Shown here: positions 1-64,000 of the stretch, in pieces
Layout of the letters: the number at the start of each line of letters is the position of its first letter
How positions within the stretch are numbered: the first letter of the stretch is position 1
Origin: Cytophagales bacterium
Lineage (GTDB): Bacteria; Bacteroidota; Bacteroidia; Cytophagales; UBA9547
Length of the DNA: 64,000 bases
Assembly (NCBI GenBank): GCA_046152935.1
Contig: JBJXGB010000103.1
Location: forward strand, 3,983 to 67,982
Reading direction: 5' to 3'
Made by a program: the position numbers and the translations under genes
Notes under the pieces: generated by a model
What the model saw: only the letters and a program-made list of their open reading frames with translations
The model's database searches: none
What the model was told of the DNA's origin: nothing

Positions 1-215
1 GGATCAAAGCAACTGGAAACAAAAAACCTGTGGTTGGATTTATTGCAGGGCAAACAGCACCAAAAGGCCGTAGAATGGGGCATGCTGGTGCCATCGTGGG
101 CGGAGCAGATGATACAGCAGAAGCAAAAATAAAAATAATGAAAGAGTGTGGGCTATTTGTGTCTATTTCACCAGCCGAAATTGGTGATACATTGGTAAAA
201 GCACTTGCGAAATAG
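1..215 (+). CDS. sucD: succinate--CoA ligase subunit alpha, 3' end only (gene begins left of the window)
   Basis: The frame is open from the window edge. The translation ..[36 protein letters not shown].. matches the conserved SucD C-terminus. The stop is at 213-215 and a hairpin follows. Confidence 0.85.
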
Positions 216-230
216 AAAGACGACTGAACA

Positions 231-275
231 AAAGCAGAAAGCCAACTTTGCATAGGGTTGGTTTTCTGCTTTTTA
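231..275 (+). terminator. rho-independent terminator after sucD
   Basis: AGCAGAAAGCCAAC (233-246) pairs with GTTGGTTTTCTGCT (258-271) with one G-U position. A T-run follows. Confidence 0.6.
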
Positions 276-332
276 AGGGTTTTGGCAAGAATAAAGGTAT
301 GTGCAGCATTTTGCTGTAGATCCATGACAAGA

Positions 333-1664
333 TCAAGCAAACCTCAACCTTTCGCCCATTTTCATTTCATTAAATTGGCCATCGTGGTAAGCTAAATGGC
401 CTGATACAAAGGTATGAGTCACTTTTCCTTGAAATGTCTTGCCCTCAAATGGCGACCAGCCGCATTTGTACCAAATATTGCTTTTCTCAACTTGCCATTT
501 CTGATCCAAATCGAGGATCGATAAATCTGCCCAATAACCTTCCCTAACATAACCACGCTTTTCAATCCTAAATAATTCTGCAGGTTTGTGGCACATTTTA
601 TCAACTATTTTTTCTAAAGATATTTTGCCTTGTTGGTAAAAATCGAGCATCACATTCAAGCCGTGTTGCACCAAAGGCAAACCAGAAGGGGCTTTTGTAT
701 ATATTTGCTGCTTTTCATCCCAAGTGTGTGGTGCATGATCGGTCGCAATAATATCGAGGCGATCGTCTAGCAGAGCATCAAAAAGTGCTTTTTTATGTCT
801 CTCTTCCTTTATTGCAGGATTGCATTTTATTAAATTGCCCAAATTCTCATAATTTGAACTATCAAACCACAAATGGTGCACGCAAACCTCTGACGTAATT
901 TTTTTATCTCTCAAAGGAATTGAATTGGTAAAAAACTGCAACTCCTCCTCTGTAGATATATGTAAAATATGAAGCCTAGTACCACATTTGGTGGCATAAG
1001 CTACGGCTTTGGTTGTCATTTCGAAGCACGCTTCTACATTTCTGATTTCGGCATGAGCCGAGGCAGGAATATGATCGCCATATTTTGCCTTAAATATATC
1101 TAAATTGGCCTTTACAAGGTGGTCGTTTTCGGAGTGTATTGCTATAAGACATTGGCTTTCGCAAAACAATTTGGTAAGAGCTGCTGGCTCTTCTACCAAC
1201 ATGTCGCCAGTAGAACTTCCCATAAATATCTTGATCCCACACACTTCCTTTGGGTTGATTTTCAAGGCTAAATCGGCATTGCTGTTGGTAGTGCCCATGA
1301 AAAAAGAGTAATTTGCCAACGATGTTTTTGACGCAATTGTATACTTTTCTTCTAAAAGCTCAAGCGAAGTAGCAGGAGGATTTGTGTTTGGCATTTCCAT
1401 AAAACTAGTGACACCGCCTGCCACAGCCGCCCGCGATTCTGTAAAAATATTTGCCTTGTGTGTAAGGCCTGGTTCACGGAAATGTACTTGGTCGTCAATG
1501 ATGCCAGGAAGCACATACTTACCCTTTACATCAATCTCTATAGCATTGAATTTTGAAATATTTGAAGCAATTTTCTCAATAAATCCATCTTGAATTAGTA
1601 TCTCTGCTTCCTTAATTTCCCCCTCATTTATTATCAAGGCATTTTTAAGTATCGTAGTTGCCAT
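333..1664 (-). CDS. pyrC: dihydroorotase (amidohydrolase superfamily)
   Basis: 443-aa ORF. It has the metal-binding region PGIIDDQVHFREPG and the ATDHAPHT motif, and its length and layout fit the long dihydroorotase type. Confidence 0.85.
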   Translation of the reverse strand: MATTILKNALIINEGEIKEAEILIQDGFIEKIASNISKFNAIEIDVKGKYVLPGIIDDQVHFREPGLTHKANIFTESRAAVAGGVTSFMEMPNTNPPATSLELLEEKYTIASKTSLANYSFFMGTTNSNADLALKINPKEVCGIKIFMGSSTGDMLVEEPAALTKLFCESQCLIAIHSENDHLVKANLDIFKAKYGDHIPASAHAEIRNVEACFEMTTKAVAYATKCGTRLHILHISTEEELQFFTNSIPLRDKKITSEVCVHHLWFDSSNYENLGNLIKCNPAIKEERHKKALFDALLDDRLDIIATDHAPHTWDEKQQIYTKAPSGLPLVQHGLNVMLDFYQQGKISLEKIVDKMCHKPAELFRIEKRGYVREGYWADLSILDLDQKWQVEKSNIWYKCGWSPFEGKTFQGKVTHTFVSGHLAYHDGQFNEMKMGERLRFA

Positions 1665-1955
1665 GTTCTATTTGTTGTTAAAATCAATTATTGTTGATGA
1701 TGACTTTTTATGCATTAAGATTGAAATATAACAGCAAAGAAAGCCAATTGGGTTGTTGTGCAATAATTTCATTGCCCTCCATCATTTAATCTAAAAATTA
1801 CGTTGCAATTTAGATGCAAAAAACGATACATGTAGAGCATATTATTCATTACAACTGACAAATATTCGTTCAAAAAGGTATTTAGACAGGTTTTTTGAAA
1901 AAATTTATCTCTTCAACATTCAAATTCGTATTTTAGCTGCCTCAATCGATTGATT

Positions 1956-2744
1956 ATGTTTAGAAATTTTCAGTTTACGCCTGTTGTGCGAGCTTTGTTG
2001 GTATTAAATCTGGCCGTATTCATACTCGACAAATTTGTATTTTCGCTTACTCCCCTTTTCGGATTGAGGTACGTGCTTTCACAAAATTTTCATGTATTTC
2101 AGTTTTTTACTTATATGTTTTTACATGCTGATTTTGGGCATATTTTTTTCAATATGTTTGCACTATTCATGTTTGGGCCGATGCTGGAGCATTTTTGGGG
2201 GCCAAAAAAATTCTTGATATTCTATGTTGTCACAGGCGTGGGAGCTGGCTTTATCTACGCATTAATTACATTTTATCAAATGTACGATTTGCAAAATGCC
2301 ATTTCAGTATATGCTGCAAATCCCAATCCAGATGCCTTTGTGATTTTTGTGAATAAATTTGGTTTTGGCAGCTACAGTTTTGTAAATGCTTTTGCAGAAA
2401 ACCCAAAAGACTCTAGCTTTATTGTGAAAAGTATACAAATAGCCAACGATATATTTGCTTCAAAGTCAAACGTACCCCTAATTGGAGCTTCAGGGGCTGT
2501 TTTTGGGATATTGATGGCGTATGGAATGACATTTCCACAAACAGAACTATTTATATTTCCGTTGCCATTTCCAATAAAAGCGTGGGTTTATGTAACTGTT
2601 TATGGAATAATAGAGTTGTATTCAGGTGTAAAGGGAAGTGAGGGCGACAATGTTGCTCATTTTGCACACATTGGCGGTATGATTTTTGCTTTCATTATGA
2701 TTAGAATGTGGCGAAAAAAGAACAATGGTTACGAGTATTATTGA
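1956..2744 (+). CDS. rhomboid family intramembrane serine protease
   Basis: Polytopic membrane protein with the catalytic Ser motif GASGAVFGIL and the His motif AHFAHIGG. I prefer the ATG at 1956 over the TTG at 1950 used by the ORF track. Confidence 0.85.
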   Translation: MFRNFQFTPVVRALLVLNLAVFILDKFVFSLTPLFGLRYVLSQNFHVFQFFTYMFLHADFGHIFFNMFALFMFGPMLEHFWGPKKFLIFYVVTGVGAGFIYALITFYQMYDLQNAISVYAANPNPDAFVIFVNKFGFGSYSFVNAFAENPKDSSFIVKSIQIANDIFASKSNVPLIGASGAVFGILMAYGMTFPQTELFIFPLPFPIKAWVYVTVYGIIELYSGVKGSEGDNVAHFAHIGGMIFAFIMIRMWRKKNNGYEYY

Positions 2745-2792
2745 TTAGATTTAAACTGATTGGTTATTTAGACATTTGAATATAGCAACAAA

Positions 2793-3695
2793 ATGAGCAG
2801 CATATTTGACGATATTAAAAATTCCTTCAACAAAATAGGCAGTGGGCTGAATCAAATCATTCTCATAAATGTGATTGTATTTGTGGTGTTGGTGGTGCTA
2901 AATGTATTATTGACACTGACTGGAAACAAAGGCATCTACGACCTTATTTCTTACCAATTTTTTATGCCTGCTCAATTTGAAAATTTTATCTACAAACCGT
3001 GGACACTATTTACATACTTTTTCACCCACGATACTGGCAATTTTTTTCATATTCTGTTCAATATGATTTTCTTATACTGGTTTGGCTCATTGATAAGTGA
3101 ATTTTTGGGCAGCAAACGGCTAATAAACTTATATGTGTTGGGCGGAGTGGCTGGTGGTTTGGTGTACTTGGCAGCCTACAATTTTATACCATACTTTAGC
3201 GAAAGAGCAGCAAATACTGTTTTATTGGGAGCCTCTGGTAGCGTGTATGCTGTGGTAATTGGAGCTGCAGTGTTAATTCCAGATTATACCTTCTTCTTAC
3301 TTTTTTTAGGACCTGTAAAAATAAAGTACATAGCAGGGTTTTACGCACTTTTATCGTTTGCGCAGACAGTTGGGCCAAACGCAGGAGGCAATGTTGCCCA
3401 TTTGGGTGGTGCTCTGATGGGTTTTATTTACATTTGGCAACTAAAAAAGGGAAATGATTGGGGCAAGCCCGTTAGTGCCATTTTTGGATTTGTAACTTCA
3501 CTATTTAAGTCAAGTCCAAAAATGAAAGTGACGTATCGAAACCCTGAAAAGAAAACAACTTCAACAACTATTGAAGATGTGAGCCAAGCAGAGATTGATT
3601 CTATTTTAGACAAGATTTCAAAATATGGCTATGAAAAATTGACAAAAGAAGAGAAACAAAAGCTATTCAAAGCAAGCCAAAGCACCCATATTTAG
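2793..3695 (+). CDS. rhomboid family intramembrane serine protease with a hydrophilic C-terminal tail
   Basis: Carries the GASGSVYAVV and AHLGGALMG motifs. It is the second tandem rhomboid paralog and has an extra C-terminal segment, ..SQAEIDSILDKISKYGYEKLTKEEKQKL.. Confidence 0.85.
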   Translation: MSSIFDDIKNSFNKIGSGLNQIILINVIVFVVLVVLNVLLTLTGNKGIYDLISYQFFMPAQFENFIYKPWTLFTYFFTHDTGNFFHILFNMIFLYWFGSLISEFLGSKRLINLYVLGGVAGGLVYLAAYNFIPYFSERAANTVLLGASGSVYAVVIGAAVLIPDYTFFLLFLGPVKIKYIAGFYALLSFAQTVGPNAGGNVAHLGGALMGFIYIWQLKKGNDWGKPVSAIFGFVTSLFKSSPKMKVTYRNPEKKTTSTTIEDVSQAEIDSILDKISKYGYEKLTKEEKQKLFKASQSTHI

Positions 3696-3703
3696 GTCGA
3701 AAT

Positions 3704-5056
3704 TTATTGACTAAGAAAGACTTTTATTCTATCTACCCTGACATTATTTTGGGCGAAAATAAAGTAATTGCCACCGCTAAAAGAGAGAGGGATTTCCAAA
3801 ATACCTTTTAAAACATGCTCTAATCTATAAATTTGCTTCCCTAAAATATCATTGATTATTAGCACATTATAATCATTCTTTAGGTATAATTTCAGCAAAT
3901 CATTGCTCGCCCCTAGTATCATTATTTGAGTGTCAGATTCATCAAAATAAATAGTATTTGAGCGAATGGAAGTGACAGTGTCGATCTGCAATGTGTCAGA
4001 AGATTGCAAGTTGCCGTTAGGTGAAATAATTGAAATTGTATTTGAGACGGCATCATTTGGCACCACAAATCGCAGGCTATTTACGGATAAAAAATTGATG
4101 CCAGTAGTGGTGATTTCGCCAATAACGATAGCATTGCTGGCATTTAGATTTGTACCAATTACGGTAATAAATTCTCCAATCTTGGCTTGAGTTGGAAAAA
4201 AAGTCGAAAATGTTGGTATCGCAATTTGCTTTTGAAACCCAAATGCTTCGCTTTCTCCACGTTTTGTATACACTTTCACATCATTTTGGCCTAAACCTAA
4301 GAAGGGAACAATGACCTCATATTTTTGAAGATTTATCTTTGAGATGGAACTTAATGACACCAAAGTATTGCCAAAGGTGATGCCAGTAATGGAGTCGATA
4401 TTAGTGCCAGTAATGGTAATAATAGCACCTTCGGTTGCTTCAATCGGTTGAATATCAACAATTTGAGGGATATTAAGCCCTGAAATTGAAAAAGGGAAAG
4501 CTGGTGTGAAATCATACTCGGTATTGATGACAACTGGATATGAGCCAATAATATTTGCGAAGGGAACTGTGATCGAAAACTCATTTTTGCCATTTATTAA
4601 CACCATGGAGGACAAGTCTGCCATCGTATTTCCAAATTTCAGTGATATGATTGAATCTACATTTGAAGTAAAAATGGTGATTCGCTTGTCAATTTCTTGG
4701 TTTTGGGGTGAAATAGCTGTGATTGCAGGCCCTAAAATGGTAATTTCAAAAGAATTGCCAAGCAAAGTGCCAGTATTAAATGAAAGATTATAGACTCCGT
4801 GCTGAATATTGGCTGGAATTTTCAGCAAAACCGTATTGTCACTTTCTTTGATAATTGAGGCTAAACTCAAGCTTCTTGCATTTAATTTTACTTGGGTGAC
4901 CCCAGAAAGTTGGCTGCCAGCAACAGTTATTACCTGGCTCAATGACACCACTTTGGGCTCAACATTTGAGATAACTGGCTGGCTTTGTGCCAATTGACAC
5001 ATTAACACCAGCACCAGAAAACTAAGTATTTGAACTACATTATTTACTATTCGCAT
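3704..5056 (-). CDS. secreted protein with repeated IPT/TIG-like domains and a probable T9SS C-terminal sorting domain
   Basis: N-terminal signal peptide (..LVLMCQLAQSQ). At least four internal repeats follow the pattern P.I..I.P....(G/K)..ITI.G(T/S)N(L/I)....I.IG. The C-terminus ..INDILGKQIY..IPLSFSGGNYFIFAQNN..RIKVFL resembles a Por/T9SS CTD. Confidence 0.6.
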   Translation of the reverse strand: MRIVNNVVQILSFLVLVLMCQLAQSQPVISNVEPKVVSLSQVITVAGSQLSGVTQVKLNARSLSLASIIKESDNTVLLKIPANIQHGVYNLSFNTGTLLGNSFEITILGPAITAISPQNQEIDKRITIFTSNVDSIISLKFGNTMADLSSMVLINGKNEFSITVPFANIIGSYPVVINTEYDFTPAFPFSISGLNIPQIVDIQPIEATEGAIITITGTNIDSITGITFGNTLVSLSSISKINLQKYEVIVPFLGLGQNDVKVYTKRGESEAFGFQKQIAIPTFSTFFPTQAKIGEFITVIGTNLNASNAIVIGEITTTGINFLSVNSLRFVVPNDAVSNTISIISPNGNLQSSDTLQIDTVTSIRSNTIYFDESDTQIMILGASNDLLKLYLKNDYNVLIINDILGKQIYRLEHVLKGILEIPLSFSGGNYFIFAQNNVRVDRIKVFLSQ

Positions 5057-5168
5057 AAAAAAGCAATTAAAATTTCAACTTCGGGATTCACCTATTAATA
5101 AACCTATTAAAAAAATATCGAAAAAACAGATTTTACCTCAGATAAATATGATCGAATATATACTATTT

Positions 5169-7700
5169 TTACAACGATAAGGACACGCCTACTTTTATAC
5201 CCCAATTTTGGATTTCGTAATCTTGAGCTAAATACGAAAGACGCTTATAAAACTCTACCCTGAATACTTTGGCAATATTTTCTATGCCTATGCCAGCCTC
5301 CATATACGGGATATTTGGGTCTAGTGCATAAAAATTTCGGTACTGAATGCTTTCATTTTTAGGCGTAAGATTCAAATCGCTTTGCGTAGCCGTGCCCCAG
5401 ATCGCATTGAAAGACACCACTTCTCGCAATTTTAACTTGTAAAACAGTGGTATGCGATTGAAAAAAAAGCCAGAAAAATGATGTTGGTAATTGAGTGTGA
5501 CGGACCGGCTGCTTACAAATTCAAAGAAATTCATCAAACTGAACGCACCAGCACTATAAACAAGTGTTTGATTGCCCAAGTGGATATTTAAAAGTGGAAA
5601 TGGCAAGGTATTTGGAATGTAATTGCCGCGTATCGTATAATTTGATCTTCCAAATTTGCCAACTGTAAACATCTGTTGCACTTGAACAGCTAATTTATGA
5701 TACGCGAAGTGGCTGCCTCCCAAGCCTTTCAAGCCCAAATGATACCGCAAAGTAACCATAGGAATTTGCTCATTTCCGATCGAAATGCGATTGTGTTCAT
5801 AATATAAAAATGTTTCTCTGCGGGCAATACGTGTTTCAAAAACCAGCTCTGCGTTATTTAAAGTATTATTTATGGTAGAATTTGTATCGCCAGGCACCGA
5901 ATAGTAACCAAAATTGTACCGATCAGAATTCATTGGCACTTGGTTGAAATTTTGATAATTGAATTGCAATTTGGCAGTAACACCACGAATAACATCAATT
6001 TGGGCATAAGTTGTGAAATTATTGATATAAAAAGGATTTGCATTGCTGAGATTGCCCCATCTTGAAATGGCGTAAAACAAGGTCGAAACATTGCCTTTGT
6101 TGAAAGAAAATATGCCCAATTGTTCTAAATCGTAAAAATATTCAATGCCAGCCCAAAACCATTTGCGTTTTGAGATATTAAAATCGACTGAGCCTCCATA
6201 TTTTAGTCTTTTATCTGTAGTGCCATAAGCGATATACGACTTCAAAAGCCACTTTTTGCTGAATAGGTAGCTCGATCTCAGCCCCAATTTGAATCGTATT
6301 CCCTCAATATTATTCCATGCAATAGACTGAGAATAAGGGCCTATTTCAATTAAACCTACTTTTTTATATCCATTTACCACAATATCTAAAATTTCAATGT
6401 ATGAGCGTATCACTGGCAAATTTTTGAGGGTATCGATCATTGCTATCACCTGTTTATCTGTATTTGATAGCGAATCGTGGCGATTTTTTTGCCAGAAAGC
6501 TTTGTCAAAATCGTTCGCATTTTCGGCTGTTTCTAATCCCACTTGAAAAAAATCTTCACTTTTAGGTTCATTTACTTTGATATCATTATTAGAAATGTAG
6601 TATTTAATCAAAAAACCAGCCGAGCTGTCGACCAATTCTGCCAAATTAATGCCAAATCGCATTTTGTAAGGCAGCCAAGCTTTTTCACTTGTGCGTTGAA
6701 ATTCTTGTTGAATTTTTATCTTATCGACAAAATTGATATTGGCCGTTTTGCCAATCGTAAGATCGCATCGCCTAATTGCATACTCATTTTTTGTAACCCA
6801 AATAGTGCCTTTAAATGCCAGATCGGCTGCTCTTTTGGGCTTTACATTTATTTTATAGCAAAAAGCTGAATCGATAAATAGACTATCTTCTAAATCGTAA
6901 TCGTAATACTCTGCCCAACTTTCTGCAATGGGAGATACAAAATCTTTACCCATAAATTGGATCCAGTTTTGATAAAAATTAAACTCTGTAATGCTACTGC
7001 CTGTGATTTGTGAAATAAATTGGGCGTTGCTTTCATCTAGGACACCTGAAATATTATGTGCTAAAATATGTTCTTTTTGGCGAATGGGGTCGTTTTGGTA
7101 GTTGATTTTAGAGATAGTTTCTGACAAATAAATAGGAATAATTGGCTTTCCCTCATCATTTGTCACTTTTTTCAGGCTATCAATGGCCGCAATTACTTTT
7201 TTTAGAATTTTTCTTTTTCTAATCTTTTGAGAAATATTATCAATATCGACTTGCACTTTTGAGTAGCTTTCATATTCATAGGCAGCCAATGATCGCTTAT
7301 CATTCATTTTTTTGCTTTTCTGAATCTTTCGCAGAATGGACCAAGCCGGATTTTCGCCCCTTTTGATTATTACCTCGCCCAATTCCTTTGCATTTTCCGT
7401 CAATTGAAAATTAATAATTTGCGAGGATTCGCCAAGTTTCAAAGGTTTTATTTTAGATTTGTAACCTACGTAAGTAGCTGTAATTGAATCTCTTACATAA
7501 GAAGCATTGATTGCGTAATTGCCTTCGAAATCGGTTTGAGCACCTATGGATGTGCCTTTAAATTGGATGATGACAAATGGAAGCGGTTCGCCATTTGCTG
7601 CATCTGTTACTTTGCCTTTGATCGAAAACTGCGCCAATCCACACAATGCCAACAAAGTGAATAACGAGAAGAAGAAAAAACGCTTTGAAGAAATGGCCAA
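5169..7700 (-). CDS. CarboxypepD_reg-like domain protein (DUF5686-type large outer-membrane-associated protein)
   Basis: 843 aa with a TTG start and a signal peptide. The N-terminal segment IKGKVTDAANGEPLPFVIIQFKGTSIGAQTDFEGNYAI is a carboxypeptidase-regulatory-like fold signature. The long beta-rich remainder ends ..GVSLSL. Confidence 0.65.
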   Translation of the reverse strand: MAISSKRFFFFSLFTLLALCGLAQFSIKGKVTDAANGEPLPFVIIQFKGTSIGAQTDFEGNYAINASYVRDSITATYVGYKSKIKPLKLGESSQIINFQLTENAKELGEVIIKRGENPAWSILRKIQKSKKMNDKRSLAAYEYESYSKVQVDIDNISQKIRKRKILKKVIAAIDSLKKVTNDEGKPIIPIYLSETISKINYQNDPIRQKEHILAHNISGVLDESNAQFISQITGSSITEFNFYQNWIQFMGKDFVSPIAESWAEYYDYDLEDSLFIDSAFCYKINVKPKRAADLAFKGTIWVTKNEYAIRRCDLTIGKTANINFVDKIKIQQEFQRTSEKAWLPYKMRFGINLAELVDSSAGFLIKYYISNNDIKVNEPKSEDFFQVGLETAENANDFDKAFWQKNRHDSLSNTDKQVIAMIDTLKNLPVIRSYIEILDIVVNGYKKVGLIEIGPYSQSIAWNNIEGIRFKLGLRSSYLFSKKWLLKSYIAYGTTDKRLKYGGSVDFNISKRKWFWAGIEYFYDLEQLGIFSFNKGNVSTLFYAISRWGNLSNANPFYINNFTTYAQIDVIRGVTAKLQFNYQNFNQVPMNSDRYNFGYYSVPGDTNSTINNTLNNAELVFETRIARRETFLYYEHNRISIGNEQIPMVTLRYHLGLKGLGGSHFAYHKLAVQVQQMFTVGKFGRSNYTIRGNYIPNTLPFPLLNIHLGNQTLVYSAGAFSLMNFFEFVSSRSVTLNYQHHFSGFFFNRIPLFYKLKLREVVSFNAIWGTATQSDLNLTPKNESIQYRNFYALDPNIPYMEAGIGIENIAKVFRVEFYKRLSYLAQDYEIQNWGIKVGVSLSL

Positions 7701-7824
7701 ACGAGACTGATTTATTGGAGTCGAAATTTACAAAAAATAAAAAACAGTGGACATATTAATCACCCAAACGACATATTTTGTAGTTGAGACCCAACTCTAA
7801 AACCGAATAATGGGTAATAAAAGC

Positions 7825-8610
7825 TCAAACTAACTCGGGTGCAAAATTTACTCTTACAGGGCTATCGTATTGTAAACCGAGTAATTGCGAGGCATTGCCA
7901 TTTTTAATGGCTATTTCTAGTAAGCCCAAATCGTTAAACAGTGCTACGCAATCGCCATTTTCAGCCTGGTGGTAGATAGCATGCATCGTTTCTACATTTT
8001 CCCTGCCAAATGAAATAATCGAAGCCCTGCCTTGAGCAGTTTCATCAAATAATTTCTTTGAAATATTGGTGATCGCATTGCCATAATGGTCGGTATGCAA
8101 CACATTGCCCTCAATAGAATTTCTATTTGATTTCAACTTTCTGCCTACCATTCTCTTCAAAGTTGCACTGTTGATGGTAGGACCTAAATCGTATAAATTT
8201 TTACCACTTGCCAAAGAAACGGCTGCAAAAGCAAATATATTCTTCTCTGGGAATGTTTGATTTAAGTTTTTATCAAATAATATTTCGACCGCAATGGTAG
8301 GTTTTTCGCTCAGTAATGAAAAAAAACCATTGTCTGTGCCCACAAAAAAATGGTCTTCCATGCGGGCAGCTATGTACTTATCAGTATTTTCATTAAGCGA
8401 ATTGATGGCCACCAAATGAACTGTCCCTTTTGGGAAATCTCTAAAAACCGAATTTAAAATAAACGCACCGTGAGCAACATTGTAGTGATCTACATTGTGA
8501 GAAATGTCAATTACCTGAATATTGGCATTGTAATTAAATATTTTGGCCTTTACGGCTGCTACATAATGATCTCTAGTGCCGAAATCAGAAGTAAAAGTGA
8601 TGATTGCCAT
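7825..8610 (-). CDS. SAM hydrolase / SAM hydroxide adenosyltransferase family protein (DUF62)
   Basis: The N-terminus IITFTSDFGTRDHYVAAVKAKI and a length of about 260 aa fit the chlorinase/fluorinase-like SAM hydrolase family. Confidence 0.8.
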   Translation of the reverse strand: MAIITFTSDFGTRDHYVAAVKAKIFNYNANIQVIDISHNVDHYNVAHGAFILNSVFRDFPKGTVHLVAINSLNENTDKYIAARMEDHFFVGTDNGFFSLLSEKPTIAVEILFDKNLNQTFPEKNIFAFAAVSLASGKNLYDLGPTINSATLKRMVGRKLKSNRNSIEGNVLHTDHYGNAITNISKKLFDETAQGRASIISFGRENVETMHAIYHQAENGDCVALFNDLGLLEIAIKNGNASQLLGLQYDSPVRVNFAPELV

Positions 8611-8784
8611 ATTTTATTATTTGTTAATAATTAATTTCTTCTACGAAATCGATTTAAAAAGCTACCCTATTTCTCAAAGAAAATCAGGAAATGTTATAAA
8701 CCCATCCTAATCTAAATCTAAAGAGTCTTTGTTCTTTCTTCTTTTTTCTTTACCATATCTTCCCAAAAGTCTTGTACTAGAATA

Positions 8785-10032
8785 CTACCACTTCAATTTC
8801 TTATGCCCAAATATAGCATAGTACAATATAAAACCATAACACACCAATAGAATGGAATATCCGATTTGAGGTGAATAGCTATCGGCAATCTGACCGTAAG
8901 CCAAAGGCAATAAAGCTCCGCCTGCTATTGCCATTATCAACATTGATGACCCGAGTTTTGTGAATTTACCCAAATCTTTGATGGCCAAAGGCCAAATGGC
9001 AGGCCACATAATAGCATTAGCCAAGCCTAAAGCAGCTACACAGAATACTGATACATAGCCTTTGAAAACCAGTGTAGCCAATACAAATAAAATCCCTAAA
9101 ATGGCCGAAATTAACAAGAAAGTTTCTTGTTTCATGTATTTTGGAATAGCGAAAATACCCAAGAAATAACCCAAAAGCATGGCTATCAAAGTAATGCTGG
9201 TGAATTTTGACGCTTGATCTATTCCTATGCCTTGGGTCATGGCGTAGTTAATGATCGTATCGCCTGCTATTACTTCTGCCCCCACGTATAAAAATAAAGC
9301 TACTACACCCAATATCAAGTTGGGTGATTGGAAAATAGAAGCTTTTGAGTTTAAGCTTTTTTCTTGGTCGTTAGTATGTTGATCCAAATCAATTTGAGGT
9401 AAATCGATTTTCCAAACTACAAAAGCCAAAAAAGCCAATGTTGAGGCCATAAAAGCGTATGGAGCTATGATTTTACTAGACAATTCGTTCAAAAGAACTT
9501 CCTTTTGTTCAAATGAAAGTGTTGGCAGTGTAGACATTAACTCGTTGGCATTGGCAAATACGATCGAACCCAATAAAATTGGACTGGCCACTCCTGCAGC
9601 TTTGCTACAAACGCCCATAATACTTATGCGTTGTGCTGCACTTTCGACATTTCCCAATACGGTAACGTACGGATTAGCAGCAGTTTGCAATACGGCTAAG
9701 CCAGTTCCTATCACAAACAGACCTGTGAGAAAAACGGCATAATTTCTTGAAATGGCAGCAGGCAAAAACACCAACATCCCTATGGCCATTATCACCAAAC
9801 CCAATACCATTCCATTTTTGAAGCCTGTTTTCTGCAATATCCAAGCCGAAGGCAAAGCCATGATGAAATAAGAAATATAAAAGCAAAAAGCCACCAAGAG
9901 CGATTCGAAATTGCTGAGGTTACATACAATTTTGAAGAATGGAATAAGTGCCCCATTTAGCCAGGTAACAAAGCCAAAAATAAAAAATAAGGCACCTATT
10001 ACGATAATCGGGCGTTTGGAGATGAAATTCAT
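8785..10032 (-). CDS. sugar MFS transporter (FucP/GluP/NagP-like)
   Basis: 415 aa with about 12 hydrophobic segments. The N-terminal FIFGFVTWLNGALIPFFK motif is typical of the glucose/galactose/fucose:H+ symporter subfamily. It lies downstream (minus strand) of the nagB stump. Confidence 0.8.
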   Translation of the reverse strand: MNFISKRPIIVIGALFFIFGFVTWLNGALIPFFKIVCNLSNFESLLVAFCFYISYFIMALPSAWILQKTGFKNGMVLGLVIMAIGMLVFLPAAISRNYAVFLTGLFVIGTGLAVLQTAANPYVTVLGNVESAAQRISIMGVCSKAAGVASPILLGSIVFANANELMSTLPTLSFEQKEVLLNELSSKIIAPYAFMASTLAFLAFVVWKIDLPQIDLDQHTNDQEKSLNSKASIFQSPNLILGVVALFLYVGAEVIAGDTIINYAMTQGIGIDQASKFTSITLIAMLLGYFLGIFAIPKYMKQETFLLISAILGILFVLATLVFKGYVSVFCVAALGLANAIMWPAIWPLAIKDLGKFTKLGSSMLIMAIAGGALLPLAYGQIADSYSPQIGYSILLVCYGFILYYAIFGHKKLKW

Positions 10033-10437
10033 GGATATTGTAAAAGATATTTTTTTTGAAAAGTACTAAAATTAAATAGGAGTGAAATTATTATTTATTT
10101 CGTAGGTGGGGATCATAAAATATCAAATGAAATAAAAAATTTAAGGCTCAAAATTGAAACAGCGTTTTGAGACACTCAAAACACCAGCAAGTTAAAATAA
10201 TAGGAACGTCCTGAGTTTTAAACTCAGGACAGCTTTTACCATTGCTTCGCAAACTACGCACAACTGGGGGTGCTGTGAAAAATTGAGGACAGCTTTCATT
10301 GAGTTCCATATGGCACAATTAGGCAAATATCAAACATACATCATATGCTTGCTGGTGAAAACGCCAGCAAGGGCGAGGCTCGAATACAATGTTACCTGTT
10401 GAATTTTTTTTGTTTATGCCTCTTTATTTGCGAATAT

Positions 10438-10447
10438 GATAATTATC
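10438..10447. promoter_or_regulatory. perfect 10-bp palindrome GATAATTATC upstream of the HTH-like gene/methyltransferase operon (candidate operator)
   Basis: It is self-complementary and sits 29 bp upstream of the 10476 start codon, just 5' of CAATTTTG. That sequence is one mismatch from the Bacteroidota -7 element TAnnTTTG. Confidence 0.25.
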
Positions 10448-10475
10448 GTTCAATTTTGCAAAATAAATTCTCGTT

Positions 10476-10754
10476 ATGTCAAATTGGGATGATAAAGCAA
10501 AACGTCTACTAAAGTCCGAGTTGGTCAAACGCGGTGTGTCAAATGCTGATTTGGTGTTATTACTTAACGAGATTGGCGTTGAAGAAACTAAGGCAAGCAT
10601 AGATAGCAAAATTAGTCGTGGCAGTTTTAGTGCTACATTTTTATTGCAGTGTCTTACTGTTGTTGGCTGTCATAAAATTGAAATTGAGAATTACGAAAGC
10701 CAGTTATTGATGGCGGCAGAACCAAATGAGTCTTATAAAAGAAGCGTAAAATGA
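10476..10754 (+). CDS. small HTH-like protein coupled to the methyltransferase (from memory resembles the DUF6471 family; candidate RM controller)
   Basis: 92 aa. The segment GVSNADLVLLLNEIGVEETKASIDSKISRGSFSATFLLQCL has a helix-turn-helix-like pattern. Its TGA overlaps the methyltransferase ATG (ATGA at 10751-10754). Confidence 0.55.
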   Translation: MSNWDDKAKRLLKSELVKRGVSNADLVLLLNEIGVEETKASIDSKISRGSFSATFLLQCLTVVGCHKIEIENYESQLLMAAEPNESYKRSVK

Positions 10755-12079
10755 AAAACAATACTGTAAAATTCATTGATCTTTTTGCGGGTCTTGGAGG
10801 TATCCGTCTGGGTTTTGAAAAAGCATTTAAAGATGCAGGCCTGGATACCGAATGTGTAATGACTTCGGAAATAAAACCTTATGCCGTAAAAACGTTGAAA
10901 CATAATTTTGGAAACGATTTCTTGGCTGGTGACATTTTCGGAATTCGTAATGAATTTATTCCCGATTTTGATTTTTTGTTAGGCGGTTTTCCCTGTCAAC
11001 CGTTCAGCTCCGGTGGAAAACGCCAAGGCTTTTTAGACACAAGAGGGACTTTGTTTTTTGAGATTGAAAGAATTTTGAGAGAAAAAAAACCGTACGGTTT
11101 TATTCTTGAAAACGTGGAAGGTTTAGTAAAACACGATCTAGAAACTAAAAATGATGAAATCGGGAGAACACTAAAAACCATTTTGCACGCACTCAAAAAT
11201 GAGTTGGGTTATAAAACAACTTGGAAAGTTTTTGATAGCCTAGAATTCGGACTACCACAATCGCGCAAACGGATTTTCATTGTCGGCACAAAAGAAGAGT
11301 ATGTCGACTTAAGCGGAAATGAGCCGTGTTTTTGTGCATTGGAAAACATATTGGAAAAAGGCTTGCCTATCTTAAAATCAGAATTTATTGATAAACTATT
11401 GTCGCATTTCTCTTTGGACGAACTGTATGGAAAATCCATCAAAGATAAACGGGGTGGTGACAACAACATTCACAGTTGGGATCTTGAAATAAAAGGAAGT
11501 GTTACGAAACAACAAGCAAAAATCCTCAACCAATTGTTTAAACAAAGGCGCAAAAAACAATGGGCAGATGAAATTGGCATTGACTGGATGGATGGAATGG
11601 CGTTGACTGTGGAGCAAATAAATACATTTGTTTATCTGGCAAAAGATGAGTTGAAATCACTGCTGGACGACCTGACAAAAAAAGGCTATTTGAAACTGGA
11701 ACACCCGAAAAAATTAGTTAAAAACCACACAACGAATGGTATTGCTACATACCGTCAATATGACGAAACAAAACCCAAAGGGTATAACATTGTTACAGGT
11801 AAATTAAGTTTTGAGATCAATAAAGTACTTGATCCAAAAGATATCGCTCCTACTTTGGTAGCAACTGATGTTTCAAGATTGGCTGTACCTGATGGAAATG
11901 GTTTGCGTAGACTGACAATTAGAGAAGGCTTGCGCTTATTTGGTTATCCTGAATGGTACGAAATTCCTACAAAAGAATATGATGCATTCGATTTGTTGGG
12001 GAATACAGTTGCCGTACCTGTTGTAGAATTTGTAGCGAATAAATTAGCCGAGGTTTACATCAGCGAACCTGTAGTTTAA
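10751..12079 (+). CDS. DNA (cytosine-5)-methyltransferase
   Basis: The canonical C5-MTase motifs appear in order: I FIDLFAGLGGIRLGF, IV GGFPCQPFS, VI ENVEGL, VIII QSRKRIFIVG, X GNTVAVPV. A long variable (target-recognition) region of about 200 aa lies between VIII and IX. Confidence 0.95.
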   Translation: MKNNTVKFIDLFAGLGGIRLGFEKAFKDAGLDTECVMTSEIKPYAVKTLKHNFGNDFLAGDIFGIRNEFIPDFDFLLGGFPCQPFSSGGKRQGFLDTRGTLFFEIERILREKKPYGFILENVEGLVKHDLETKNDEIGRTLKTILHALKNELGYKTTWKVFDSLEFGLPQSRKRIFIVGTKEEYVDLSGNEPCFCALENILEKGLPILKSEFIDKLLSHFSLDELYGKSIKDKRGGDNNIHSWDLEIKGSVTKQQAKILNQLFKQRRKKQWADEIGIDWMDGMALTVEQINTFVYLAKDELKSLLDDLTKKGYLKLEHPKKLVKNHTTNGIATYRQYDETKPKGYNIVTGKLSFEINKVLDPKDIAPTLVATDVSRLAVPDGNGLRRLTIREGLRLFGYPEWYEIPTKEYDAFDLLGNTVAVPVVEFVANKLAEVYISEPVV

Positions 12080-12746
12080 TACCCGTATGTTCTTCATAAT
12101 TTCTCAATACATTTTGTAACCAATGTCCATTAGTGTGGCGAGTTTGTGGATATTGGTAGCGAGTTTCGTTAAGTGCAGTAAGAAATTCTTCTAATGAATT
12201 GAAAGGTTTAAATATTGAACGTTCGGAATACCAAACACTTGGTCGAATATTGTAGATAACACTTTTCTTCTCCTGTACTTTTAATGGATATGTACTACTT
12301 GAACAAGCTAATTCCCAAATTTTCTTAATCCAAACATCTTTAATAGTCAACTCGCTTCCTTTCATTTGGTAGGCAAAGATCAAATAATTAGAATCTAAAC
12401 GATATGCAGAGCTTAGCAGGGAATTGCAATATGAATCAAAGTTAGCCAAATCAAACCCTGGGCCTCTGTCCCAATCAAAAGATTTTACTTCCAGTAATTC
12501 AGCTTTTTTGTTGTGTTTATCCAGATAAAAATCTGGAAACACTTGTGAATTTGAGTTCTCTTCAAATTCAACCGTTTCTTTCATGAGCCATGCCTTTAAC
12601 CATTCTTGTAGTAGGTTTCCAACGGTGTCTTTAGTTTCAATTGCGATTGTCAGGTCTTTGAGCGAAAAATTGATAACTCCTTTTTCTCCAATAATCTTGT
12701 ATTCGTTTACTAATTTGTTGTGTAGCTCAAGTCCTGATAATTTCAT
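12060..12746 (-). CDS. type II restriction endonuclease candidate, PD-(D/E)XK fold
   Basis: 228 aa, convergent with the methyltransferase and overlapping it by 20 bp. It has a PD...(D/E)XK-like catalytic pattern, FPDFYLD followed by ELLEVKS. Specificity cannot be read from the sequence. Confidence 0.6.
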   Translation of the reverse strand: MKLSGLELHNKLVNEYKIIGEKGVINFSLKDLTIAIETKDTVGNLLQEWLKAWLMKETVEFEENSNSQVFPDFYLDKHNKKAELLEVKSFDWDRGPGFDLANFDSYCNSLLSSAYRLDSNYLIFAYQMKGSELTIKDVWIKKIWELACSSSTYPLKVQEKKSVIYNIRPSVWYSERSIFKPFNSLEEFLTALNETRYQYPQTRHTNGHWLQNVLRNYEEHTGIKLQVR

Positions 12747-13077
12747 TTATTTCCAATGTCAAATCCATTGCAAATGTATATTTTTCCCTGATTTTTCTGT
12801 GGTGAATTTGATAATACAGCAGCGAAGGTCTGCATATACGCAAGTCTACTATATTTCTTTCAAAAACTAGAGGTTATTTCTATCTTTTAAGAAATACACG
12901 CAATAGTTGTTTCGTATATTTCTTTTTCATGCAAATGTCAAGCGACCTCGCTAGTTTAAACCACTTCATTTTACCCCTAGCGCTACTGCGCTTTCATCGT
13001 CTTTGCTAGGTTTGCGCTTGGCGAGCAGGTCGGCATAGTATTTCAAAAAAGTTATAATTCAAAAATTACTTTACCTT

Positions 13078-13295
13078 AAGGTTTTGTACCACTACAAAAG
13101 CTTCCCTGAGTGAAAAGCAAGGTTTTGTATCCCTACAAAGGCTTCGCTGAGTAAAAAGCAAGGTTTTGTACCCCTACGAAAGCTTCCCTGAGTGACAGGC
13201 AGAGTTTTGTAGCCCTACGAAAGCTTCGCTGAGTGAAAAGCAAGGTTTGGTACCCCTACAAAGGCTTCACTGAGTCACAGGCAGGGTTTTGTAGG
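13078..13295. repeat. tandem repeat array: 41-bp unit x5 plus a 13-bp partial sixth unit
   Basis: Units start at 13078, 13119, 13160, 13201, 13242 and 13283 (partial). The consensus is AAGGTTTTGTACCCCTACAAAGGCTTCSCTGAGTGAAAAGC. Units are directly adjacent with no spacers. Confidence 0.9.
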
Positions 13296-13496
13296 TAAAT
13301 CTCCATCATTCTGAAGATAGACCAATTCTGCATACACCCTGGTTGGAGTTGAGCCAGTAGCCAAGCCCAACACACAATTTTTGCCTTCTAATTGTTTTAT
13401 TTTAATTAACGAAGCTATATCGTTGGCTACTTGGAATGAAGCCGCTTCTGAGCTTTCAAATATCTTGGTTGGTATTTTTTCTTTGATATTCATCAT
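13296..13496 (-). pseudogene. nagB: 5' fragment of glucosamine-6-phosphate deaminase (nagB), truncated after about 60-67 codons
   Basis: The translation MMNIKEKIPTKIFESSEAASFQVANDIASLIKIKQLEGKNCVLGLATGSTPTRVYAELV.. matches the NagB/6-phosphogluconolactonase-family N-terminus, including the GLATGSTP motif. The frame runs straight into the 41-bp repeat array and stops at 13275. Confidence 0.7.
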
Positions 13497-13641
13497 GTTT
13501 CATTATTCGAAATATAAATCATTTAGGTTTCTTTATAAATATTTTGATAAGTTAATGCCAAAGAAATTTGGGATTCCGATTTTGACTGTTAGTTTTGGTA
13601 GAATTATTTGAAACTGTATAATCTTTAAATTTAAACATAAA

Positions 13642-14544
13642 ATGAAACCCACATTAGTAGTACTCGCAGCAGGAATGAGCAGCCGTTATGGCGGAGGCCT
13701 TAAACAAATTGACCCCATTGGTCCAACAGGCGAAATCATCATTGACTACTCGATTTACGATGCCATTAAAGCTGGCTTTGGAAAAGTTGTATTCGTAATT
13801 CGCCATAGTATCGACCAAGCTTTCAAAGAAGCCATTGGTAACAAATACAAAGGAATAGAAGTGGCCTATGCCTACCAAGAAATGGACATGTTGCCTTCAG
13901 GCATGGAGCGTGACGTGGCTTACAGATTAAAGCCTTGGGGAACCGCCCATGCTGTGTGGTGTGCTAGAGATGTGGTAAAAGAGCCTTTTGCGATCATCAA
14001 TGCTGATGATTTTTATGGCTACTCTGCTTTTAAACAAGTGGCCGATTTTTTGATAGCAAATAAAGACGACAATATGTATTCTATTGCTGGCTATCAAATG
14101 AAATATACCATGAGCGAAGAAGGCTCGGTAAATCGTGGAGTTTGCGAAACAGATGCAGCTGGCAATTTGACTGGTATTGTTGAAAGAACTGAAATATTCA
14201 CCACACCTACAGAAATTTATTCAGAGTCAAGCGGTAGCAAAATTACCTTTACAGGCGAAGAGCCAGTATCGATGAACTTTATGGGTTTTATGCCCAATGT
14301 TTTTCAACAAATGGAAACTTATTTTAGAAACTTTATCGTGCAAATTGACGGAGATCCTAAAAAAGAATTTTTTATCCCATTGTTATTAAATCATTTGGTT
14401 AAAACGGGAGAATCGAAAATAAAAGTATTGGATGTAAAAGAAGAATGGATAGGCATAACGTATGCTGCTGATAAAGACAAAGCGGCAGCCAGCATTAAGA
14501 AATTGGTAGATGCAGGCAAATACCCTTTGAATCTTTGGAAATAG
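13642..14544 (+). CDS. sugar-phosphate nucleotidyltransferase family protein
   Basis: The N-terminal LVVLAAGMSSRYGG..KQ signature (GxGxR-like NTP-transferase P-loop) and a length of 300 aa fit this family. Confidence 0.7.
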   Translation: MKPTLVVLAAGMSSRYGGGLKQIDPIGPTGEIIIDYSIYDAIKAGFGKVVFVIRHSIDQAFKEAIGNKYKGIEVAYAYQEMDMLPSGMERDVAYRLKPWGTAHAVWCARDVVKEPFAIINADDFYGYSAFKQVADFLIANKDDNMYSIAGYQMKYTMSEEGSVNRGVCETDAAGNLTGIVERTEIFTTPTEIYSESSGSKITFTGEEPVSMNFMGFMPNVFQQMETYFRNFIVQIDGDPKKEFFIPLLLNHLVKTGESKIKVLDVKEEWIGITYAADKDKAAASIKKLVDAGKYPLNLWK

Positions 14545-14561
14545 AAGCTAATTCCTAGCCC

Positions 14562-14600
14562 AAAACAAAAAAGTCCCACAAGTTGGGACTTTTTTGTTTT
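14562..14600. terminator. bidirectional rho-independent terminator between convergent genes
   Basis: A perfect 17-bp stem (14562-14578 pairs with 14584-14600) has an A-run on one side and a T-run on the other. It lies between the nucleotidyltransferase stop (14544) and the galM stop (14627). Confidence 0.75.
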
Positions 14601-14626
14601 TGTGATGATTTGGCAAATACATGCCG

Positions 14627-15805
14627 CTACTTTACCGAAAACTTGTACACAGTTGTGCTATGAAATGTTTCGCCAACATTGAGCACCGTAGTGGGGAAAT
14701 CGGCTTGGTTTGGTGAATCTGGGAAATGCTGAGATTCAAAACAAAAACCAAATCTTTTGCCATAGGCTATTCCATTTTTTCCTTTCAACGACCCATCAAG
14801 AAAATTGCCTGTATAAAATTGCACACCTGGTTCTGTACTGTACATTTCCAATACTCTGCCACTTTCAGGCTCATAAGCAGTAGCAGCCAAAGCCAACACA
14901 TCTTTTTCTTTATCTACCACAAAATTATGGTCGTAGCCATTTCCAAATTGAATCTGCTCATCATCAGCATTGATATTAGCCCCAATGGTAGTGAAAGTAG
15001 TGAAATCAAAAGGAGTCCCTTTTACATCTTGCAAGTTGCCAAGTGGAATCGAATTTTTGTTAATTGGCGTGAAAGTAGAAGCGTTGATCTTCACTTCGTG
15101 TGCCAACACATCTGTTTTCGCGCCATTTAGGTTGAAATAAGCATGGTTTGTAAGGTTTAAAACGGTTGGTTTATCTGTGGTAGCCATGTAGTCTATTTGC
15201 AGTCCATTGTCGTTTTTCAAAGTGTAAGTCACTGTCAATGAGAGATTTCCAGGGTATCCCTCTTCCATATCTCTGCTCAGATACGTCAATTTCAAAGCAC
15301 TTAAGCCCGAATCGCTTTTCACAATTTCTGCTTTCCACAATGCTTTGTCAAAGCCTCTAAGGCCGCCATGCAAGTGATTTTCGCCATTGTTGATGGCGAG
15401 TGTGTAAGTTTGATTGTTGAGCGTGAATTTGCCTTTGGCAATTCGATTGGCATATCTACCAACTATCGCCCCAAACGATGGGTGTGGTGCTACGTATGAG
15501 GCCAAAGAATCGAAACCTAGCGTGACTTCTGCTAATTTTCCAGCCTTGTCTGGTGTCTGTATAGAGGTGATGATACCACCAAAATTGGTAATTTTCACCA
15601 CCATTTCATTGGCATTGGTGAGCGTATAAATGTCTGCACTAGTACTATCAGATATTTTACCAAAAACTGCTTTTTCGATGTTAGATTTCCTATTTCCTGC
15701 TTCTGCATTTTCTACTTTTTTATTGCAGGCAATGATCGCAGACATTAATCCAACAACTATTGCCGAAGCATACATACCTTTGACAATTACGTGCACATTT
15801 TTCAT
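14627..15805 (-). CDS. galM: aldose 1-epimerase (galactose mutarotase), lipoprotein-type signal
   Basis: Mutarotase motifs are present: NHLHGG, GFDKALW, LTNHAYFNL, and GFCFESQHFPDSPN. The N-terminus ..VVGLMSAIIAC suggests a lipobox, implying a periplasmic location. Confidence 0.9.
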   Translation of the reverse strand: MKNVHVIVKGMYASAIVVGLMSAIIACNKKVENAEAGNRKSNIEKAVFGKISDSTSADIYTLTNANEMVVKITNFGGIITSIQTPDKAGKLAEVTLGFDSLASYVAPHPSFGAIVGRYANRIAKGKFTLNNQTYTLAINNGENHLHGGLRGFDKALWKAEIVKSDSGLSALKLTYLSRDMEEGYPGNLSLTVTYTLKNDNGLQIDYMATTDKPTVLNLTNHAYFNLNGAKTDVLAHEVKINASTFTPINKNSIPLGNLQDVKGTPFDFTTFTTIGANINADDEQIQFGNGYDHNFVVDKEKDVLALAATAYEPESGRVLEMYSTEPGVQFYTGNFLDGSLKGKNGIAYGKRFGFCFESQHFPDSPNQADFPTTVLNVGETFHSTTVYKFSVK

Positions 15806-16039
15806 ACTGAATGAAATAAATTTGGTTTTTAAATTTCGACTATACAGTTATTTTTGTGGCGTGGGCTAGCTATTTCAAAATAGAAACGCAACAAATACAC
15901 CTCGATGTAGATTATACACAAACTTAAAACAATTTTTCACGTTAACACAAGATAGCTTTACTATTCAAGAATCTCAATTCAATTCAGCCTTTACAGTAAT
16001 AAAATAGATAACAATTAACGCTTACTTACCATCAAAAAA

Positions 16040-16480
16040 ATGAAAATTATCATCAAAACCCAAGTTGAAAACACTATGGAAAATGTATGGAAAGGTTTTG
16101 ATGAAAGATTATTTGCCAAACTAAGCCCTCCATTCCCCAAAGTAGAGATACTTAGATTTGATGGCTGCAAAAAAGGAAATGAAGTACATTTGAAACTACT
16201 ATTCCCATTCATTCCTCAACTTTGGTTTGCTGAAATAATTGACAATTCAATAGCTGAAAATGAGATTTATTTTGTTGACAAAGGCACAAAACTGCCTTTT
16301 TTTCTTTCAAAATGGCAACACAAACACCGCATTCAAAAAGCGGGAGGCCACACGAGTATCATTGTAGACGACATCGACTTTAATACGGGCACTATTTTGA
16401 CAGATTTATTGTTTTACCCACTTTTATATCTACAATTTTTATATCGTGTGCCTATTTATAAAAAGTATTTTAAAAACTAA
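16040..16480 (+). CDS. hypothetical protein, possibly SRPBCC-like
   Basis: 146-aa ORF with coding-like composition and no competing ORF. The family assignment is only a weak recollection. Confidence 0.35.
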   Translation: MKIIIKTQVENTMENVWKGFDERLFAKLSPPFPKVEILRFDGCKKGNEVHLKLLFPFIPQLWFAEIIDNSIAENEIYFVDKGTKLPFFLSKWQHKHRIQKAGGHTSIIVDDIDFNTGTILTDLLFYPLLYLQFLYRVPIYKKYFKN

Positions 16481-16576
16481 TCGATAGTATTTGTTCAAAA
16501 AAACTATTTTGAATTGACTACTCAATTTTTCTTCTTTGTAGCTTGAAAACAAGTTTTTTACACATCAGAATCAACA

Positions 16577-17659
16577 TTGCACTACTTTCGAGCAAATCTT
16601 TATCGTTTTTTGAAATCTACTATCGCATTTTTTGTTCTTCTCAATAGTATTTCATGTGCTAATGAAAATAAAGAACGCATTCCTGAGTATTCGCAATTGC
16701 AAATTGACCCGAGAGCACAGATTAATTTTTTAGAAAAATACACCAACGAGAACCAAGACGATGACGAGATGGCTTATAAATTGGCAAAACTGTATTTTAC
16801 CAATGGCAACATAGATAGTGCATTGATTTACGTAAATAAGGCTTATTTGATTGATAAAAATAACAACCAATACCTCTTTTTTCAAGCACAATGCTTTGCA
16901 GTGAAAGGTCTTTTTCTCGATTCGAAAGATGCTTTTGAAAAAGTAATTGAAAATGGTATTCCGCACAACGATTACATTTCTTTGGCAGCCGATATTTATT
17001 TCAGCACCAATAATTTCACAAAAGCCCTCAATTATTTAGACCGAGCCACTGCCGAAAACCCAGATTCGCCATTTTTATTCTACAAAAAAGGAGTCATTTA
17101 TGAATCGAAAGGCGATACGATCAATGCTATTAAAAATTACAATAAATCGATCGAGTTGAACCCAAGTTTTATTGATGCCTACATCAAATGGGCAGATTTA
17201 GAGACTAAAAGAGGTAATTTCAGCACGGTAAGAAAATATTTAATAAATGCACTTCGGTTCGATAGCCTCAATTCAAATTTATACTTCCATTTGGCTTTAG
17301 CATACAAAAAATTAGAATTAAAAGATTCTTCAAGTCTGTTTTATGAAAAAGCTATTCAATTTGACAGCAATTATACAGATGCACTCTATAATATTTCCAT
17401 CATTTACCTGCAGCAGGGAAAATATGCCAGAGCCGAGCAATATTTGAAAAAAATTGCATATCTGAGACCAGAAACGCCAAATATCAATTTTAAAATCGCT
17501 TACGCTCTCGACTTCTTAAACAAAGAAACAGAGGCATTGAATTATTATCAAAAAATAGACAGTTCGGACATTAATTATAATTTTGCCCAGCGATTGATAA
17601 CGAGGCTTAAAGTAAAAACAACCAAAACTGCTGTTGTAGAGCAGGAAATACTAAAATAA
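16577..17659 (+). CDS. tetratricopeptide (TPR) repeat lipoprotein
   Basis: TTG start and a signal/lipobox ..LLNSISC. Multiple 34-aa TPR-like units are visible, for example ..[26 protein letters not shown].. and ..[22 protein letters not shown]... Its stop overlaps the thrS start by 1 nt. Confidence 0.75.
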
Positions 17660-19590
17660 TGAGTAAGATAGCAATCACACTGCCCGATGGAGCAGTCAAA
17701 GAATATGAAAAAGGTGTAACAAGTTACGAAATAGCCTTGAGCATAAGTGAAGGTTTAGCAAGAAATGTATTGGCGGCAAAAGTAAATGGCAAAGTAGTTG
17801 ATGCTAATTTGCCCATTGGCCAAGATGCTAATTTTCAACTACTTACATGGAATGATCTGGAAGGGAAAGCTACTTTTTGGCATTCGTCTGCCCATATATT
17901 AGCCGAGGCTTTAGAGGCTTTGTATCCAGGTGTAAGATTTGGTATTGGACCTGCAATAGAAACTGGCTTTTATTACGATATCGATTTTGGTGGCCAAGAG
18001 TTTGGTCAAGAAAATTTCAAGCAACTTGAAGATAAAATACTTGAATTGTCACGTACAAAAAGCCAGTTTAAACGAACAGAAGTCAGCAAAGCAGATGCGA
18101 TCAAATATTTTACCGAAAAAGACGACCAATACAAGCTTGAGTTGATTGAAGGCTTGAAAGATGGTGAAATCACCTTTTATCAACAAGGCAATTTTACCGA
18201 TTTGTGCCGTGGGCCGCACATTCCAGACACAGGATTTATAAAAGCAGCAAAAATATTAAGTTTGGCAGGAGCCTACTGGCGGGGCGATGAAAAACGCCCA
18301 ATGCTTACACGCATCTATGCCGTTACCTTTCCCAAACAGAAAGAATTAGAAGAATATTTGGTGCTGCTTGAGGAAGCAAAAAAACGCGATCACCGCAAAC
18401 TGGGGCGTGAATTGGAGCTTTTTACGTTCTCCGAATTGGTAGGAGGTGGGTTACCATTGTGGCTACCCAAAGGCAATATGTTGCGAGAAAAACTAATAGC
18501 CTTCAATAAAAAACTATTGGCCAAAAATGGCTACCAATTGGTAACAACTCCACACATTGGAATGAAGGCTTTGTATGAAACATCCGGACATTGGGAGAAA
18601 TATGGCGAAGATTCTTTCCAGCCTATTCACACGCCAAATGAAGACGAACTTTTCATGCTCAAGCCCATGAATTGCCCACATCATATTGAAATTTATAAAT
18701 TCAAACCACATTCATATAAAGAATTGCCTATTCGATTGGCGGAGTTTGGCACTGTATATCGCTACGAACAAAGTGGCGAATTGCATGGCTTGACACGTGT
18801 GCGAGGATTTACGCAAGACGATGCTCATCTTTTTGTAACTCCAGATCAGCTACAGGATGAATTTGAAAAAAACATAGATTTGGTAATGCAAGTATTCAAT
18901 AAACTTGGTTTTGAAGATTATACGGCTCAAATTTCATTGCGCGACCCTGAAAACAAATCAAAATATATAGGCTCAGATGAAAATTGGATAAAAGCTGAAA
19001 ATGCCATTATCAATGCTGCCAAAACTAAAAATCTGAAAACAGTTACAGAATTGGGTGAGGCCGCTTTTTACGGGCCAAAACTTGATTTTATGGTGCGTGA
19101 CGCCATAGGCAGAAAATGGCAATTAGGCACAATTCAGGTCGATTATACATTGCCAGAAAAGTTTCAATTGGAGTATATAGGTGCTGATAATCAGAAACAT
19201 AGACCAATAATGATTCATAGAGCTCCTTTCGGCTCACTTGAAAGATTTATTGCCGTTCTTACCGAACATTGCAGTGGAAATTTCCCACTTTGGTTGGCCC
19301 CAGAGCAATATATTATTTTACCTATTTCTGAGAAATACCACGAATATGCTGTCCAAATACAAAACGAATTGACCTCAAATGATTTTTCAGGCACTATTGA
19401 TGAGAGAGACGAAAAAATTGGACGAAAAATTCGTGACGCAGAGGTAAATAAAGTGCCTTATATGTTGATTGTTGGTGAAAAAGAGGAAGCAGATCAAACA
19501 GTAACGATTCGCAAGAAATTTGAAGGCGATTTGGGTTCGATGAAACTGGAAGGATTTATTGGAATGTTTAAGAGAGAAGTAGAAATGTAA
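17659..19590 (+). CDS. thrS: threonine--tRNA ligase
   Basis: 643 aa with a TGS-like N-terminus. The editing-domain motif is HSSAHILA, and class II motifs are present (..[24 protein letters not shown].., ..[12 protein letters not shown]..). Confidence 0.97.
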
Positions 19591-19652
19591 AGACTTCAGA
19601 ACAAAGACATAAGATTAAAGAAAAAGAATTCAAGGAAAAGGGCGAAGTAAAA

Positions 19653-21062
19653 ATGCACAAGATAAAATCTACATATAAAAAACTAATTGCAGATACAGTT
19701 ACGCCAGTAAGTATCTATCTGAAAATAAGAGATAAATTTCCAGATAGCATTCTACTTGAAAGCTCTGATTATCATGGCAACGACAATAGCTACTCATTCA
19801 TTGCGTGCAAGCCAATGTTTGGTTTTACTGTAGACAACAGAAAAGCACATTTTCATTATCCAGATGGAAGCAAAAAAGAGATTTCCATTATCCACAAAGA
19901 AACGCTTCCGGATGAAATAAACAAATATTGCCAAAGTTTTGAGACCGAAACTGCAAATTTCCCATTTATTAATGGTGGATTATTTGGATACACGAGCTAC
20001 GATGCTGTGCAATATTTTGAGGATATTAACCTTACAAAACTCAATACCTCCGACATCAAAATTCCAGAATTACAATACTATTTCTACGAATTTGTAATTG
20101 TCATAAATCATTTCAACGATGAATTATTCATTTTTCAACACCAAGTCGAAGGTTTGGAAAAAGGAGCTGACGATATCGAAACCATTATTTCACACATCAA
20201 CAATCGTAATATTCCTTCATTTCATTTCAATACGGTTGGAGAAGAAAAATCGAATCTGACCGACCCACAATTTCTTGAGATTTTACAAAAAGGAAAAGAC
20301 CACTGTTTCAGAGGAGATGTGTTTCAAATCGTACTTTCGAGACGATTTACGCAAGGTTTTGCAGGTGATGAATTTAATGTTTATCGGGCTTTAAGATCCA
20401 TAAATCCATCGCCATATTTGTTTTATTTCGACTATGGCAATTTCAAATTATTTGGCTCATCGCCTGAAGCTCAGCTCATTATCAAAAACAATAAATCGGT
20501 CATCAACCCTATTGCTGGCACTTTTAGCCGCAGCGGCAATGATGAAGAAGATGCCAAAATAGCTGAAAAACTGAAGCTCGACCCCAAAGAAAATGCCGAG
20601 CACGTGATGTTGGTAGATTTGGCCCGAAACGATTTGAGTAGAAATGGAGACAATGTTTTTGTTGAAACGTTCAAAGAGACGCAGTTTTATTCGCACGTTA
20701 TTCATTTGGTTTCTACCGTAATTGGAGAAATAAGCCCAGAAACCAACCGCTTTAAAGTAGTGGCGGATACATTTCCGGCAGGTACTTTGTCGGGAGCTCC
20801 TAAACACAATGCGATGACTTTGATCGACAAATACGAAAATATCAATCGCAGCTACTATGCTGGCTGCATCGGTTTTATGGATTTTAAAGGCAATTTCAAC
20901 CAAGCTATTATGATTCGGACATTCTTGAGCCAAAATAACACTTTATATTTTCAGGCTGGAGCTGGTGTGGTGGCCGATTCAAAAATAGAAAGCGAACTGC
21001 AAGAGGTACATAATAAATTGGCAGCTTTGAAAAAAGCACTCAAATTGGCAACCGAAATATAG
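19653..21062 (+). CDS. trpE: anthranilate synthase component I family (chorismate-binding enzyme)
   Basis: Carries LLESSDYHG..YSFIAC and INPSPYLFYF (TrpE-type motifs), plus the chorismate-binding C-terminal motifs GTLSGAPK and YAGCIGF. No trpG/trpD neighbour is present. Confidence 0.75.
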   Translation: MHKIKSTYKKLIADTVTPVSIYLKIRDKFPDSILLESSDYHGNDNSYSFIACKPMFGFTVDNRKAHFHYPDGSKKEISIIHKETLPDEINKYCQSFETETANFPFINGGLFGYTSYDAVQYFEDINLTKLNTSDIKIPELQYYFYEFVIVINHFNDELFIFQHQVEGLEKGADDIETIISHINNRNIPSFHFNTVGEEKSNLTDPQFLEILQKGKDHCFRGDVFQIVLSRRFTQGFAGDEFNVYRALRSINPSPYLFYFDYGNFKLFGSSPEAQLIIKNNKSVINPIAGTFSRSGNDEEDAKIAEKLKLDPKENAEHVMLVDLARNDLSRNGDNVFVETFKETQFYSHVIHLVSTVIGEISPETNRFKVVADTFPAGTLSGAPKHNAMTLIDKYENINRSYYAGCIGFMDFKGNFNQAIMIRTFLSQNNTLYFQAGAGVVADSKIESELQEVHNKLAALKKALKLATEI

Positions 21063-21064
21063 AC

Positions 21065-21089
21065 TAAACTATTGTTTCTCAATAGTTTA
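21065..21089. terminator. weak AT-rich hairpin between convergent genes
   Basis: TAAACTATTG (21065-21074) pairs with CAATAGTTTA (21080-21089). Confidence 0.35.
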
Positions 21090-21093
21090 CCCT

Positions 21094-22416
21094 TCAACTA
21101 TTTAATGCAACTACACTATTTTTTAGGTCTGGAATATAAACAGTTATCTCCGTAAACTCTCTTTTTATTGATTTGATTTCTAGTTTTCCTTCTAGTTTTT
21201 CAACCGATTCTTTTACGATATACATGCCCAAGCCCGAACTAGATGTGGTAATTTCAGACTTATGAAACATTTTAAATATATTGGGCAGTTCTTGTGCATC
21301 AATTCCAATGCCATTGTCACTTATTACTATCGAAACAAAATTTTCAAAATTTGATATACTGATTTTAATATTTTTTTGAGGCTTTTGGCTGTCACAGTAT
21401 TTTACTGCATTCGACAAAATATTATCGAATATTAAGTTTAGACGGTACTTATCGCTGTAGATATTAGATTTCAAATTGATAGATGAAGTAACAATAATAT
21501 TCTGTTTTTCTAGCTCAAATTCGAATTTTAGGAGGTTTTTTGATACGATATCAGCAAAATCTACCTCCTGTAGCAATAAATTTAGCCTATCGTTGGCATA
21601 ATAGCCCAAAATATCTTTGATGTATTGATCGAGCCGAACCAAACATTTTTCTTGCAGAAGTAAATAATTTCGTATTTCATCTACATTTTTTTCCTGATTT
21701 ATCAAATTGGTGAGCCCTCTCATGGTGGCAATTGGGGCTCTCAATTCGTGGCTCACGCTATACACAAAGCGATCTAGTTCATCATTTCGTTTCACCAATT
21801 CAATATTTTGCTCAGAAGCCTGAGAAAGCGACTTTTTAATGGATTGCTCATTGTTGTATGCCTCTTTGATAATAAAAAACACAAAAACAGACGATAATGC
21901 CATTGAAAGTGTGGTTGTAACCATTAATTCTACTTTTCTTGAATCTGGCGATGGCTTTAAGAATTGATAAATACTGAGATCAAAATATCTATCTATAATA
22001 AGATATAATAAAGGGAAGAGCAGCTGTAACAGCACCAAACCACTGTCTTTGAAATCAATCAAAAAATAATTGGCAATTAGCAGGGGAATAAAAAATATTA
22101 GGATATTTCCCTCAAAACCCTGCGCCACTGAAGCAAATATAATGATAAATGCACATCCATAGCTCATCAGATATCCAGCGAGTAGGGTATAGCCGAAATA
22201 ATTTACCACGAAACAAAGTGTATAAAAGCTCAGAAAACAGATATTCATCGGTACCGTTTGGTAATTACCGAGTAAAAACTGGGAACAGAGCCCTATAAGA
22301 TTGGCCAAAAAACCGCTTAACAAGCAAATTGATATAAGTCTTTGACGTTTTTGCGCTTGCCCTGCTGGAAAAGCTTTTATGAATATCTTTTTTAGATGAC
22401 TTATAAGTCGCTTCAT
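21094..22416 (-). CDS. membrane sensor histidine kinase
   Basis: The N-terminal half is polytopic and hydrophobic. The H-box is SHELRAPIATM, the N-box is NILSNAVKY, and the G-boxes are DNGIGI and GLGMYIV. Confidence 0.85.
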   Translation of the reverse strand: MKRLISHLKKIFIKAFPAGQAQKRQRLISICLLSGFLANLIGLCSQFLLGNYQTVPMNICFLSFYTLCFVVNYFGYTLLAGYLMSYGCAFIIIFASVAQGFEGNILIFFIPLLIANYFLIDFKDSGLVLLQLLFPLLYLIIDRYFDLSIYQFLKPSPDSRKVELMVTTTLSMALSSVFVFFIIKEAYNNEQSIKKSLSQASEQNIELVKRNDELDRFVYSVSHELRAPIATMRGLTNLINQEKNVDEIRNYLLLQEKCLVRLDQYIKDILGYYANDRLNLLLQEVDFADIVSKNLLKFEFELEKQNIIVTSSINLKSNIYSDKYRLNLIFDNILSNAVKYCDSQKPQKNIKISISNFENFVSIVISDNGIGIDAQELPNIFKMFHKSEITTSSSGLGMYIVKESVEKLEGKLEIKSIKREFTEITVYIPDLKNSVVALNS

Positions 22417-22714
22417 ATTTCAATTTATTGATAAGCTGTTTCAAGTTTAAGATATGTTTTCAATACTGCAAGCCATAATTCAAAAAATTAAAATTCAAGA
22501 ATAGTTGCGAATTGATACTTTTAATATGATTTATCAAAACTCGACAGGACTGATTAAACAAAAAGTATCGCTTGGGGTGATTTCAGTGCCTCAAAGCGTA
22601 AAAACGATTGCCATTTTCACAGTCTGATATTTTCAAGACGAATAAAAATAAAATCGCGAAATAATACATAGCCATCTAATTGCTAATTAAATTTGTTTTT
22701 TTAACCCTACATAA

Positions 22715-24358
<1,644 letters not shown>

Positions 24359-24453
24359 ATATTCTGCGAGGTAAAAAGGTATTAGTATATTGACAATGAG
24401 CACATTCTATCTCTCATTCTCTCTCGTTAGTAGTTCTGAATAATAAAAAAAAT

Positions 24454-24495
24454 AAACCTACAAGTATTTGAATAAATCAAATACTTGTAGGTTTT
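24454..24495 (+). terminator. rho-independent terminator downstream of pgi
   Basis: A perfect 18-bp stem (24454-24471 pairs with 24477-24494) has a 5-nt loop and a following T-run. Confidence 0.7.
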
Positions 24496-24576
24496 AACCT
24501 TAATATAGCTATTTTTACCAAGCGAATACGCATCATTATATCATAAATTTATTTTTACATCCTCATTTAAAATATT

Positions 24577-25437
24577 ATGAATAAGCCGACAATGCAATAT
24601 ATAGCCATCGTACTTTTTTCAATCATTTTTTTAAGTACCAATGCACAAGAAGTGCTGGGAGGTAAATACCAAGATAAAAAAGGCCGCCCAATTCGGTTCA
24701 ACATTATCAAAACAAATTTATTTGGTTGGCCTTTGGGCATGTATAACGTTACTTACGAACGAAAATTGACTAAAACATATTCGGCATTGTTGGGAGTCAC
24801 TATTTATGGAACTCCTGCTATATCACCAATTACTCTTGATGTTTTGGGAAACAAAGCCCAAACGAGCGTTTCTTCGTCTGGTTTTGCTATTTCGCCAGAG
24901 TTCAGATGGTATGTAGGTAAACATGGTGCACCTAGAGGTTACTATTTTGGTATTTATATTCCTATTATCAATTATAACGGCACTGTAGATCAAAATACCA
25001 CGCTTTTTACATTGCAACAAGGAAATAGTATTCCTTTTGAGGCCAATGGCAATTTTAGTCCAAATTTCACTTTTTATGGTGTTGGGCTTTCAGGCGGACC
25101 TCAATTTATTATTGCCAATCGAGTATCAGTAGAGTTATTTTTGAATATTGCCATTGGTATTTACAGCCTCAATTCATTAAATTATGGCTTGAAAGGTGAT
25201 AATTCATCGCAGATAACCACTATTTTACCCAATGGAAATTATACTGCCAACCAATTGCGATTGGCGGGAATCGTAGTAGAAGATACACCAGAATATACTT
25301 ATCAAATCAGCACAAACAGCAATGGCAGCAAGAGCCTGGTTACAAACTACGATAAAGTAGAAACTCTAGAAAGTAGGTCTGGCATTTTACCTTTGCCAAG
25401 AATTGGATTTACAGTCGGCTATGCTTTTGGGAAGTAA
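24577..25437 (+). CDS. hypothetical secreted protein, probable outer-membrane beta-barrel
   Basis: Signal peptide ..FLSTNAQE. The sequence is beta-rich with alternating aromatic residues and ends ..GFTVGYAFGK. No family was recognised. Confidence 0.4.
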   Translation: MNKPTMQYIAIVLFSIIFLSTNAQEVLGGKYQDKKGRPIRFNIIKTNLFGWPLGMYNVTYERKLTKTYSALLGVTIYGTPAISPITLDVLGNKAQTSVSSSGFAISPEFRWYVGKHGAPRGYYFGIYIPIINYNGTVDQNTTLFTLQQGNSIPFEANGNFSPNFTFYGVGLSGGPQFIIANRVSVELFLNIAIGIYSLNSLNYGLKGDNSSQITTILPNGNYTANQLRLAGIVVEDTPEYTYQISTNSNGSKSLVTNYDKVETLESRSGILPLPRIGFTVGYAFGK

Positions 25438-25558
25438 AGAAGCAAAAGCTGTTTTTCGCACAAATAAATAAACTAAATGCCTAATGGGAAGGGTATATCC
25501 AAATGGAAAGGATATAATATTTACCATTTGGCATCTACTGCTTACCAAGCTAGATTTT

Positions 25559-27004
25559 TTATCCTTTAACTTCAGCGATTTCGGTTACCGATTTCAAATA
25601 TTTATACAGAAGCCTCACTCCTACTCCAGTACCAGATTTGCCACGGTAATTGTCTTCTTTCTTCAAAAAAGCAGTACCCGCAATATCGAAATGTAACCAA
25701 GGATAAGAAGTAAAGTGTTTTAAAAACATACCAGCAGTGATGGCTCCAGCTTCGCTGCCCCCAATATTTTGAAAATCGGCAATATCAGATTTGAGTTGAT
25801 CGGCATATTCATCCCAAAGCGGAAACTGTACCAAACGCTCATGTACATGATGGCCTGCTTTTTCTATTTGGCTTTTAATTTCATCAGTAGCAGTACCCAT
25901 GTATACGCTGCCCTCAGTGCCAGTGGCTCTCATGGCAGAGCCAGTAAGTGTGGCCAGGTCAAAAACTAGCTGAGGATTGTATTTTTTGGCATAGGCCAAG
26001 GCATCTGCCAATATCAAACGCCCTTCAGCATCCGTATTTAACACTTCTACCGTAGTGCCATCAAACATTTCTATCACATCGCCTGGCACGTAAGCATTGC
26101 CGTCTAGCCGATTTTCGGTAGCAGGTATCAAGCCAATAATATGAATCGGTAGCTTATTTTCAGCAACGGCCACAAATGTTCCCACTACTGCAGCGGCTCC
26201 AGCCATGTCGCATTTCATCCAATCGAGAGAGTCTGCTGGCTTTAAACTATAGCCGCCCGTATCGTACACTACTCCTTTCCCTACCAAAATTATCGGTTTT
26301 TCATTTGTGGGGTGTTTGGGTTTATATTCCAAAACATTGAAAGTTGGATGGTTTTTCGAGCCTTTATTTACAGCCAAAAGTCCACCCATTTTCAGGCTTT
26401 CTATTTTCGATTTGTTGAATACTTCTACTTTAAAACCATGTTCTTTGCCCAAGGCTTCAATTTCTTCACTCAAAACTTCGGCAGTAAGGTACGAAAGTGG
26501 CTCGTTTACCAAATCTCTAGCCGTAAATACCGCTTTTGCTATGTTCGATAGCTCTTTCAATTGCGATTTATCGAGAGATAAATCTATGGCAAATACAGAT
26601 TCTAAAGTGTGTTTTTTCTTGTCAGATTTATACTTTAAAAAGCGATAACTGCCTAGTAGCAAGCCCTCTGTAAAATCTAATATATTTAACGTGCTTGGTG
26701 TATTGTTCTCAATTTGGAGGTCTGTAATTTTATATTCATCTGCCAATTTTTGTATTTCAAAGCCCAGTCTACGGAGTTTTTCTGCTTTTTTGGGAATATC
26801 TTGCTCTTGCGGTTTTTGCACCAAAAACACATATCTGGTATATTGATTGAGAATAATAATCTCTTTTTTCTGCGAAATTTGGGTTTTTACGAAACTGGTT
26901 TCTGCTTCGTTCGTCACAATATCAGTAAGTTCTTTTAGTTCATTATACAAAACCACCAAATGGATATTTTCTCTGGTCTGTTCTATTTGTTTGAGCGAAA
27001 TCAT
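25559..27004 (-). CDS. pepA: leucyl aminopeptidase (M17 family)
   Basis: M17 motifs are present: VGKGVVYDTGGYSLKP, MKCDMAGAAAV, and NTDAEGRLILADAL. Confidence 0.9.
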   Translation of the reverse strand: MISLKQIEQTRENIHLVVLYNELKELTDIVTNEAETSFVKTQISQKKEIIILNQYTRYVFLVQKPQEQDIPKKAEKLRRLGFEIQKLADEYKITDLQIENNTPSTLNILDFTEGLLLGSYRFLKYKSDKKKHTLESVFAIDLSLDKSQLKELSNIAKAVFTARDLVNEPLSYLTAEVLSEEIEALGKEHGFKVEVFNKSKIESLKMGGLLAVNKGSKNHPTFNVLEYKPKHPTNEKPIILVGKGVVYDTGGYSLKPADSLDWMKCDMAGAAAVVGTFVAVAENKLPIHIIGLIPATENRLDGNAYVPGDVIEMFDGTTVEVLNTDAEGRLILADALAYAKKYNPQLVFDLATLTGSAMRATGTEGSVYMGTATDEIKSQIEKAGHHVHERLVQFPLWDEYADQLKSDIADFQNIGGSEAGAITAGMFLKHFTSYPWLHFDIAGTAFLKKEDNYRGKSGTGVGVRLLYKYLKSVTEIAEVKG

Positions 27005-27093
27005 AGCTATTTAATTTTGAGCTTTGAAATTGATTGAATTATTGTTGAAATGCAATAAAATGAAAAAATAATGGCGATAAAGTCAAAACATGT

Positions 27094-27135
27094 AAAAGCC
27101 GCACTTTAATTTATCAAATTAAAATACGGCTTTTT
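27094..27135 (-). terminator. hairpin terminator downstream of the pyrophosphatase gene
   Basis: AAAAGCCGCACTTTAATTT pairs with AAATTAAAATACGGCTTTT with two mismatched positions. It is flanked by A/T runs and lies 27 bp past the stop at 27162. Confidence 0.55.
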
Positions 27136-27161
27136 ATGGTATCATGAGCAGTATGAAATAC

Positions 27162-29336
27162 TTATTGCTTAGCTTTATTATAAGAAATCTCTACTTTCTT
27201 TTGGTTATTGAACTGCTGCAATTCCGCCTTTTTATCAATATGAATGGTTTTCAATGCTGGTGCAATTACCAATGAAACAATCGACATTAATTTAATCAAT
27301 ATATTCATTGAAGGTCCAGAAGTGTCTTTGAATGGATCGCCAACTGTGTCGCCTGTGACAGCCGCTTTGTGCGGTTCAGATTTTTTATAATACATTTCGC
27401 CATTAATCAACACGCCTTTCTCAAATGATTTCTTCGCATTATCCCAAGCACCACCTGCATTTGATTGGAAAATCGCCATCAAAACGCCTGAAACAGTAAC
27501 ACCTGCCAACAAACCTCCCAAAACTTCAGGGCCAAACAAAAAACCAACAATAATTGGAGAAGTGATAGCCAAAGCACCCGGTAAAATCATTTCGCGAATA
27601 GCAGCTTTGGTAGAAATGGCGACACATTTATCGTATTCGGGAACGCCAGTTCCGTCCATAATTCCTTTGATTTCACGGAATTGTCTGCGAACTTCCTCTA
27701 CCATTGCCATAGCTGCACGCCCTACAGCACTTATAGCCATAGCTGAAAATACGAATGGTATCATTCCACCTACGAACAAACCAGCCAATACCTCCGCTTT
27801 GTAAATATCAATGGATGAAATACCAGCCAGACCTACGAAAGCTGCAAACAAGGCAAGCGATGTCAAAGCAGCGGAGGCAATGGCAAAACCTTTGCCAGTT
27901 GCTGCAGTAGTATTTCCAACAGCATCAAGAATATCTGTTTTCTCACGCACTTCGGCTGGCAAATGGCTCATTTCAGCAATTCCACCCGCATTATCTGCAA
28001 TTGGACCAAAAGCATCAATCGCCAATTGCATGGCCGTAGTTGCCATCATTCCAGCGGCTGCGATTGAAACCCCATACAAGCCTGCAAAATAATAAGACAT
28101 ATAAATACCAGCCGCCAAAACCAGAATAGGCAATGCTGTCGACATCATTCCTACACTCAAACCACCAATGACATTTGTAGCGTGGCCAGTTGCCGATTGG
28201 CGAATAATACTCAAAACTGGGCCTTTGCCCATGGCTGTATAGTATTCGGTGATGATAGATATAAGTGCACCTACCAACAATCCTGTGAGAATGGCAAAAA
28301 ACACACCGTCAGATGTAAATTCTGTGCCACGTAACGTTAAAGTAGCTGGTAAAATATTTTTGACGATAAAATAAGAAGCCACGGCTGTTAAAAGCACCGA
28401 AGCCCAGTTGCCTTTGTTTAGTGCAGCTTGCACATCGCCCCCCTCTTTGACACTCACGAAAAACGTACCAATGACGGAAAAGATAATCCCTGCTCCTGCT
28501 ATTACCATGGGTAAAAGAATGGGAGAAAGTCCACCAAAATTATCTAAAGCAATTGTTTCGCGACCTAAAACCATGGTTGCCAACACGGTAGCTACATAGG
28601 AACCAAATAAATCAGCTCCCATTCCAGCCACATCACCTACATTATCTCCTACATTATCCGCAATAGTTGCTGGATTTCTTGGATCATCTTCTGGAATGCC
28701 AGCTTCTACCTTTCCAACCAAATCAGCACCTACATCGGCAGCTTTGGTGTAAATACCACCACCAACGCGGGCAAATAAGGCTATACTTTCAGCTCCTAGT
28801 GAAAATCCTGTTAATACTTCTATGGCTCTTTCCATTCCTTCGCCATTTGGCGAGCCTCCATTCACAAATATAAAATAGAACGCGATGAACAATGAACCCA
28901 AACCCATAACAGCCAAGCCTGCAACACCCATTCCCATCACAGTACCACCTGTAAACGACACTTTCAAAGCCCTTGCCAAACTCGTTTTTGCTGCCTCAGC
29001 AGTACGTACATTGGCTTTGGTAGCCACTCTCATACCAATAAAACCTGCTAGTGCAGAGAGGATTGCACCAACTAAAAATGACCCGATTACGAGCGGATGA
29101 GATTTGTCATTGGCCGTTCCTAAAAAAAACAAAAGCAAACAGGCAATGGCTGCAAAATAAGCCATCACTTTATATTCTGCTTTTAGAAATGCCATTGCGC
29201 CATCGGCAATATTCTTGGCAATCCACTTCATGCGGTCGTCTCCATCATTTTGTTTGGTAATCCAGTTTGATAAAAACAAAGCATAAAACAAAGAACCTAG
29301 CCCAATTAGCGGTACTACGTAGAAAATAATATTCAT
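27162..29336 (-). CDS. hppA: membrane-bound ion-translocating pyrophosphatase (H+/Na+-PPase)
   Basis: 724 aa with about 16 TM segments. Motifs are [31 protein letters not shown] (the Ala form is associated with K+-dependent enzymes) and [15 protein letters not shown]. Confidence 0.95.
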
Positions 29337-29503
29337 AAGAAGTGATTTGAGTTTTTATTTATTTTCAGTTAAAAATTTTGAATCTGTACGAAATGCAAAT
29401 ATAAGTGGGCAATTACATTATGCTAATATACAACTCTAATTTTTCGTCTATTTATACTATTCTTATAAAAAATTGAATTTTAACATAGTATAAAATTTGA
29501 AAT

Positions 29504-30607
29504 CTAACTCAATTTCAATCTGTAATTAGTACTTCTACCACCAGCTTCATCCTTTAGAAGCATACCTTTGTTTATTAAATCCTGTATGTCGCGCAAGGCG
29601 GTATCAGGTGAGCATTTGTTCATTTTAGCCCATTTGGAAGAATTTAAACTGCCAAAAAGATCATCAAAAAGCTTATTTAGCATTAACCTTTGCCTTTCAT
29701 TAAGCGGAGCTTGGGCATGTTTTTGCCAAAATTGAGCCTTTGATAGTACGTTTTTGAGCGTTTCATCACTTGCTACAAGCGCACTCAAAAGACAATCTAA
29801 GTACCACTGGAGCCATTCCGTTATATCCAGACTTCCTCTTGAAGAGAGCTCAAGTATTTCATAATAGCCTTTTCGCTGTATGCGTATTTGGGCAGACAAA
29901 CTGTAAAATCTTTGACTAGTACCATCAGCCCTAGCGAGCTGCATGTCTGCCAAAGCACGTGCTATACGCCCATTTCCATCGTCAAAAGGGTGTATGGTCA
30001 CAAACCAAAAATGAGCCAAAGCAGATTTCAAAACTGGATCTAATGTATCGGCATTATTGAACCAATCGAGAAAAGTTTCCATTTCATATTCGAGCTTTGA
30101 GGCATCAGGTGCTTGAAAATGCACACGTTCACGGCCCATTGCCCCTGAAACTACCTGCATTGGACCAGTATTATCATCTCGCCATTTGCCCACCACTATA
30201 TCGTACATTCCACTTTTGCCCATAGGAAATAATGCCAAATGCCAACCAAATAGCCGCTCTTTGGTCAGTGGCTCATTGAAATTTTGTGTGGCATCAAGCA
30301 TCATTCCTACCACTCCCTCCACATTGCGATCGGAAGGTATAAGCCCAGCTACTTCTATACCCAAACGCCTTGCTACAGATGACCGCACTTGATCTGGATT
30401 TATAAAAACACCTTCTATTTCTGACGATTTTAACACATCAAGTGTTGCAGTATCTAATATCGCTTCTTCTTGCATTGTAAAGCCTAAAGAAGACATATAG
30501 CCTAATAACTTGCCTTGCTTGTTCCTTACTAGACCAAGCGCATGGCTCAAACTTTCTAAATCGTATCGAAAATGTGGCCAATATTTAGATTCGTATACAT
30601 ATGTCAT
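29504..30607 (-). CDS. Fic family protein (AMPylase-type motif) with an N-terminal inhibitory-helix motif and a C-terminal winged-helix-like domain
   Basis: Canonical Fic motif HPFDDGNGRIARAL. The upstream SSEIEG fits the (S/T)xxxE(G/N) auto-inhibition motif. The N-terminal region is DUF4172-like. Confidence 0.9.
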   Translation of the reverse strand: MTYVYESKYWPHFRYDLESLSHALGLVRNKQGKLLGYMSSLGFTMQEEAILDTATLDVLKSSEIEGVFINPDQVRSSVARRLGIEVAGLIPSDRNVEGVVGMMLDATQNFNEPLTKERLFGWHLALFPMGKSGMYDIVVGKWRDDNTGPMQVVSGAMGRERVHFQAPDASKLEYEMETFLDWFNNADTLDPVLKSALAHFWFVTIHPFDDGNGRIARALADMQLARADGTSQRFYSLSAQIRIQRKGYYEILELSSRGSLDITEWLQWYLDCLLSALVASDETLKNVLSKAQFWQKHAQAPLNERQRLMLNKLFDDLFGSLNSSKWAKMNKCSPDTALRDIQDLINKGMLLKDEAGGRSTNYRLKLS

Positions 30608-30608
30608 T

Positions 30609-30801
30609 TATTCTCCTCACATCATGCAACAAATATACCACCTATTCTCCGCAAATAAAATTATTCTCCGCACATTTTACGGCAAATAACACCACTAATC
30701 ACCGGAAAACGCCACAAAAATGGAATAATTGTAGTTCATGCGGAGAATAGCGTTGCTATTCTCCGCATAAATAGCGGTAATTAAAGACATTATTCTCCGC
30801 A
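30609..30801. promoter_or_regulatory. cluster of six 11-mer sites TATTCTCCGCA (candidate operator/iteron array) in the fic / M1-peptidase divergent region
   Basis: Perfect copies lie at 30643-30653, 30662-30672, 30757-30767 and 30791-30801 (direct) and 30739-30749 (inverted). A one-mismatch copy lies at 30609-30619, next to the fic start codon. Confidence 0.6.
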
Positions 30802-30965
30802 AGACTTTTTTATATTTTGAGTAATGAATAAAAAAACAGCCTTGAGATTTAAGCCTATTGCGTAGAAATTGACAATGATGAAACACTAAAAAAATCTCTT
30901 TTAATTATTGACAATCTACCTCTGTATTTTTTGATATATTTAGGCTTCAGAACAACATACTTAAT

Positions 30966-33900
30966 ATGACAAGGTCAAAATCACTACTATTTTCAATTGC
31001 TATTGCCAATTTTTCAATAGCATTTGTTTTTAGTGCATTCTCTCAAAATGAAAAATTTCTACTTCCCTATCAATCACCCGAAAACCAATTTTATTGGAAA
31101 AATAATAAACTTTTGTCGAAAGATTATTGGCAACAAGACGTGGCTTACAGCATAAAAGCAAGCATTGACGATAAAAACGACATTATCAATGCCGATTTTT
31201 ACCAATTAAAATACACCAACAATTCGCCAGCAGAGCTTACAGAAATATATTTCCATTTGTATGACAATGCCTATCAAAAAGACTCGTACTACCACGAGCT
31301 TTGGAAAGCCAATAAAGTAGATCCAAAATTTGGGAAATACGAAGCAGAAAAAAAGGGAATAGAAACACAAAACTGGCAAGTAAATGGGCAAAATGTAAAA
31401 ACAGAATTAGACAATACCATCATCAAAATATCGCTCAATACACCATTAAAAACTGGTGAAAGCCTTGAAATTACCTGTCAATTTAAAACCTACTGGGACA
31501 AAGGTGCAATGCGAAGACGCAGCAAATCTTTCAAAAACAAAGATAATACCAAGCATTTTGATGGCGTGCATTGGTACCCAGTAGTGTGTGTGTATGATAA
31601 ATACTTCACTTGGCATACCGATCAACACCTCGACAAAGAATATTATGCTAATTTTGGCAGTTTTGATGTGGAACTTACTTTTCCGCAAGAATATATTGTG
31701 GAGGCTTCCGGTGTATTGAAAAATGAAAATGAAGTATTGCCAGAGGATTTGAAAGCAAAACTCAATCTTAAAAATTTTAAAGACAAACCATTTGATTCTC
31801 AGGCATCTACCATCGTCCCGAAAGAAGAAGGCAAAACAAAAACTTGGAAGTTTTATGGGCTGAACATTCACAATTTCGCTTTTACAGCCGACCCTTTGTA
31901 TCGTTTTGAATCGATAGATTTGAATGGAATAAAAATAATAGCCCTTGTTCAAGAACCTCATGCGGCAAAATGGCAACAATCGGCCAGTTTTACAGTACAA
32001 ATAATGGAAACGTACATCAAAGACTTTGGCACTTATATATGGCCAAAAATAATAGTGGCCGATGCCGATGATGGCATGGAATACCCAATGTTGACATTAG
32101 ATGGAGGCACATATCCACAGCACCAATATTTGCTGGCACACGAAGTTGGACACATGTGGTTTTATGGCATGTTGGGCTCAAACGAAACTTACAGGGCTAG
32201 TCTAGATGAAGGGTTCACCCAATTTCTCACCATTTGGAGCATGGACAAAATTACTGGCAAAAAGAAATTCAGACCTGCCCCATTCAAATTTTTGCAATCG
32301 TTTTCTGATAGCTCGGTAAATCGTTTCGATCGCCTTTACACTAGCTATTTGGCAGATGTTTGGACGGGCTATGACGAACCATTAAATACACATTCCAACG
32401 GATTCAACAGTGGAATACGGCAATCTGGTGGCTACAGGGCTGTTTATAACAAAACTGGCGTAATGCTTTACAATTTAAAATACGTGTTGGGCGACACCTT
32501 ATTTCAGAAAGCCATGCAACATTATGTAAAAAAATGGACGGGCGCTCACCCCTACCCACAAGATTTTAGAGAGGCTATTACAGAATATGTAAAAACAGAT
32601 CTTACTTGGTTTTTTGACCAATGGCTGGAAACTACCAAAAATATCGATTATAAAATTGAAAGAGTAATAAAGATAAAATCGAATGATACCACGAAAATCG
32701 ACAGTTTGAAAACCAATATCTATGGAATAAAATTTGCACGTCTTGGCAGAATGCAAATGCCGATCGATTTTACCGTTTCAAACAAACAAGGCAAAAAATT
32801 TGACTATCATATTCCAAACACTTGGTTTATAAAAGCAACCAACGCTCAAATATTACCAAAATGGTATGGCTGGGATTTGCTCAACAGCACCTACCAAACC
32901 ACGGTCACCATTACTGGAAGTCTAAAGGAGGTAGAAATTGATCCAGCGCATATTTTGGCCGATAAAGACCTCACTAACAACTCATTAAACAATTTTTACG
33001 ATATTAAACTTAAACACAATTTGCCGAACCCACCATCGTGGGAAAAACTAAAACTGTATTTAAGACCTGCTTTGTGGTGGAACCGATTTGACGGCTTGCA
33101 AATAGGTGGCGGTAGTAGCCGAGAATATTTCAACCAAAATTATTGGCAAGAAATGACGATCTGGTACAATTCTAGATTGGCGCAAGACAATATTTTTGGA
33201 GATGATTCGAAGAAAAACAGAAATGTTTCTATTCAATTTAGCGACAAATACAACCTTTCAAAACATTGGCGACAACTTTACTATGTGTCTGATTTTCAAT
33301 TCAATGCGGGCCTAGTAAAGCACCAAGTTGGCTTTGAAAAAACATTTAGATACCAAGATTTACGCAATCCTCGCTATACAAAAATATTTATTCAACACGG
33401 GCTTATGTATCGCGATTTGCCTAGCGACAAATTATACCTTATTTATCCCGATTATTGGAGTGTTGGCAAATTCAACACGTATATTCAAGCCGGGATCACG
33501 CGAAATTATCCCATCAACACAAAAGGCAATGGTGAATGGACGCTAGAAGCCAGATTACCAGGCATTTACAACGATTTCAATTATTCGTATTTACAATACA
33601 CAAGCATTGTAAACTACAATATAGCGAAATTTGAGTGGAAAATAAGGGCTTTCGGGCGATTGGGTTTTGGCAACACTCCTTTGGAATCTTCTTTATATTT
33701 GGCAGGTGCATCGCCAGAGCAGCTATTTGCCAATAAACTTACCCGTGCTGCTGGTTTTGTACCCAGCGATTGGGAAGGTTACGACAATAACACGAATCAT
33801 TTTCAAATGGGCGGAGGCCTGAATATCAGGGGCTTTGCTGGCTATGTAGCTCCCACAGACGACAATGGTACAATCACTCTTAATTATGTAGGAAAATCTG

Positions 33901-34220
33901 GGGCATCGCTCTCGTTCGAGCTCGATTTTGATAAATTTATACCCCTGAAACCAAATCGCTACACCAAATATTTTCATTTCGATACCTACTTATTTCACGA
34001 TATGGGTATTTTGGCATTTCAAAACTCCTCAAACGACCAACGGTTTGGAAATTTAAGAATGTCGAGTGGTGTAGGTACTGCCTTGACAGTAAAAATCGAC
34101 CAATTGAATATAAAACCATTTACCATTCGCTTCGATGTGCCATTATTTCTCAATGCTAGCCCAGCGGGAACTGGAAATACGGATTTTAGGTATGTAGTCG
34201 GGATAAATAGAAGCTTCTAA
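30966..34220 (+). CDS. M1-family zinc metallopeptidase fused to a C-terminal Omp85-like beta-barrel region
   Basis: Signal peptide, then the gluzincin signature HEVGHMWFYG-x-LDEGF (HExxH-x18-E). The C-terminal roughly 390 aa are beta-rich, contain GGGLNIRGF and FHDMG (Omp85 L6 RGF/Y-like and FxDxG-like motifs) and end in ..INRSF. Confidence 0.8.
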   Translation: MTRSKSLLFSIAIANFSIAFVFSAFSQNEKFLLPYQSPENQFYWKNNKLLSKDYWQQDVAYSIKASIDDKNDIINADFYQLKYTNNSPAELTEIYFHLYDNAYQKDSYYHELWKANKVDPKFGKYEAEKKGIETQNWQVNGQNVKTELDNTIIKISLNTPLKTGESLEITCQFKTYWDKGAMRRRSKSFKNKDNTKHFDGVHWYPVVCVYDKYFTWHTDQHLDKEYYANFGSFDVELTFPQEYIVEASGVLKNENEVLPEDLKAKLNLKNFKDKPFDSQASTIVPKEEGKTKTWKFYGLNIHNFAFTADPLYRFESIDLNGIKIIALVQEPHAAKWQQSASFTVQIMETYIKDFGTYIWPKIIVADADDGMEYPMLTLDGGTYPQHQYLLAHEVGHMWFYGMLGSNETYRASLDEGFTQFLTIWSMDKITGKKKFRPAPFKFLQSFSDSSVNRFDRLYTSYLADVWTGYDEPLNTHSNGFNSGIRQSGGYRAVYNKTGVMLYNLKYVLGDTLFQKAMQHYVKKWTGAHPYPQDFREAITEYVKTDLTWFFDQWLETTKNIDYKIERVIKIKSNDTTKIDSLKTNIYGIKFARLGRMQMPIDFTVSNKQGKKFDYHIPNTWFIKATNAQILPKWYGWDLLNSTYQTTVTITGSLKEVEIDPAHILADKDLTNNSLNNFYDIKLKHNLPNPPSWEKLKLYLRPALWWNRFDGLQIGGGSSREYFNQNYWQEMTIWYNSRLAQDNIFGDDSKKNRNVSIQFSDKYNLSKHWRQLYYVSDFQFNAGLVKHQVGFEKTFRYQDLRNPRYTKIFIQHGLMYRDLPSDKLYLIYPDYWSVGKFNTYIQAGITRNYPINTKGNGEWTLEARLPGIYNDFNYSYLQYTSIVNYNIAKFEWKIRAFGRLGFGNTPLESSLYLAGASPEQLFANKLTRAAGFVPSDWEGYDNNTNHFQMGGGLNIRGFAGYVAPTDDNGTITLNYVGKSGASLSFELDFDKFIPLKPNRYTKYFHFDTYLFHDMGILAFQNSSNDQRFGNLRMSSGVGTALTVKIDQLNIKPFTIRFDVPLFLNASPAGTGNTDFRYVVGINRSF

Positions 34221-34231
34221 TTTCATTCTGA

Positions 34232-36352
<2,121 letters not shown>

Positions 36353-36391
36353 TATCCATAAAGATTTATATATTTTATGGTAAATTCATAC

Positions 36392-37285
36392 TCATTTTAG
36401 AGCTTTTAGGCTCATATCTAAGCTGTTGTACGAATGTGTCAATGCCCCAACAGAGATATAATCTACTCCAGTTTCAGCGATTGCTTTTATGGTATTAATA
36501 TTGACGCCACCCGAAGCTTCGGTATCTACCTTGCCCTTGCAAATTTGCACGGCCTCTTTTAGCATTTCATTGGGCATATTATCTAGTAATATTCGCTCGA
36601 TATTACCAAAAGACAAGGCTTGATGAACTTCTGTCAAATTGCGAGTTTCTATCACTATCTTCAGATCTAAATCGTTATTTTTGAGATAGTTAGCTGTATT
36701 CTCGAGTGCATTGACGATGCCACCTGAGTAATCAATATGATTGTCTTTTATCAAAATCATATCGTACAAACCAAAACGATGATTCTTACCACCTCCAATC
36801 AATACAGCCCATTTTTCAAGCATTCTAAAATTGGGAGTTGTTTTTCGGGTGTCTAGCAATTTGGCTTTGGTATGTTTTATGGCATTGTTAAAATCGCTTG
36901 TTAAAGTGGCGATGGCACTCATGCGCTGCATACAATTCAATACCAAACGCTCAGCCGCAAGTATCGAAATGGATTTTCCTTCGACCACAAACCCAATTTC
37001 GCCTTTCTTTACTGCATCGCCATCTTTTACAAAATATTCGATTTTCAAACCAGAATCTACTGCCTCAAAAATATATTTCGATAATTCCAAGCCAGCCACC
37101 ATACCATTATCTTTAAAAATCAATTGCGCTTTGCCCATTTTACTTTCACCAACAGTAGCCAAAGAAGTATGGTCGCCAGTGCCAATATCTTCTTGCAACG
37201 CATTTTGAATGAAAATATTGAGTTTTTCGACTGTGATATACGGGGGAAACATAAATTGAAATTGAAGTAATGGCTGGAGTTTCAA
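36392..37285 (-). CDS. nadC: nicotinate-nucleotide diphosphorylase (carboxylating)
   Basis: QPRTase pattern: ..LLDTRKTTPNFR..EKWAVLIGGGKNHRFGLYD..LIKDNH... The true start is probably the internal Met at about 37252 (MFPPYI..). Confidence 0.9.
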   Translation of the reverse strand: MKLQPLLQFQFMFPPYITVEKLNIFIQNALQEDIGTGDHTSLATVGESKMGKAQLIFKDNGMVAGLELSKYIFEAVDSGLKIEYFVKDGDAVKKGEIGFVVEGKSISILAAERLVLNCMQRMSAIATLTSDFNNAIKHTKAKLLDTRKTTPNFRMLEKWAVLIGGGKNHRFGLYDMILIKDNHIDYSGGIVNALENTANYLKNNDLDLKIVIETRNLTEVHQALSFGNIERILLDNMPNEMLKEAVQICKGKVDTEASGGVNINTIKAIAETGVDYISVGALTHSYNSLDMSLKALK

Positions 37286-37288
37286 TGG

Positions 37289-37696
37289 CTAATTTAACAT
37301 ACTACTGAAGATTTCCGCCATTTTTTTCTGTCCGATGGGTTTTAACATGTATCCGGTAACTTCTTTTATTCTATTCGCCCTCGAAATATCGCGTTCATCA
37401 ACAGAAGAACTTACCATATATATAAGAACAGTCTTGGGTAAAATGTCCTTGAATAGTATAAATTCATCTAGAAATTGCCAACCATCCATAACAGGCATAT
37501 TCACATCAAGAAAAATAATATCGGGCAAATTAGTGGCATTATTGATCTCCAACTTGAAAAAATCTATGGCTTGCTCTCCGTTTGAAAAAACAATTATTTT
37601 GTCTACAAGCTGCGTTTTTTTTATTTCTATCGAAGCTGTAAATTGATAAATGTCGTCATCATCTATTATACAGACTGTATCTAGTTTTCCTTCCAT
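37289..37696 (-). CDS. single-domain response regulator (CheY-like receiver)
   Basis: Receiver motifs IIDDDD and the phospho-acceptor context IIFLDVNMPVMDG. There is no output domain. It overlaps the end of the upstream kinase frame by 16 nt. Confidence 0.85.
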   Translation of the reverse strand: MEGKLDTVCIIDDDDIYQFTASIEIKKTQLVDKIIVFSNGEQAIDFFKLEINNATNLPDIIFLDVNMPVMDGWQFLDEFILFKDILPKTVLIYMVSSSVDERDISRANRIKEVTGYMLKPIGQKKMAEIFSSMLN

Positions 37697-39249
37697 TGAT
37701 TTATGTATTTATTAAATTGAATTGTAAATTTTGTACCCTTATCAATTTCACTTTCTGCAAAAATAGTACCGCCCATCGTTTCTATTTGGTTTTTGGTAAT
37801 AAATAAACCAACGCCTTTTGCATCAGGATGCTCGTGAAAGGTTTTCTTAAGTCCAAAAAGTTTGTGTTCATGTTTTTGCATATCTATGCCAAGCCCATTG
37901 TCTTCACAAACTAGGAAAATTATGCCATCTTTATCAATATTTGTAGTAAAATTTATTTTGGGTTTTCGATTTTTCGATTTGTATTTGATAGCATTGGTTA
38001 GCAAATTCAGCACAATACTTTCTAGGTATATTTTTGGGTATTCTACAGATTCACACTTACTAAAATCGGATTGAATATCGGCTTCGGTTTGCTTTATTTG
38101 CCATTCTAAGTTAATCAGATGTTTGTTAAGTATTTAATCAAACCCTAGTATTTCCTTGGGAATATCTGTATTTTGCCTTATTTGAACTACCTCGCTTAAA
38201 TCAGAAACTGTTGCAGAAAGCGTATCAAAAGCAATAATAATTTTTTCAAACACAAATTTTTTAAACTCTTCTGTGTTTTCCTCTTTTAATAAATCAATCA
38301 GTGACGACAAATTTGAAACAGGCGATCGCAAATTGTGAGAGACTAGATAGGTAAAATCTTCTAGAATTTTATGCTTCTTCTCGAGCCTTTTGGCAATTAT
38401 TTCTAGATTAGCAACATTGTTGCTTAGTTCGATCTCGTACATTTTTTGAGCAGTGATGTCTTTGGTAATCGTCAACACATCTTCGGGTTTCTCACCATTT
38501 TCATTCTCAAGCGGAATAATTGACATTGAAAAATGACTCATTTTAGAGCCGTTTGTGTTAGAAAAAAACTCAAAACTTTGCGCTTCATTTGCATCGAAAG
38601 CTTTTTCTAGTTTTTGCACAAATAATTCGTTGTTTTTTGAGCCACCTTCTTTATCCATTTGTAATATTGTCTTTTCGATAATGTCGCTAGTTTCTATGTT
38701 TCTAAATTTGCCTACGGTGTTGTTGATGAATTTACAAGTTAAATCCTTTCCAATTCTTGTAATGATGTCTGGATTGCCATTAACAAGTGTTTTGAACTGC
38801 TTTTCGCTTTCTGCTAGTTTTTGGTATGCCTCTGACAACTTCCTTATTTGCCCATCGATAATGTATTGAAGCCCCGATGGAGAATTATATTGTAAAGCCG
38901 TTGGAAGAAATCTGTATAAGATAAATACAGTCGCCCATGAGATGATGGCAGTAAAAAACAGCAAAAAAGCATTGAATTTATAAATGGGCACCGAAAATAT
39001 AAGGGCGTCTCTCATATTTGTGGTGCCACACAAAAAAATAAAAAGGATAAAGCAAACGAATATTCTTATAAAAACCTTTTTACTCCCTCTTACTGTTAGT
39101 TTCATGAGCAAAATAGGAATCGAAAAATAAGCCCCCCAAATAGCAGTATTCGATCCAATGTAAAACCATCCAAGTTCATCGCTCCAGTTTCCACACATAC
39201 ATCGAGGCATAAAGCCTTCAGAGCTGAATATTGAGCCTATTATCTCCAC
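37681..39249 (-). pseudogene. PAS sensor histidine kinase interrupted by one in-frame TAA (38134-38136)
   Basis: ORF 38134-39249 encodes the TM segments, a PAS domain and the H-box (SHNLRSPVSNL). ORF 37681-38013 encodes the N/G boxes (LNLLTNAIKY, DNGLGI, GVGLFI). The two are in the same frame, and the 40 codons between them are open. Confidence 0.75.
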
Positions 39250-39574
39250 CCAGTCATTAAAAACATTTTGTGTTTAAAAATTTCGATAATTAAAGTAGAA
39301 ATTTCATTACTTTAATTAATCAATAAATCCCTTTTCTGTATAAAAGTAACAGCATTGGACAATTGAAATATTTCTTGACATTGAAGTCTATCAAAAATGG
39401 GAAAGAACGTGTCAAAATATTTTTAAAAATCTGTTCTGCTCAACATGGCTTCGTGTTGATTGTCTAAAACTGCTTTTTTCAAAAAAACAGCCATAAAATT
39501 AAATATTTCGTGCCTTTCCCTTATTTTCGCATTCTAGATCAAGCAAATCCCTTATCAATCCATAAAATATACAA

Positions 39575-40558
39575 ATGAGAGAGGTTCAAATGAGAGAAGC
39601 CCTTCGTGAAGCCATGAGCGAAGAAATGCGAAATGACAAAGGCATTTATTTAATGGGCGAAGAAGTTGCAGAATACAATGGGGCTTACAAAGTGAGCCAA
39701 GGAATGTTGGAAGAATTTGGGGCAAAACGAGTAATCGACACGCCAATTGCAGAATTGGGCTTCACTGGAATAGGTATCGGTTCTGCCATGAATGGCTTGA
39801 GACCCATTATTGAATTTATGACTTTCAACTTTTCTCTCGTTGCAATCGATCAGATTATCAACAGTGCTGCCAAAATGATGTCGATGACTGGCGGACAATA
39901 TTCTTGCCCAATCGTGTTCAGAGGCCCTACTGGCAGTGCAGGTATGCTGAGCTCACAACATTCGCAGGCATTCGACAATTGGTTTGCCAACACTCCAGGT
40001 TTAAAAGTGGTAGTTCCTTCCAACAATGCAGATGCCAAAGGATTGTTAAAATCTTCGATTCGAGACAATGACCCTATTATCTTTATGGAATCGGAGCAAA
40101 TGTATGGAGATAAAGGTATGATTCCCGATGGTGAGTATACCATACCCATTGGCGTAGCAAATACTATCAAAGAAGGCAAAGATGTTACTATTGTTAGTTT
40201 CGGAAAAATGATTCCACGTGTGGTAATGCCTGCTATTGAAGAATTGGAAAAACAAGGAATAAGTGTAGAATTGATCGATTTACGCACTATTCGCCCTATT
40301 GATTACGCTGCTGTGGTAAATTCTGTAAAGAAAACGAACAGATGTGTAGTAGTAGAAGAGGCCTGGCCTTTGGGTTGTATAGCCACAGAAATTACTTACC
40401 ATTTGCAACGATATGCCTTTGATTATTTAGATGCTCCAGTCATTAGGGTTACATTTAAAGATTTGCCACTACCTTACGCCCCTACTTTGATCGATGAAAT
40501 AATGCCAACACCAGCCAGAGTGATAAATGCGGTAAAGCAAGTGCTGTACAAAAACTAA
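39575..40558 (+). CDS. pdhB: pyruvate/2-oxoacid dehydrogenase E1 component subunit beta
   Basis: 327 aa. It matches transketolase-like E1-beta throughout: ..GEEVAEYNGAYKVSQG..RVIDTPIAE.GF.G.. and ..IFMESEQMYG... Confidence 0.9.
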   Translation: MREVQMREALREAMSEEMRNDKGIYLMGEEVAEYNGAYKVSQGMLEEFGAKRVIDTPIAELGFTGIGIGSAMNGLRPIIEFMTFNFSLVAIDQIINSAAKMMSMTGGQYSCPIVFRGPTGSAGMLSSQHSQAFDNWFANTPGLKVVVPSNNADAKGLLKSSIRDNDPIIFMESEQMYGDKGMIPDGEYTIPIGVANTIKEGKDVTIVSFGKMIPRVVMPAIEELEKQGISVELIDLRTIRPIDYAAVVNSVKKTNRCVVVEEAWPLGCIATEITYHLQRYAFDYLDAPVIRVTFKDLPLPYAPTLIDEIMPTPARVINAVKQVLYKN

Positions 40559-40709
40559 ATTCTCTTCTTATAATTTACGTTACAAATTCCCGTTTGAGAT
40601 TTAATCAAATGGGAATTTTTGTTTTTGAAATAGAAATTCGAAATCAAAAAAGCTCCAAGTGTTTTAAAAATCCAAATTGTTGTAGTTTATTTTCAAAAAC
40701 CTGGTCGCT

Positions 40710-42194
40710 ATGAAGTTTTTACGTCTTTGTTTTTTTATCTTTTCACTTGTCTTCTCTTTCAAATCTTATACTCAGGTAAACCTCAAAACCTATTACGACA
40801 AAGAAAAATACTTATTGAAAGAAGATTTTTTTGTGAATGATAGAAAAGACCGGGTTTTGGATGGCCATTACTCAAGATATTTCCCCAAAGGGTCGCCTGA
40901 ACTAATTGGCAGGTACACAAAAGGAAAAAAGGATTCGGTGTTCTGCGAGTACCACGAAAATGGAAATCTAAAAACACAAATGGCGTTCAAAAACGGCAAA
41001 AAAAATGGCACTTTTTTTATTTATTACGATGAAGGTACACCTTTCCAAAAAGGCATCTATAAAAATGATTCTCTTTTTGATACGCTCTACACGTATTTCC
41101 CAAACAAAATATTAAAAATAAAAGCAAAATTTAACAGCGATCGCATAAATGGCGAAATGATTACAAATTATGAAACGGGAAATTTAAAGCAAATAGCTGA
41201 TTATCAGAATAATACGCCTAATGGTGTTACTTTAGATTTCTACGAAGATGGAATCACATTGGCAGGCGAAACTTACTTTGTAGAAGGCAAACTGAATGGA
41301 AATTACAAAACATTTTATACCAATACCAACATCGAAACGGAAGGTACAAATACAAATGGCGTTAAAAATGGTATTTGTAAAAACTATTTTTCTACTGGCA
41401 AACTTGCCATGGAGGCCAATTACAGCGAAGGTATTTTGAACGGAAAAGCCACTTCTTTCTTTGAATCTGGCTCTAAAATGGGCGAATTTTATTATACCAA
41501 GGGAACAAAAGAAGGCTATTACACACTTTATTGGGAAAATGGAAATAAAAAAGAAGAAAATGTGGTGGATAATGAATCGCAAACTCAAAACAAGAAATTA
41601 TATTTTCAATCTGGTATTTTGGCTGCAGTGCAGCAATGGGACGGCTTGAAAAAAACAGGTAGATGGAACTTTTACTATCGCTCTGGCAAAGACAGCATAG
41701 CTGAAAAATACCAAGAAAATAAGATTTGGGGCGATCGGATTGTTTATTATCCTAATGGAAAAATGTATGAAAAACAGCTGTGGTTCAATGGTTTCAAGCA
41801 AGGAATTACGGCTCGATACAATGAAAATGGCATCTTAAAGGCTGAATTTACATTCTCAAGAAACGATTTGAGAGGTTTGTCAAGAACCTATCACGACAAC
41901 GGAAAATTGGAATCAGAAGGCAATTTAATTTTTGGAAAAAAATCGGGTGCTTGGAATTTTTATGACAAAACTGCCAGATTATCCAAAATAACCTACTATA
42001 GAATGGATAAACCACTGCGAAGTGAAATAATAGCCAAAAATAAAGACTTAAAACCTGCTAAAATCGAAAATGTTGAAACTTTGATAGCCCAACCTGTGCA
42101 AAACGTCAAACCCAAAAACCAACCGTCAACTAAAAAGAAAAATGATGATAAAAAATTGTACCAATACAAGCCCAACCAACCTGGTCCCAAATAA
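40710..42194 (+). CDS. MORN-variant (YwqK-like) repeat protein with a Lys/Pro-rich tail
   Basis: Signal peptide. More than 12 repeats follow the pattern G.....Y(Y/H).NG.(L/K)..E..(Y/F)..G. The C-terminal tail is ..KPKNQPSTKKKNDDKKLYQYKPNQPGPK. Confidence 0.7.
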   Translation: MKFLRLCFFIFSLVFSFKSYTQVNLKTYYDKEKYLLKEDFFVNDRKDRVLDGHYSRYFPKGSPELIGRYTKGKKDSVFCEYHENGNLKTQMAFKNGKKNGTFFIYYDEGTPFQKGIYKNDSLFDTLYTYFPNKILKIKAKFNSDRINGEMITNYETGNLKQIADYQNNTPNGVTLDFYEDGITLAGETYFVEGKLNGNYKTFYTNTNIETEGTNTNGVKNGICKNYFSTGKLAMEANYSEGILNGKATSFFESGSKMGEFYYTKGTKEGYYTLYWENGNKKEENVVDNESQTQNKKLYFQSGILAAVQQWDGLKKTGRWNFYYRSGKDSIAEKYQENKIWGDRIVYYPNGKMYEKQLWFNGFKQGITARYNENGILKAEFTFSRNDLRGLSRTYHDNGKLESEGNLIFGKKSGAWNFYDKTARLSKITYYRMDKPLRSEIIAKNKDLKPAKIENVETLIAQPVQNVKPKNQPSTKKKNDDKKLYQYKPNQPGPK

Positions 42195-42426
42195 GGAGAT
42201 AAATCCCAAAATCCTATCCAACTTAGCTTCCTCATAAGAATTTTTATGGCGACTTGTAAAAAAGAAATTACCACAAGCAAACCATTGCCCAAAACCAGAT
42301 TAAATCATGCATTTACAAAATTATCAAAATATTATTCTTAATTTTTAAAAAATGGTTAGCAATACAAAATATTATTCTACATTTGATACAAAATACACAT
42401 TTAGCTGTTTTTGTACAATCTTTTAA

Positions 42427-43734
<1,308 letters not shown>

Positions 43735-43750
43735 TAGAATTAATAATACC

Positions 43751-43788
43751 AAAACGGCCACAATATTCCATTTGTGGCCGTTTTTTTT
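43751..43788 (+). terminator. rho-independent terminator after metY
   Basis: AAAACGGCCACA (43751-43762) pairs with TGTGGCCGTTTT (43773-43784), followed by a T-run. Confidence 0.75.
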
Positions 43789-43910
43789 CGATATTCGTAT
43801 TTTTTCGTCACTCACCAATTGCCACTCCCAACCAAATCAATTAGCCTACAGAAGATTTATTTTTTTAATAATGTTGCCATTAGCAATGAATAAAAGTATC
43901 TGATTATGCC

Positions 43911-44447
43911 TTATTTAACAAACTTTTCATTGTAGGCCTTTATCGACTCTTCAATTATTTCTAAGGCATATTTTTTGTTGTAAAACGCCTCTACGATCAC
44001 TTCTTTGTGTTCGGCTTTCTTATAATCTTCAAAAAATCTACGAATTTCGCCCAGCATGTGCGGAGGCAATTCTTCAATATCATTCACATAATTTACAGCC
44101 ATATCGTTTTTGGCAACGGCTATTATTTTATCATCTCTTTCATTCCCATCTATCATTTGCATTACGCCTATTACTTTTGCTTCGATCAGACACATAGGTA
44201 CTACATCTTCCGAACATAAGACCAAAATGTCCAACGGATCTTGGTCATCGCAATAGGTTTTTGGTATAAAACCATAATTTGCTGGATAATGAACAGAAGA
44301 ATATAGAATACGATCCAATTTCAAAAGACCACTTTCTTTGTCGAGCTCGTATTTGGCTTTGCTCCCTTTGGGAATTTCGATGATGGCCTGCACTATTTCT
44401 GGAGCATTTTCTCCGAAACTCACATCGTGCCAAGGGTTAAAATTCAT
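43911..44447 (-). CDS. ppa: inorganic diphosphatase, soluble family I
   Basis: 178 aa. Motifs are ..[18 protein letters not shown].. and [10 protein letters not shown]...D.DPLD. Confidence 0.95.
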
Positions 44448-44638
44448 AGTAATGATGCTAAAAGTTATGAGATGACTTGTTAATAAATATCACAAAGCTA
44501 GTGCAAATTCGCTGCAAATTTTAAAAATTGCATACGTATTTTTGGCACTTAATTAGAGGCGGCATTGTTTGATTTGTAACTCGAACTTTTAGGGTAGAGA
44601 TTTTTGGAGAATAGCATTGTAAATAATTAGCCGAACAA

Positions 44639-45040
44639 ATGAAAATCGTTTCCAAAACACAATTCCAGGCATTTATTGGTCAGAAATGCCCGCAATGCCG
44701 AAAAGGCAATATGTTCAAATCATCTACTTACAATCTTTTGCATTTTGGCGATGCAAATACAAACTGCCCTCATTGCAATTTGTATTTCGAGCGTGAGCCA
44801 GGATTTTTTACTGGAGCCATGTATTTCAGCTATGCCATAAATGTTGCAATTATTGCCGTAGCAGGTGTAGGAATACAGTTTTTTTTCAATCCTGATATTT
44901 ATGTTTTGGTTGGATGTGTATCATTTGCCACACTTTTGGCCATGCCGTTCACATTTCGATATTCTCGCATGATGATGATGTATTTATTTTCAGGAGTAGA
45001 TTTTGACGAATCGAAAGCTGAAAAAGAAGTCTTAGTTTAA
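44639..45040 (+). CDS. DUF983 family membrane protein
   Basis: Two Cys pairs (CPQCRKG, CPHCNLYFEREPGFF) are followed by two hydrophobic segments, which fits the DUF983 pattern. Confidence 0.7.
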   Translation: MKIVSKTQFQAFIGQKCPQCRKGNMFKSSTYNLLHFGDANTNCPHCNLYFEREPGFFTGAMYFSYAINVAIIAVAGVGIQFFFNPDIYVLVGCVSFATLLAMPFTFRYSRMMMMYLFSGVDFDESKAEKEVLV

Positions 45041-45096
45041 ACTTTTAGTGCTCGTTATCGATTATTTGATAATTAAATGAAGAGAGACTAAAAAGC

Positions 45097-45714
45097 ATGT
45101 CAAGCAAAAACAGTGCATATCCTGGCGATCCGCAATGGATTGAAGATTTAAGAAGGCTGCATCCATTCAAACTTTTTATTTACATTTCCATTATTGGCAT
45201 TGTTATTTTATTTGGTTTTTTGGGATTTGGCTTTGCCGTCACCAACAATTTGCAACACAATTATCTCCCAAAATATTTTACTTTCAGCACATTGTGCATT
45301 CTATTTTCGAGTTTTACGATGTCGAAAAGTTTGCAAACCTATAAAGTAGACAACCCAAAGCTACTTAACAGATATTTGGCAGCGACTTTCTTATTAGGTC
45401 TTTTATTTATCGCTTTTCAAATGCAAGGTTGGAAGGAGTTGATGGATAAGGGAATATTTTTTAGCGGAAATGTAACAGGTTCGTACATATATTTACTTTC
45501 AGGCTTGCACCTCGTCCATTTTTTTGGCGGCTTTATCTTTTTTCTATTCGTATATTTTAGGGCTTTTGCAGCCTATCGCGACCCTGTTAAAAATTTATTA
45601 TACGTTACAGATCCTTACGAATACATGCTTTTGGATTTGCTAGGCATTTATTGGCATTTGATGGATTTACTGTGGGTTGCACTTTATCTGTTATTCCTCT
45701 TTTTTTCAATCTGA
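45097..45714 (+). CDS. cytochrome c oxidase subunit III-like membrane protein
   Basis: Five hydrophobic helices. The motifs ..LSGLHLVHFFGG.. and ..YWHLMDLLWVALY.. are typical of heme-copper oxidase subunit III. Confidence 0.7.
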   Translation: MSSKNSAYPGDPQWIEDLRRLHPFKLFIYISIIGIVILFGFLGFGFAVTNNLQHNYLPKYFTFSTLCILFSSFTMSKSLQTYKVDNPKLLNRYLAATFLLGLLFIAFQMQGWKELMDKGIFFSGNVTGSYIYLLSGLHLVHFFGGFIFFLFVYFRAFAAYRDPVKNLLYVTDPYEYMLLDLLGIYWHLMDLLWVALYLLFLFFSI

Positions 45715-45823
45715 TACAATTTTCACCGTTCCTCCAAATGCTAATTTTATAAAAAAACTATTTTTTATTGTATCTTAAATCCAAAACACTTCCTACATTC
45801 GTAAGTATATCAACACAAATCTT

Positions 45824-46375
45824 GTGAAGCTTTATAAACTAAAATTAACAGAAGAAGAGCTCGTTTCAAAACTCAAAAAAAGAGACAAAACTGCTTTTTC
45901 TGCCTTGTACGATAGTTACTCTGATGCCCTTTATGGAATTATTCTAAAAATAGTGCGTACCGATCCGCCCGCAGAAGACGTAATGCAGGAGGCTTTTGTC
46001 AAAATTTGGCGTAAAATAGACGATTTCAACCCTGAGAAAGGCACTATATTTACCTGGATGCTAAATATTTCTCGAAATACGGGGATCGATACCACAAGAT
46101 CTGAAAACTATAAAAAATCGGCTGCGGCCTATGATGTGGTTGAAAACACCAAAAAAATTGATGCTTTTAGAAATGAGACCTACAAAACAGACCATATTGG
46201 CGTTAAAGAAATAGTAGAAAGATTGAAGCCAGAACATAAAGAAATTATTGATTTGATATATTTCAACGGATTTACACAATCTGAAGTGGCCGAACACCTA
46301 CAAATGCCTTTGGGAACTGTAAAAACAAGGGTAAAGCTTGCAATGAATCATTTAAGAGAAACTTTTGCTGATTAA
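45824..46375 (+). CDS. ECF-type RNA polymerase sigma factor
   Basis: GTG start. Region 2 is ..DVMQEAFVKIWRKIDDF.. and region 4 is ..FNGFTQSEVAEHLQMPLGTVKTRVKLAM... Confidence 0.9.
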   Translation: MKLYKLKLTEEELVSKLKKRDKTAFSALYDSYSDALYGIILKIVRTDPPAEDVMQEAFVKIWRKIDDFNPEKGTIFTWMLNISRNTGIDTTRSENYKKSAAAYDVVENTKKIDAFRNETYKTDHIGVKEIVERLKPEHKEIIDLIYFNGFTQSEVAEHLQMPLGTVKTRVKLAMNHLRETFAD

Positions 46376-46378
46376 ATT

Positions 46379-47167
46379 ATGGATACGTCAACACTTATTG
46401 CCTCTGGAATAATAGAAAACTACACCCTTGGTTTGGCCACTGATGATGAAATGCAATTGGTAGAACAATCTGCCAACGCATCGGAAGAAGTTTTTAAAAT
46501 ATTGGCTCAAAATCAGATCGCTTTAGAAAAATATGCGTATGCTTACGAAATTCAAACACCAACCACTCTAAAGAACAAAATTTTTAACCAAATTAACATG
46601 GATAACCAAACAAAAGAGATTGAATTGAAACCGGTATCACCAATCAAAACATGGTGGGTAGCTGCCTCACTTATTATTTCAGCTTCAAGTTTATTGGGTA
46701 ATGTTTATTTAGGATCTCAAACTGAAACTTTAAAGACGCAATTATCGCAAATTACCAAAACCAACAATCGACTTACGTATGAAAATCTTATCAACAGAGC
46801 CAATTACAGAAGTGCCTCAGAGCAACTCTCTCTTTTGCACAAACATGGCAATAAAACCACCCATTTGGAAGGTTTAGACTTGGCAAAAGAAGCTTCAGCG
46901 ATGATTTATTGGAACTCTGAAAGTAAAGATTTATTCGTCTCGATCGATAATTTGCCAAAACTGCCGGCAGGAAAGCAGTACCAATTGTGGGCTATGGCAG
47001 ACGGAAAACCAGTAAATGCAGGATTATTGGCACTAGAATTTCAAAATAATTCACTTATCAAAATGAACGATGTAGCCAATGCACAGGCTTTTGCCATTTC
47101 TCTTGAAAAAATAGGAGGTTCAGCAACACCAGACATGAAAGCAATATACGTTTTAGGAACAATTTAG
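46379..47167 (+). CDS. anti-sigma factor (RskA-like)
   Basis: It lies immediately downstream of the ECF sigma gene (3-nt gap) and has a single central TM segment. The C-terminal ..KQYQLWAMADGKPVNAGLL.. resembles the anti-sigma-K (RskA) domain. Confidence 0.75.
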   Translation: MDTSTLIASGIIENYTLGLATDDEMQLVEQSANASEEVFKILAQNQIALEKYAYAYEIQTPTTLKNKIFNQINMDNQTKEIELKPVSPIKTWWVAASLIISASSLLGNVYLGSQTETLKTQLSQITKTNNRLTYENLINRANYRSASEQLSLLHKHGNKTTHLEGLDLAKEASAMIYWNSESKDLFVSIDNLPKLPAGKQYQLWAMADGKPVNAGLLALEFQNNSLIKMNDVANAQAFAISLEKIGGSATPDMKAIYVLGTI

Positions 47168-47222
47168 AAATTACGCAAAACTTTTTCTTAATATATTAGA
47201 CTGGTTTAATCCAAATGCAAAG

Positions 47223-47870
47223 TCAATCTAATATTTTTATTTCAAATGCAAATTTTACAAGCCCCACTAAAGTTTTGGTGTTTGTTTTCCTAAATATATT
47301 CTTTCGATGGGTTTCGACCGTATGTTCACTGATAAAGAGCGCATCGGCTATTTTTTGGTTTGAATATTCTTTAATGATAAGTTTAATAATTTCTATTTCA
47401 CGAGGTGTAAGATCAAATATTTTTGCGTCTTCCTTCTTGATTTCTTTGTATGTCATCAAATTAGAGATCAAAATATCGGAAACCTCTCGACTGTAATATA
47501 TGCCCTTTGCCATTACTACTTTTATGGCATCCAGCAGCTCTTTTCTATCCGTATTTTTGAGAATGTACCCCGCTGCACCAGCATCGAGTGCTTGCTGAAT
47601 GCTTCCTAAGGCATTGTTCATTGATAAAATAATCACTTTTGTATAAGGAAACTCGGCTTTTATTTTTTCAGTAAGCTCAATGCCGTTCATTCCCGGCAGG
47701 TTAATATCGATGAGTGCTAAATCGATCTGCGTTTCGTCTAAGACTTTCAAGGCCTCATTGGCATGGAGGCAAGTATAAATTTCATCAAACTCTTTGCCAT
47801 TTTTAAGTATGGATTTGAGGCCATCAAGCATTATTTGGTGGTCGTCACACAGTAAAATTTTCAATCCCAT
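47223..47870 (-). CDS. NarL/FixJ (LuxR-type) response regulator
   Basis: The receiver has ..ILLCDDH.. and ..LALIDINLPGMNG... The C-terminal LuxR HTH is ..YSNQKIADALFISEHTVETHRKNIFRK... Confidence 0.9.
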   Translation of the reverse strand: MGLKILLCDDHQIMLDGLKSILKNGKEFDEIYTCLHANEALKVLDETQIDLALIDINLPGMNGIELTEKIKAEFPYTKVIILSMNNALGSIQQALDAGAAGYILKNTDRKELLDAIKVVMAKGIYYSREVSDILISNLMTYKEIKKEDAKIFDLTPREIEIIKLIIKEYSNQKIADALFISEHTVETHRKNIFRKTNTKTLVGLVKFAFEIKILD

Positions 47871-47995
47871 TATTTGTCATAGTTATTTGTTAGCAAGGCA
47901 ACAGATTCAAGCTCAGTACTCGTAAAGTAAGAATAATGTTTCTTAAAAATTTGAAAATGTTTCAAGATTTATCATTCAACTCGAAAAAACCAACT

Positions 47996-49930
47996 TTAAT
48001 CTAAAACCTGATGGTGTTGCAAATTCAAATTGATGTTGTACATAGTTCCTTTGCCTGGCGAAGCATCAATATGCACTTCTCCTTTTAAGTATTCAATTCT
48101 CGATATGATATTTCTAATACCCATTCCGTTTGATCCCTTGTGTATTAGCGCCATATCAAACCCTATTCCGTTGTCTTCAATCAGCAAAACCATTTTTTCA
48201 TCTTCCAAAAAAAGTTGTATGTACACATCGGTAGCGTGCGAATGCCGAATAGCATTGTGAACAATTTCTTGAATAATACGATACAAAGTGGTTTGTACTT
48301 GCGGCAAAAGATCGGGTTCGAAATCTAAGTTTTGAAAGTGCAATCGTATTTTTTTTGCATTATTTATCTTTCTACAAAAATCTTTTAAGGCAGCCATCAA
48401 ACCAAATTGCACTACGGTGTTAGGCATCAAATTATGAGAAATATTGCGAACTTCTCTGCAAGAGTCATCCACCAAAGCCACAATGCTTCTTACTACCTCT
48501 GCAGCCTCTTTGTTTCGCTTATCTACCCAATGTTCTAGAGAAGAAAGATTGAGTTTCACAACTGAAAGCAATTGGCCAATTCCGTCATGCAACTCGAAAG
48601 CAAGCCTTTTTCGCTCATTCTCTTCCCCTTGAATTACTGCCCCAAACGCTTTTATCTGCTCATCGTTTAGCCGTTGTAAAAGCACGGCATTTTCTTCTAA
48701 TTGCACAATTGTCTCCCTTTGTGCCTGTTGTTTTTCAACCCTCAACACATTTATTCGATCTGCCAACGCAAACGACAAAAACAATAGTTCCAAAATAGTA
48801 CCAATCTGAGTACTATAAGTAGCAAAAAAATTAAATGGTGTAAAGCCCAAACTCGCCAATGCATACATGATTCCGCCAAAAGCAATGCACGACCAGCCAA
48901 CAATCATAAATTTTGCAGACGAAACCCCTTGTGTATAGGCACTAAATATGGCGTACATTATGCACGGTATCACGCCACACATACACAAAACAATAAAAAA
49001 AGGCAAATTGTACTTTAACGGGATAAATATACATGCTACTATTTCCGCAACGGCAATACATTTAATCGAATAGAAGATGTTTTTAACGAATTTAGGGTGA
49101 TGGACATTTCCAGAAAAAGCTTGCATAAATTGTAATATAAACAGAATTTCTAGGCTCAAAAATACCCCTCCCATCTTATTAGAAATTGTGGGCAAGTCTT
49201 TCATTAAATATTGATTGAACCAACCACCTAGCTCAAATTGAAAAAGCAAGGCAGAAAAAATGTACAAGACATAATACAAATAGCTTACATCAAATATTAC
49301 TAAATATAAAAAAAGATTATACAAACCCATGATGAGAATACAACCAAAATATATGCCCTCAATCATCTGCAATCGGTAATGGTGATCGAAATAGCTATTG
49401 TAATCGGCTAATACCATATTGAAATCAACCGCATCTTCAGAGGCTATTCTGACGAATATTTGGTAAGTACTATTTGACTTCAAGGGCAAATTAAATATAA
49501 AGTACCTGTTGTCGTATTCGCGGGTAGAAAATGGGCGAGAATTGCCTGTTTTATTCGATTTGACAACTTCACCATTGGCATCAACCAAATAGAAATCGAG
49601 GTAATTAATTGTGGTATTTTCGCACGCCAAAACGAAAGCGTTGCCAATCGAATCAGTGTCGATATTTAATTTAAACCAATACGCTGAGGGCGAATATCCA
49701 AAATTGTTTTTATGTTTTGGAGAAAATATCAAACTATTAGGCGCAGCCAAAAAATCATCTATCGTTAAATTCCCCTTTTTATCTTCAAAAAAAAGGCCTT
49801 GTTGGTGTACCAAATCATCAAATTGCGATTTCTTAATCTTTAAATTTGCATTTTGACTGGCAGCTGAACCTGGACTAGCGAAAAAAATATTGAGAAAGAT
49901 ACAGAACAGAACTAGTATTTTGAAGTTCAT
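47996..49930 (-). CDS. 7TMR-DISM-type sensor histidine kinase (HisKA_3 / NarX-like core)
   Basis: Order of elements: signal peptide, extracellular beta-rich domain, seven hydrophobic helices, coiled coil. The H-box is ELHDGIGQLLS (HisKA_3) and the HATPase is DNGIGF..GMGIRN. Confidence 0.85.
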   Translation of the reverse strand: MNFKILVLFCIFLNIFFASPGSAASQNANLKIKKSQFDDLVHQQGLFFEDKKGNLTIDDFLAAPNSLIFSPKHKNNFGYSPSAYWFKLNIDTDSIGNAFVLACENTTINYLDFYLVDANGEVVKSNKTGNSRPFSTREYDNRYFIFNLPLKSNSTYQIFVRIASEDAVDFNMVLADYNSYFDHHYRLQMIEGIYFGCILIMGLYNLFLYLVIFDVSYLYYVLYIFSALLFQFELGGWFNQYLMKDLPTISNKMGGVFLSLEILFILQFMQAFSGNVHHPKFVKNIFYSIKCIAVAEIVACIFIPLKYNLPFFIVLCMCGVIPCIMYAIFSAYTQGVSSAKFMIVGWSCIAFGGIMYALASLGFTPFNFFATYSTQIGTILELLFLSFALADRINVLRVEKQQAQRETIVQLEENAVLLQRLNDEQIKAFGAVIQGEENERKRLAFELHDGIGQLLSVVKLNLSSLEHWVDKRNKEAAEVVRSIVALVDDSCREVRNISHNLMPNTVVQFGLMAALKDFCRKINNAKKIRLHFQNLDFEPDLLPQVQTTLYRIIQEIVHNAIRHSHATDVYIQLFLEDEKMVLLIEDNGIGFDMALIHKGSNGMGIRNIISRIEYLKGEVHIDASPGKGTMYNINLNLQHHQVLD

Positions 49931-50075
49931 TAAATAAGAATAATTTCTTGCCTTTATAAACAGATAAATAAAGATAGATGCAACTTATTGATTCATATCA
50001 AAATAAATATTAGCATCTTACCACTTAGATTGCTATTTTGTATACTTATATGAATCTCAAATTTCAGCAAAATAT

Positions 50076-53000
50076 ATGAGTTCAACACCAAACAGTTTTA
50101 ACGAAAAACGAAATCTTGAATTACTTGGCGATTCTTTCGAGTCGATTCTTGATGATTCTGACGAATATATATTGTCGCTGCAACTTGATTTTTCGATCAA
50201 GTATGCCAACAAAGGATTTACGGCTATGTGCTTAAAAGCTTACGACCTTGTGGTAGAAATAGAAAAAACCTCGTTTTTTGAGATAATCCCAGCCTTTTTA
50301 ACCAAACATTACAAAGAAATATTGGCTAACGTAATGGCCGGTGATACCGTCAAAAATAATACATTTAGAAACTTCGGTGCCAAAAATCTGCCCGATGTGT
50401 ACTACCAAGAAGTTTTCAAACCAGTAAAAAATAGTCAGAATAATGTCGAATCTATACATATCTTCATTAGAGACATTACCCAAAATTATAAAACGGAAAA
50501 TCAACTCGCGGAAAATGAGGCGATACTAAAAGGCGTTTTTGAAAGTAATTCAGATGAAATTTTTTCTCTAAATAATAAATACGAAATAACAAGTTTCAAT
50601 AAAAATATTGCAGAATCGATCGAAAAATTAACTGGAAAACGAATAAAACTTGGCACGAATATTTTGCAACATCTTGAAAAACAAGATTTTGCCGATATAT
50701 CTCAGACACACAAAAAAAGGTTTGACATAGCTTTAAAAGGAGAAAGAATTACAGAAGTAGATACATTTGAGTTAGAAGGAAGCGTAAAACACACAGAGTT
50801 TACTGTAAATCCAATCTATTTAAATGAGTCTATTGTTGGCATAAGTGCATTTGGAAAAGACATTACCCAAAAATTAATAACTGAAAAAGCCATTTCAGAG
50901 GCTTACCAAGAAGAAATAAAACTAAATAAAGAACTTGCCAATAGAAAGGAAGAACTTACTACCAAAGAGGAAGAACTCCTACAATCGATTGAAGAGCTAA
51001 TAAGTGTAAATGATTTTGTAGAGCAAAGAGAAAGGCAAATAAACACCATTTTTGATAATTCGCCTGATATAATTGCATCGATTGATAGAGAATACAAAGT
51101 AAATATTGCTAATCGACCTTTCAGAGAATTATTCTTTAAAATAAACAAAAAAGACTTTGAACCAGGTGCTAATGTCAAGACTTTTCTACTCGACCAATCG
51201 GCATGGCAATCTTACGAAGCGATCTACAAAAGTGTATTTGAAGGCAATGCATACTCACGCATTGTAGACCTAAATGACACGATCTTGGGTAGGTACGTAT
51301 GCGAAGAATGCTACTCCCCTATCAGAAACGAACACGATGAAATAACAGAAATAGCGATTTACATCAAAGAAATTACTGAAAAAGTTAAAAGCCAAGAAAA
51401 AATTAGCATTCAAGAAAAACGATTCACCAGCGTAATCAACAGCACAGATGTTGATGGAATATTGGTTGTAAATAGCAACTATATTCTCACAGGATTTAAC
51501 AAATCTTACGAAAATGTGATGCAAAGTAATTATGGCATTACCATAGAGGCAGATAAATATTCAATATTTGATTTGCTACCGCCACAATTTCACGAGGATT
51601 ATCGACAAATATTCGACAATGTATTGAAGGGCGAAACACAGCATAAAGAGACTATGCATCCCATAGCTGATGGAAAGCACATTTACACTACCGAATCGTT
51701 TTTTCCCATATTTGACAATGACAATAAAATAGTAGAAATAGCTGTTTTTATTCGAGATGTTACTGAAAGCGTAGTTAATCAAAAATTGATTAAAGACAGC
51801 GAGGAGATGTTGAGAGAAACACAAGAAATTGCCGTACTGGGCAGTTGGCAATATGTGTTAGCCACTGGCGATGTTATTTGGAGCGATGTTACGTACGCTA
51901 TTTACGAAATTCCTTTAGGTACAAAAATCGATTTTAACTTGTTCCAGACTTTACATTCCGAAGAGGAAAATGCACTAATATCAGAAATAATATCAAATGC
52001 CACAAAAAATAAATGTGCCTACAAACTCGAAAATAAATACGTTTCGCCAACGGGTATCGAGAAATGTTTGCTAGGCATCGGAAACCCTATTTCTGATACT
52101 GAAGGCAATTTAATTGAGTTTCGAGGGAGCATACAAGATATTACAGATCGAAAAAAAGCCGAACAAAGCTTAGAATTATCACTTCAACAATCAAACAAAC
52201 TGAATGAAATACTGGCGCAAAGAGAACTAGAACTAACATCTAACGAAGAAGAACTTCGCAGCTATGTAGACGAACTTTCTCTGGTAAATAAAAAACTTGA
52301 AGAAAAAGAACAGTTTTTGCAGAAAAACATTCAATTACTCAATCTTACTGGTTTGGTAAATAAAGTGGGTGGCTGGGAATACGATGTGGCGATGAATAAA
52401 TATTATTTCACAGACCAAATGTACCTAATGAGAGGGTTAAAGGTGGGCGATGAACTCAATTTTAATAAAATGAGTGACTTTTATAACGAGACGGATAAAC
52501 TCGTAATCGAAAATAATATCAAGAAACTGTTTGAAAAAGGCGACCCTTTTGACAGCGAGATGGAAATGACAACACAAACTGGCTCAAAAATATGGGTAAG
52601 AAGTGTTGGATATGCAGAAATGAGCAACGGAAAAACCATCAAAGCCTACGGTGCAGTGCAAGACATTACGAAAAGAAAGCAAGACCGACAAAAAATATTA
52701 GATAGTGAGGCAAATCTTAAAGCAATCATCAACAGCAATGATTTTAGTATTTGGGCTGTGAGTAACGATCTTAAATTTATCGCGTTCAATGAAGAATTTA
52801 CTTCTCGATACAAATCGGTTTTTAAACGCGAGCCAAGAGAAGGAATGGATGCTCTTGAAGGTGTAAATGCAGAGACACTGAAAGATTGGAAGGAGTTCTA
52901 CGACAAAGCATTAAGCGGAGAAAAATTTAAAGCTGAGCTAGGAAGCGAAGGTACAATTTTCGAATACCATTTCAATCCGATAAAAAATTCAGACGGATCA

Positions 53001-54521
53001 ATCACAGGCGTTGCAATAATTGGAAGTGATATTTCTCAAAAAAGAACGATAGAAAAACAAATAAAATTGAGTGAACAAAAATTCAGGGCTTTATTTGAAA
53101 AAGCGAGGGTGTCGATGATGATTATCGATAAAGACAATATCATTGATTGTAACGATCACACCCTTAATTTGCTTCAGCTTTCTGATAGATCAGAACTTAA
53201 TTCCTTGATTGGCCCCATATTGAAACAGTCGAGCTTCGATGGATTTTCGGTGGTGCACAAATCGGCCAACATTCAAAAAATAATAGATAGCCACGAAGAA
53301 CGGGTGTTTGAATGGAGCCACGTAAGAAAAGATGGGAAACAATTGTATGGCGAAATAAGAGTGACACCGATTGAAATAGATGGAAAAGAGGTGCTTTTTT
53401 CACAATTTTACGATCTTACAGATAGAAAAGTAGCCGAAAATAAAATATTAGAAAGTGAAAACTTCTTAAACAGCATTATCGACAATATTCCTATTGGGAT
53501 CATGATTATTGACCAAGAGGGTGAAGTACAGCGAATGAACAATGCAATTTTGGCTCTCACAAGCATTCCTGTCGATTGGCATAGCCGCAGTGGCATACAT
53601 TTCAGAAACGACTCTTTTCTGAAAGAAATTGGTGCAACTTACTTTTTTGAATCGGCACTTGAAGGAAAGGTAATCATCAACCAAGAACTACAAGTAGATT
53701 TTGGGCTCTCAGTAAATGAATGGAATATGCGAAACGACCTGGTTTGGTTTTTGGTAACGGCATTTCCTATTTACGAAAATAAAAAAGTAAAAAATGTGGT
53801 GGTAGCATTGATCGATGTTTCTGCAGACAAAAAAAATAAGGAGCAGATAGAATCAAATGCACATGAATTGGTTGAATCGAACAAAAAAATGGCTGAATAC
53901 AAATTGATGGCTTTGAGATCGGTTATGAATCCGCATTTTTTATTCAATTCGCTCAATTCTATACAATATTTTATAGCCAAAAATGACAGAGAGCAAGCGT
54001 TGAATTATTTATCATTGTTTTCCAAACTTATTCGATCCATTTTAAATAGTTCTATTGATAATTCACATTCACTGGCCGAAGAGATCAGCATCCTTCGCTT
54101 TTATACAGATTTAGAAACTTTAAGGTTTGAAAATAAATTTATTACTATTTTTCACATCGAAGAATCGATAGATTTAGAAAATATTGAAATTCCTTCATTA
54201 ATTTTACAACCTTATGTAGAAAACGCCATTTTGCACGGTCTTTACAACAAAGCGGGTGAGAAAGGCGTATTAAGAATATCTTTCAAACTTACTGATAACG
54301 AGCGGCTTTTAGTATCGATTGAAGACAACGGAGTTGGTAGAATTGAGGCATTAGAAATAAAGCAAGCCAGCAAGATACACAGGTCGGTAGGAATGTTGGT
54401 AACACAAGAACGATTAGCGCTCATCAACAAAAATAATAATTTGTCGGTAACAATTGTCGATTTAAAAGATGAAAATAACCTGCCAAATGGCACAAGAGTA
54501 GAAGTACTATTTAATATTTGA
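50076..54521 (+). CDS. soluble multi-PAS (about nine modules) LytS-type histidine kinase
   Basis: 1481 aa with no evident TM segment. Nine PAS-end motifs of type (I/V/L)xD(I/V/L)(T/S)xxK are present. The C-terminal PF06580-like core is ..LRSVMNPHFLFNSLNSI.., with the HATPase ..LQPYVENAILHG..DNGVG... Confidence 0.85.
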   Translation: MSSTPNSFNEKRNLELLGDSFESILDDSDEYILSLQLDFSIKYANKGFTAMCLKAYDLVVEIEKTSFFEIIPAFLTKHYKEILANVMAGDTVKNNTFRNFGAKNLPDVYYQEVFKPVKNSQNNVESIHIFIRDITQNYKTENQLAENEAILKGVFESNSDEIFSLNNKYEITSFNKNIAESIEKLTGKRIKLGTNILQHLEKQDFADISQTHKKRFDIALKGERITEVDTFELEGSVKHTEFTVNPIYLNESIVGISAFGKDITQKLITEKAISEAYQEEIKLNKELANRKEELTTKEEELLQSIEELISVNDFVEQRERQINTIFDNSPDIIASIDREYKVNIANRPFRELFFKINKKDFEPGANVKTFLLDQSAWQSYEAIYKSVFEGNAYSRIVDLNDTILGRYVCEECYSPIRNEHDEITEIAIYIKEITEKVKSQEKISIQEKRFTSVINSTDVDGILVVNSNYILTGFNKSYENVMQSNYGITIEADKYSIFDLLPPQFHEDYRQIFDNVLKGETQHKETMHPIADGKHIYTTESFFPIFDNDNKIVEIAVFIRDVTESVVNQKLIKDSEEMLRETQEIAVLGSWQYVLATGDVIWSDVTYAIYEIPLGTKIDFNLFQTLHSEEENALISEIISNATKNKCAYKLENKYVSPTGIEKCLLGIGNPISDTEGNLIEFRGSIQDITDRKKAEQSLELSLQQSNKLNEILAQRELELTSNEEELRSYVDELSLVNKKLEEKEQFLQKNIQLLNLTGLVNKVGGWEYDVAMNKYYFTDQMYLMRGLKVGDELNFNKMSDFYNETDKLVIENNIKKLFEKGDPFDSEMEMTTQTGSKIWVRSVGYAEMSNGKTIKAYGAVQDITKRKQDRQKILDSEANLKAIINSNDFSIWAVSNDLKFIAFNEEFTSRYKSVFKREPREGMDALEGVNAETLKDWKEFYDKALSGEKFKAELGSEGTIFEYHFNPIKNSDGSITGVAIIGSDISQKRTIEKQIKLSEQKFRALFEKARVSMMIIDKDNIIDCNDHTLNLLQLSDRSELNSLIGPILKQSSFDGFSVVHKSANIQKIIDSHEERVFEWSHVRKDGKQLYGEIRVTPIEIDGKEVLFSQFYDLTDRKVAENKILESENFLNSIIDNIPIGIMIIDQEGEVQRMNNAILALTSIPVDWHSRSGIHFRNDSFLKEIGATYFFESALEGKVIINQELQVDFGLSVNEWNMRNDLVWFLVTAFPIYENKKVKNVVVALIDVSADKKNKEQIESNAHELVESNKKMAEYKLMALRSVMNPHFLFNSLNSIQYFIAKNDREQALNYLSLFSKLIRSILNSSIDNSHSLAEEISILRFYTDLETLRFENKFITIFHIEESIDLENIEIPSLILQPYVENAILHGLYNKAGEKGVLRISFKLTDNERLLVSIEDNGVGRIEALEIKQASKIHRSVGMLVTQERLALINKNNNLSVTIVDLKDENNLPNGTRVEVLFNI

Positions 54522-54546
54522 ACTTACCAACCTAAACACCGACACA

Positions 54547-55305
54547 ATGCTAAAAGCAGTAATTGTAGATGATGAAGAAAAAAGCCGTGAAAATCTAAAA
54601 ATTTTAATTGAAGAATTTTGCTCCAATGTGCAAGTATTGGCTTTGGCGAAATCGGTAGCTGAAGGTATAGAGGCCATCGATAATTTTCGACCAGATATCT
54701 TGTTCCTAGATATTCAAATGCAAAAAGAAACTGGCTTTGATCTTTTAAATAGCATCAAAAAAATAGATTTTGAGATTATTTTTACTACTGCTCACTCAGA
54801 ATATGCCATTGATGCTATCAAATTTGCGGCCATCGATTATTTATTGAAGCCAATTGACATCAACGATTTGAAACTCGCCATTCGCAGCGTTGAAAAAAAA
54901 CTTACTAACAATAATTTCAAAGAGCAATTTGAAACCTTGTTGCACAATTTTCGAGCAGATAATTCAGATAGTTACAAACTCGCCATTCCTTCCTCAGATG
55001 GGCTTGTATTTATTAGCATTAAAGATATTATCTACTGCGAAGCTTTGAGCAACTACACCAAGATTCACATGAAAGACGGTAAATTTCACATGATTTCAAA
55101 GACTTTGAAAGAATACGAAAGTTTGCTCTCCAACTACCATTTTTTCAGAATTCACCATGCCTACTTAATAAATACCAAAGAAATAAAAAAATATGTGAGA
55201 GGCGATGGTGGCTATGTTATCATGAACAATGATGTGTCGATTGATGTATCGAAACGTAAAAAAGAGCTTTTTTTGAAGAAAATAGACAATGGCTTTTTGA
55301 ATTAG
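54547..55305 (+). CDS. LytR/AlgR-family response regulator (receiver + LytTR DNA-binding domain)
   Basis: The receiver has ..AVIVDDE.. and ..ILFLDIQM... The C-terminal LytTR pattern is ..IYCEALSNYTKIHMKDGKFHMISKTLKEYE..FFRIHHAYLIN... Confidence 0.9.
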   Translation: MLKAVIVDDEEKSRENLKILIEEFCSNVQVLALAKSVAEGIEAIDNFRPDILFLDIQMQKETGFDLLNSIKKIDFEIIFTTAHSEYAIDAIKFAAIDYLLKPIDINDLKLAIRSVEKKLTNNNFKEQFETLLHNFRADNSDSYKLAIPSSDGLVFISIKDIIYCEALSNYTKIHMKDGKFHMISKTLKEYESLLSNYHFFRIHHAYLINTKEIKKYVRGDGGYVIMNNDVSIDVSKRKKELFLKKIDNGFLN

Positions 55306-55324
55306 CTATCAACCAAATGCCTGA

Positions 55325-56089
55325 TTATGAATGTTGTACATCAAGCTGCCGTTCCAGATTATTCAATTCGTTCTGAAATTTGATTCTTACTTCTTTTGCG
55401 AATGGATTGTCGTTTTCGATCGATGTAAACAAATCCCAAGAATCGCCACCTAAGTAGTTTTTTACATCTAACAGCCTTTCGTAAGCCCTAGTTTTCATCT
55501 CAAACTCTTTCACTTGTATGCCTGAAAGAGCCCTGGCAATAAAATGCGTAAGTCCCTGAACATAAGCCATTTCCTGATCGTGCTCTTCTGGCGTTCGAAG
55601 AATTACATTTAGTTTAAGTACCTCACTGGCAAATTTTTTGATGCAATCAAGTTTTGTAGTTCGCTCCGAACAAAGCACAAAATTCAACCCTTCAATACCA
55701 TTTTTTCCACTTTGTGGCCCAAAAAGCGGGTGAGCACCCACAATTTCACAAGTTGAGGGCAAATATCTTTTCATCAACGCTAATGGCTTTAGTTTTACAG
55801 ATGCTACATCAATCACTAAAGCCTTGGGATTGAAAAAATGGCTATTTTCAATCAAGAAACTTTCAAAAAAACTGATGTTTGTGCATAAAATGATAATATC
55901 CATCTGCAAAGCCCTGTGCAATTGGCACCAATTAACATTCAACTCCCTAGCTTTTTCTTCATAATCGGTTCTATTCCAAGCATATACATCAAAATGCGAG
56001 GTAAGATGTGGGGCAATAAATTGCCCAAAAGTGCCAAAACCAATAATTGAAAGTGTTTGCATTGCAAATGTGGATAAATCAAATCTCAA
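55325..56089 (-). CDS. tyrA: prephenate/arogenate dehydrogenase
   Basis: Rossmann motif IIGFGTFGQF, plus ..DVASVK.. and ..GAHPLFGP... The likely true start is the Met at about 56062 (MQTLSIIG). Confidence 0.8.
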   Translation of the reverse strand: MRFDLSTFAMQTLSIIGFGTFGQFIAPHLTSHFDVYAWNRTDYEEKARELNVNWCQLHRALQMDIIILCTNISFFESFLIENSHFFNPKALVIDVASVKLKPLALMKRYLPSTCEIVGAHPLFGPQSGKNGIEGLNFVLCSERTTKLDCIKKFASEVLKLNVILRTPEEHDQEMAYVQGLTHFIARALSGIQVKEFEMKTRAYERLLDVKNYLGGDSWDLFTSIENDNPFAKEVRIKFQNELNNLERQLDVQHS

Positions 56090-56187
56090 GCGAATTCAAA
56101 TATCACAAATATCAAATTCAAAACATTGATTAATATTGGTTTTTGTTTCACAATCCAATTTCTAATCGACCAATAAATTTAAAAATT

Positions 56188-56439
56188 ATGGATGTTTCAG
56201 TAGATATTAGTCTGTATCCTTTAGAAAACGAGTATATCGATACCATTTGGGCCTTTATCGATCTAGTAAAAGCCAATAAAAACCTCACTGTCGTTACCAA
56301 CGGACTTAGTACACAAGTATTTGGCGAATACAAAGAAGTGATGGGAGCATTGACAGAAGATATTTTACAAATATTTGACCAACATAAAGCCGTATTTGTG
56401 TTGAAAATCGCGAAGGGAATTCATCGACTCGATCCTTAA
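56188..56439 (+). CDS. small YkoF/MTH1187-like (thiamine-binding-fold) protein
   Basis: About 83 aa from the ATG at 56188. MDVSVDISLYPL....Y...I..FI.....N..V.TNGLST.V.G resembles the YkoF/DUF77 pattern, but this is a weak recollection. Confidence 0.45.
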   Translation: MDVSVDISLYPLENEYIDTIWAFIDLVKANKNLTVVTNGLSTQVFGEYKEVMGALTEDILQIFDQHKAVFVLKIAKGIHRLDP

Positions 56440-56566
56440 AAATTAGAGAATTGTAACAATAACTTGATTTTATTTACACCTATTGCCAAGCAAAATGCTC
56501 CCAAAAACGTGCCTTATGGCCTTGCTTACGACTTTTAAGTAACCCAATTACCCATATCACGTACAA

Positions 56567-58867
56567 ATGAAAATGATGCTAAGCCTGCTACTCAAAAATG
56601 TATACCATTCGCTTCCAATTCAGCTATTTTTGCTCACTCTCAAACGAAATAGGCTGATCTTACTGCTTTGGATACTACTTTTCGCCATCATTACTGGCAA
56701 TTTTGGCAACACTTACGGCATACCCTACCTTATCCTCGATCCAGAATATATGAACACGGTAGGCTTCAGGAGCTTGTTCATATTAGGTTTTTCGTTCGGC
56801 ATTTTCATCATGGCATTCAATATAACTGTCTATATACTAGAGAGTTATAGATTCCAATTCTTAATGATGAAGGAAAACCCTTTTCCTCGATTTTGCCTAA
56901 ATAACAGCTTTCTACCATTCATTTTTATTACAGTTTTTAGCATCAATTTTTTTACATTTCAACATGAGCAAGGCAGGCAAGAATACTTAATTATTGCCCG
57001 AGAATTGGTAGGTTTTTTTGTTGGATTGATACTCACGCTTATATTCACGATGGGGTATTTCAAATTGACTGGCTACAGAATATTCAAAAATTTTACGCAA
57101 AATTTAAATAATAAGCTCAGCCATCAAAAAATTACAAGGGTAAGTGTGATGAACAAAATACGAATGGTGAAACGCAAACGTTACCACGTAGATTATTATT
57201 TGGATTTTCCATTTACCATCAATAAAGTAGAGGCTTTCCAACTGTACGATCGGGCTTTAATTACCAAAGTGATAGATCGAAACCATCTCAATGCATTATT
57301 TTTGCAGATAGCGGGTTTCGCAATCATCTTACTTTTAGGCTATTTCAGAGACAACCCTTACTTTCAAATCCCCGCAGGAGCAAGTCTTCTCATTCTGATT
57401 TCGACCATTATCATGTTCATGGGTTTTTTCAGTTTCTGGATGAAAGGTTGGACTATGTATGCCGTAGTGGCTCTGCTTTTCATCCTTAATTACGCTATTC
57501 AATGGCGCATTATTAACCCTGATTACCAAGTATTTGGGCTAAACTACAATACGAAATACGCCAAATACACGTACGAAAATATTGCAGATTTTGCCAACAA
57601 AACAAACTACGAAAATGATTTTAATGGACTGATAAATGTGCTTGAAACTTGGCGAAGGAAATTTTCAGCACAAAAAAAACCCAAAATGATTATGATTTGT
57701 ACCAGTGGCGGTGGGCAAAGAGCAGCTATTTGGGCATTAAGAAGCATGCAAGCTGCAGATAGCGTGCTTGATGGTCGGCTTATGGATCACTCCATGTGCA
57801 TCACGGGTGCCTCGGGAGGTCAGGTGGGGGCTTCGTATTTTCGAGAGCTGTATTTACGTAAAACACAAGGAGAAAAACTAAATATTAATGACAGAAAATA
57901 CATTGAAAATATGGCAAAAGACATTCTCAATCCTGTGGTTTTCAGTTTGGTTGTCAATGATATTTTTGTGCGTTTTGAAACTTTCAATGATGGAAAATAC
58001 AATTATGTAAAAGACCGTGGCTATGCCTTTGAAAAGCAATTGAATGTGAATACAGAGGGTATTTTAAATAAGAAAGTAATTGACTATCAACCATTTGAGG
58101 CAAATTCGACCATCCCACTTATGTTGCTGACACCAACCATTGTAAATGATGGACGTAAATTATATGTATCACCTCTGCCCATTTCATTTATGAATGCAGC
58201 GGAAATACAAAACACCAATTTATTAGAATCAAAAGTAAATGGCATCGAATTTATGCGTTTCTTTAAAGAGCAAGATGCCGCAAACTTGGGTTTTTTAAGT
58301 GCCTTGCGAATGAGCGCTACCTTTCCATACATTACTCCAAATGTAAATTTGCCGAGTTCGCCAGCGATGGAAATAATGGATGCAGGCCTTACCGACAACT
58401 TTGGCGTGATAGATGCGGTACGATTTACCTATATTTTTAGGGATTGGATCAAGAAAAATACTTCTGGAGTGGTATTTTTGTGTATCAGAGATTCGCCCAA
58501 GTTAATTCCAATTGCCAAGAAAAAATCAAACAGTCTTTTTGACAAAATTTTCAACCCTGTTGGCAGCTTATATGCCAATTGGGATTGGATTCAGGACCAC
58601 AACGATGAATATTTTTTAGAATATGCCAATGCCTTTTTAGACAATAAAATGGAAGTGCTGGAGCTGCAATACAGTCCAATGCCAAAAGGCTATGCCGATG
58701 GAAAAGTTTCGCAGAAAGAAGTGGAAGAATACATTGTAAAAACTTGGTTTCAAAGGGCTGCTTTAAATTGGCATTTGACTAAAAAAGAAAAAGAAAGCTT
58801 GATTGAAACTATTTTTACACCCCAAAATAGAGCAGTTCTAGAAAAGTTAAAAGCTAGTATGGAATAA
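56567..58867 (+). CDS. patatin-like phospholipase with a large N-terminal polytopic membrane domain
   Basis: The first roughly 330 aa contain multiple hydrophobic helices. Patatin motifs follow: the oxyanion TSGGGQRAA, the nucleophile elbow GASGG (GxSxG), and the catalytic Asp context MDAGLTDNFG. Confidence 0.8.
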   Translation: MKMMLSLLLKNVYHSLPIQLFLLTLKRNRLILLLWILLFAIITGNFGNTYGIPYLILDPEYMNTVGFRSLFILGFSFGIFIMAFNITVYILESYRFQFLMMKENPFPRFCLNNSFLPFIFITVFSINFFTFQHEQGRQEYLIIARELVGFFVGLILTLIFTMGYFKLTGYRIFKNFTQNLNNKLSHQKITRVSVMNKIRMVKRKRYHVDYYLDFPFTINKVEAFQLYDRALITKVIDRNHLNALFLQIAGFAIILLLGYFRDNPYFQIPAGASLLILISTIIMFMGFFSFWMKGWTMYAVVALLFILNYAIQWRIINPDYQVFGLNYNTKYAKYTYENIADFANKTNYENDFNGLINVLETWRRKFSAQKKPKMIMICTSGGGQRAAIWALRSMQAADSVLDGRLMDHSMCITGASGGQVGASYFRELYLRKTQGEKLNINDRKYIENMAKDILNPVVFSLVVNDIFVRFETFNDGKYNYVKDRGYAFEKQLNVNTEGILNKKVIDYQPFEANSTIPLMLLTPTIVNDGRKLYVSPLPISFMNAAEIQNTNLLESKVNGIEFMRFFKEQDAANLGFLSALRMSATFPYITPNVNLPSSPAMEIMDAGLTDNFGVIDAVRFTYIFRDWIKKNTSGVVFLCIRDSPKLIPIAKKKSNSLFDKIFNPVGSLYANWDWIQDHNDEYFLEYANAFLDNKMEVLELQYSPMPKGYADGKVSQKEVEEYIVKTWFQRAALNWHLTKKEKESLIETIFTPQNRAVLEKLKASME

Positions 58868-58894
58868 AACTGCCCTTGCAAAAATATTACCTTA

Positions 58895-60109
58895 CTATTT
58901 CCCTACTTTACAGCTCAACATGGTGATATCATCGATTGGAATATTACTGATTCGCAATGCAGAAATAATATTGTGGTGCAATTTTGTATTGTCGGTACTT
59001 TCCAAAATCAATGCCTCCACCAAAGCCAAACCAATATCGGTGTTGTTCATGTCAAATGTTTCGGTGAGCCCATCTGTATAAGCAAATAAAAAAGTATCTT
59101 TTATTTCAAAAATAGTTCCTAGCTTAATATCGGGCAGGTCTTCAAATGCCCCTAGTATCAAAGTGCCCTCATTTAGATAATGTTTTTCTCCGTTTCTTCT
59201 AAATAAAATCGGTTCGTTGTGACCACAATTTATATAGTTCATCACGTTGGTTTTCAAATTGTACCTCGCGATAAAAAAAGTGATAAATTTTTCGCCTTTC
59301 GCATTGTGAAACACCAACTCATTGAGTTCTGTCACTATTTTTTCCAAAGAAATAGCCTGTTTTACTAATATTCTCAATGCAGATTGCAAATTTGAAACTA
59401 AAAAAGCGGCAGGAACCCCTTTGCCAGACACATCGGCTATACATATTACGAACTCGTCTGCATTGAGCTTAATATAATCGTAGTAATCGCCACCTACCAT
59501 CAATTGTGGCAAATAAGAAGCAAATATTTGTAGCTCTGGGTTGTTTGGAAGCACAGAAGGGAATAATTGCGATTGCAATTTCTGAGCCAGCTCAATTTCG
59601 CGCTTGATGGCTTGTTGATCCAGTCGCCTAGTGTTCAATCTTATATTTTGAATGGCAACGGTAATAATATTGGCAATGGTTTGGATAAATTTTAAGCTTT
59701 CTTCTCTTTCATTTTTAGAAATGCTAGAAGCGCCACCCATTATTGCCATTGCCACATTTCTGTTTTTTCTTCCAACTGGAATTACTATTTCAAAAATTTC
59801 ATTGAGGGGGGCAGGAAATTCATTCTTATCATTAACAATCGCATATTTCCTGCCTAGTTCTCCTAAGATGTCAGCAGGAATGGAAAAATCCTTGTCTAAA
59901 CCATGTTTCAAAACCATGTTCCAGCCACTCAATTCTCTTGAATATATAGCCAAATGACTAATTTTAAAATTGGCAACAACCGCAAATAAAAAAATTTTGA
60001 GCAAAGATTGCTCATCTTGTTCTGTGTTGATGGCATTGGTAATATCCAGCAAGGTGTCAAGTTCAAGATGTTTGAGGGAAGTAAATTTTGCTTTTTTTAT
60101 GCTTGCCAA
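58895..60109 (-). CDS. GAF-domain PP2C/SpoIIE-family serine phosphatase
   Basis: The C-terminal half carries SpoIIE motifs: GGDYYDY, DVSGKGVPAA, and YTDGLTE. The N-terminal region of about 170 aa is GAF-like. Confidence 0.85.
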   Translation of the reverse strand: MASIKKAKFTSLKHLELDTLLDITNAINTEQDEQSLLKIFLFAVVANFKISHLAIYSRELSGWNMVLKHGLDKDFSIPADILGELGRKYAIVNDKNEFPAPLNEIFEIVIPVGRKNRNVAMAIMGGASSISKNEREESLKFIQTIANIITVAIQNIRLNTRRLDQQAIKREIELAQKLQSQLFPSVLPNNPELQIFASYLPQLMVGGDYYDYIKLNADEFVICIADVSGKGVPAAFLVSNLQSALRILVKQAISLEKIVTELNELVFHNAKGEKFITFFIARYNLKTNVMNYINCGHNEPILFRRNGEKHYLNEGTLILGAFEDLPDIKLGTIFEIKDTFLFAYTDGLTETFDMNNTDIGLALVEALILESTDNTKLHHNIISALRISNIPIDDITMLSCKVGK

Positions 60110-60430
60110 TGTTTAAAAGTTTTCAAGAGGAGGAATGTGGTGAAAAAAGACTATTAAATCATAGTAATGTACAAAATTAAATAAAAATAGAAAAGTAATT
60201 GACAAAACACAACAGGTGGGTTGAAAATTTAGATGAAGATCGCGATATATTAGATCAATGGCTGCTCAATTGTTCATTCGATTGATCGAAAAGTGAACTC
60301 CCAATACTATTTTGGTATTCTTTGGTTTTGGTAGAGATAATGGTATGGATTGGAAATGCTCTTGCTAATGGGACATAATGTACCAAAAAGGCGATCTAAA
60401 GGGCGATTTATTCAATTCTGATTTCCAACA

Positions 60431-60457
60431 AAAAAGGCTGCCATAAGGCAGCCTTTT
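60431..60457 (-). terminator. rho-independent terminator of the sdh operon
   Basis: AAGGCTGCC (60434-60442) pairs with GGCAGCCTT (60447-60455). On the minus strand it is followed by TTTTTTG. It lies 26 bp past the sdhB stop. Confidence 0.75.
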
Positions 60458-60482
60458 GATATTATATTTCGAGAAACATAGT

Positions 60483-61250
60483 TTATGCCTCTTCACCCAA
60501 AAACTGAGCTGAAGCATAGTCTCTGTTCATTCTAGCAATATTTGTTACAGAAATTTCTTTTGGACATTCGGCTTCGCAAGCATACGTGTTTGTACAATTT
60601 CCAAAACCTTCTTTATCCATTTGTGCTACCATCGCTTTCACACGTTTGTATCTTTCCGCTTGACCCTGTGGCAATAAAGCATATTGCGACACTTTTGCAG
60701 ATACAAATAGCATTGCAGAAGCATTTTTACAAGCTGCTACGCATGCTCCGCAACCTATGCAAGCTGCCGACATAAAAGCCTCATCTGCATTTTGCTTTGG
60801 TATGGGTATCGAATTGGCATCGGGGGCTGAACCTGTGTTGACAGATACAAAACCACCAGCTTGTTGAATTCTATCAAAGGCTTTGCGATCGGTAATCAAA
60901 TCTTTCAATACTGGAAATGCACCAGCTCTCCAAGGCTCTATTGTAATTGTATCGCCATCTTTGAAAGTCCGCATGTGCAATTGGCAAGTAGTCACAGCCT
61001 TCTGCGGACCATGAGGACGACCATTTATCACTAAAGAGCAACTTCCACAAATCCCTTCTCTGCAATCGTGGTCGAAAGCGATTGGGTCTTGGTTGGTTTT
61101 TAGCAATTGCTCATTTAGCACATCCATCATTTCAAGAAAAGACATGTCTTCGATAATATTATCAATTACGTATTTATCGAAATGGCCTTTGTCTGCCTTA
61201 TTTTTCTGTCTCCAAACTTTGAGATTGAGTTTCATTTTATGTTCTGACAT
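60483..61250 (-). CDS. sdhB: succinate dehydrogenase/fumarate reductase iron-sulfur subunit
   Basis: Three Cys clusters are present: [21 protein letters not shown], and C.N.YAC...CP. Confidence 0.95.
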
Positions 61251-61287
61251 CGCTTTTTGATTTTTATTTTAGGAAAAGAGCAAACGA

Positions 61288-61336
61288 AAAGAACATAGAT
61301 CAAAGAAAAGTTTTTTTTCTTTGATCTATGCTCTTT
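61288..61336 (-). other. long intercistronic hairpin between sdhA and sdhB
   Basis: 61294-61305 pairs perfectly with 61319-61330. After one mismatch the stem extends outward to 61288/61336, and A/T pairs extend it inward. Confidence 0.5.
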
Positions 61337-61339
61337 ATT

Positions 61340-63319
61340 CTATTTGTAGCTTCTTTGTGATGGTTTTACAAATTCGTAATTCAAGTCTTCTTTATTGAGT
61401 GTTTGTTTGCCACTTTCGCCATTCCATTCCCAACCCGATACATACATATAGTTGTCATCGTCACGCAAAGCCTCACCTTCTGGTGTTTGGTATTCTTCAC
61501 GAAAGTGACCACCGCAAGATTCTTTTCTGTCCAGTGCATCTACCATCATCAATTCGCCCAATTCCAAGAAATCGGCCAAACGACCTGCCTTTTCAAGCGT
61601 TTGGTTCAATTCATCGCCAGTACCTGATACTTTTATATTGCTCCAAAATTCATCTCTTAATCCTCTTATTTTGCTTATTCCCTCGATCAATCCCTTCTCG
61701 TTGCGTGCCATGCCGCAATTATCCCACATTATCAAACCAAGTTCTCTTTGCAATTCGTGAACAGTAGCTTTTCCGTTTATCGATAGCAATTTGTTGATGC
61801 CTTCTTTCACTTCTTTGATGGCAAAATCAAATTCCGGTGCATCTGTAGAAATAGGCTTGCGTTCTACACCAGCCAAGTAATCACCAAGTGTGTATGGGAT
61901 TACGAAATAACCATCTGCCAAGCCTTGCATCAAAGCACTAGCACCTAATCTATTAGCTCCATGATCTGAAAAATTTGCCTCACCCATTGCATAAAGCCCT
62001 GGTATTGATGTACTTAAATTATAATCAACCCACAATCCACCCATTGTATAATGCACGGCCGGATATATTCTCATCGGATCTACGTATGGATTTTCGCCTG
62101 TAATCTGGGTGTACATATCAAATAAATTGCCATATTTGTTGGCTACCACTTTCGTTCCCAAATCTTTGATGGTAGCTGCATCGGCATTTACCAAGCCTTT
62201 CTTAGTGGCTTCTGTTTTTCCATATCTTTCAATAGCATCTGCATAATCCAAATATACTGCCAATTTAGAGGCACCAACACCATATCCAGCATCGCATCTT
62301 TCTTTAGCAGCTCTTGAGGCTATATCTCTAGGTACCAAATTTCCAAACGCAGGATAGCGTCTTTCTAAATAGTAATCTCTTTCTTCTTCTGGTATTTCAT
62401 TTGGTTTGCGGGTATCGCCTTGCGCTTTCGGAGCCCATATTCTACCATCATTTCTCAAAGATTCCGACATCAATGTCAGCTTCGACTGGTGATCGCCCGA
62501 AACTGGTATGCAAGTCGGGTGTATTTGTGTGTAGCAAGGATTTGCAAAAGCCGCACCTTTTTTATGTGCTCTCCAAATAGCCGAAGTATTTGAGCCACGA
62601 GCATAGGTAGTAAGATAAAATACGTTTCCGTACCCACCTGTACACAATAAAACAGCATGGGCTGCATGTTTGGTGATTTCGCCTGTCACTAAATCTCTGG
62701 CAATTACGCCTCGTGCATGGCCATCGATCTTAACAATATCTAAAACTTCGTGTCTTGAATATGAAGTGATTCCACCATTGTTAATCATCTTATTCATTGC
62801 ACTGTAGGCACCAAGCAAAAGTTGCTGTCCAGTCTGACCTTTGGCATAAAATGTACGGGAAACTTGTGCGCCACCAAACGAACGATTGTCGAGCAAACCG
62901 CCATATTCACGTGCAAAAGGCACCCCTTGTGCTACGCATTGATCGATAATATTTACAGAAACTTCCGCCAAACGATGCACATTGGCTTCTCTTGCACGGT
63001 AATCGCCTCCTTTGATGGTATCGTAAAATAAACGATGCACGCTGTCGCCATCGTTTCTGTAGTTTTTGGCTGCATTTATTCCGCCTTGTGCGGCAATGCT
63101 GTGGGCTCTTCTAGGGCTGTCTTGGAAACAAAATGTTTTTACATTGTAGCCTAATTCTGCCAGAGAAGCGGCTGCCGATGCACCTGCCAAACCAGTACCA
63201 ACCACAATTACATCGTATTTTCTTTTATTTGATGGATTTACCAGTTTCAAACTAAACTTGTGGTTCGACCATTTGTCTGCTAATGTACCAGCAGGGGTCT
63301 TAGAATTTAATGTTGCCAT
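61340..63319 (-). CDS. sdhA: succinate dehydrogenase/fumarate reductase flavoprotein subunit
   Basis: 659 aa. The FAD motif is [15 protein letters not shown] and the covalent-FAD His context is [13 protein letters not shown]. It also has ..HYTMGG.. and ..GANRLGA... Confidence 0.95.
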
Positions 63320-63413
63320 GTATGAGACTTGTGTTTTGAAGAACAGTGATATTAGCCTAAAGACTTAAGAATTAAATATTTAGACTATTTTAATGCTTGA
63401 ATTTTATGAATGA

Positions 63414-64000
63414 TTATTGTATTAACTTAAAATAAAACGCCAAAGGCATTGCTGCAAATACTACTGGAAACACAACAGCGAATATTATACCTGTGGTTTT
63501 GATAATTGGGGAATATTTTTTGTGTGTCCAGCCCATTGTTTGAAAGCCAGATTGGAAGCCGTGCAACAAATGATAACCCAAAGAAAATTGAGCCAAAACG
63601 TAGATGGCTACAATCCAAGGATTTTCAAAAACCTCTTTCATTTCATCAAAAAGTGTTTCTTCGCCACTTGTGATGTGGTCGGTAAAGCGACTTACGACCC
63701 AAAAATGCCTTAAATGGATAATGAGAAAAGTAAGCAACAAAATACCCAGTATCGCCATCGATCTTGAATACCATTTGCTATTGGCGTTGCCGTTGAAATT
63801 GTCGTAAGCAACAGGTCTGGCGCTTGCGTTTTGCTTTTGAAGCAATAAACTTTGCACAATATGTGCCAATAAACCAGCCATGAGCACAACTTCCATTGTT
63901 CTGATCAATGGATTTGTACCCATAAATTCTGCCCCAGCATTGAATAATTCGCCTCCATCATTGAAGAAAATCAATGAATTGATAGCACAATGTACCAATA
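63414..64000 (-). CDS. sdhC: succinate dehydrogenase cytochrome b subunit (b558 family), 5' end outside the window
   Basis: The hydrophobic multi-helix ORF runs off the right edge, lies immediately upstream of sdhA on the same strand, and has conserved His-containing helices (..LLAHIVQS.., ..GYHLLHGF..). Confidence 0.8.
   Translation of the reverse strand, partial: LVHCAINSLIFFNDGGELFNAGAEFMGTNPLIRTMEVVLMAGLLAHIVQSLLLQKQNASARPVAYDNFNGNANSKWYSRSMAILGILLLTFLIIHLRHFWVVSRFTDHITSGEETLFDEMKEVFENPWIVAIYVLAQFSLGYHLLHGFQSGFQTMGWTHKKYSPIIKTTGIIFAVVFPVVFAAMPLAFYFKLIQ

Follow-up and report, generated by a model that had tools for sequence, protein, structure and literature searches.

A ten-slot box array upstream of a winged-helix fic gene is a probable operator for the Fic protein itself

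[quoted passage not shown] We give this reading a probability of roughly three in four. The boxes form a regular array, are conserved upstream of homologous fic genes, are restricted to fic promoters, and covary with the recognition helix of the Fic protein that they accompany. DNA binding by the wHTH of the window Fic is predicted from this covariation, and we infer the sign of regulation and the stoichiometry. Autoregulation had been proposed in the original prediction, and the wHTH model, the conserved offsets, the non-dispersed boxes, the helix-box covariation, and the precedents of CccR and SoFic all point in its favor.

The gene and the relevant parts of its product are as follows.

29504 to 30607, minus strand: fic, 367 aa, with Pfam DUF4172 and Fic domains; a class II DUF4172-Fic-winged-helix protein
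29516 to 29698, minus strand: C-terminal helix and strand segment, by DSSP of the AF2 model (H303-313, H322-329, H333-345, E349-351, E361-363; the model numbering is the window numbering minus 1)
29570 to 29608, minus strand: recognition helix PDTALRDIQDLIN, residues 334-346, in which only residues 334, 338, and 342 (i, i+4, i+8) are variable

Pfam matched the product to PF13776 (DUF4172, E 6e-28) and PF02661 (Fic, E 9e-18). The Fic core motif HPFDDGNGRIAR at residues 206-217 satisfies HxFx(D/E)GNGRxxR, and the inhibitory motif SSEIEG at residues 61-66 aligns with TSAIEG at residues 62-67 of CbFic2. By these motifs, the window Fic is a predicted class II Fic (Fido) AMP-transferase. CbFic2 was the best match in a phmmer search of the PDB (8CIL, E 1.2e-92, residues 3-364) and the top fold match when the AF2 model (pLDDT 91.3) was compared with Foldseek (8CIL, TM 0.88-0.92). 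Helices at 304-314, 323-330, and 334-346 and a two-stranded wing make up a C-terminal wHTH in the model, as had been suspected from the sequence of this region. In the phmmer alignment, window residue 338 is paired with Y341 of CbFic2, which is reported to lie in helix 3 of the CbFic2 wHTH (PMC10628234). The PADLOC SoFic profile matched the window Fic with an E of 1.3e-41 and covered residues 20-362, and no NCBIfam family scored above its cutoff (SoFic equivalog, 52 bits vs a cutoff of 550). No ORF of at least 20 aa that could encode an AS1-like antitoxin or partner was found on the fic strand in 29337-29503.

The 64-kb window was searched for TATTCTCCGCA with up to one mismatch. Six copies, five exact and one with one mismatch, lie in 30609-30801. 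They start, with strands given for TATTCTCCGCA, at 30609 (+, one mismatch, TATTCTCCTCA), 30643 (+), 30662 (+), 30739 (-), 30757 (+), and 30791 (+). The sole match outside the array, at 35626 inside ligA, has one mismatch and is at chance level; dinucleotide shuffles held 1.0 match on average and 4 at most, and none of 100 reached 7. The original prediction had described six copies, gaps of 34/19 and 18/34 bp, an inverted pair TGCGGAGAATA-n7-TATTCTCCGCA at 30739-30767, and a first copy directly upstream of fic, and all of these were confirmed, the first copy ending 1 nt before the ATG at 30607-30605. Its claim that such clustering is not expected by chance also held, with about one match expected per 64-kb window. 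It had further described two mirror-spaced triplets. The gaps are correct, but the mirroring is only a surface feature; the array is really built from the unit -> n7 <- n5 ->, repeated to give ten slots. Four further degenerate copies with two or three mismatches (30625-30635, 30678-30688, 30696-30706, and 30773-30783) occupy slots of the family layout and complete a regular 18/16-bp lattice, in which each 34-bp gap is 18+16 with a decayed box in the middle. The array and its surroundings are listed below.

30609 to 30619, minus strand: box S6, TGAGGAGAATA, one mismatch; predicted to fall within the 5' UTR, 1 nt before the ATG; contains GGAG
30625 to 30635, plus strand: box S5, inverted and degenerate, TGCAACAAATA on the plus strand, three mismatches; overlaps the predicted promoter -7 element
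30630 to 30637, minus strand: TATATTTG, which fits TAnnTTTG perfectly and was read by eye as the predicted -7 element of the fic core promoter
30643 to 30653, minus strand: box S4, TGCGGAGAATA, exact; occupies the predicted promoter spacer, directly upstream of the -7 element
30662 to 30672, minus strand: box S3, TGCGGAGAATA, exact
30678 to 30688, plus strand: box S2, inverted and degenerate, TACGGCAAATA, two mismatches
30696 to 30706, minus strand: box S1, degenerate, TCCGGTGATTA, two mismatches, including the A/T variant that is common at position 9
30739 to 30749, plus strand: distal box E4, inverted, exact; forms a palindrome with E3
30757 to 30767, minus strand: distal box E3, exact
30773 to 30783, plus strand: distal box E2, inverted and degenerate, AGCGGTAATTA, three mismatches
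30791 to 30801, minus strand: distal box E1, exact; the outermost copy, with 165 bp between it and the M1-peptidase ATG
30966 to 34220, plus strand: M1 peptidase gene, divergent neighbor of fic

Three of the six canonical boxes (S1-S6) are degenerate in the window, including S5 over the predicted promoter. The distal boxes form a third module beyond the two of the family, and a comparable extra unit is present in a relative that is 75% identical (locus L181). The strongest palindrome, E3/E4, is situated 132-170 bp upstream of the fic ATG and is an inverted repeat with 17-nt arms that are 94% complementary. An ORF over the distal boxes (30695-30886, minus strand) was treated as spurious; an ATG directly follows E1, but the frame is made of the boxes themselves.

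The upstream regions of fic homologues were examined, as had been recommended when the array was first described, and the boxes were found at fixed offsets from the ATG in many phyla; their absence upstream of fic orthologues, which had been named as a refuting outcome, was thus not what was seen. Across 179 homologous loci, the family box is TGCGGnGAATA on the fic strand, and the layout is [-> n7 <- n5 ->] twice, ending at the ATG, with start-to-start distances of 18 and 16 bp. Box offsets are near -100>, -82<, -66>, -45>, -27<, and -11>; S4-S6 are best conserved, with the S5 slot at -24 to -29 and the S6 slot at -10 to -16. Carriers of the boxes encode Fic homologues that are 59-66% identical and belong to Bacteroidota, Omnitrophota, Alpha-, Beta-, and Gammaproteobacteria, Acidobacteriota, Planctomycetota, and others. 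In a de novo search, 123 of 178 upstream regions had some 11-mer present at least four times, compared with 0 of 178 shuffles. Spacing is quantised, with 18 bp from -> to <- 163 times and 16 bp from <- to -> 95 times. Some homologous loci have few or no boxes (for example, L018 and L057). The automatic box caller mis-registers some loci (for example, L035, L036, L043, and L058), and the statistics exclude loci with fewer than three box matches or poor register. A literature search with the box sequences as strings returned unrelated primer matches only.

Wide occurrence as a dispersed repeat had been named as an outcome that would speak against the array being regulatory. Box density was 12.1/kb upstream of fic and 0.037/kb in 646 kb of flanks from 150 loci, a difference of about 330-fold. 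A dispersed repeat of the REP or MITE type was rejected on this density and on the one chance-level extra match in the 64-kb window. A broader version of this idea takes the boxes for recombination sites, transposition ends, or replication iterons belonging to a fic-carrying mobile element, or else for a chance or dispersed repeat. The gene is indeed patchy, with about 60% identity across phyla and differing neighborhoods, and it occurs on 17 IMG/VR contigs. However, no recombinase, transposase, or replication gene is adjacent to fic in the window, and the boxes are confined to a single side of the gene, each at a set distance from its ATG. They are not dispersed, and chance was excluded by the shuffles. 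We find this explanation hardly credible. The composition profile showed no island signature around fic.

The recognition helix is invariant in the family except at residues 334, 338, and 342, and both 334 and 338 track box sequence. The variable left half of the box follows residue 334, the first residue of the helix. Q, P, or A at this residue accompanies TGCGGA; S, T, or N accompanies TGCGG[C/T]; H accompanies TGCGTn; and K or R (with I338 and N342) accompanies TGC[A/G]AC. The R-A-Y/F helix of the CbFic2 clade accompanies TGAAGC. Among 367 columns, column 334 has the top mutual information with box positions 3-6 (1.19 bits, z 12.4; next-best z 8.1) and column 338 ranks 4th-5th, a covariation that is partly confounded by phylogeny; the K/I/N class, for example, may be a single clade. 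Loci with the same residue at 334 share a box about twice as often as loci that differ (0.56-0.59 vs 0.28-0.34) at all levels of divergence, as measured over residues 1-300. The effect of 334 equals or exceeds that of eight control columns in five of six identity bins, while in the 0.50-0.55 bin two controls exceed it. Classes first seen in genome loci recurred in later metagenome and viral loci. The code predicts that P334K/L338I/Q342N would shift the preference of the window Fic from TGCGGAGAATA towards TGCAACGAATA.

The covariation also bears on the possibility, raised in the original prediction, that the boxes are the target of a host transcription factor encoded elsewhere, which would control fic together with the divergent M1-peptidase gene. 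The array does sit in a divergent intergenic region, and on the plus strand E1 is followed by TTTTTTATATTTTG, a weak -7-like element. Against an unlinked factor, the boxes covary with Fic's own recognition helix, accompany fic across phyla and unrelated gene neighborhoods, and fall to 0.037/kb in the 646 kb of flanks. The M1-peptidase ATG is also at least 165 bp away from the array, and another repeat, ATTGACAAT, is present in two copies nearer the M1 gene. Control of the M1-peptidase gene was not supported because synteny around fic was not found in the two closest relatives; the neighboring genes differ between loci. Joint control by such a factor is very unlikely.

The placement of the boxes relative to the promoter suggests what Fic binding would do. 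Among 65 distinct proximal palindromes, 44 have a -35-like TTG 5-7 nt upstream of S4, and in 92% the spacer ends in A, which gives a -10-like TA+TATT overlapping S5. The proximal palindrome is positioned between the conserved TTG and the putative -10/-7 element. Where other phyla have TA+TATT, the window has TATATTTG, which perfectly matches TAnnTTTG, the sequence we take to be the Bacteroidota -7 consensus as in Bacteroides promoters. A sigma-70 promoter scan gave a count not above that of shuffles, with a scanner that does not model Bacteroidota promoters. The proximal module would be interleaved with the core promoter, with S4 in the spacer, S5 over the -10 or the Bacteroidota -7 element, and S6 in a short 5' UTR, so that a Fic dimer would occlude RNA polymerase. 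Fic, which probably dimerises on the palindrome in response to DNA, would in this way repress its own transcription, and a potentially toxic AMP-transferase would be kept low and self-limited. The upstream modules may add cooperative occupancy.

Another possible explanation for the inverted copies is that they act as RNA, forming hairpins in the fic leader in which S5:S6 sequesters a GGAG ribosome-binding site or S1:S2 alternates with S2:S3. The -> <- -> order permits alternative pairing, S6 has GGAG beside the ATG, and shared changes are slightly commoner in <- n5 -> (9 of 176 changed positions) than in -> n7 <- (2 of 244). These counts nevertheless mean that compensatory changes are near-absent, and they are confined to the degenerate positions 6, 9, and 11. 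A permissive Rfam 15 scan of 30400-31100 gave only sub-threshold chance matches to eukaryotic snoRNA and miRNA models, and we rejected a cis-regulatory RNA on the lack of an Rfam match and the rarity of compensatory changes. The box sequence itself, beyond its pairing, is conserved across phyla. The conserved TTG/-10 pair would put the transcription start at the end of S5, and therefore S1-S4 would not be transcribed. In Bacteroidota, S5 has drifted to the promoter-like TATTTACCGCA, breaking its pairing with both S4 and S6. Bacteroidota also rarely use Shine-Dalgarno pairing, and a terminator scan found no terminator-like site. Overall, an RNA role is extremely unlikely.

Repression by Fic is the reading that we prefer, but simple promoter occlusion does not account for E3/E4 at 132-170 bp upstream, and the model does not account for three-box modules given a symmetric dimer. 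In an unlikely alternative, the boxes are bound by Fic with a main role beyond simple repression. They could switch the protein from a monomeric AMPylase to a DNA-bound dimeric deAMPylase, as proposed for CbFic2, hold a reservoir of Fic, or activate transcription from distal modules. The activity and dimerisation of CbFic2 depend on DNA (PMC10628234). Arrays of 6-10 boxes are far beyond what occlusion needs, and modules lie away from the core promoter in the window and at loci L181, L012, L032, and L055, and even downstream of the stop codon at L004 and L177. On the other hand, the best-conserved boxes, S4-S6, are interleaved with the predicted -35, -10, and transcription start in a classic repressor layout, and CccR, the one relative that has been tested, acts as a repressor, with its regulatory activity separable from its toxic one (PMC9755527). 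In one form of this alternative, which we hold with similarly low confidence, the array would be an allosteric docking platform. The DNA-bound Fic dimer would be inactive or deAMPylating, and stripping Fic from the boxes or outrunning them would release a monomeric AMPylase and cause growth arrest (abortive infection). If so, the triggers could be phage-induced DNA degradation, a surge of transcription or replication, or competing DNA, and the code between residue 334 and the box would insulate co-resident Fic paralogues.

The winged-helix Fic domain organisation occurs in more than 1,500 species by one preprint's count, and a cognate DNA site is so far known for only one such protein, CccR. 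The array and its homologues supply a candidate operator, TGCGGnGAATA-n7-TATTCnCCGCA, with a CbFic2-clade variant, as well as the likely placement of the operator in the promoter. A candidate recognition code also emerges, linking helix residue 334 to box positions 4-6. It becomes testable whether these proteins are self-limiting transcription factors and whether cognate DNA or any DNA sets the AMPylase/deAMPylase state. In genome annotation, the boxes show where the genes of this fic clade truly start and where their promoter lies.

Several known systems resemble the proposed arrangement. In Phd-Doc of phage P1, the expression of a Fido-fold toxin is limited by its own module, which binds palindromic operators over the promoter. 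The DNA binder of Phd-Doc is a separate antitoxin, whereas in the window the toxin polypeptide itself carries both the inhibitory helix and the DNA-binding domain. Autoregulation of the Phd-Doc type was cited as a rationale in the CccR paper (PMC9755527). CccR of Yersinia pseudotuberculosis, a class II Fic with a C-terminal HTH (PDB 7XUX), is a Fic toxin that acts as its own transcriptional repressor (PMC9755527). In its own promoter, its HTH binds as a dimer to inverted-repeat boxes close to the -35/-10, and mutation of the boxes causes derepression (PMC9755527). The domain order and logic of CccR match those inferred for the window Fic, and both have inverted-repeat boxes in their own promoter region (in the window, the palindrome at 30739-30767 and eight other slots). 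However, the two proteins are distant (phmmer E 1e-6, Foldseek TM 0.49). The CccR operator, AGATAATCAT-N26-ATGATAATCT, is a single pair 26 bp apart, while the window has 11-bp TGCGGnGAATA boxes spaced n7/n5 in two to three modules. CccR is also a T6SS effector, and nothing suggests secretion of the window Fic. The window array therefore appears analogous to CccR in mechanism but not a member of the same operator family.

SoFic of Shewanella oneidensis (SO_4266, PDB 3EQX) is likewise a class II Fic with a C-terminal wHTH and a multi-copy box array upstream. Its dimer shows specific binding to the 100 bp immediately upstream of its own ATG, and its monomer does not (bioRxiv 10.64898/2026.07.09.737422). 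Autoregulation was suggested in that preprint, which defined no motif (bioRxiv 10.64898/2026.07.09.737422). We found five ATGTCGAT boxes in the SoFic upstream region, among them a palindrome and a copy close to the ATG, and three of the five fall inside the 100-bp fragment. SoFic belongs to another subfamily; only its Fic core aligns with the window Fic (E 4e-10), and its box differs. The SoFic type is also an anti-phage defence in PADLOC and DefenseFinder (EcSofic, PMC12249575), a single-gene Fic system like the window fic. A solitary, patchily distributed window fic fits with a defence-like lifestyle. EcSofic (9vjc) aligns with the window Fic only at the Fic core (E 1.3e-9) and has a downstream antitoxin, AS1, whereas no such ORF of at least 20 aa follows the window fic. 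No promoter operator for EcSofic was found described in the literature.

CbFic2 of Coxiella burnetii (CBU_0822, PDB 8CIL) is the closest solved relative, with a full-length DUF4172-Fic-wHTH likeness and about 42% identity. It was investigated as a host-directed effector, with histone H3 as its AMPylation target (PMC10628234). Its wHTH mediates DNA binding, and the protein forms dimers on DNA of about 20 bp (PMC10628234). Random DNA was bound with nanomolar affinity, part of the binding was wHTH-independent, and all of the activity and dimerisation assays used random DNA; the study explicitly left open the recognition of a specific sequence (PMC10628234). We found no report in the literature of a cognate sequence or autoregulation for CbFic2. 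Its own promoter contains GAAGCGATTA-n6-TAATCGCTTC overlapping a TATAAT, together with a third copy, in the layout -> n6 <- n6 ->, compared with n7/n5 in the window. Its recognition helix reads R-T-Y-H and the left half of its box is GAAGC, compared with TGCGG in the window family. From this sequence pattern, we predict that GAAGCGATTA-n6-TAATCGCTTC is the cognate operator of CbFic2.

The boxes lie between fic and a divergent M1-peptidase gene, and gene and Pfam annotation agree with the original prediction on both neighbors:

fic, 29504-30607, minus strand: 367-aa protein Fic, Pfam DUF4172 and Fic
M1 peptidase, 30966-34220, plus strand

Further out in the window are housekeeping genes (H+-pyrophosphatase, M17 aminopeptidase, and LigA). 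A motif search of the window found five exact copies and one single-mismatch copy of TATTCTCCGCA at 30609-30801. The exact copies start at 30643, 30662, 30757, and 30791 on the plus strand and at 30739 in inverted orientation; the mismatched copy starts at 30609. On the fic strand, the box reads TGCGGAGAATA. Outside the array, the 64 kb held one more match with at most one mismatch, at 35626 within ligA. Shuffled sequences had a mean of 1.0 match and 0 of 100 reached seven, bearing out the claim that the copies exceed chance. The ligA copy (TATTCACCGCA, 35626-35636) is single, has one mismatch, and lies in a coding region, consistent with a chance expectation of about one such match per window. 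The near-palindrome ATTGACAAT occurs twice (30868-30876 and 30907-30915, 39 bp apart; repeat family D4) and is nearer than the fic boxes to the start of the M1-peptidase gene. This pair is a better candidate than the fic boxes for the promoter or operator of the M1-peptidase gene.

Fic homologues with 59-66% identity were retrieved from 80 genomes across many phyla (Bacteroidota, Omnitrophota, Alpha-, Beta-, and Gammaproteobacteria, Acidobacteriota, Planctomycetota, Armatimonadota, and others). Later, 17 viral-contig loci, 80 metagenome loci, and the Coxiella locus were added. When the regions upstream of fic orthologues were compared, as had been proposed, nearly all of the 80-genome homologues shared the box at constant positions relative to the start codon: in forward orientation at about -100, -66, -45, and -11, and inverted at about -82 and -27. 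At least four copies of some 11-mer were found de novo in the 140 nt upstream at 123 of 178 loci, compared to 0 of 178 shuffled controls. Across loci, the start-to-start spacings were quantised:

forward to inverted: 18 bp (n=163)
inverted to forward: 16 bp (n=95)
forward to forward: 34 bp, i.e. 18+16 with a decayed middle box (n=25)
forward to forward between modules: 19-22 bp (n=51)

Therefore, the unit is forward-n7-inverted-n5-forward (n, spacer length), normally present twice per locus. Mapping the family-wide slots (S1-S6) and extra distal slots (E1-E4) onto the window gave an array of ten.

Box slots upstream of fic in the window (position from the ATG; orientation on the fic strand; mismatches to TGCGGnGAATA)
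S6: -12, forward, 1
S5: -28, inverted, 3
S4: -46, forward, 0
S3: -65, forward, 0
S2: -81, inverted, 2
S1: -99, forward, 2
E4: -142, inverted, 0
E3: -160, forward, 0
E2: -176, inverted, 3
E1: -194, forward, 0

The mirror-like 34-bp gaps first described are thus real as spacings, but each is made up of 18+16 bp around a decayed middle box. E1-E4 form an additional distal module, and four other loci (L181, L012, L032, and L055) likewise have extra distal modules. A repeat finder picked out a 48-nt repeat family (D1) in the window, and therefore the modules are old tandem duplicates. A 63-aa ORF (30695-30886, minus strand) overlaps the distal boxes, with an ATG directly after E1 that parallels the fic ATG after S6. 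This ORF is probably not a gene, its frame being made of the boxes themselves. The distal module resembles a duplicated promoter-operator-start region that has decayed. At two loci, a complete module (forward-n7-inverted-n4-forward) also lies just past the fic stop codon: at L004 (4120-4163), where it faces a convergent gene and so has no obvious promoter to control, and at L177, some 1116-1145 nt past the start of fic. These could be auxiliary looping operators or remnants.

The array is tied to fic. When boxes were called against the consensus of each locus, their density was 12.1/kb in the 250 nt upstream of fic compared to 0.037/kb in 646 kb of surrounding sequence, which speaks against the dispersed repeat once considered possible. 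The array is retained in the two nearest relatives (85% and 75% identity), whose neighborhoods are unrelated; therefore, it moves with fic and not with the M1 peptidase. This Fic clade (L001-L097) keeps ~60-65% protein identity across very distant phyla and unrelated neighborhoods, and 17 IMG/VR viral contigs, ten of them nearly identical, bear its fic. These observations point to a one-gene cassette, with promoter and operator, that is frequently transferred horizontally.

Fic is a class II enzyme (catalytic motif HPFDDGNGRIAR, inhibitory motif SSEIEG), and among solved structures, Coxiella CbFic2 is its nearest relative (8CIL; E 1.2e-92 full length, TM 0.88-0.92). The predicted winged-helix-like C-terminal region is seen in the AF2 model (pLDDT 91.3), with helices at 304-314, 323-330, and 334-346 and a wing formed by strands 350-352 and 362-364 (window numbering). 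In homologues, the recognition helix has the pattern CS-x-DTA-x-RDI-x-DL and varies only at 334, 338, and 342 (i, i+4, i+8), the other residues being invariant. The right half of the box is invariant (GAATA or GATTA), while the variable left half follows residue 334:

Q/P/A at 334: TGCGGA
S/T/N at 334: TGCGG[C/T]
H at 334: TGCGTn
K/R at 334 with I338 and N342: TGC[A/G]AC
R-A-Y/F (CbFic2 clade): TGAAGC
P-A-Q-A: TGAGGT

Mutual information between the 367 protein columns and box positions 3-6 was calculated for 133 dereplicated loci. Column 334 ranked first (1.19 bits, permutation z 12.4; next 8.1) and column 338 fourth to fifth. To control for divergence, locus pairs were grouped into six bins by their identity over residues 1-300. 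In each bin at or above 0.55, the box was shared about twice as often when the two proteins agreed at residue 334 (0.56-0.59 vs 0.28-0.34). This effect equalled or exceeded that of all eight control columns in five of the six bins; two controls exceeded it at 0.50-0.55. The helix-box classes from genome loci were seen again in the later-fetched loci. This pattern is characteristic of a protein and its own binding site evolving together, and it argues for Fic itself as the binder. Five loci (L014, L015, L043, L045, and L061) mix box types in one array, e.g. TGCGACGAATA with TGCGGAGAATA, or TGCGAAGATAA, and have intermediate helix triplets (T-L-Q, Q-I-Q). They may represent a specificity change caught midway or a relaxed-specificity reading of the boxes.

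A promoter appears to be interleaved with the proximal boxes. In 44 of 65 distinct proximal palindromes, S4 is preceded by TTG at a distance of 5-7 nt. The last base of the 7-nt spacer is A in 92%, and the last two are TA in 54% (n=65). Therefore, a -10-like hexamer (TA+TATT) overlaps the start of S5, ~17 bp past the TTG hexamer. In Bacteroidota loci, S5 is typically TATTTACCGCA. The Bacteroidota -7 promoter consensus is TAnnTTTG, and TATATTTG (30637-30630), at the corresponding place in the window, is a perfect match. In the Coxiella promoter, TATAAT overlaps the inverted box in the same manner. S4 would occupy the promoter spacer, S5 would overlap the -10/-7 element, transcription would begin near the S5 end, and S6 would fall in the ~20-nt leader. 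This inferred layout is the classic one for repression by occlusion.

With a probability of about 0.75, fic is negatively autoregulated by its own winged helix through this modular operator array; conservation, the fic-linked array, and helix-box covariation all support the autoregulation originally proposed. It is unlikely that Fic binds the boxes chiefly as an allosteric or tethering platform. A regulator encoded elsewhere, suggested earlier as controlling both divergent genes, is quite improbable, since the array follows fic across unrelated neighborhoods and the boxes covary with Fic's own recognition helix. An RNA element is very improbable: there was no Rfam match or terminator-like site, and the conserved thing is the box sequence itself, beyond mere pairing. 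Among positions where at least one arm deviates from the locus consensus, compensation was found at only 2 of 244 in forward-n7-inverted pairs and at 9 of 176 in inverted-n5-forward pairs, every one already degenerate. An S5:S6 leader hairpin might still have a minor role. Mobile-element ends or iterons are the least probable reading, as the boxes flank the gene on a single side, at constant distances from the ATG, and no recombinase is nearby in the window.

Related Fic proteins offer precedents. In Yersinia pseudotuberculosis, the class II Fic protein CccR, which has an HTH at its C-terminus, acts through AGATAATCAT-N26-ATGATAATCT to repress its own promoter (PMC9755527). The SoFic dimer specifically binds the first 100 bp upstream of its ATG; fragment F1 is bound best, and no motif was defined (bioRxiv 10.64898/2026.07.09.737422). 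When the SoFic promoter sequence (Table S2 of that preprint) was searched for repeats, ATGTCGAT was found five times (-137 inverted, -107 forward, -68 forward, -57 inverted, and -28 forward). Three of the five copies lie in F1; shuffles had at most three copies of any 8-mer. A long palindrome in fragment F3, CACGTGTATAGATA...TATCTATACACGTG, is distinct from these copies and is probably the site of a different regulator. The window's Fic matches the SoFic defence profile of PADLOC (E 1.3e-41) and scores below the NCBIfam SoFic equivalog cutoff; no AS1-like gene was found downstream of fic. CbFic2 uses its wHTH to bind DNA, forms dimers on about 20 bp, and is switched between AMPylase and deAMPylase states by DNA binding; its assays used random DNA only, and the authors did not settle whether it is sequence-specific (PMC10628234). 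Its promoter (L098 1448-1489, ATG at 1501) contains a perfect palindrome, GAAGCGATTA-n6-TAATCGCTTC, overlapping TATAAT, and a third copy, GAAGCAATTG, closer to the ATG. This palindrome is a candidate cognate site of CbFic2. The window's box was not found as an operator in a literature text search. The mechanism of a self-regulating Fic-HTH is of a known kind; no description appears to exist so far of the CbFic2-like clade operator, of its modular arrangement, or of the helix-box code. For a structurally characterised family of enzymes, experimentalists thereby gain the candidate cognate DNA that had been missing.
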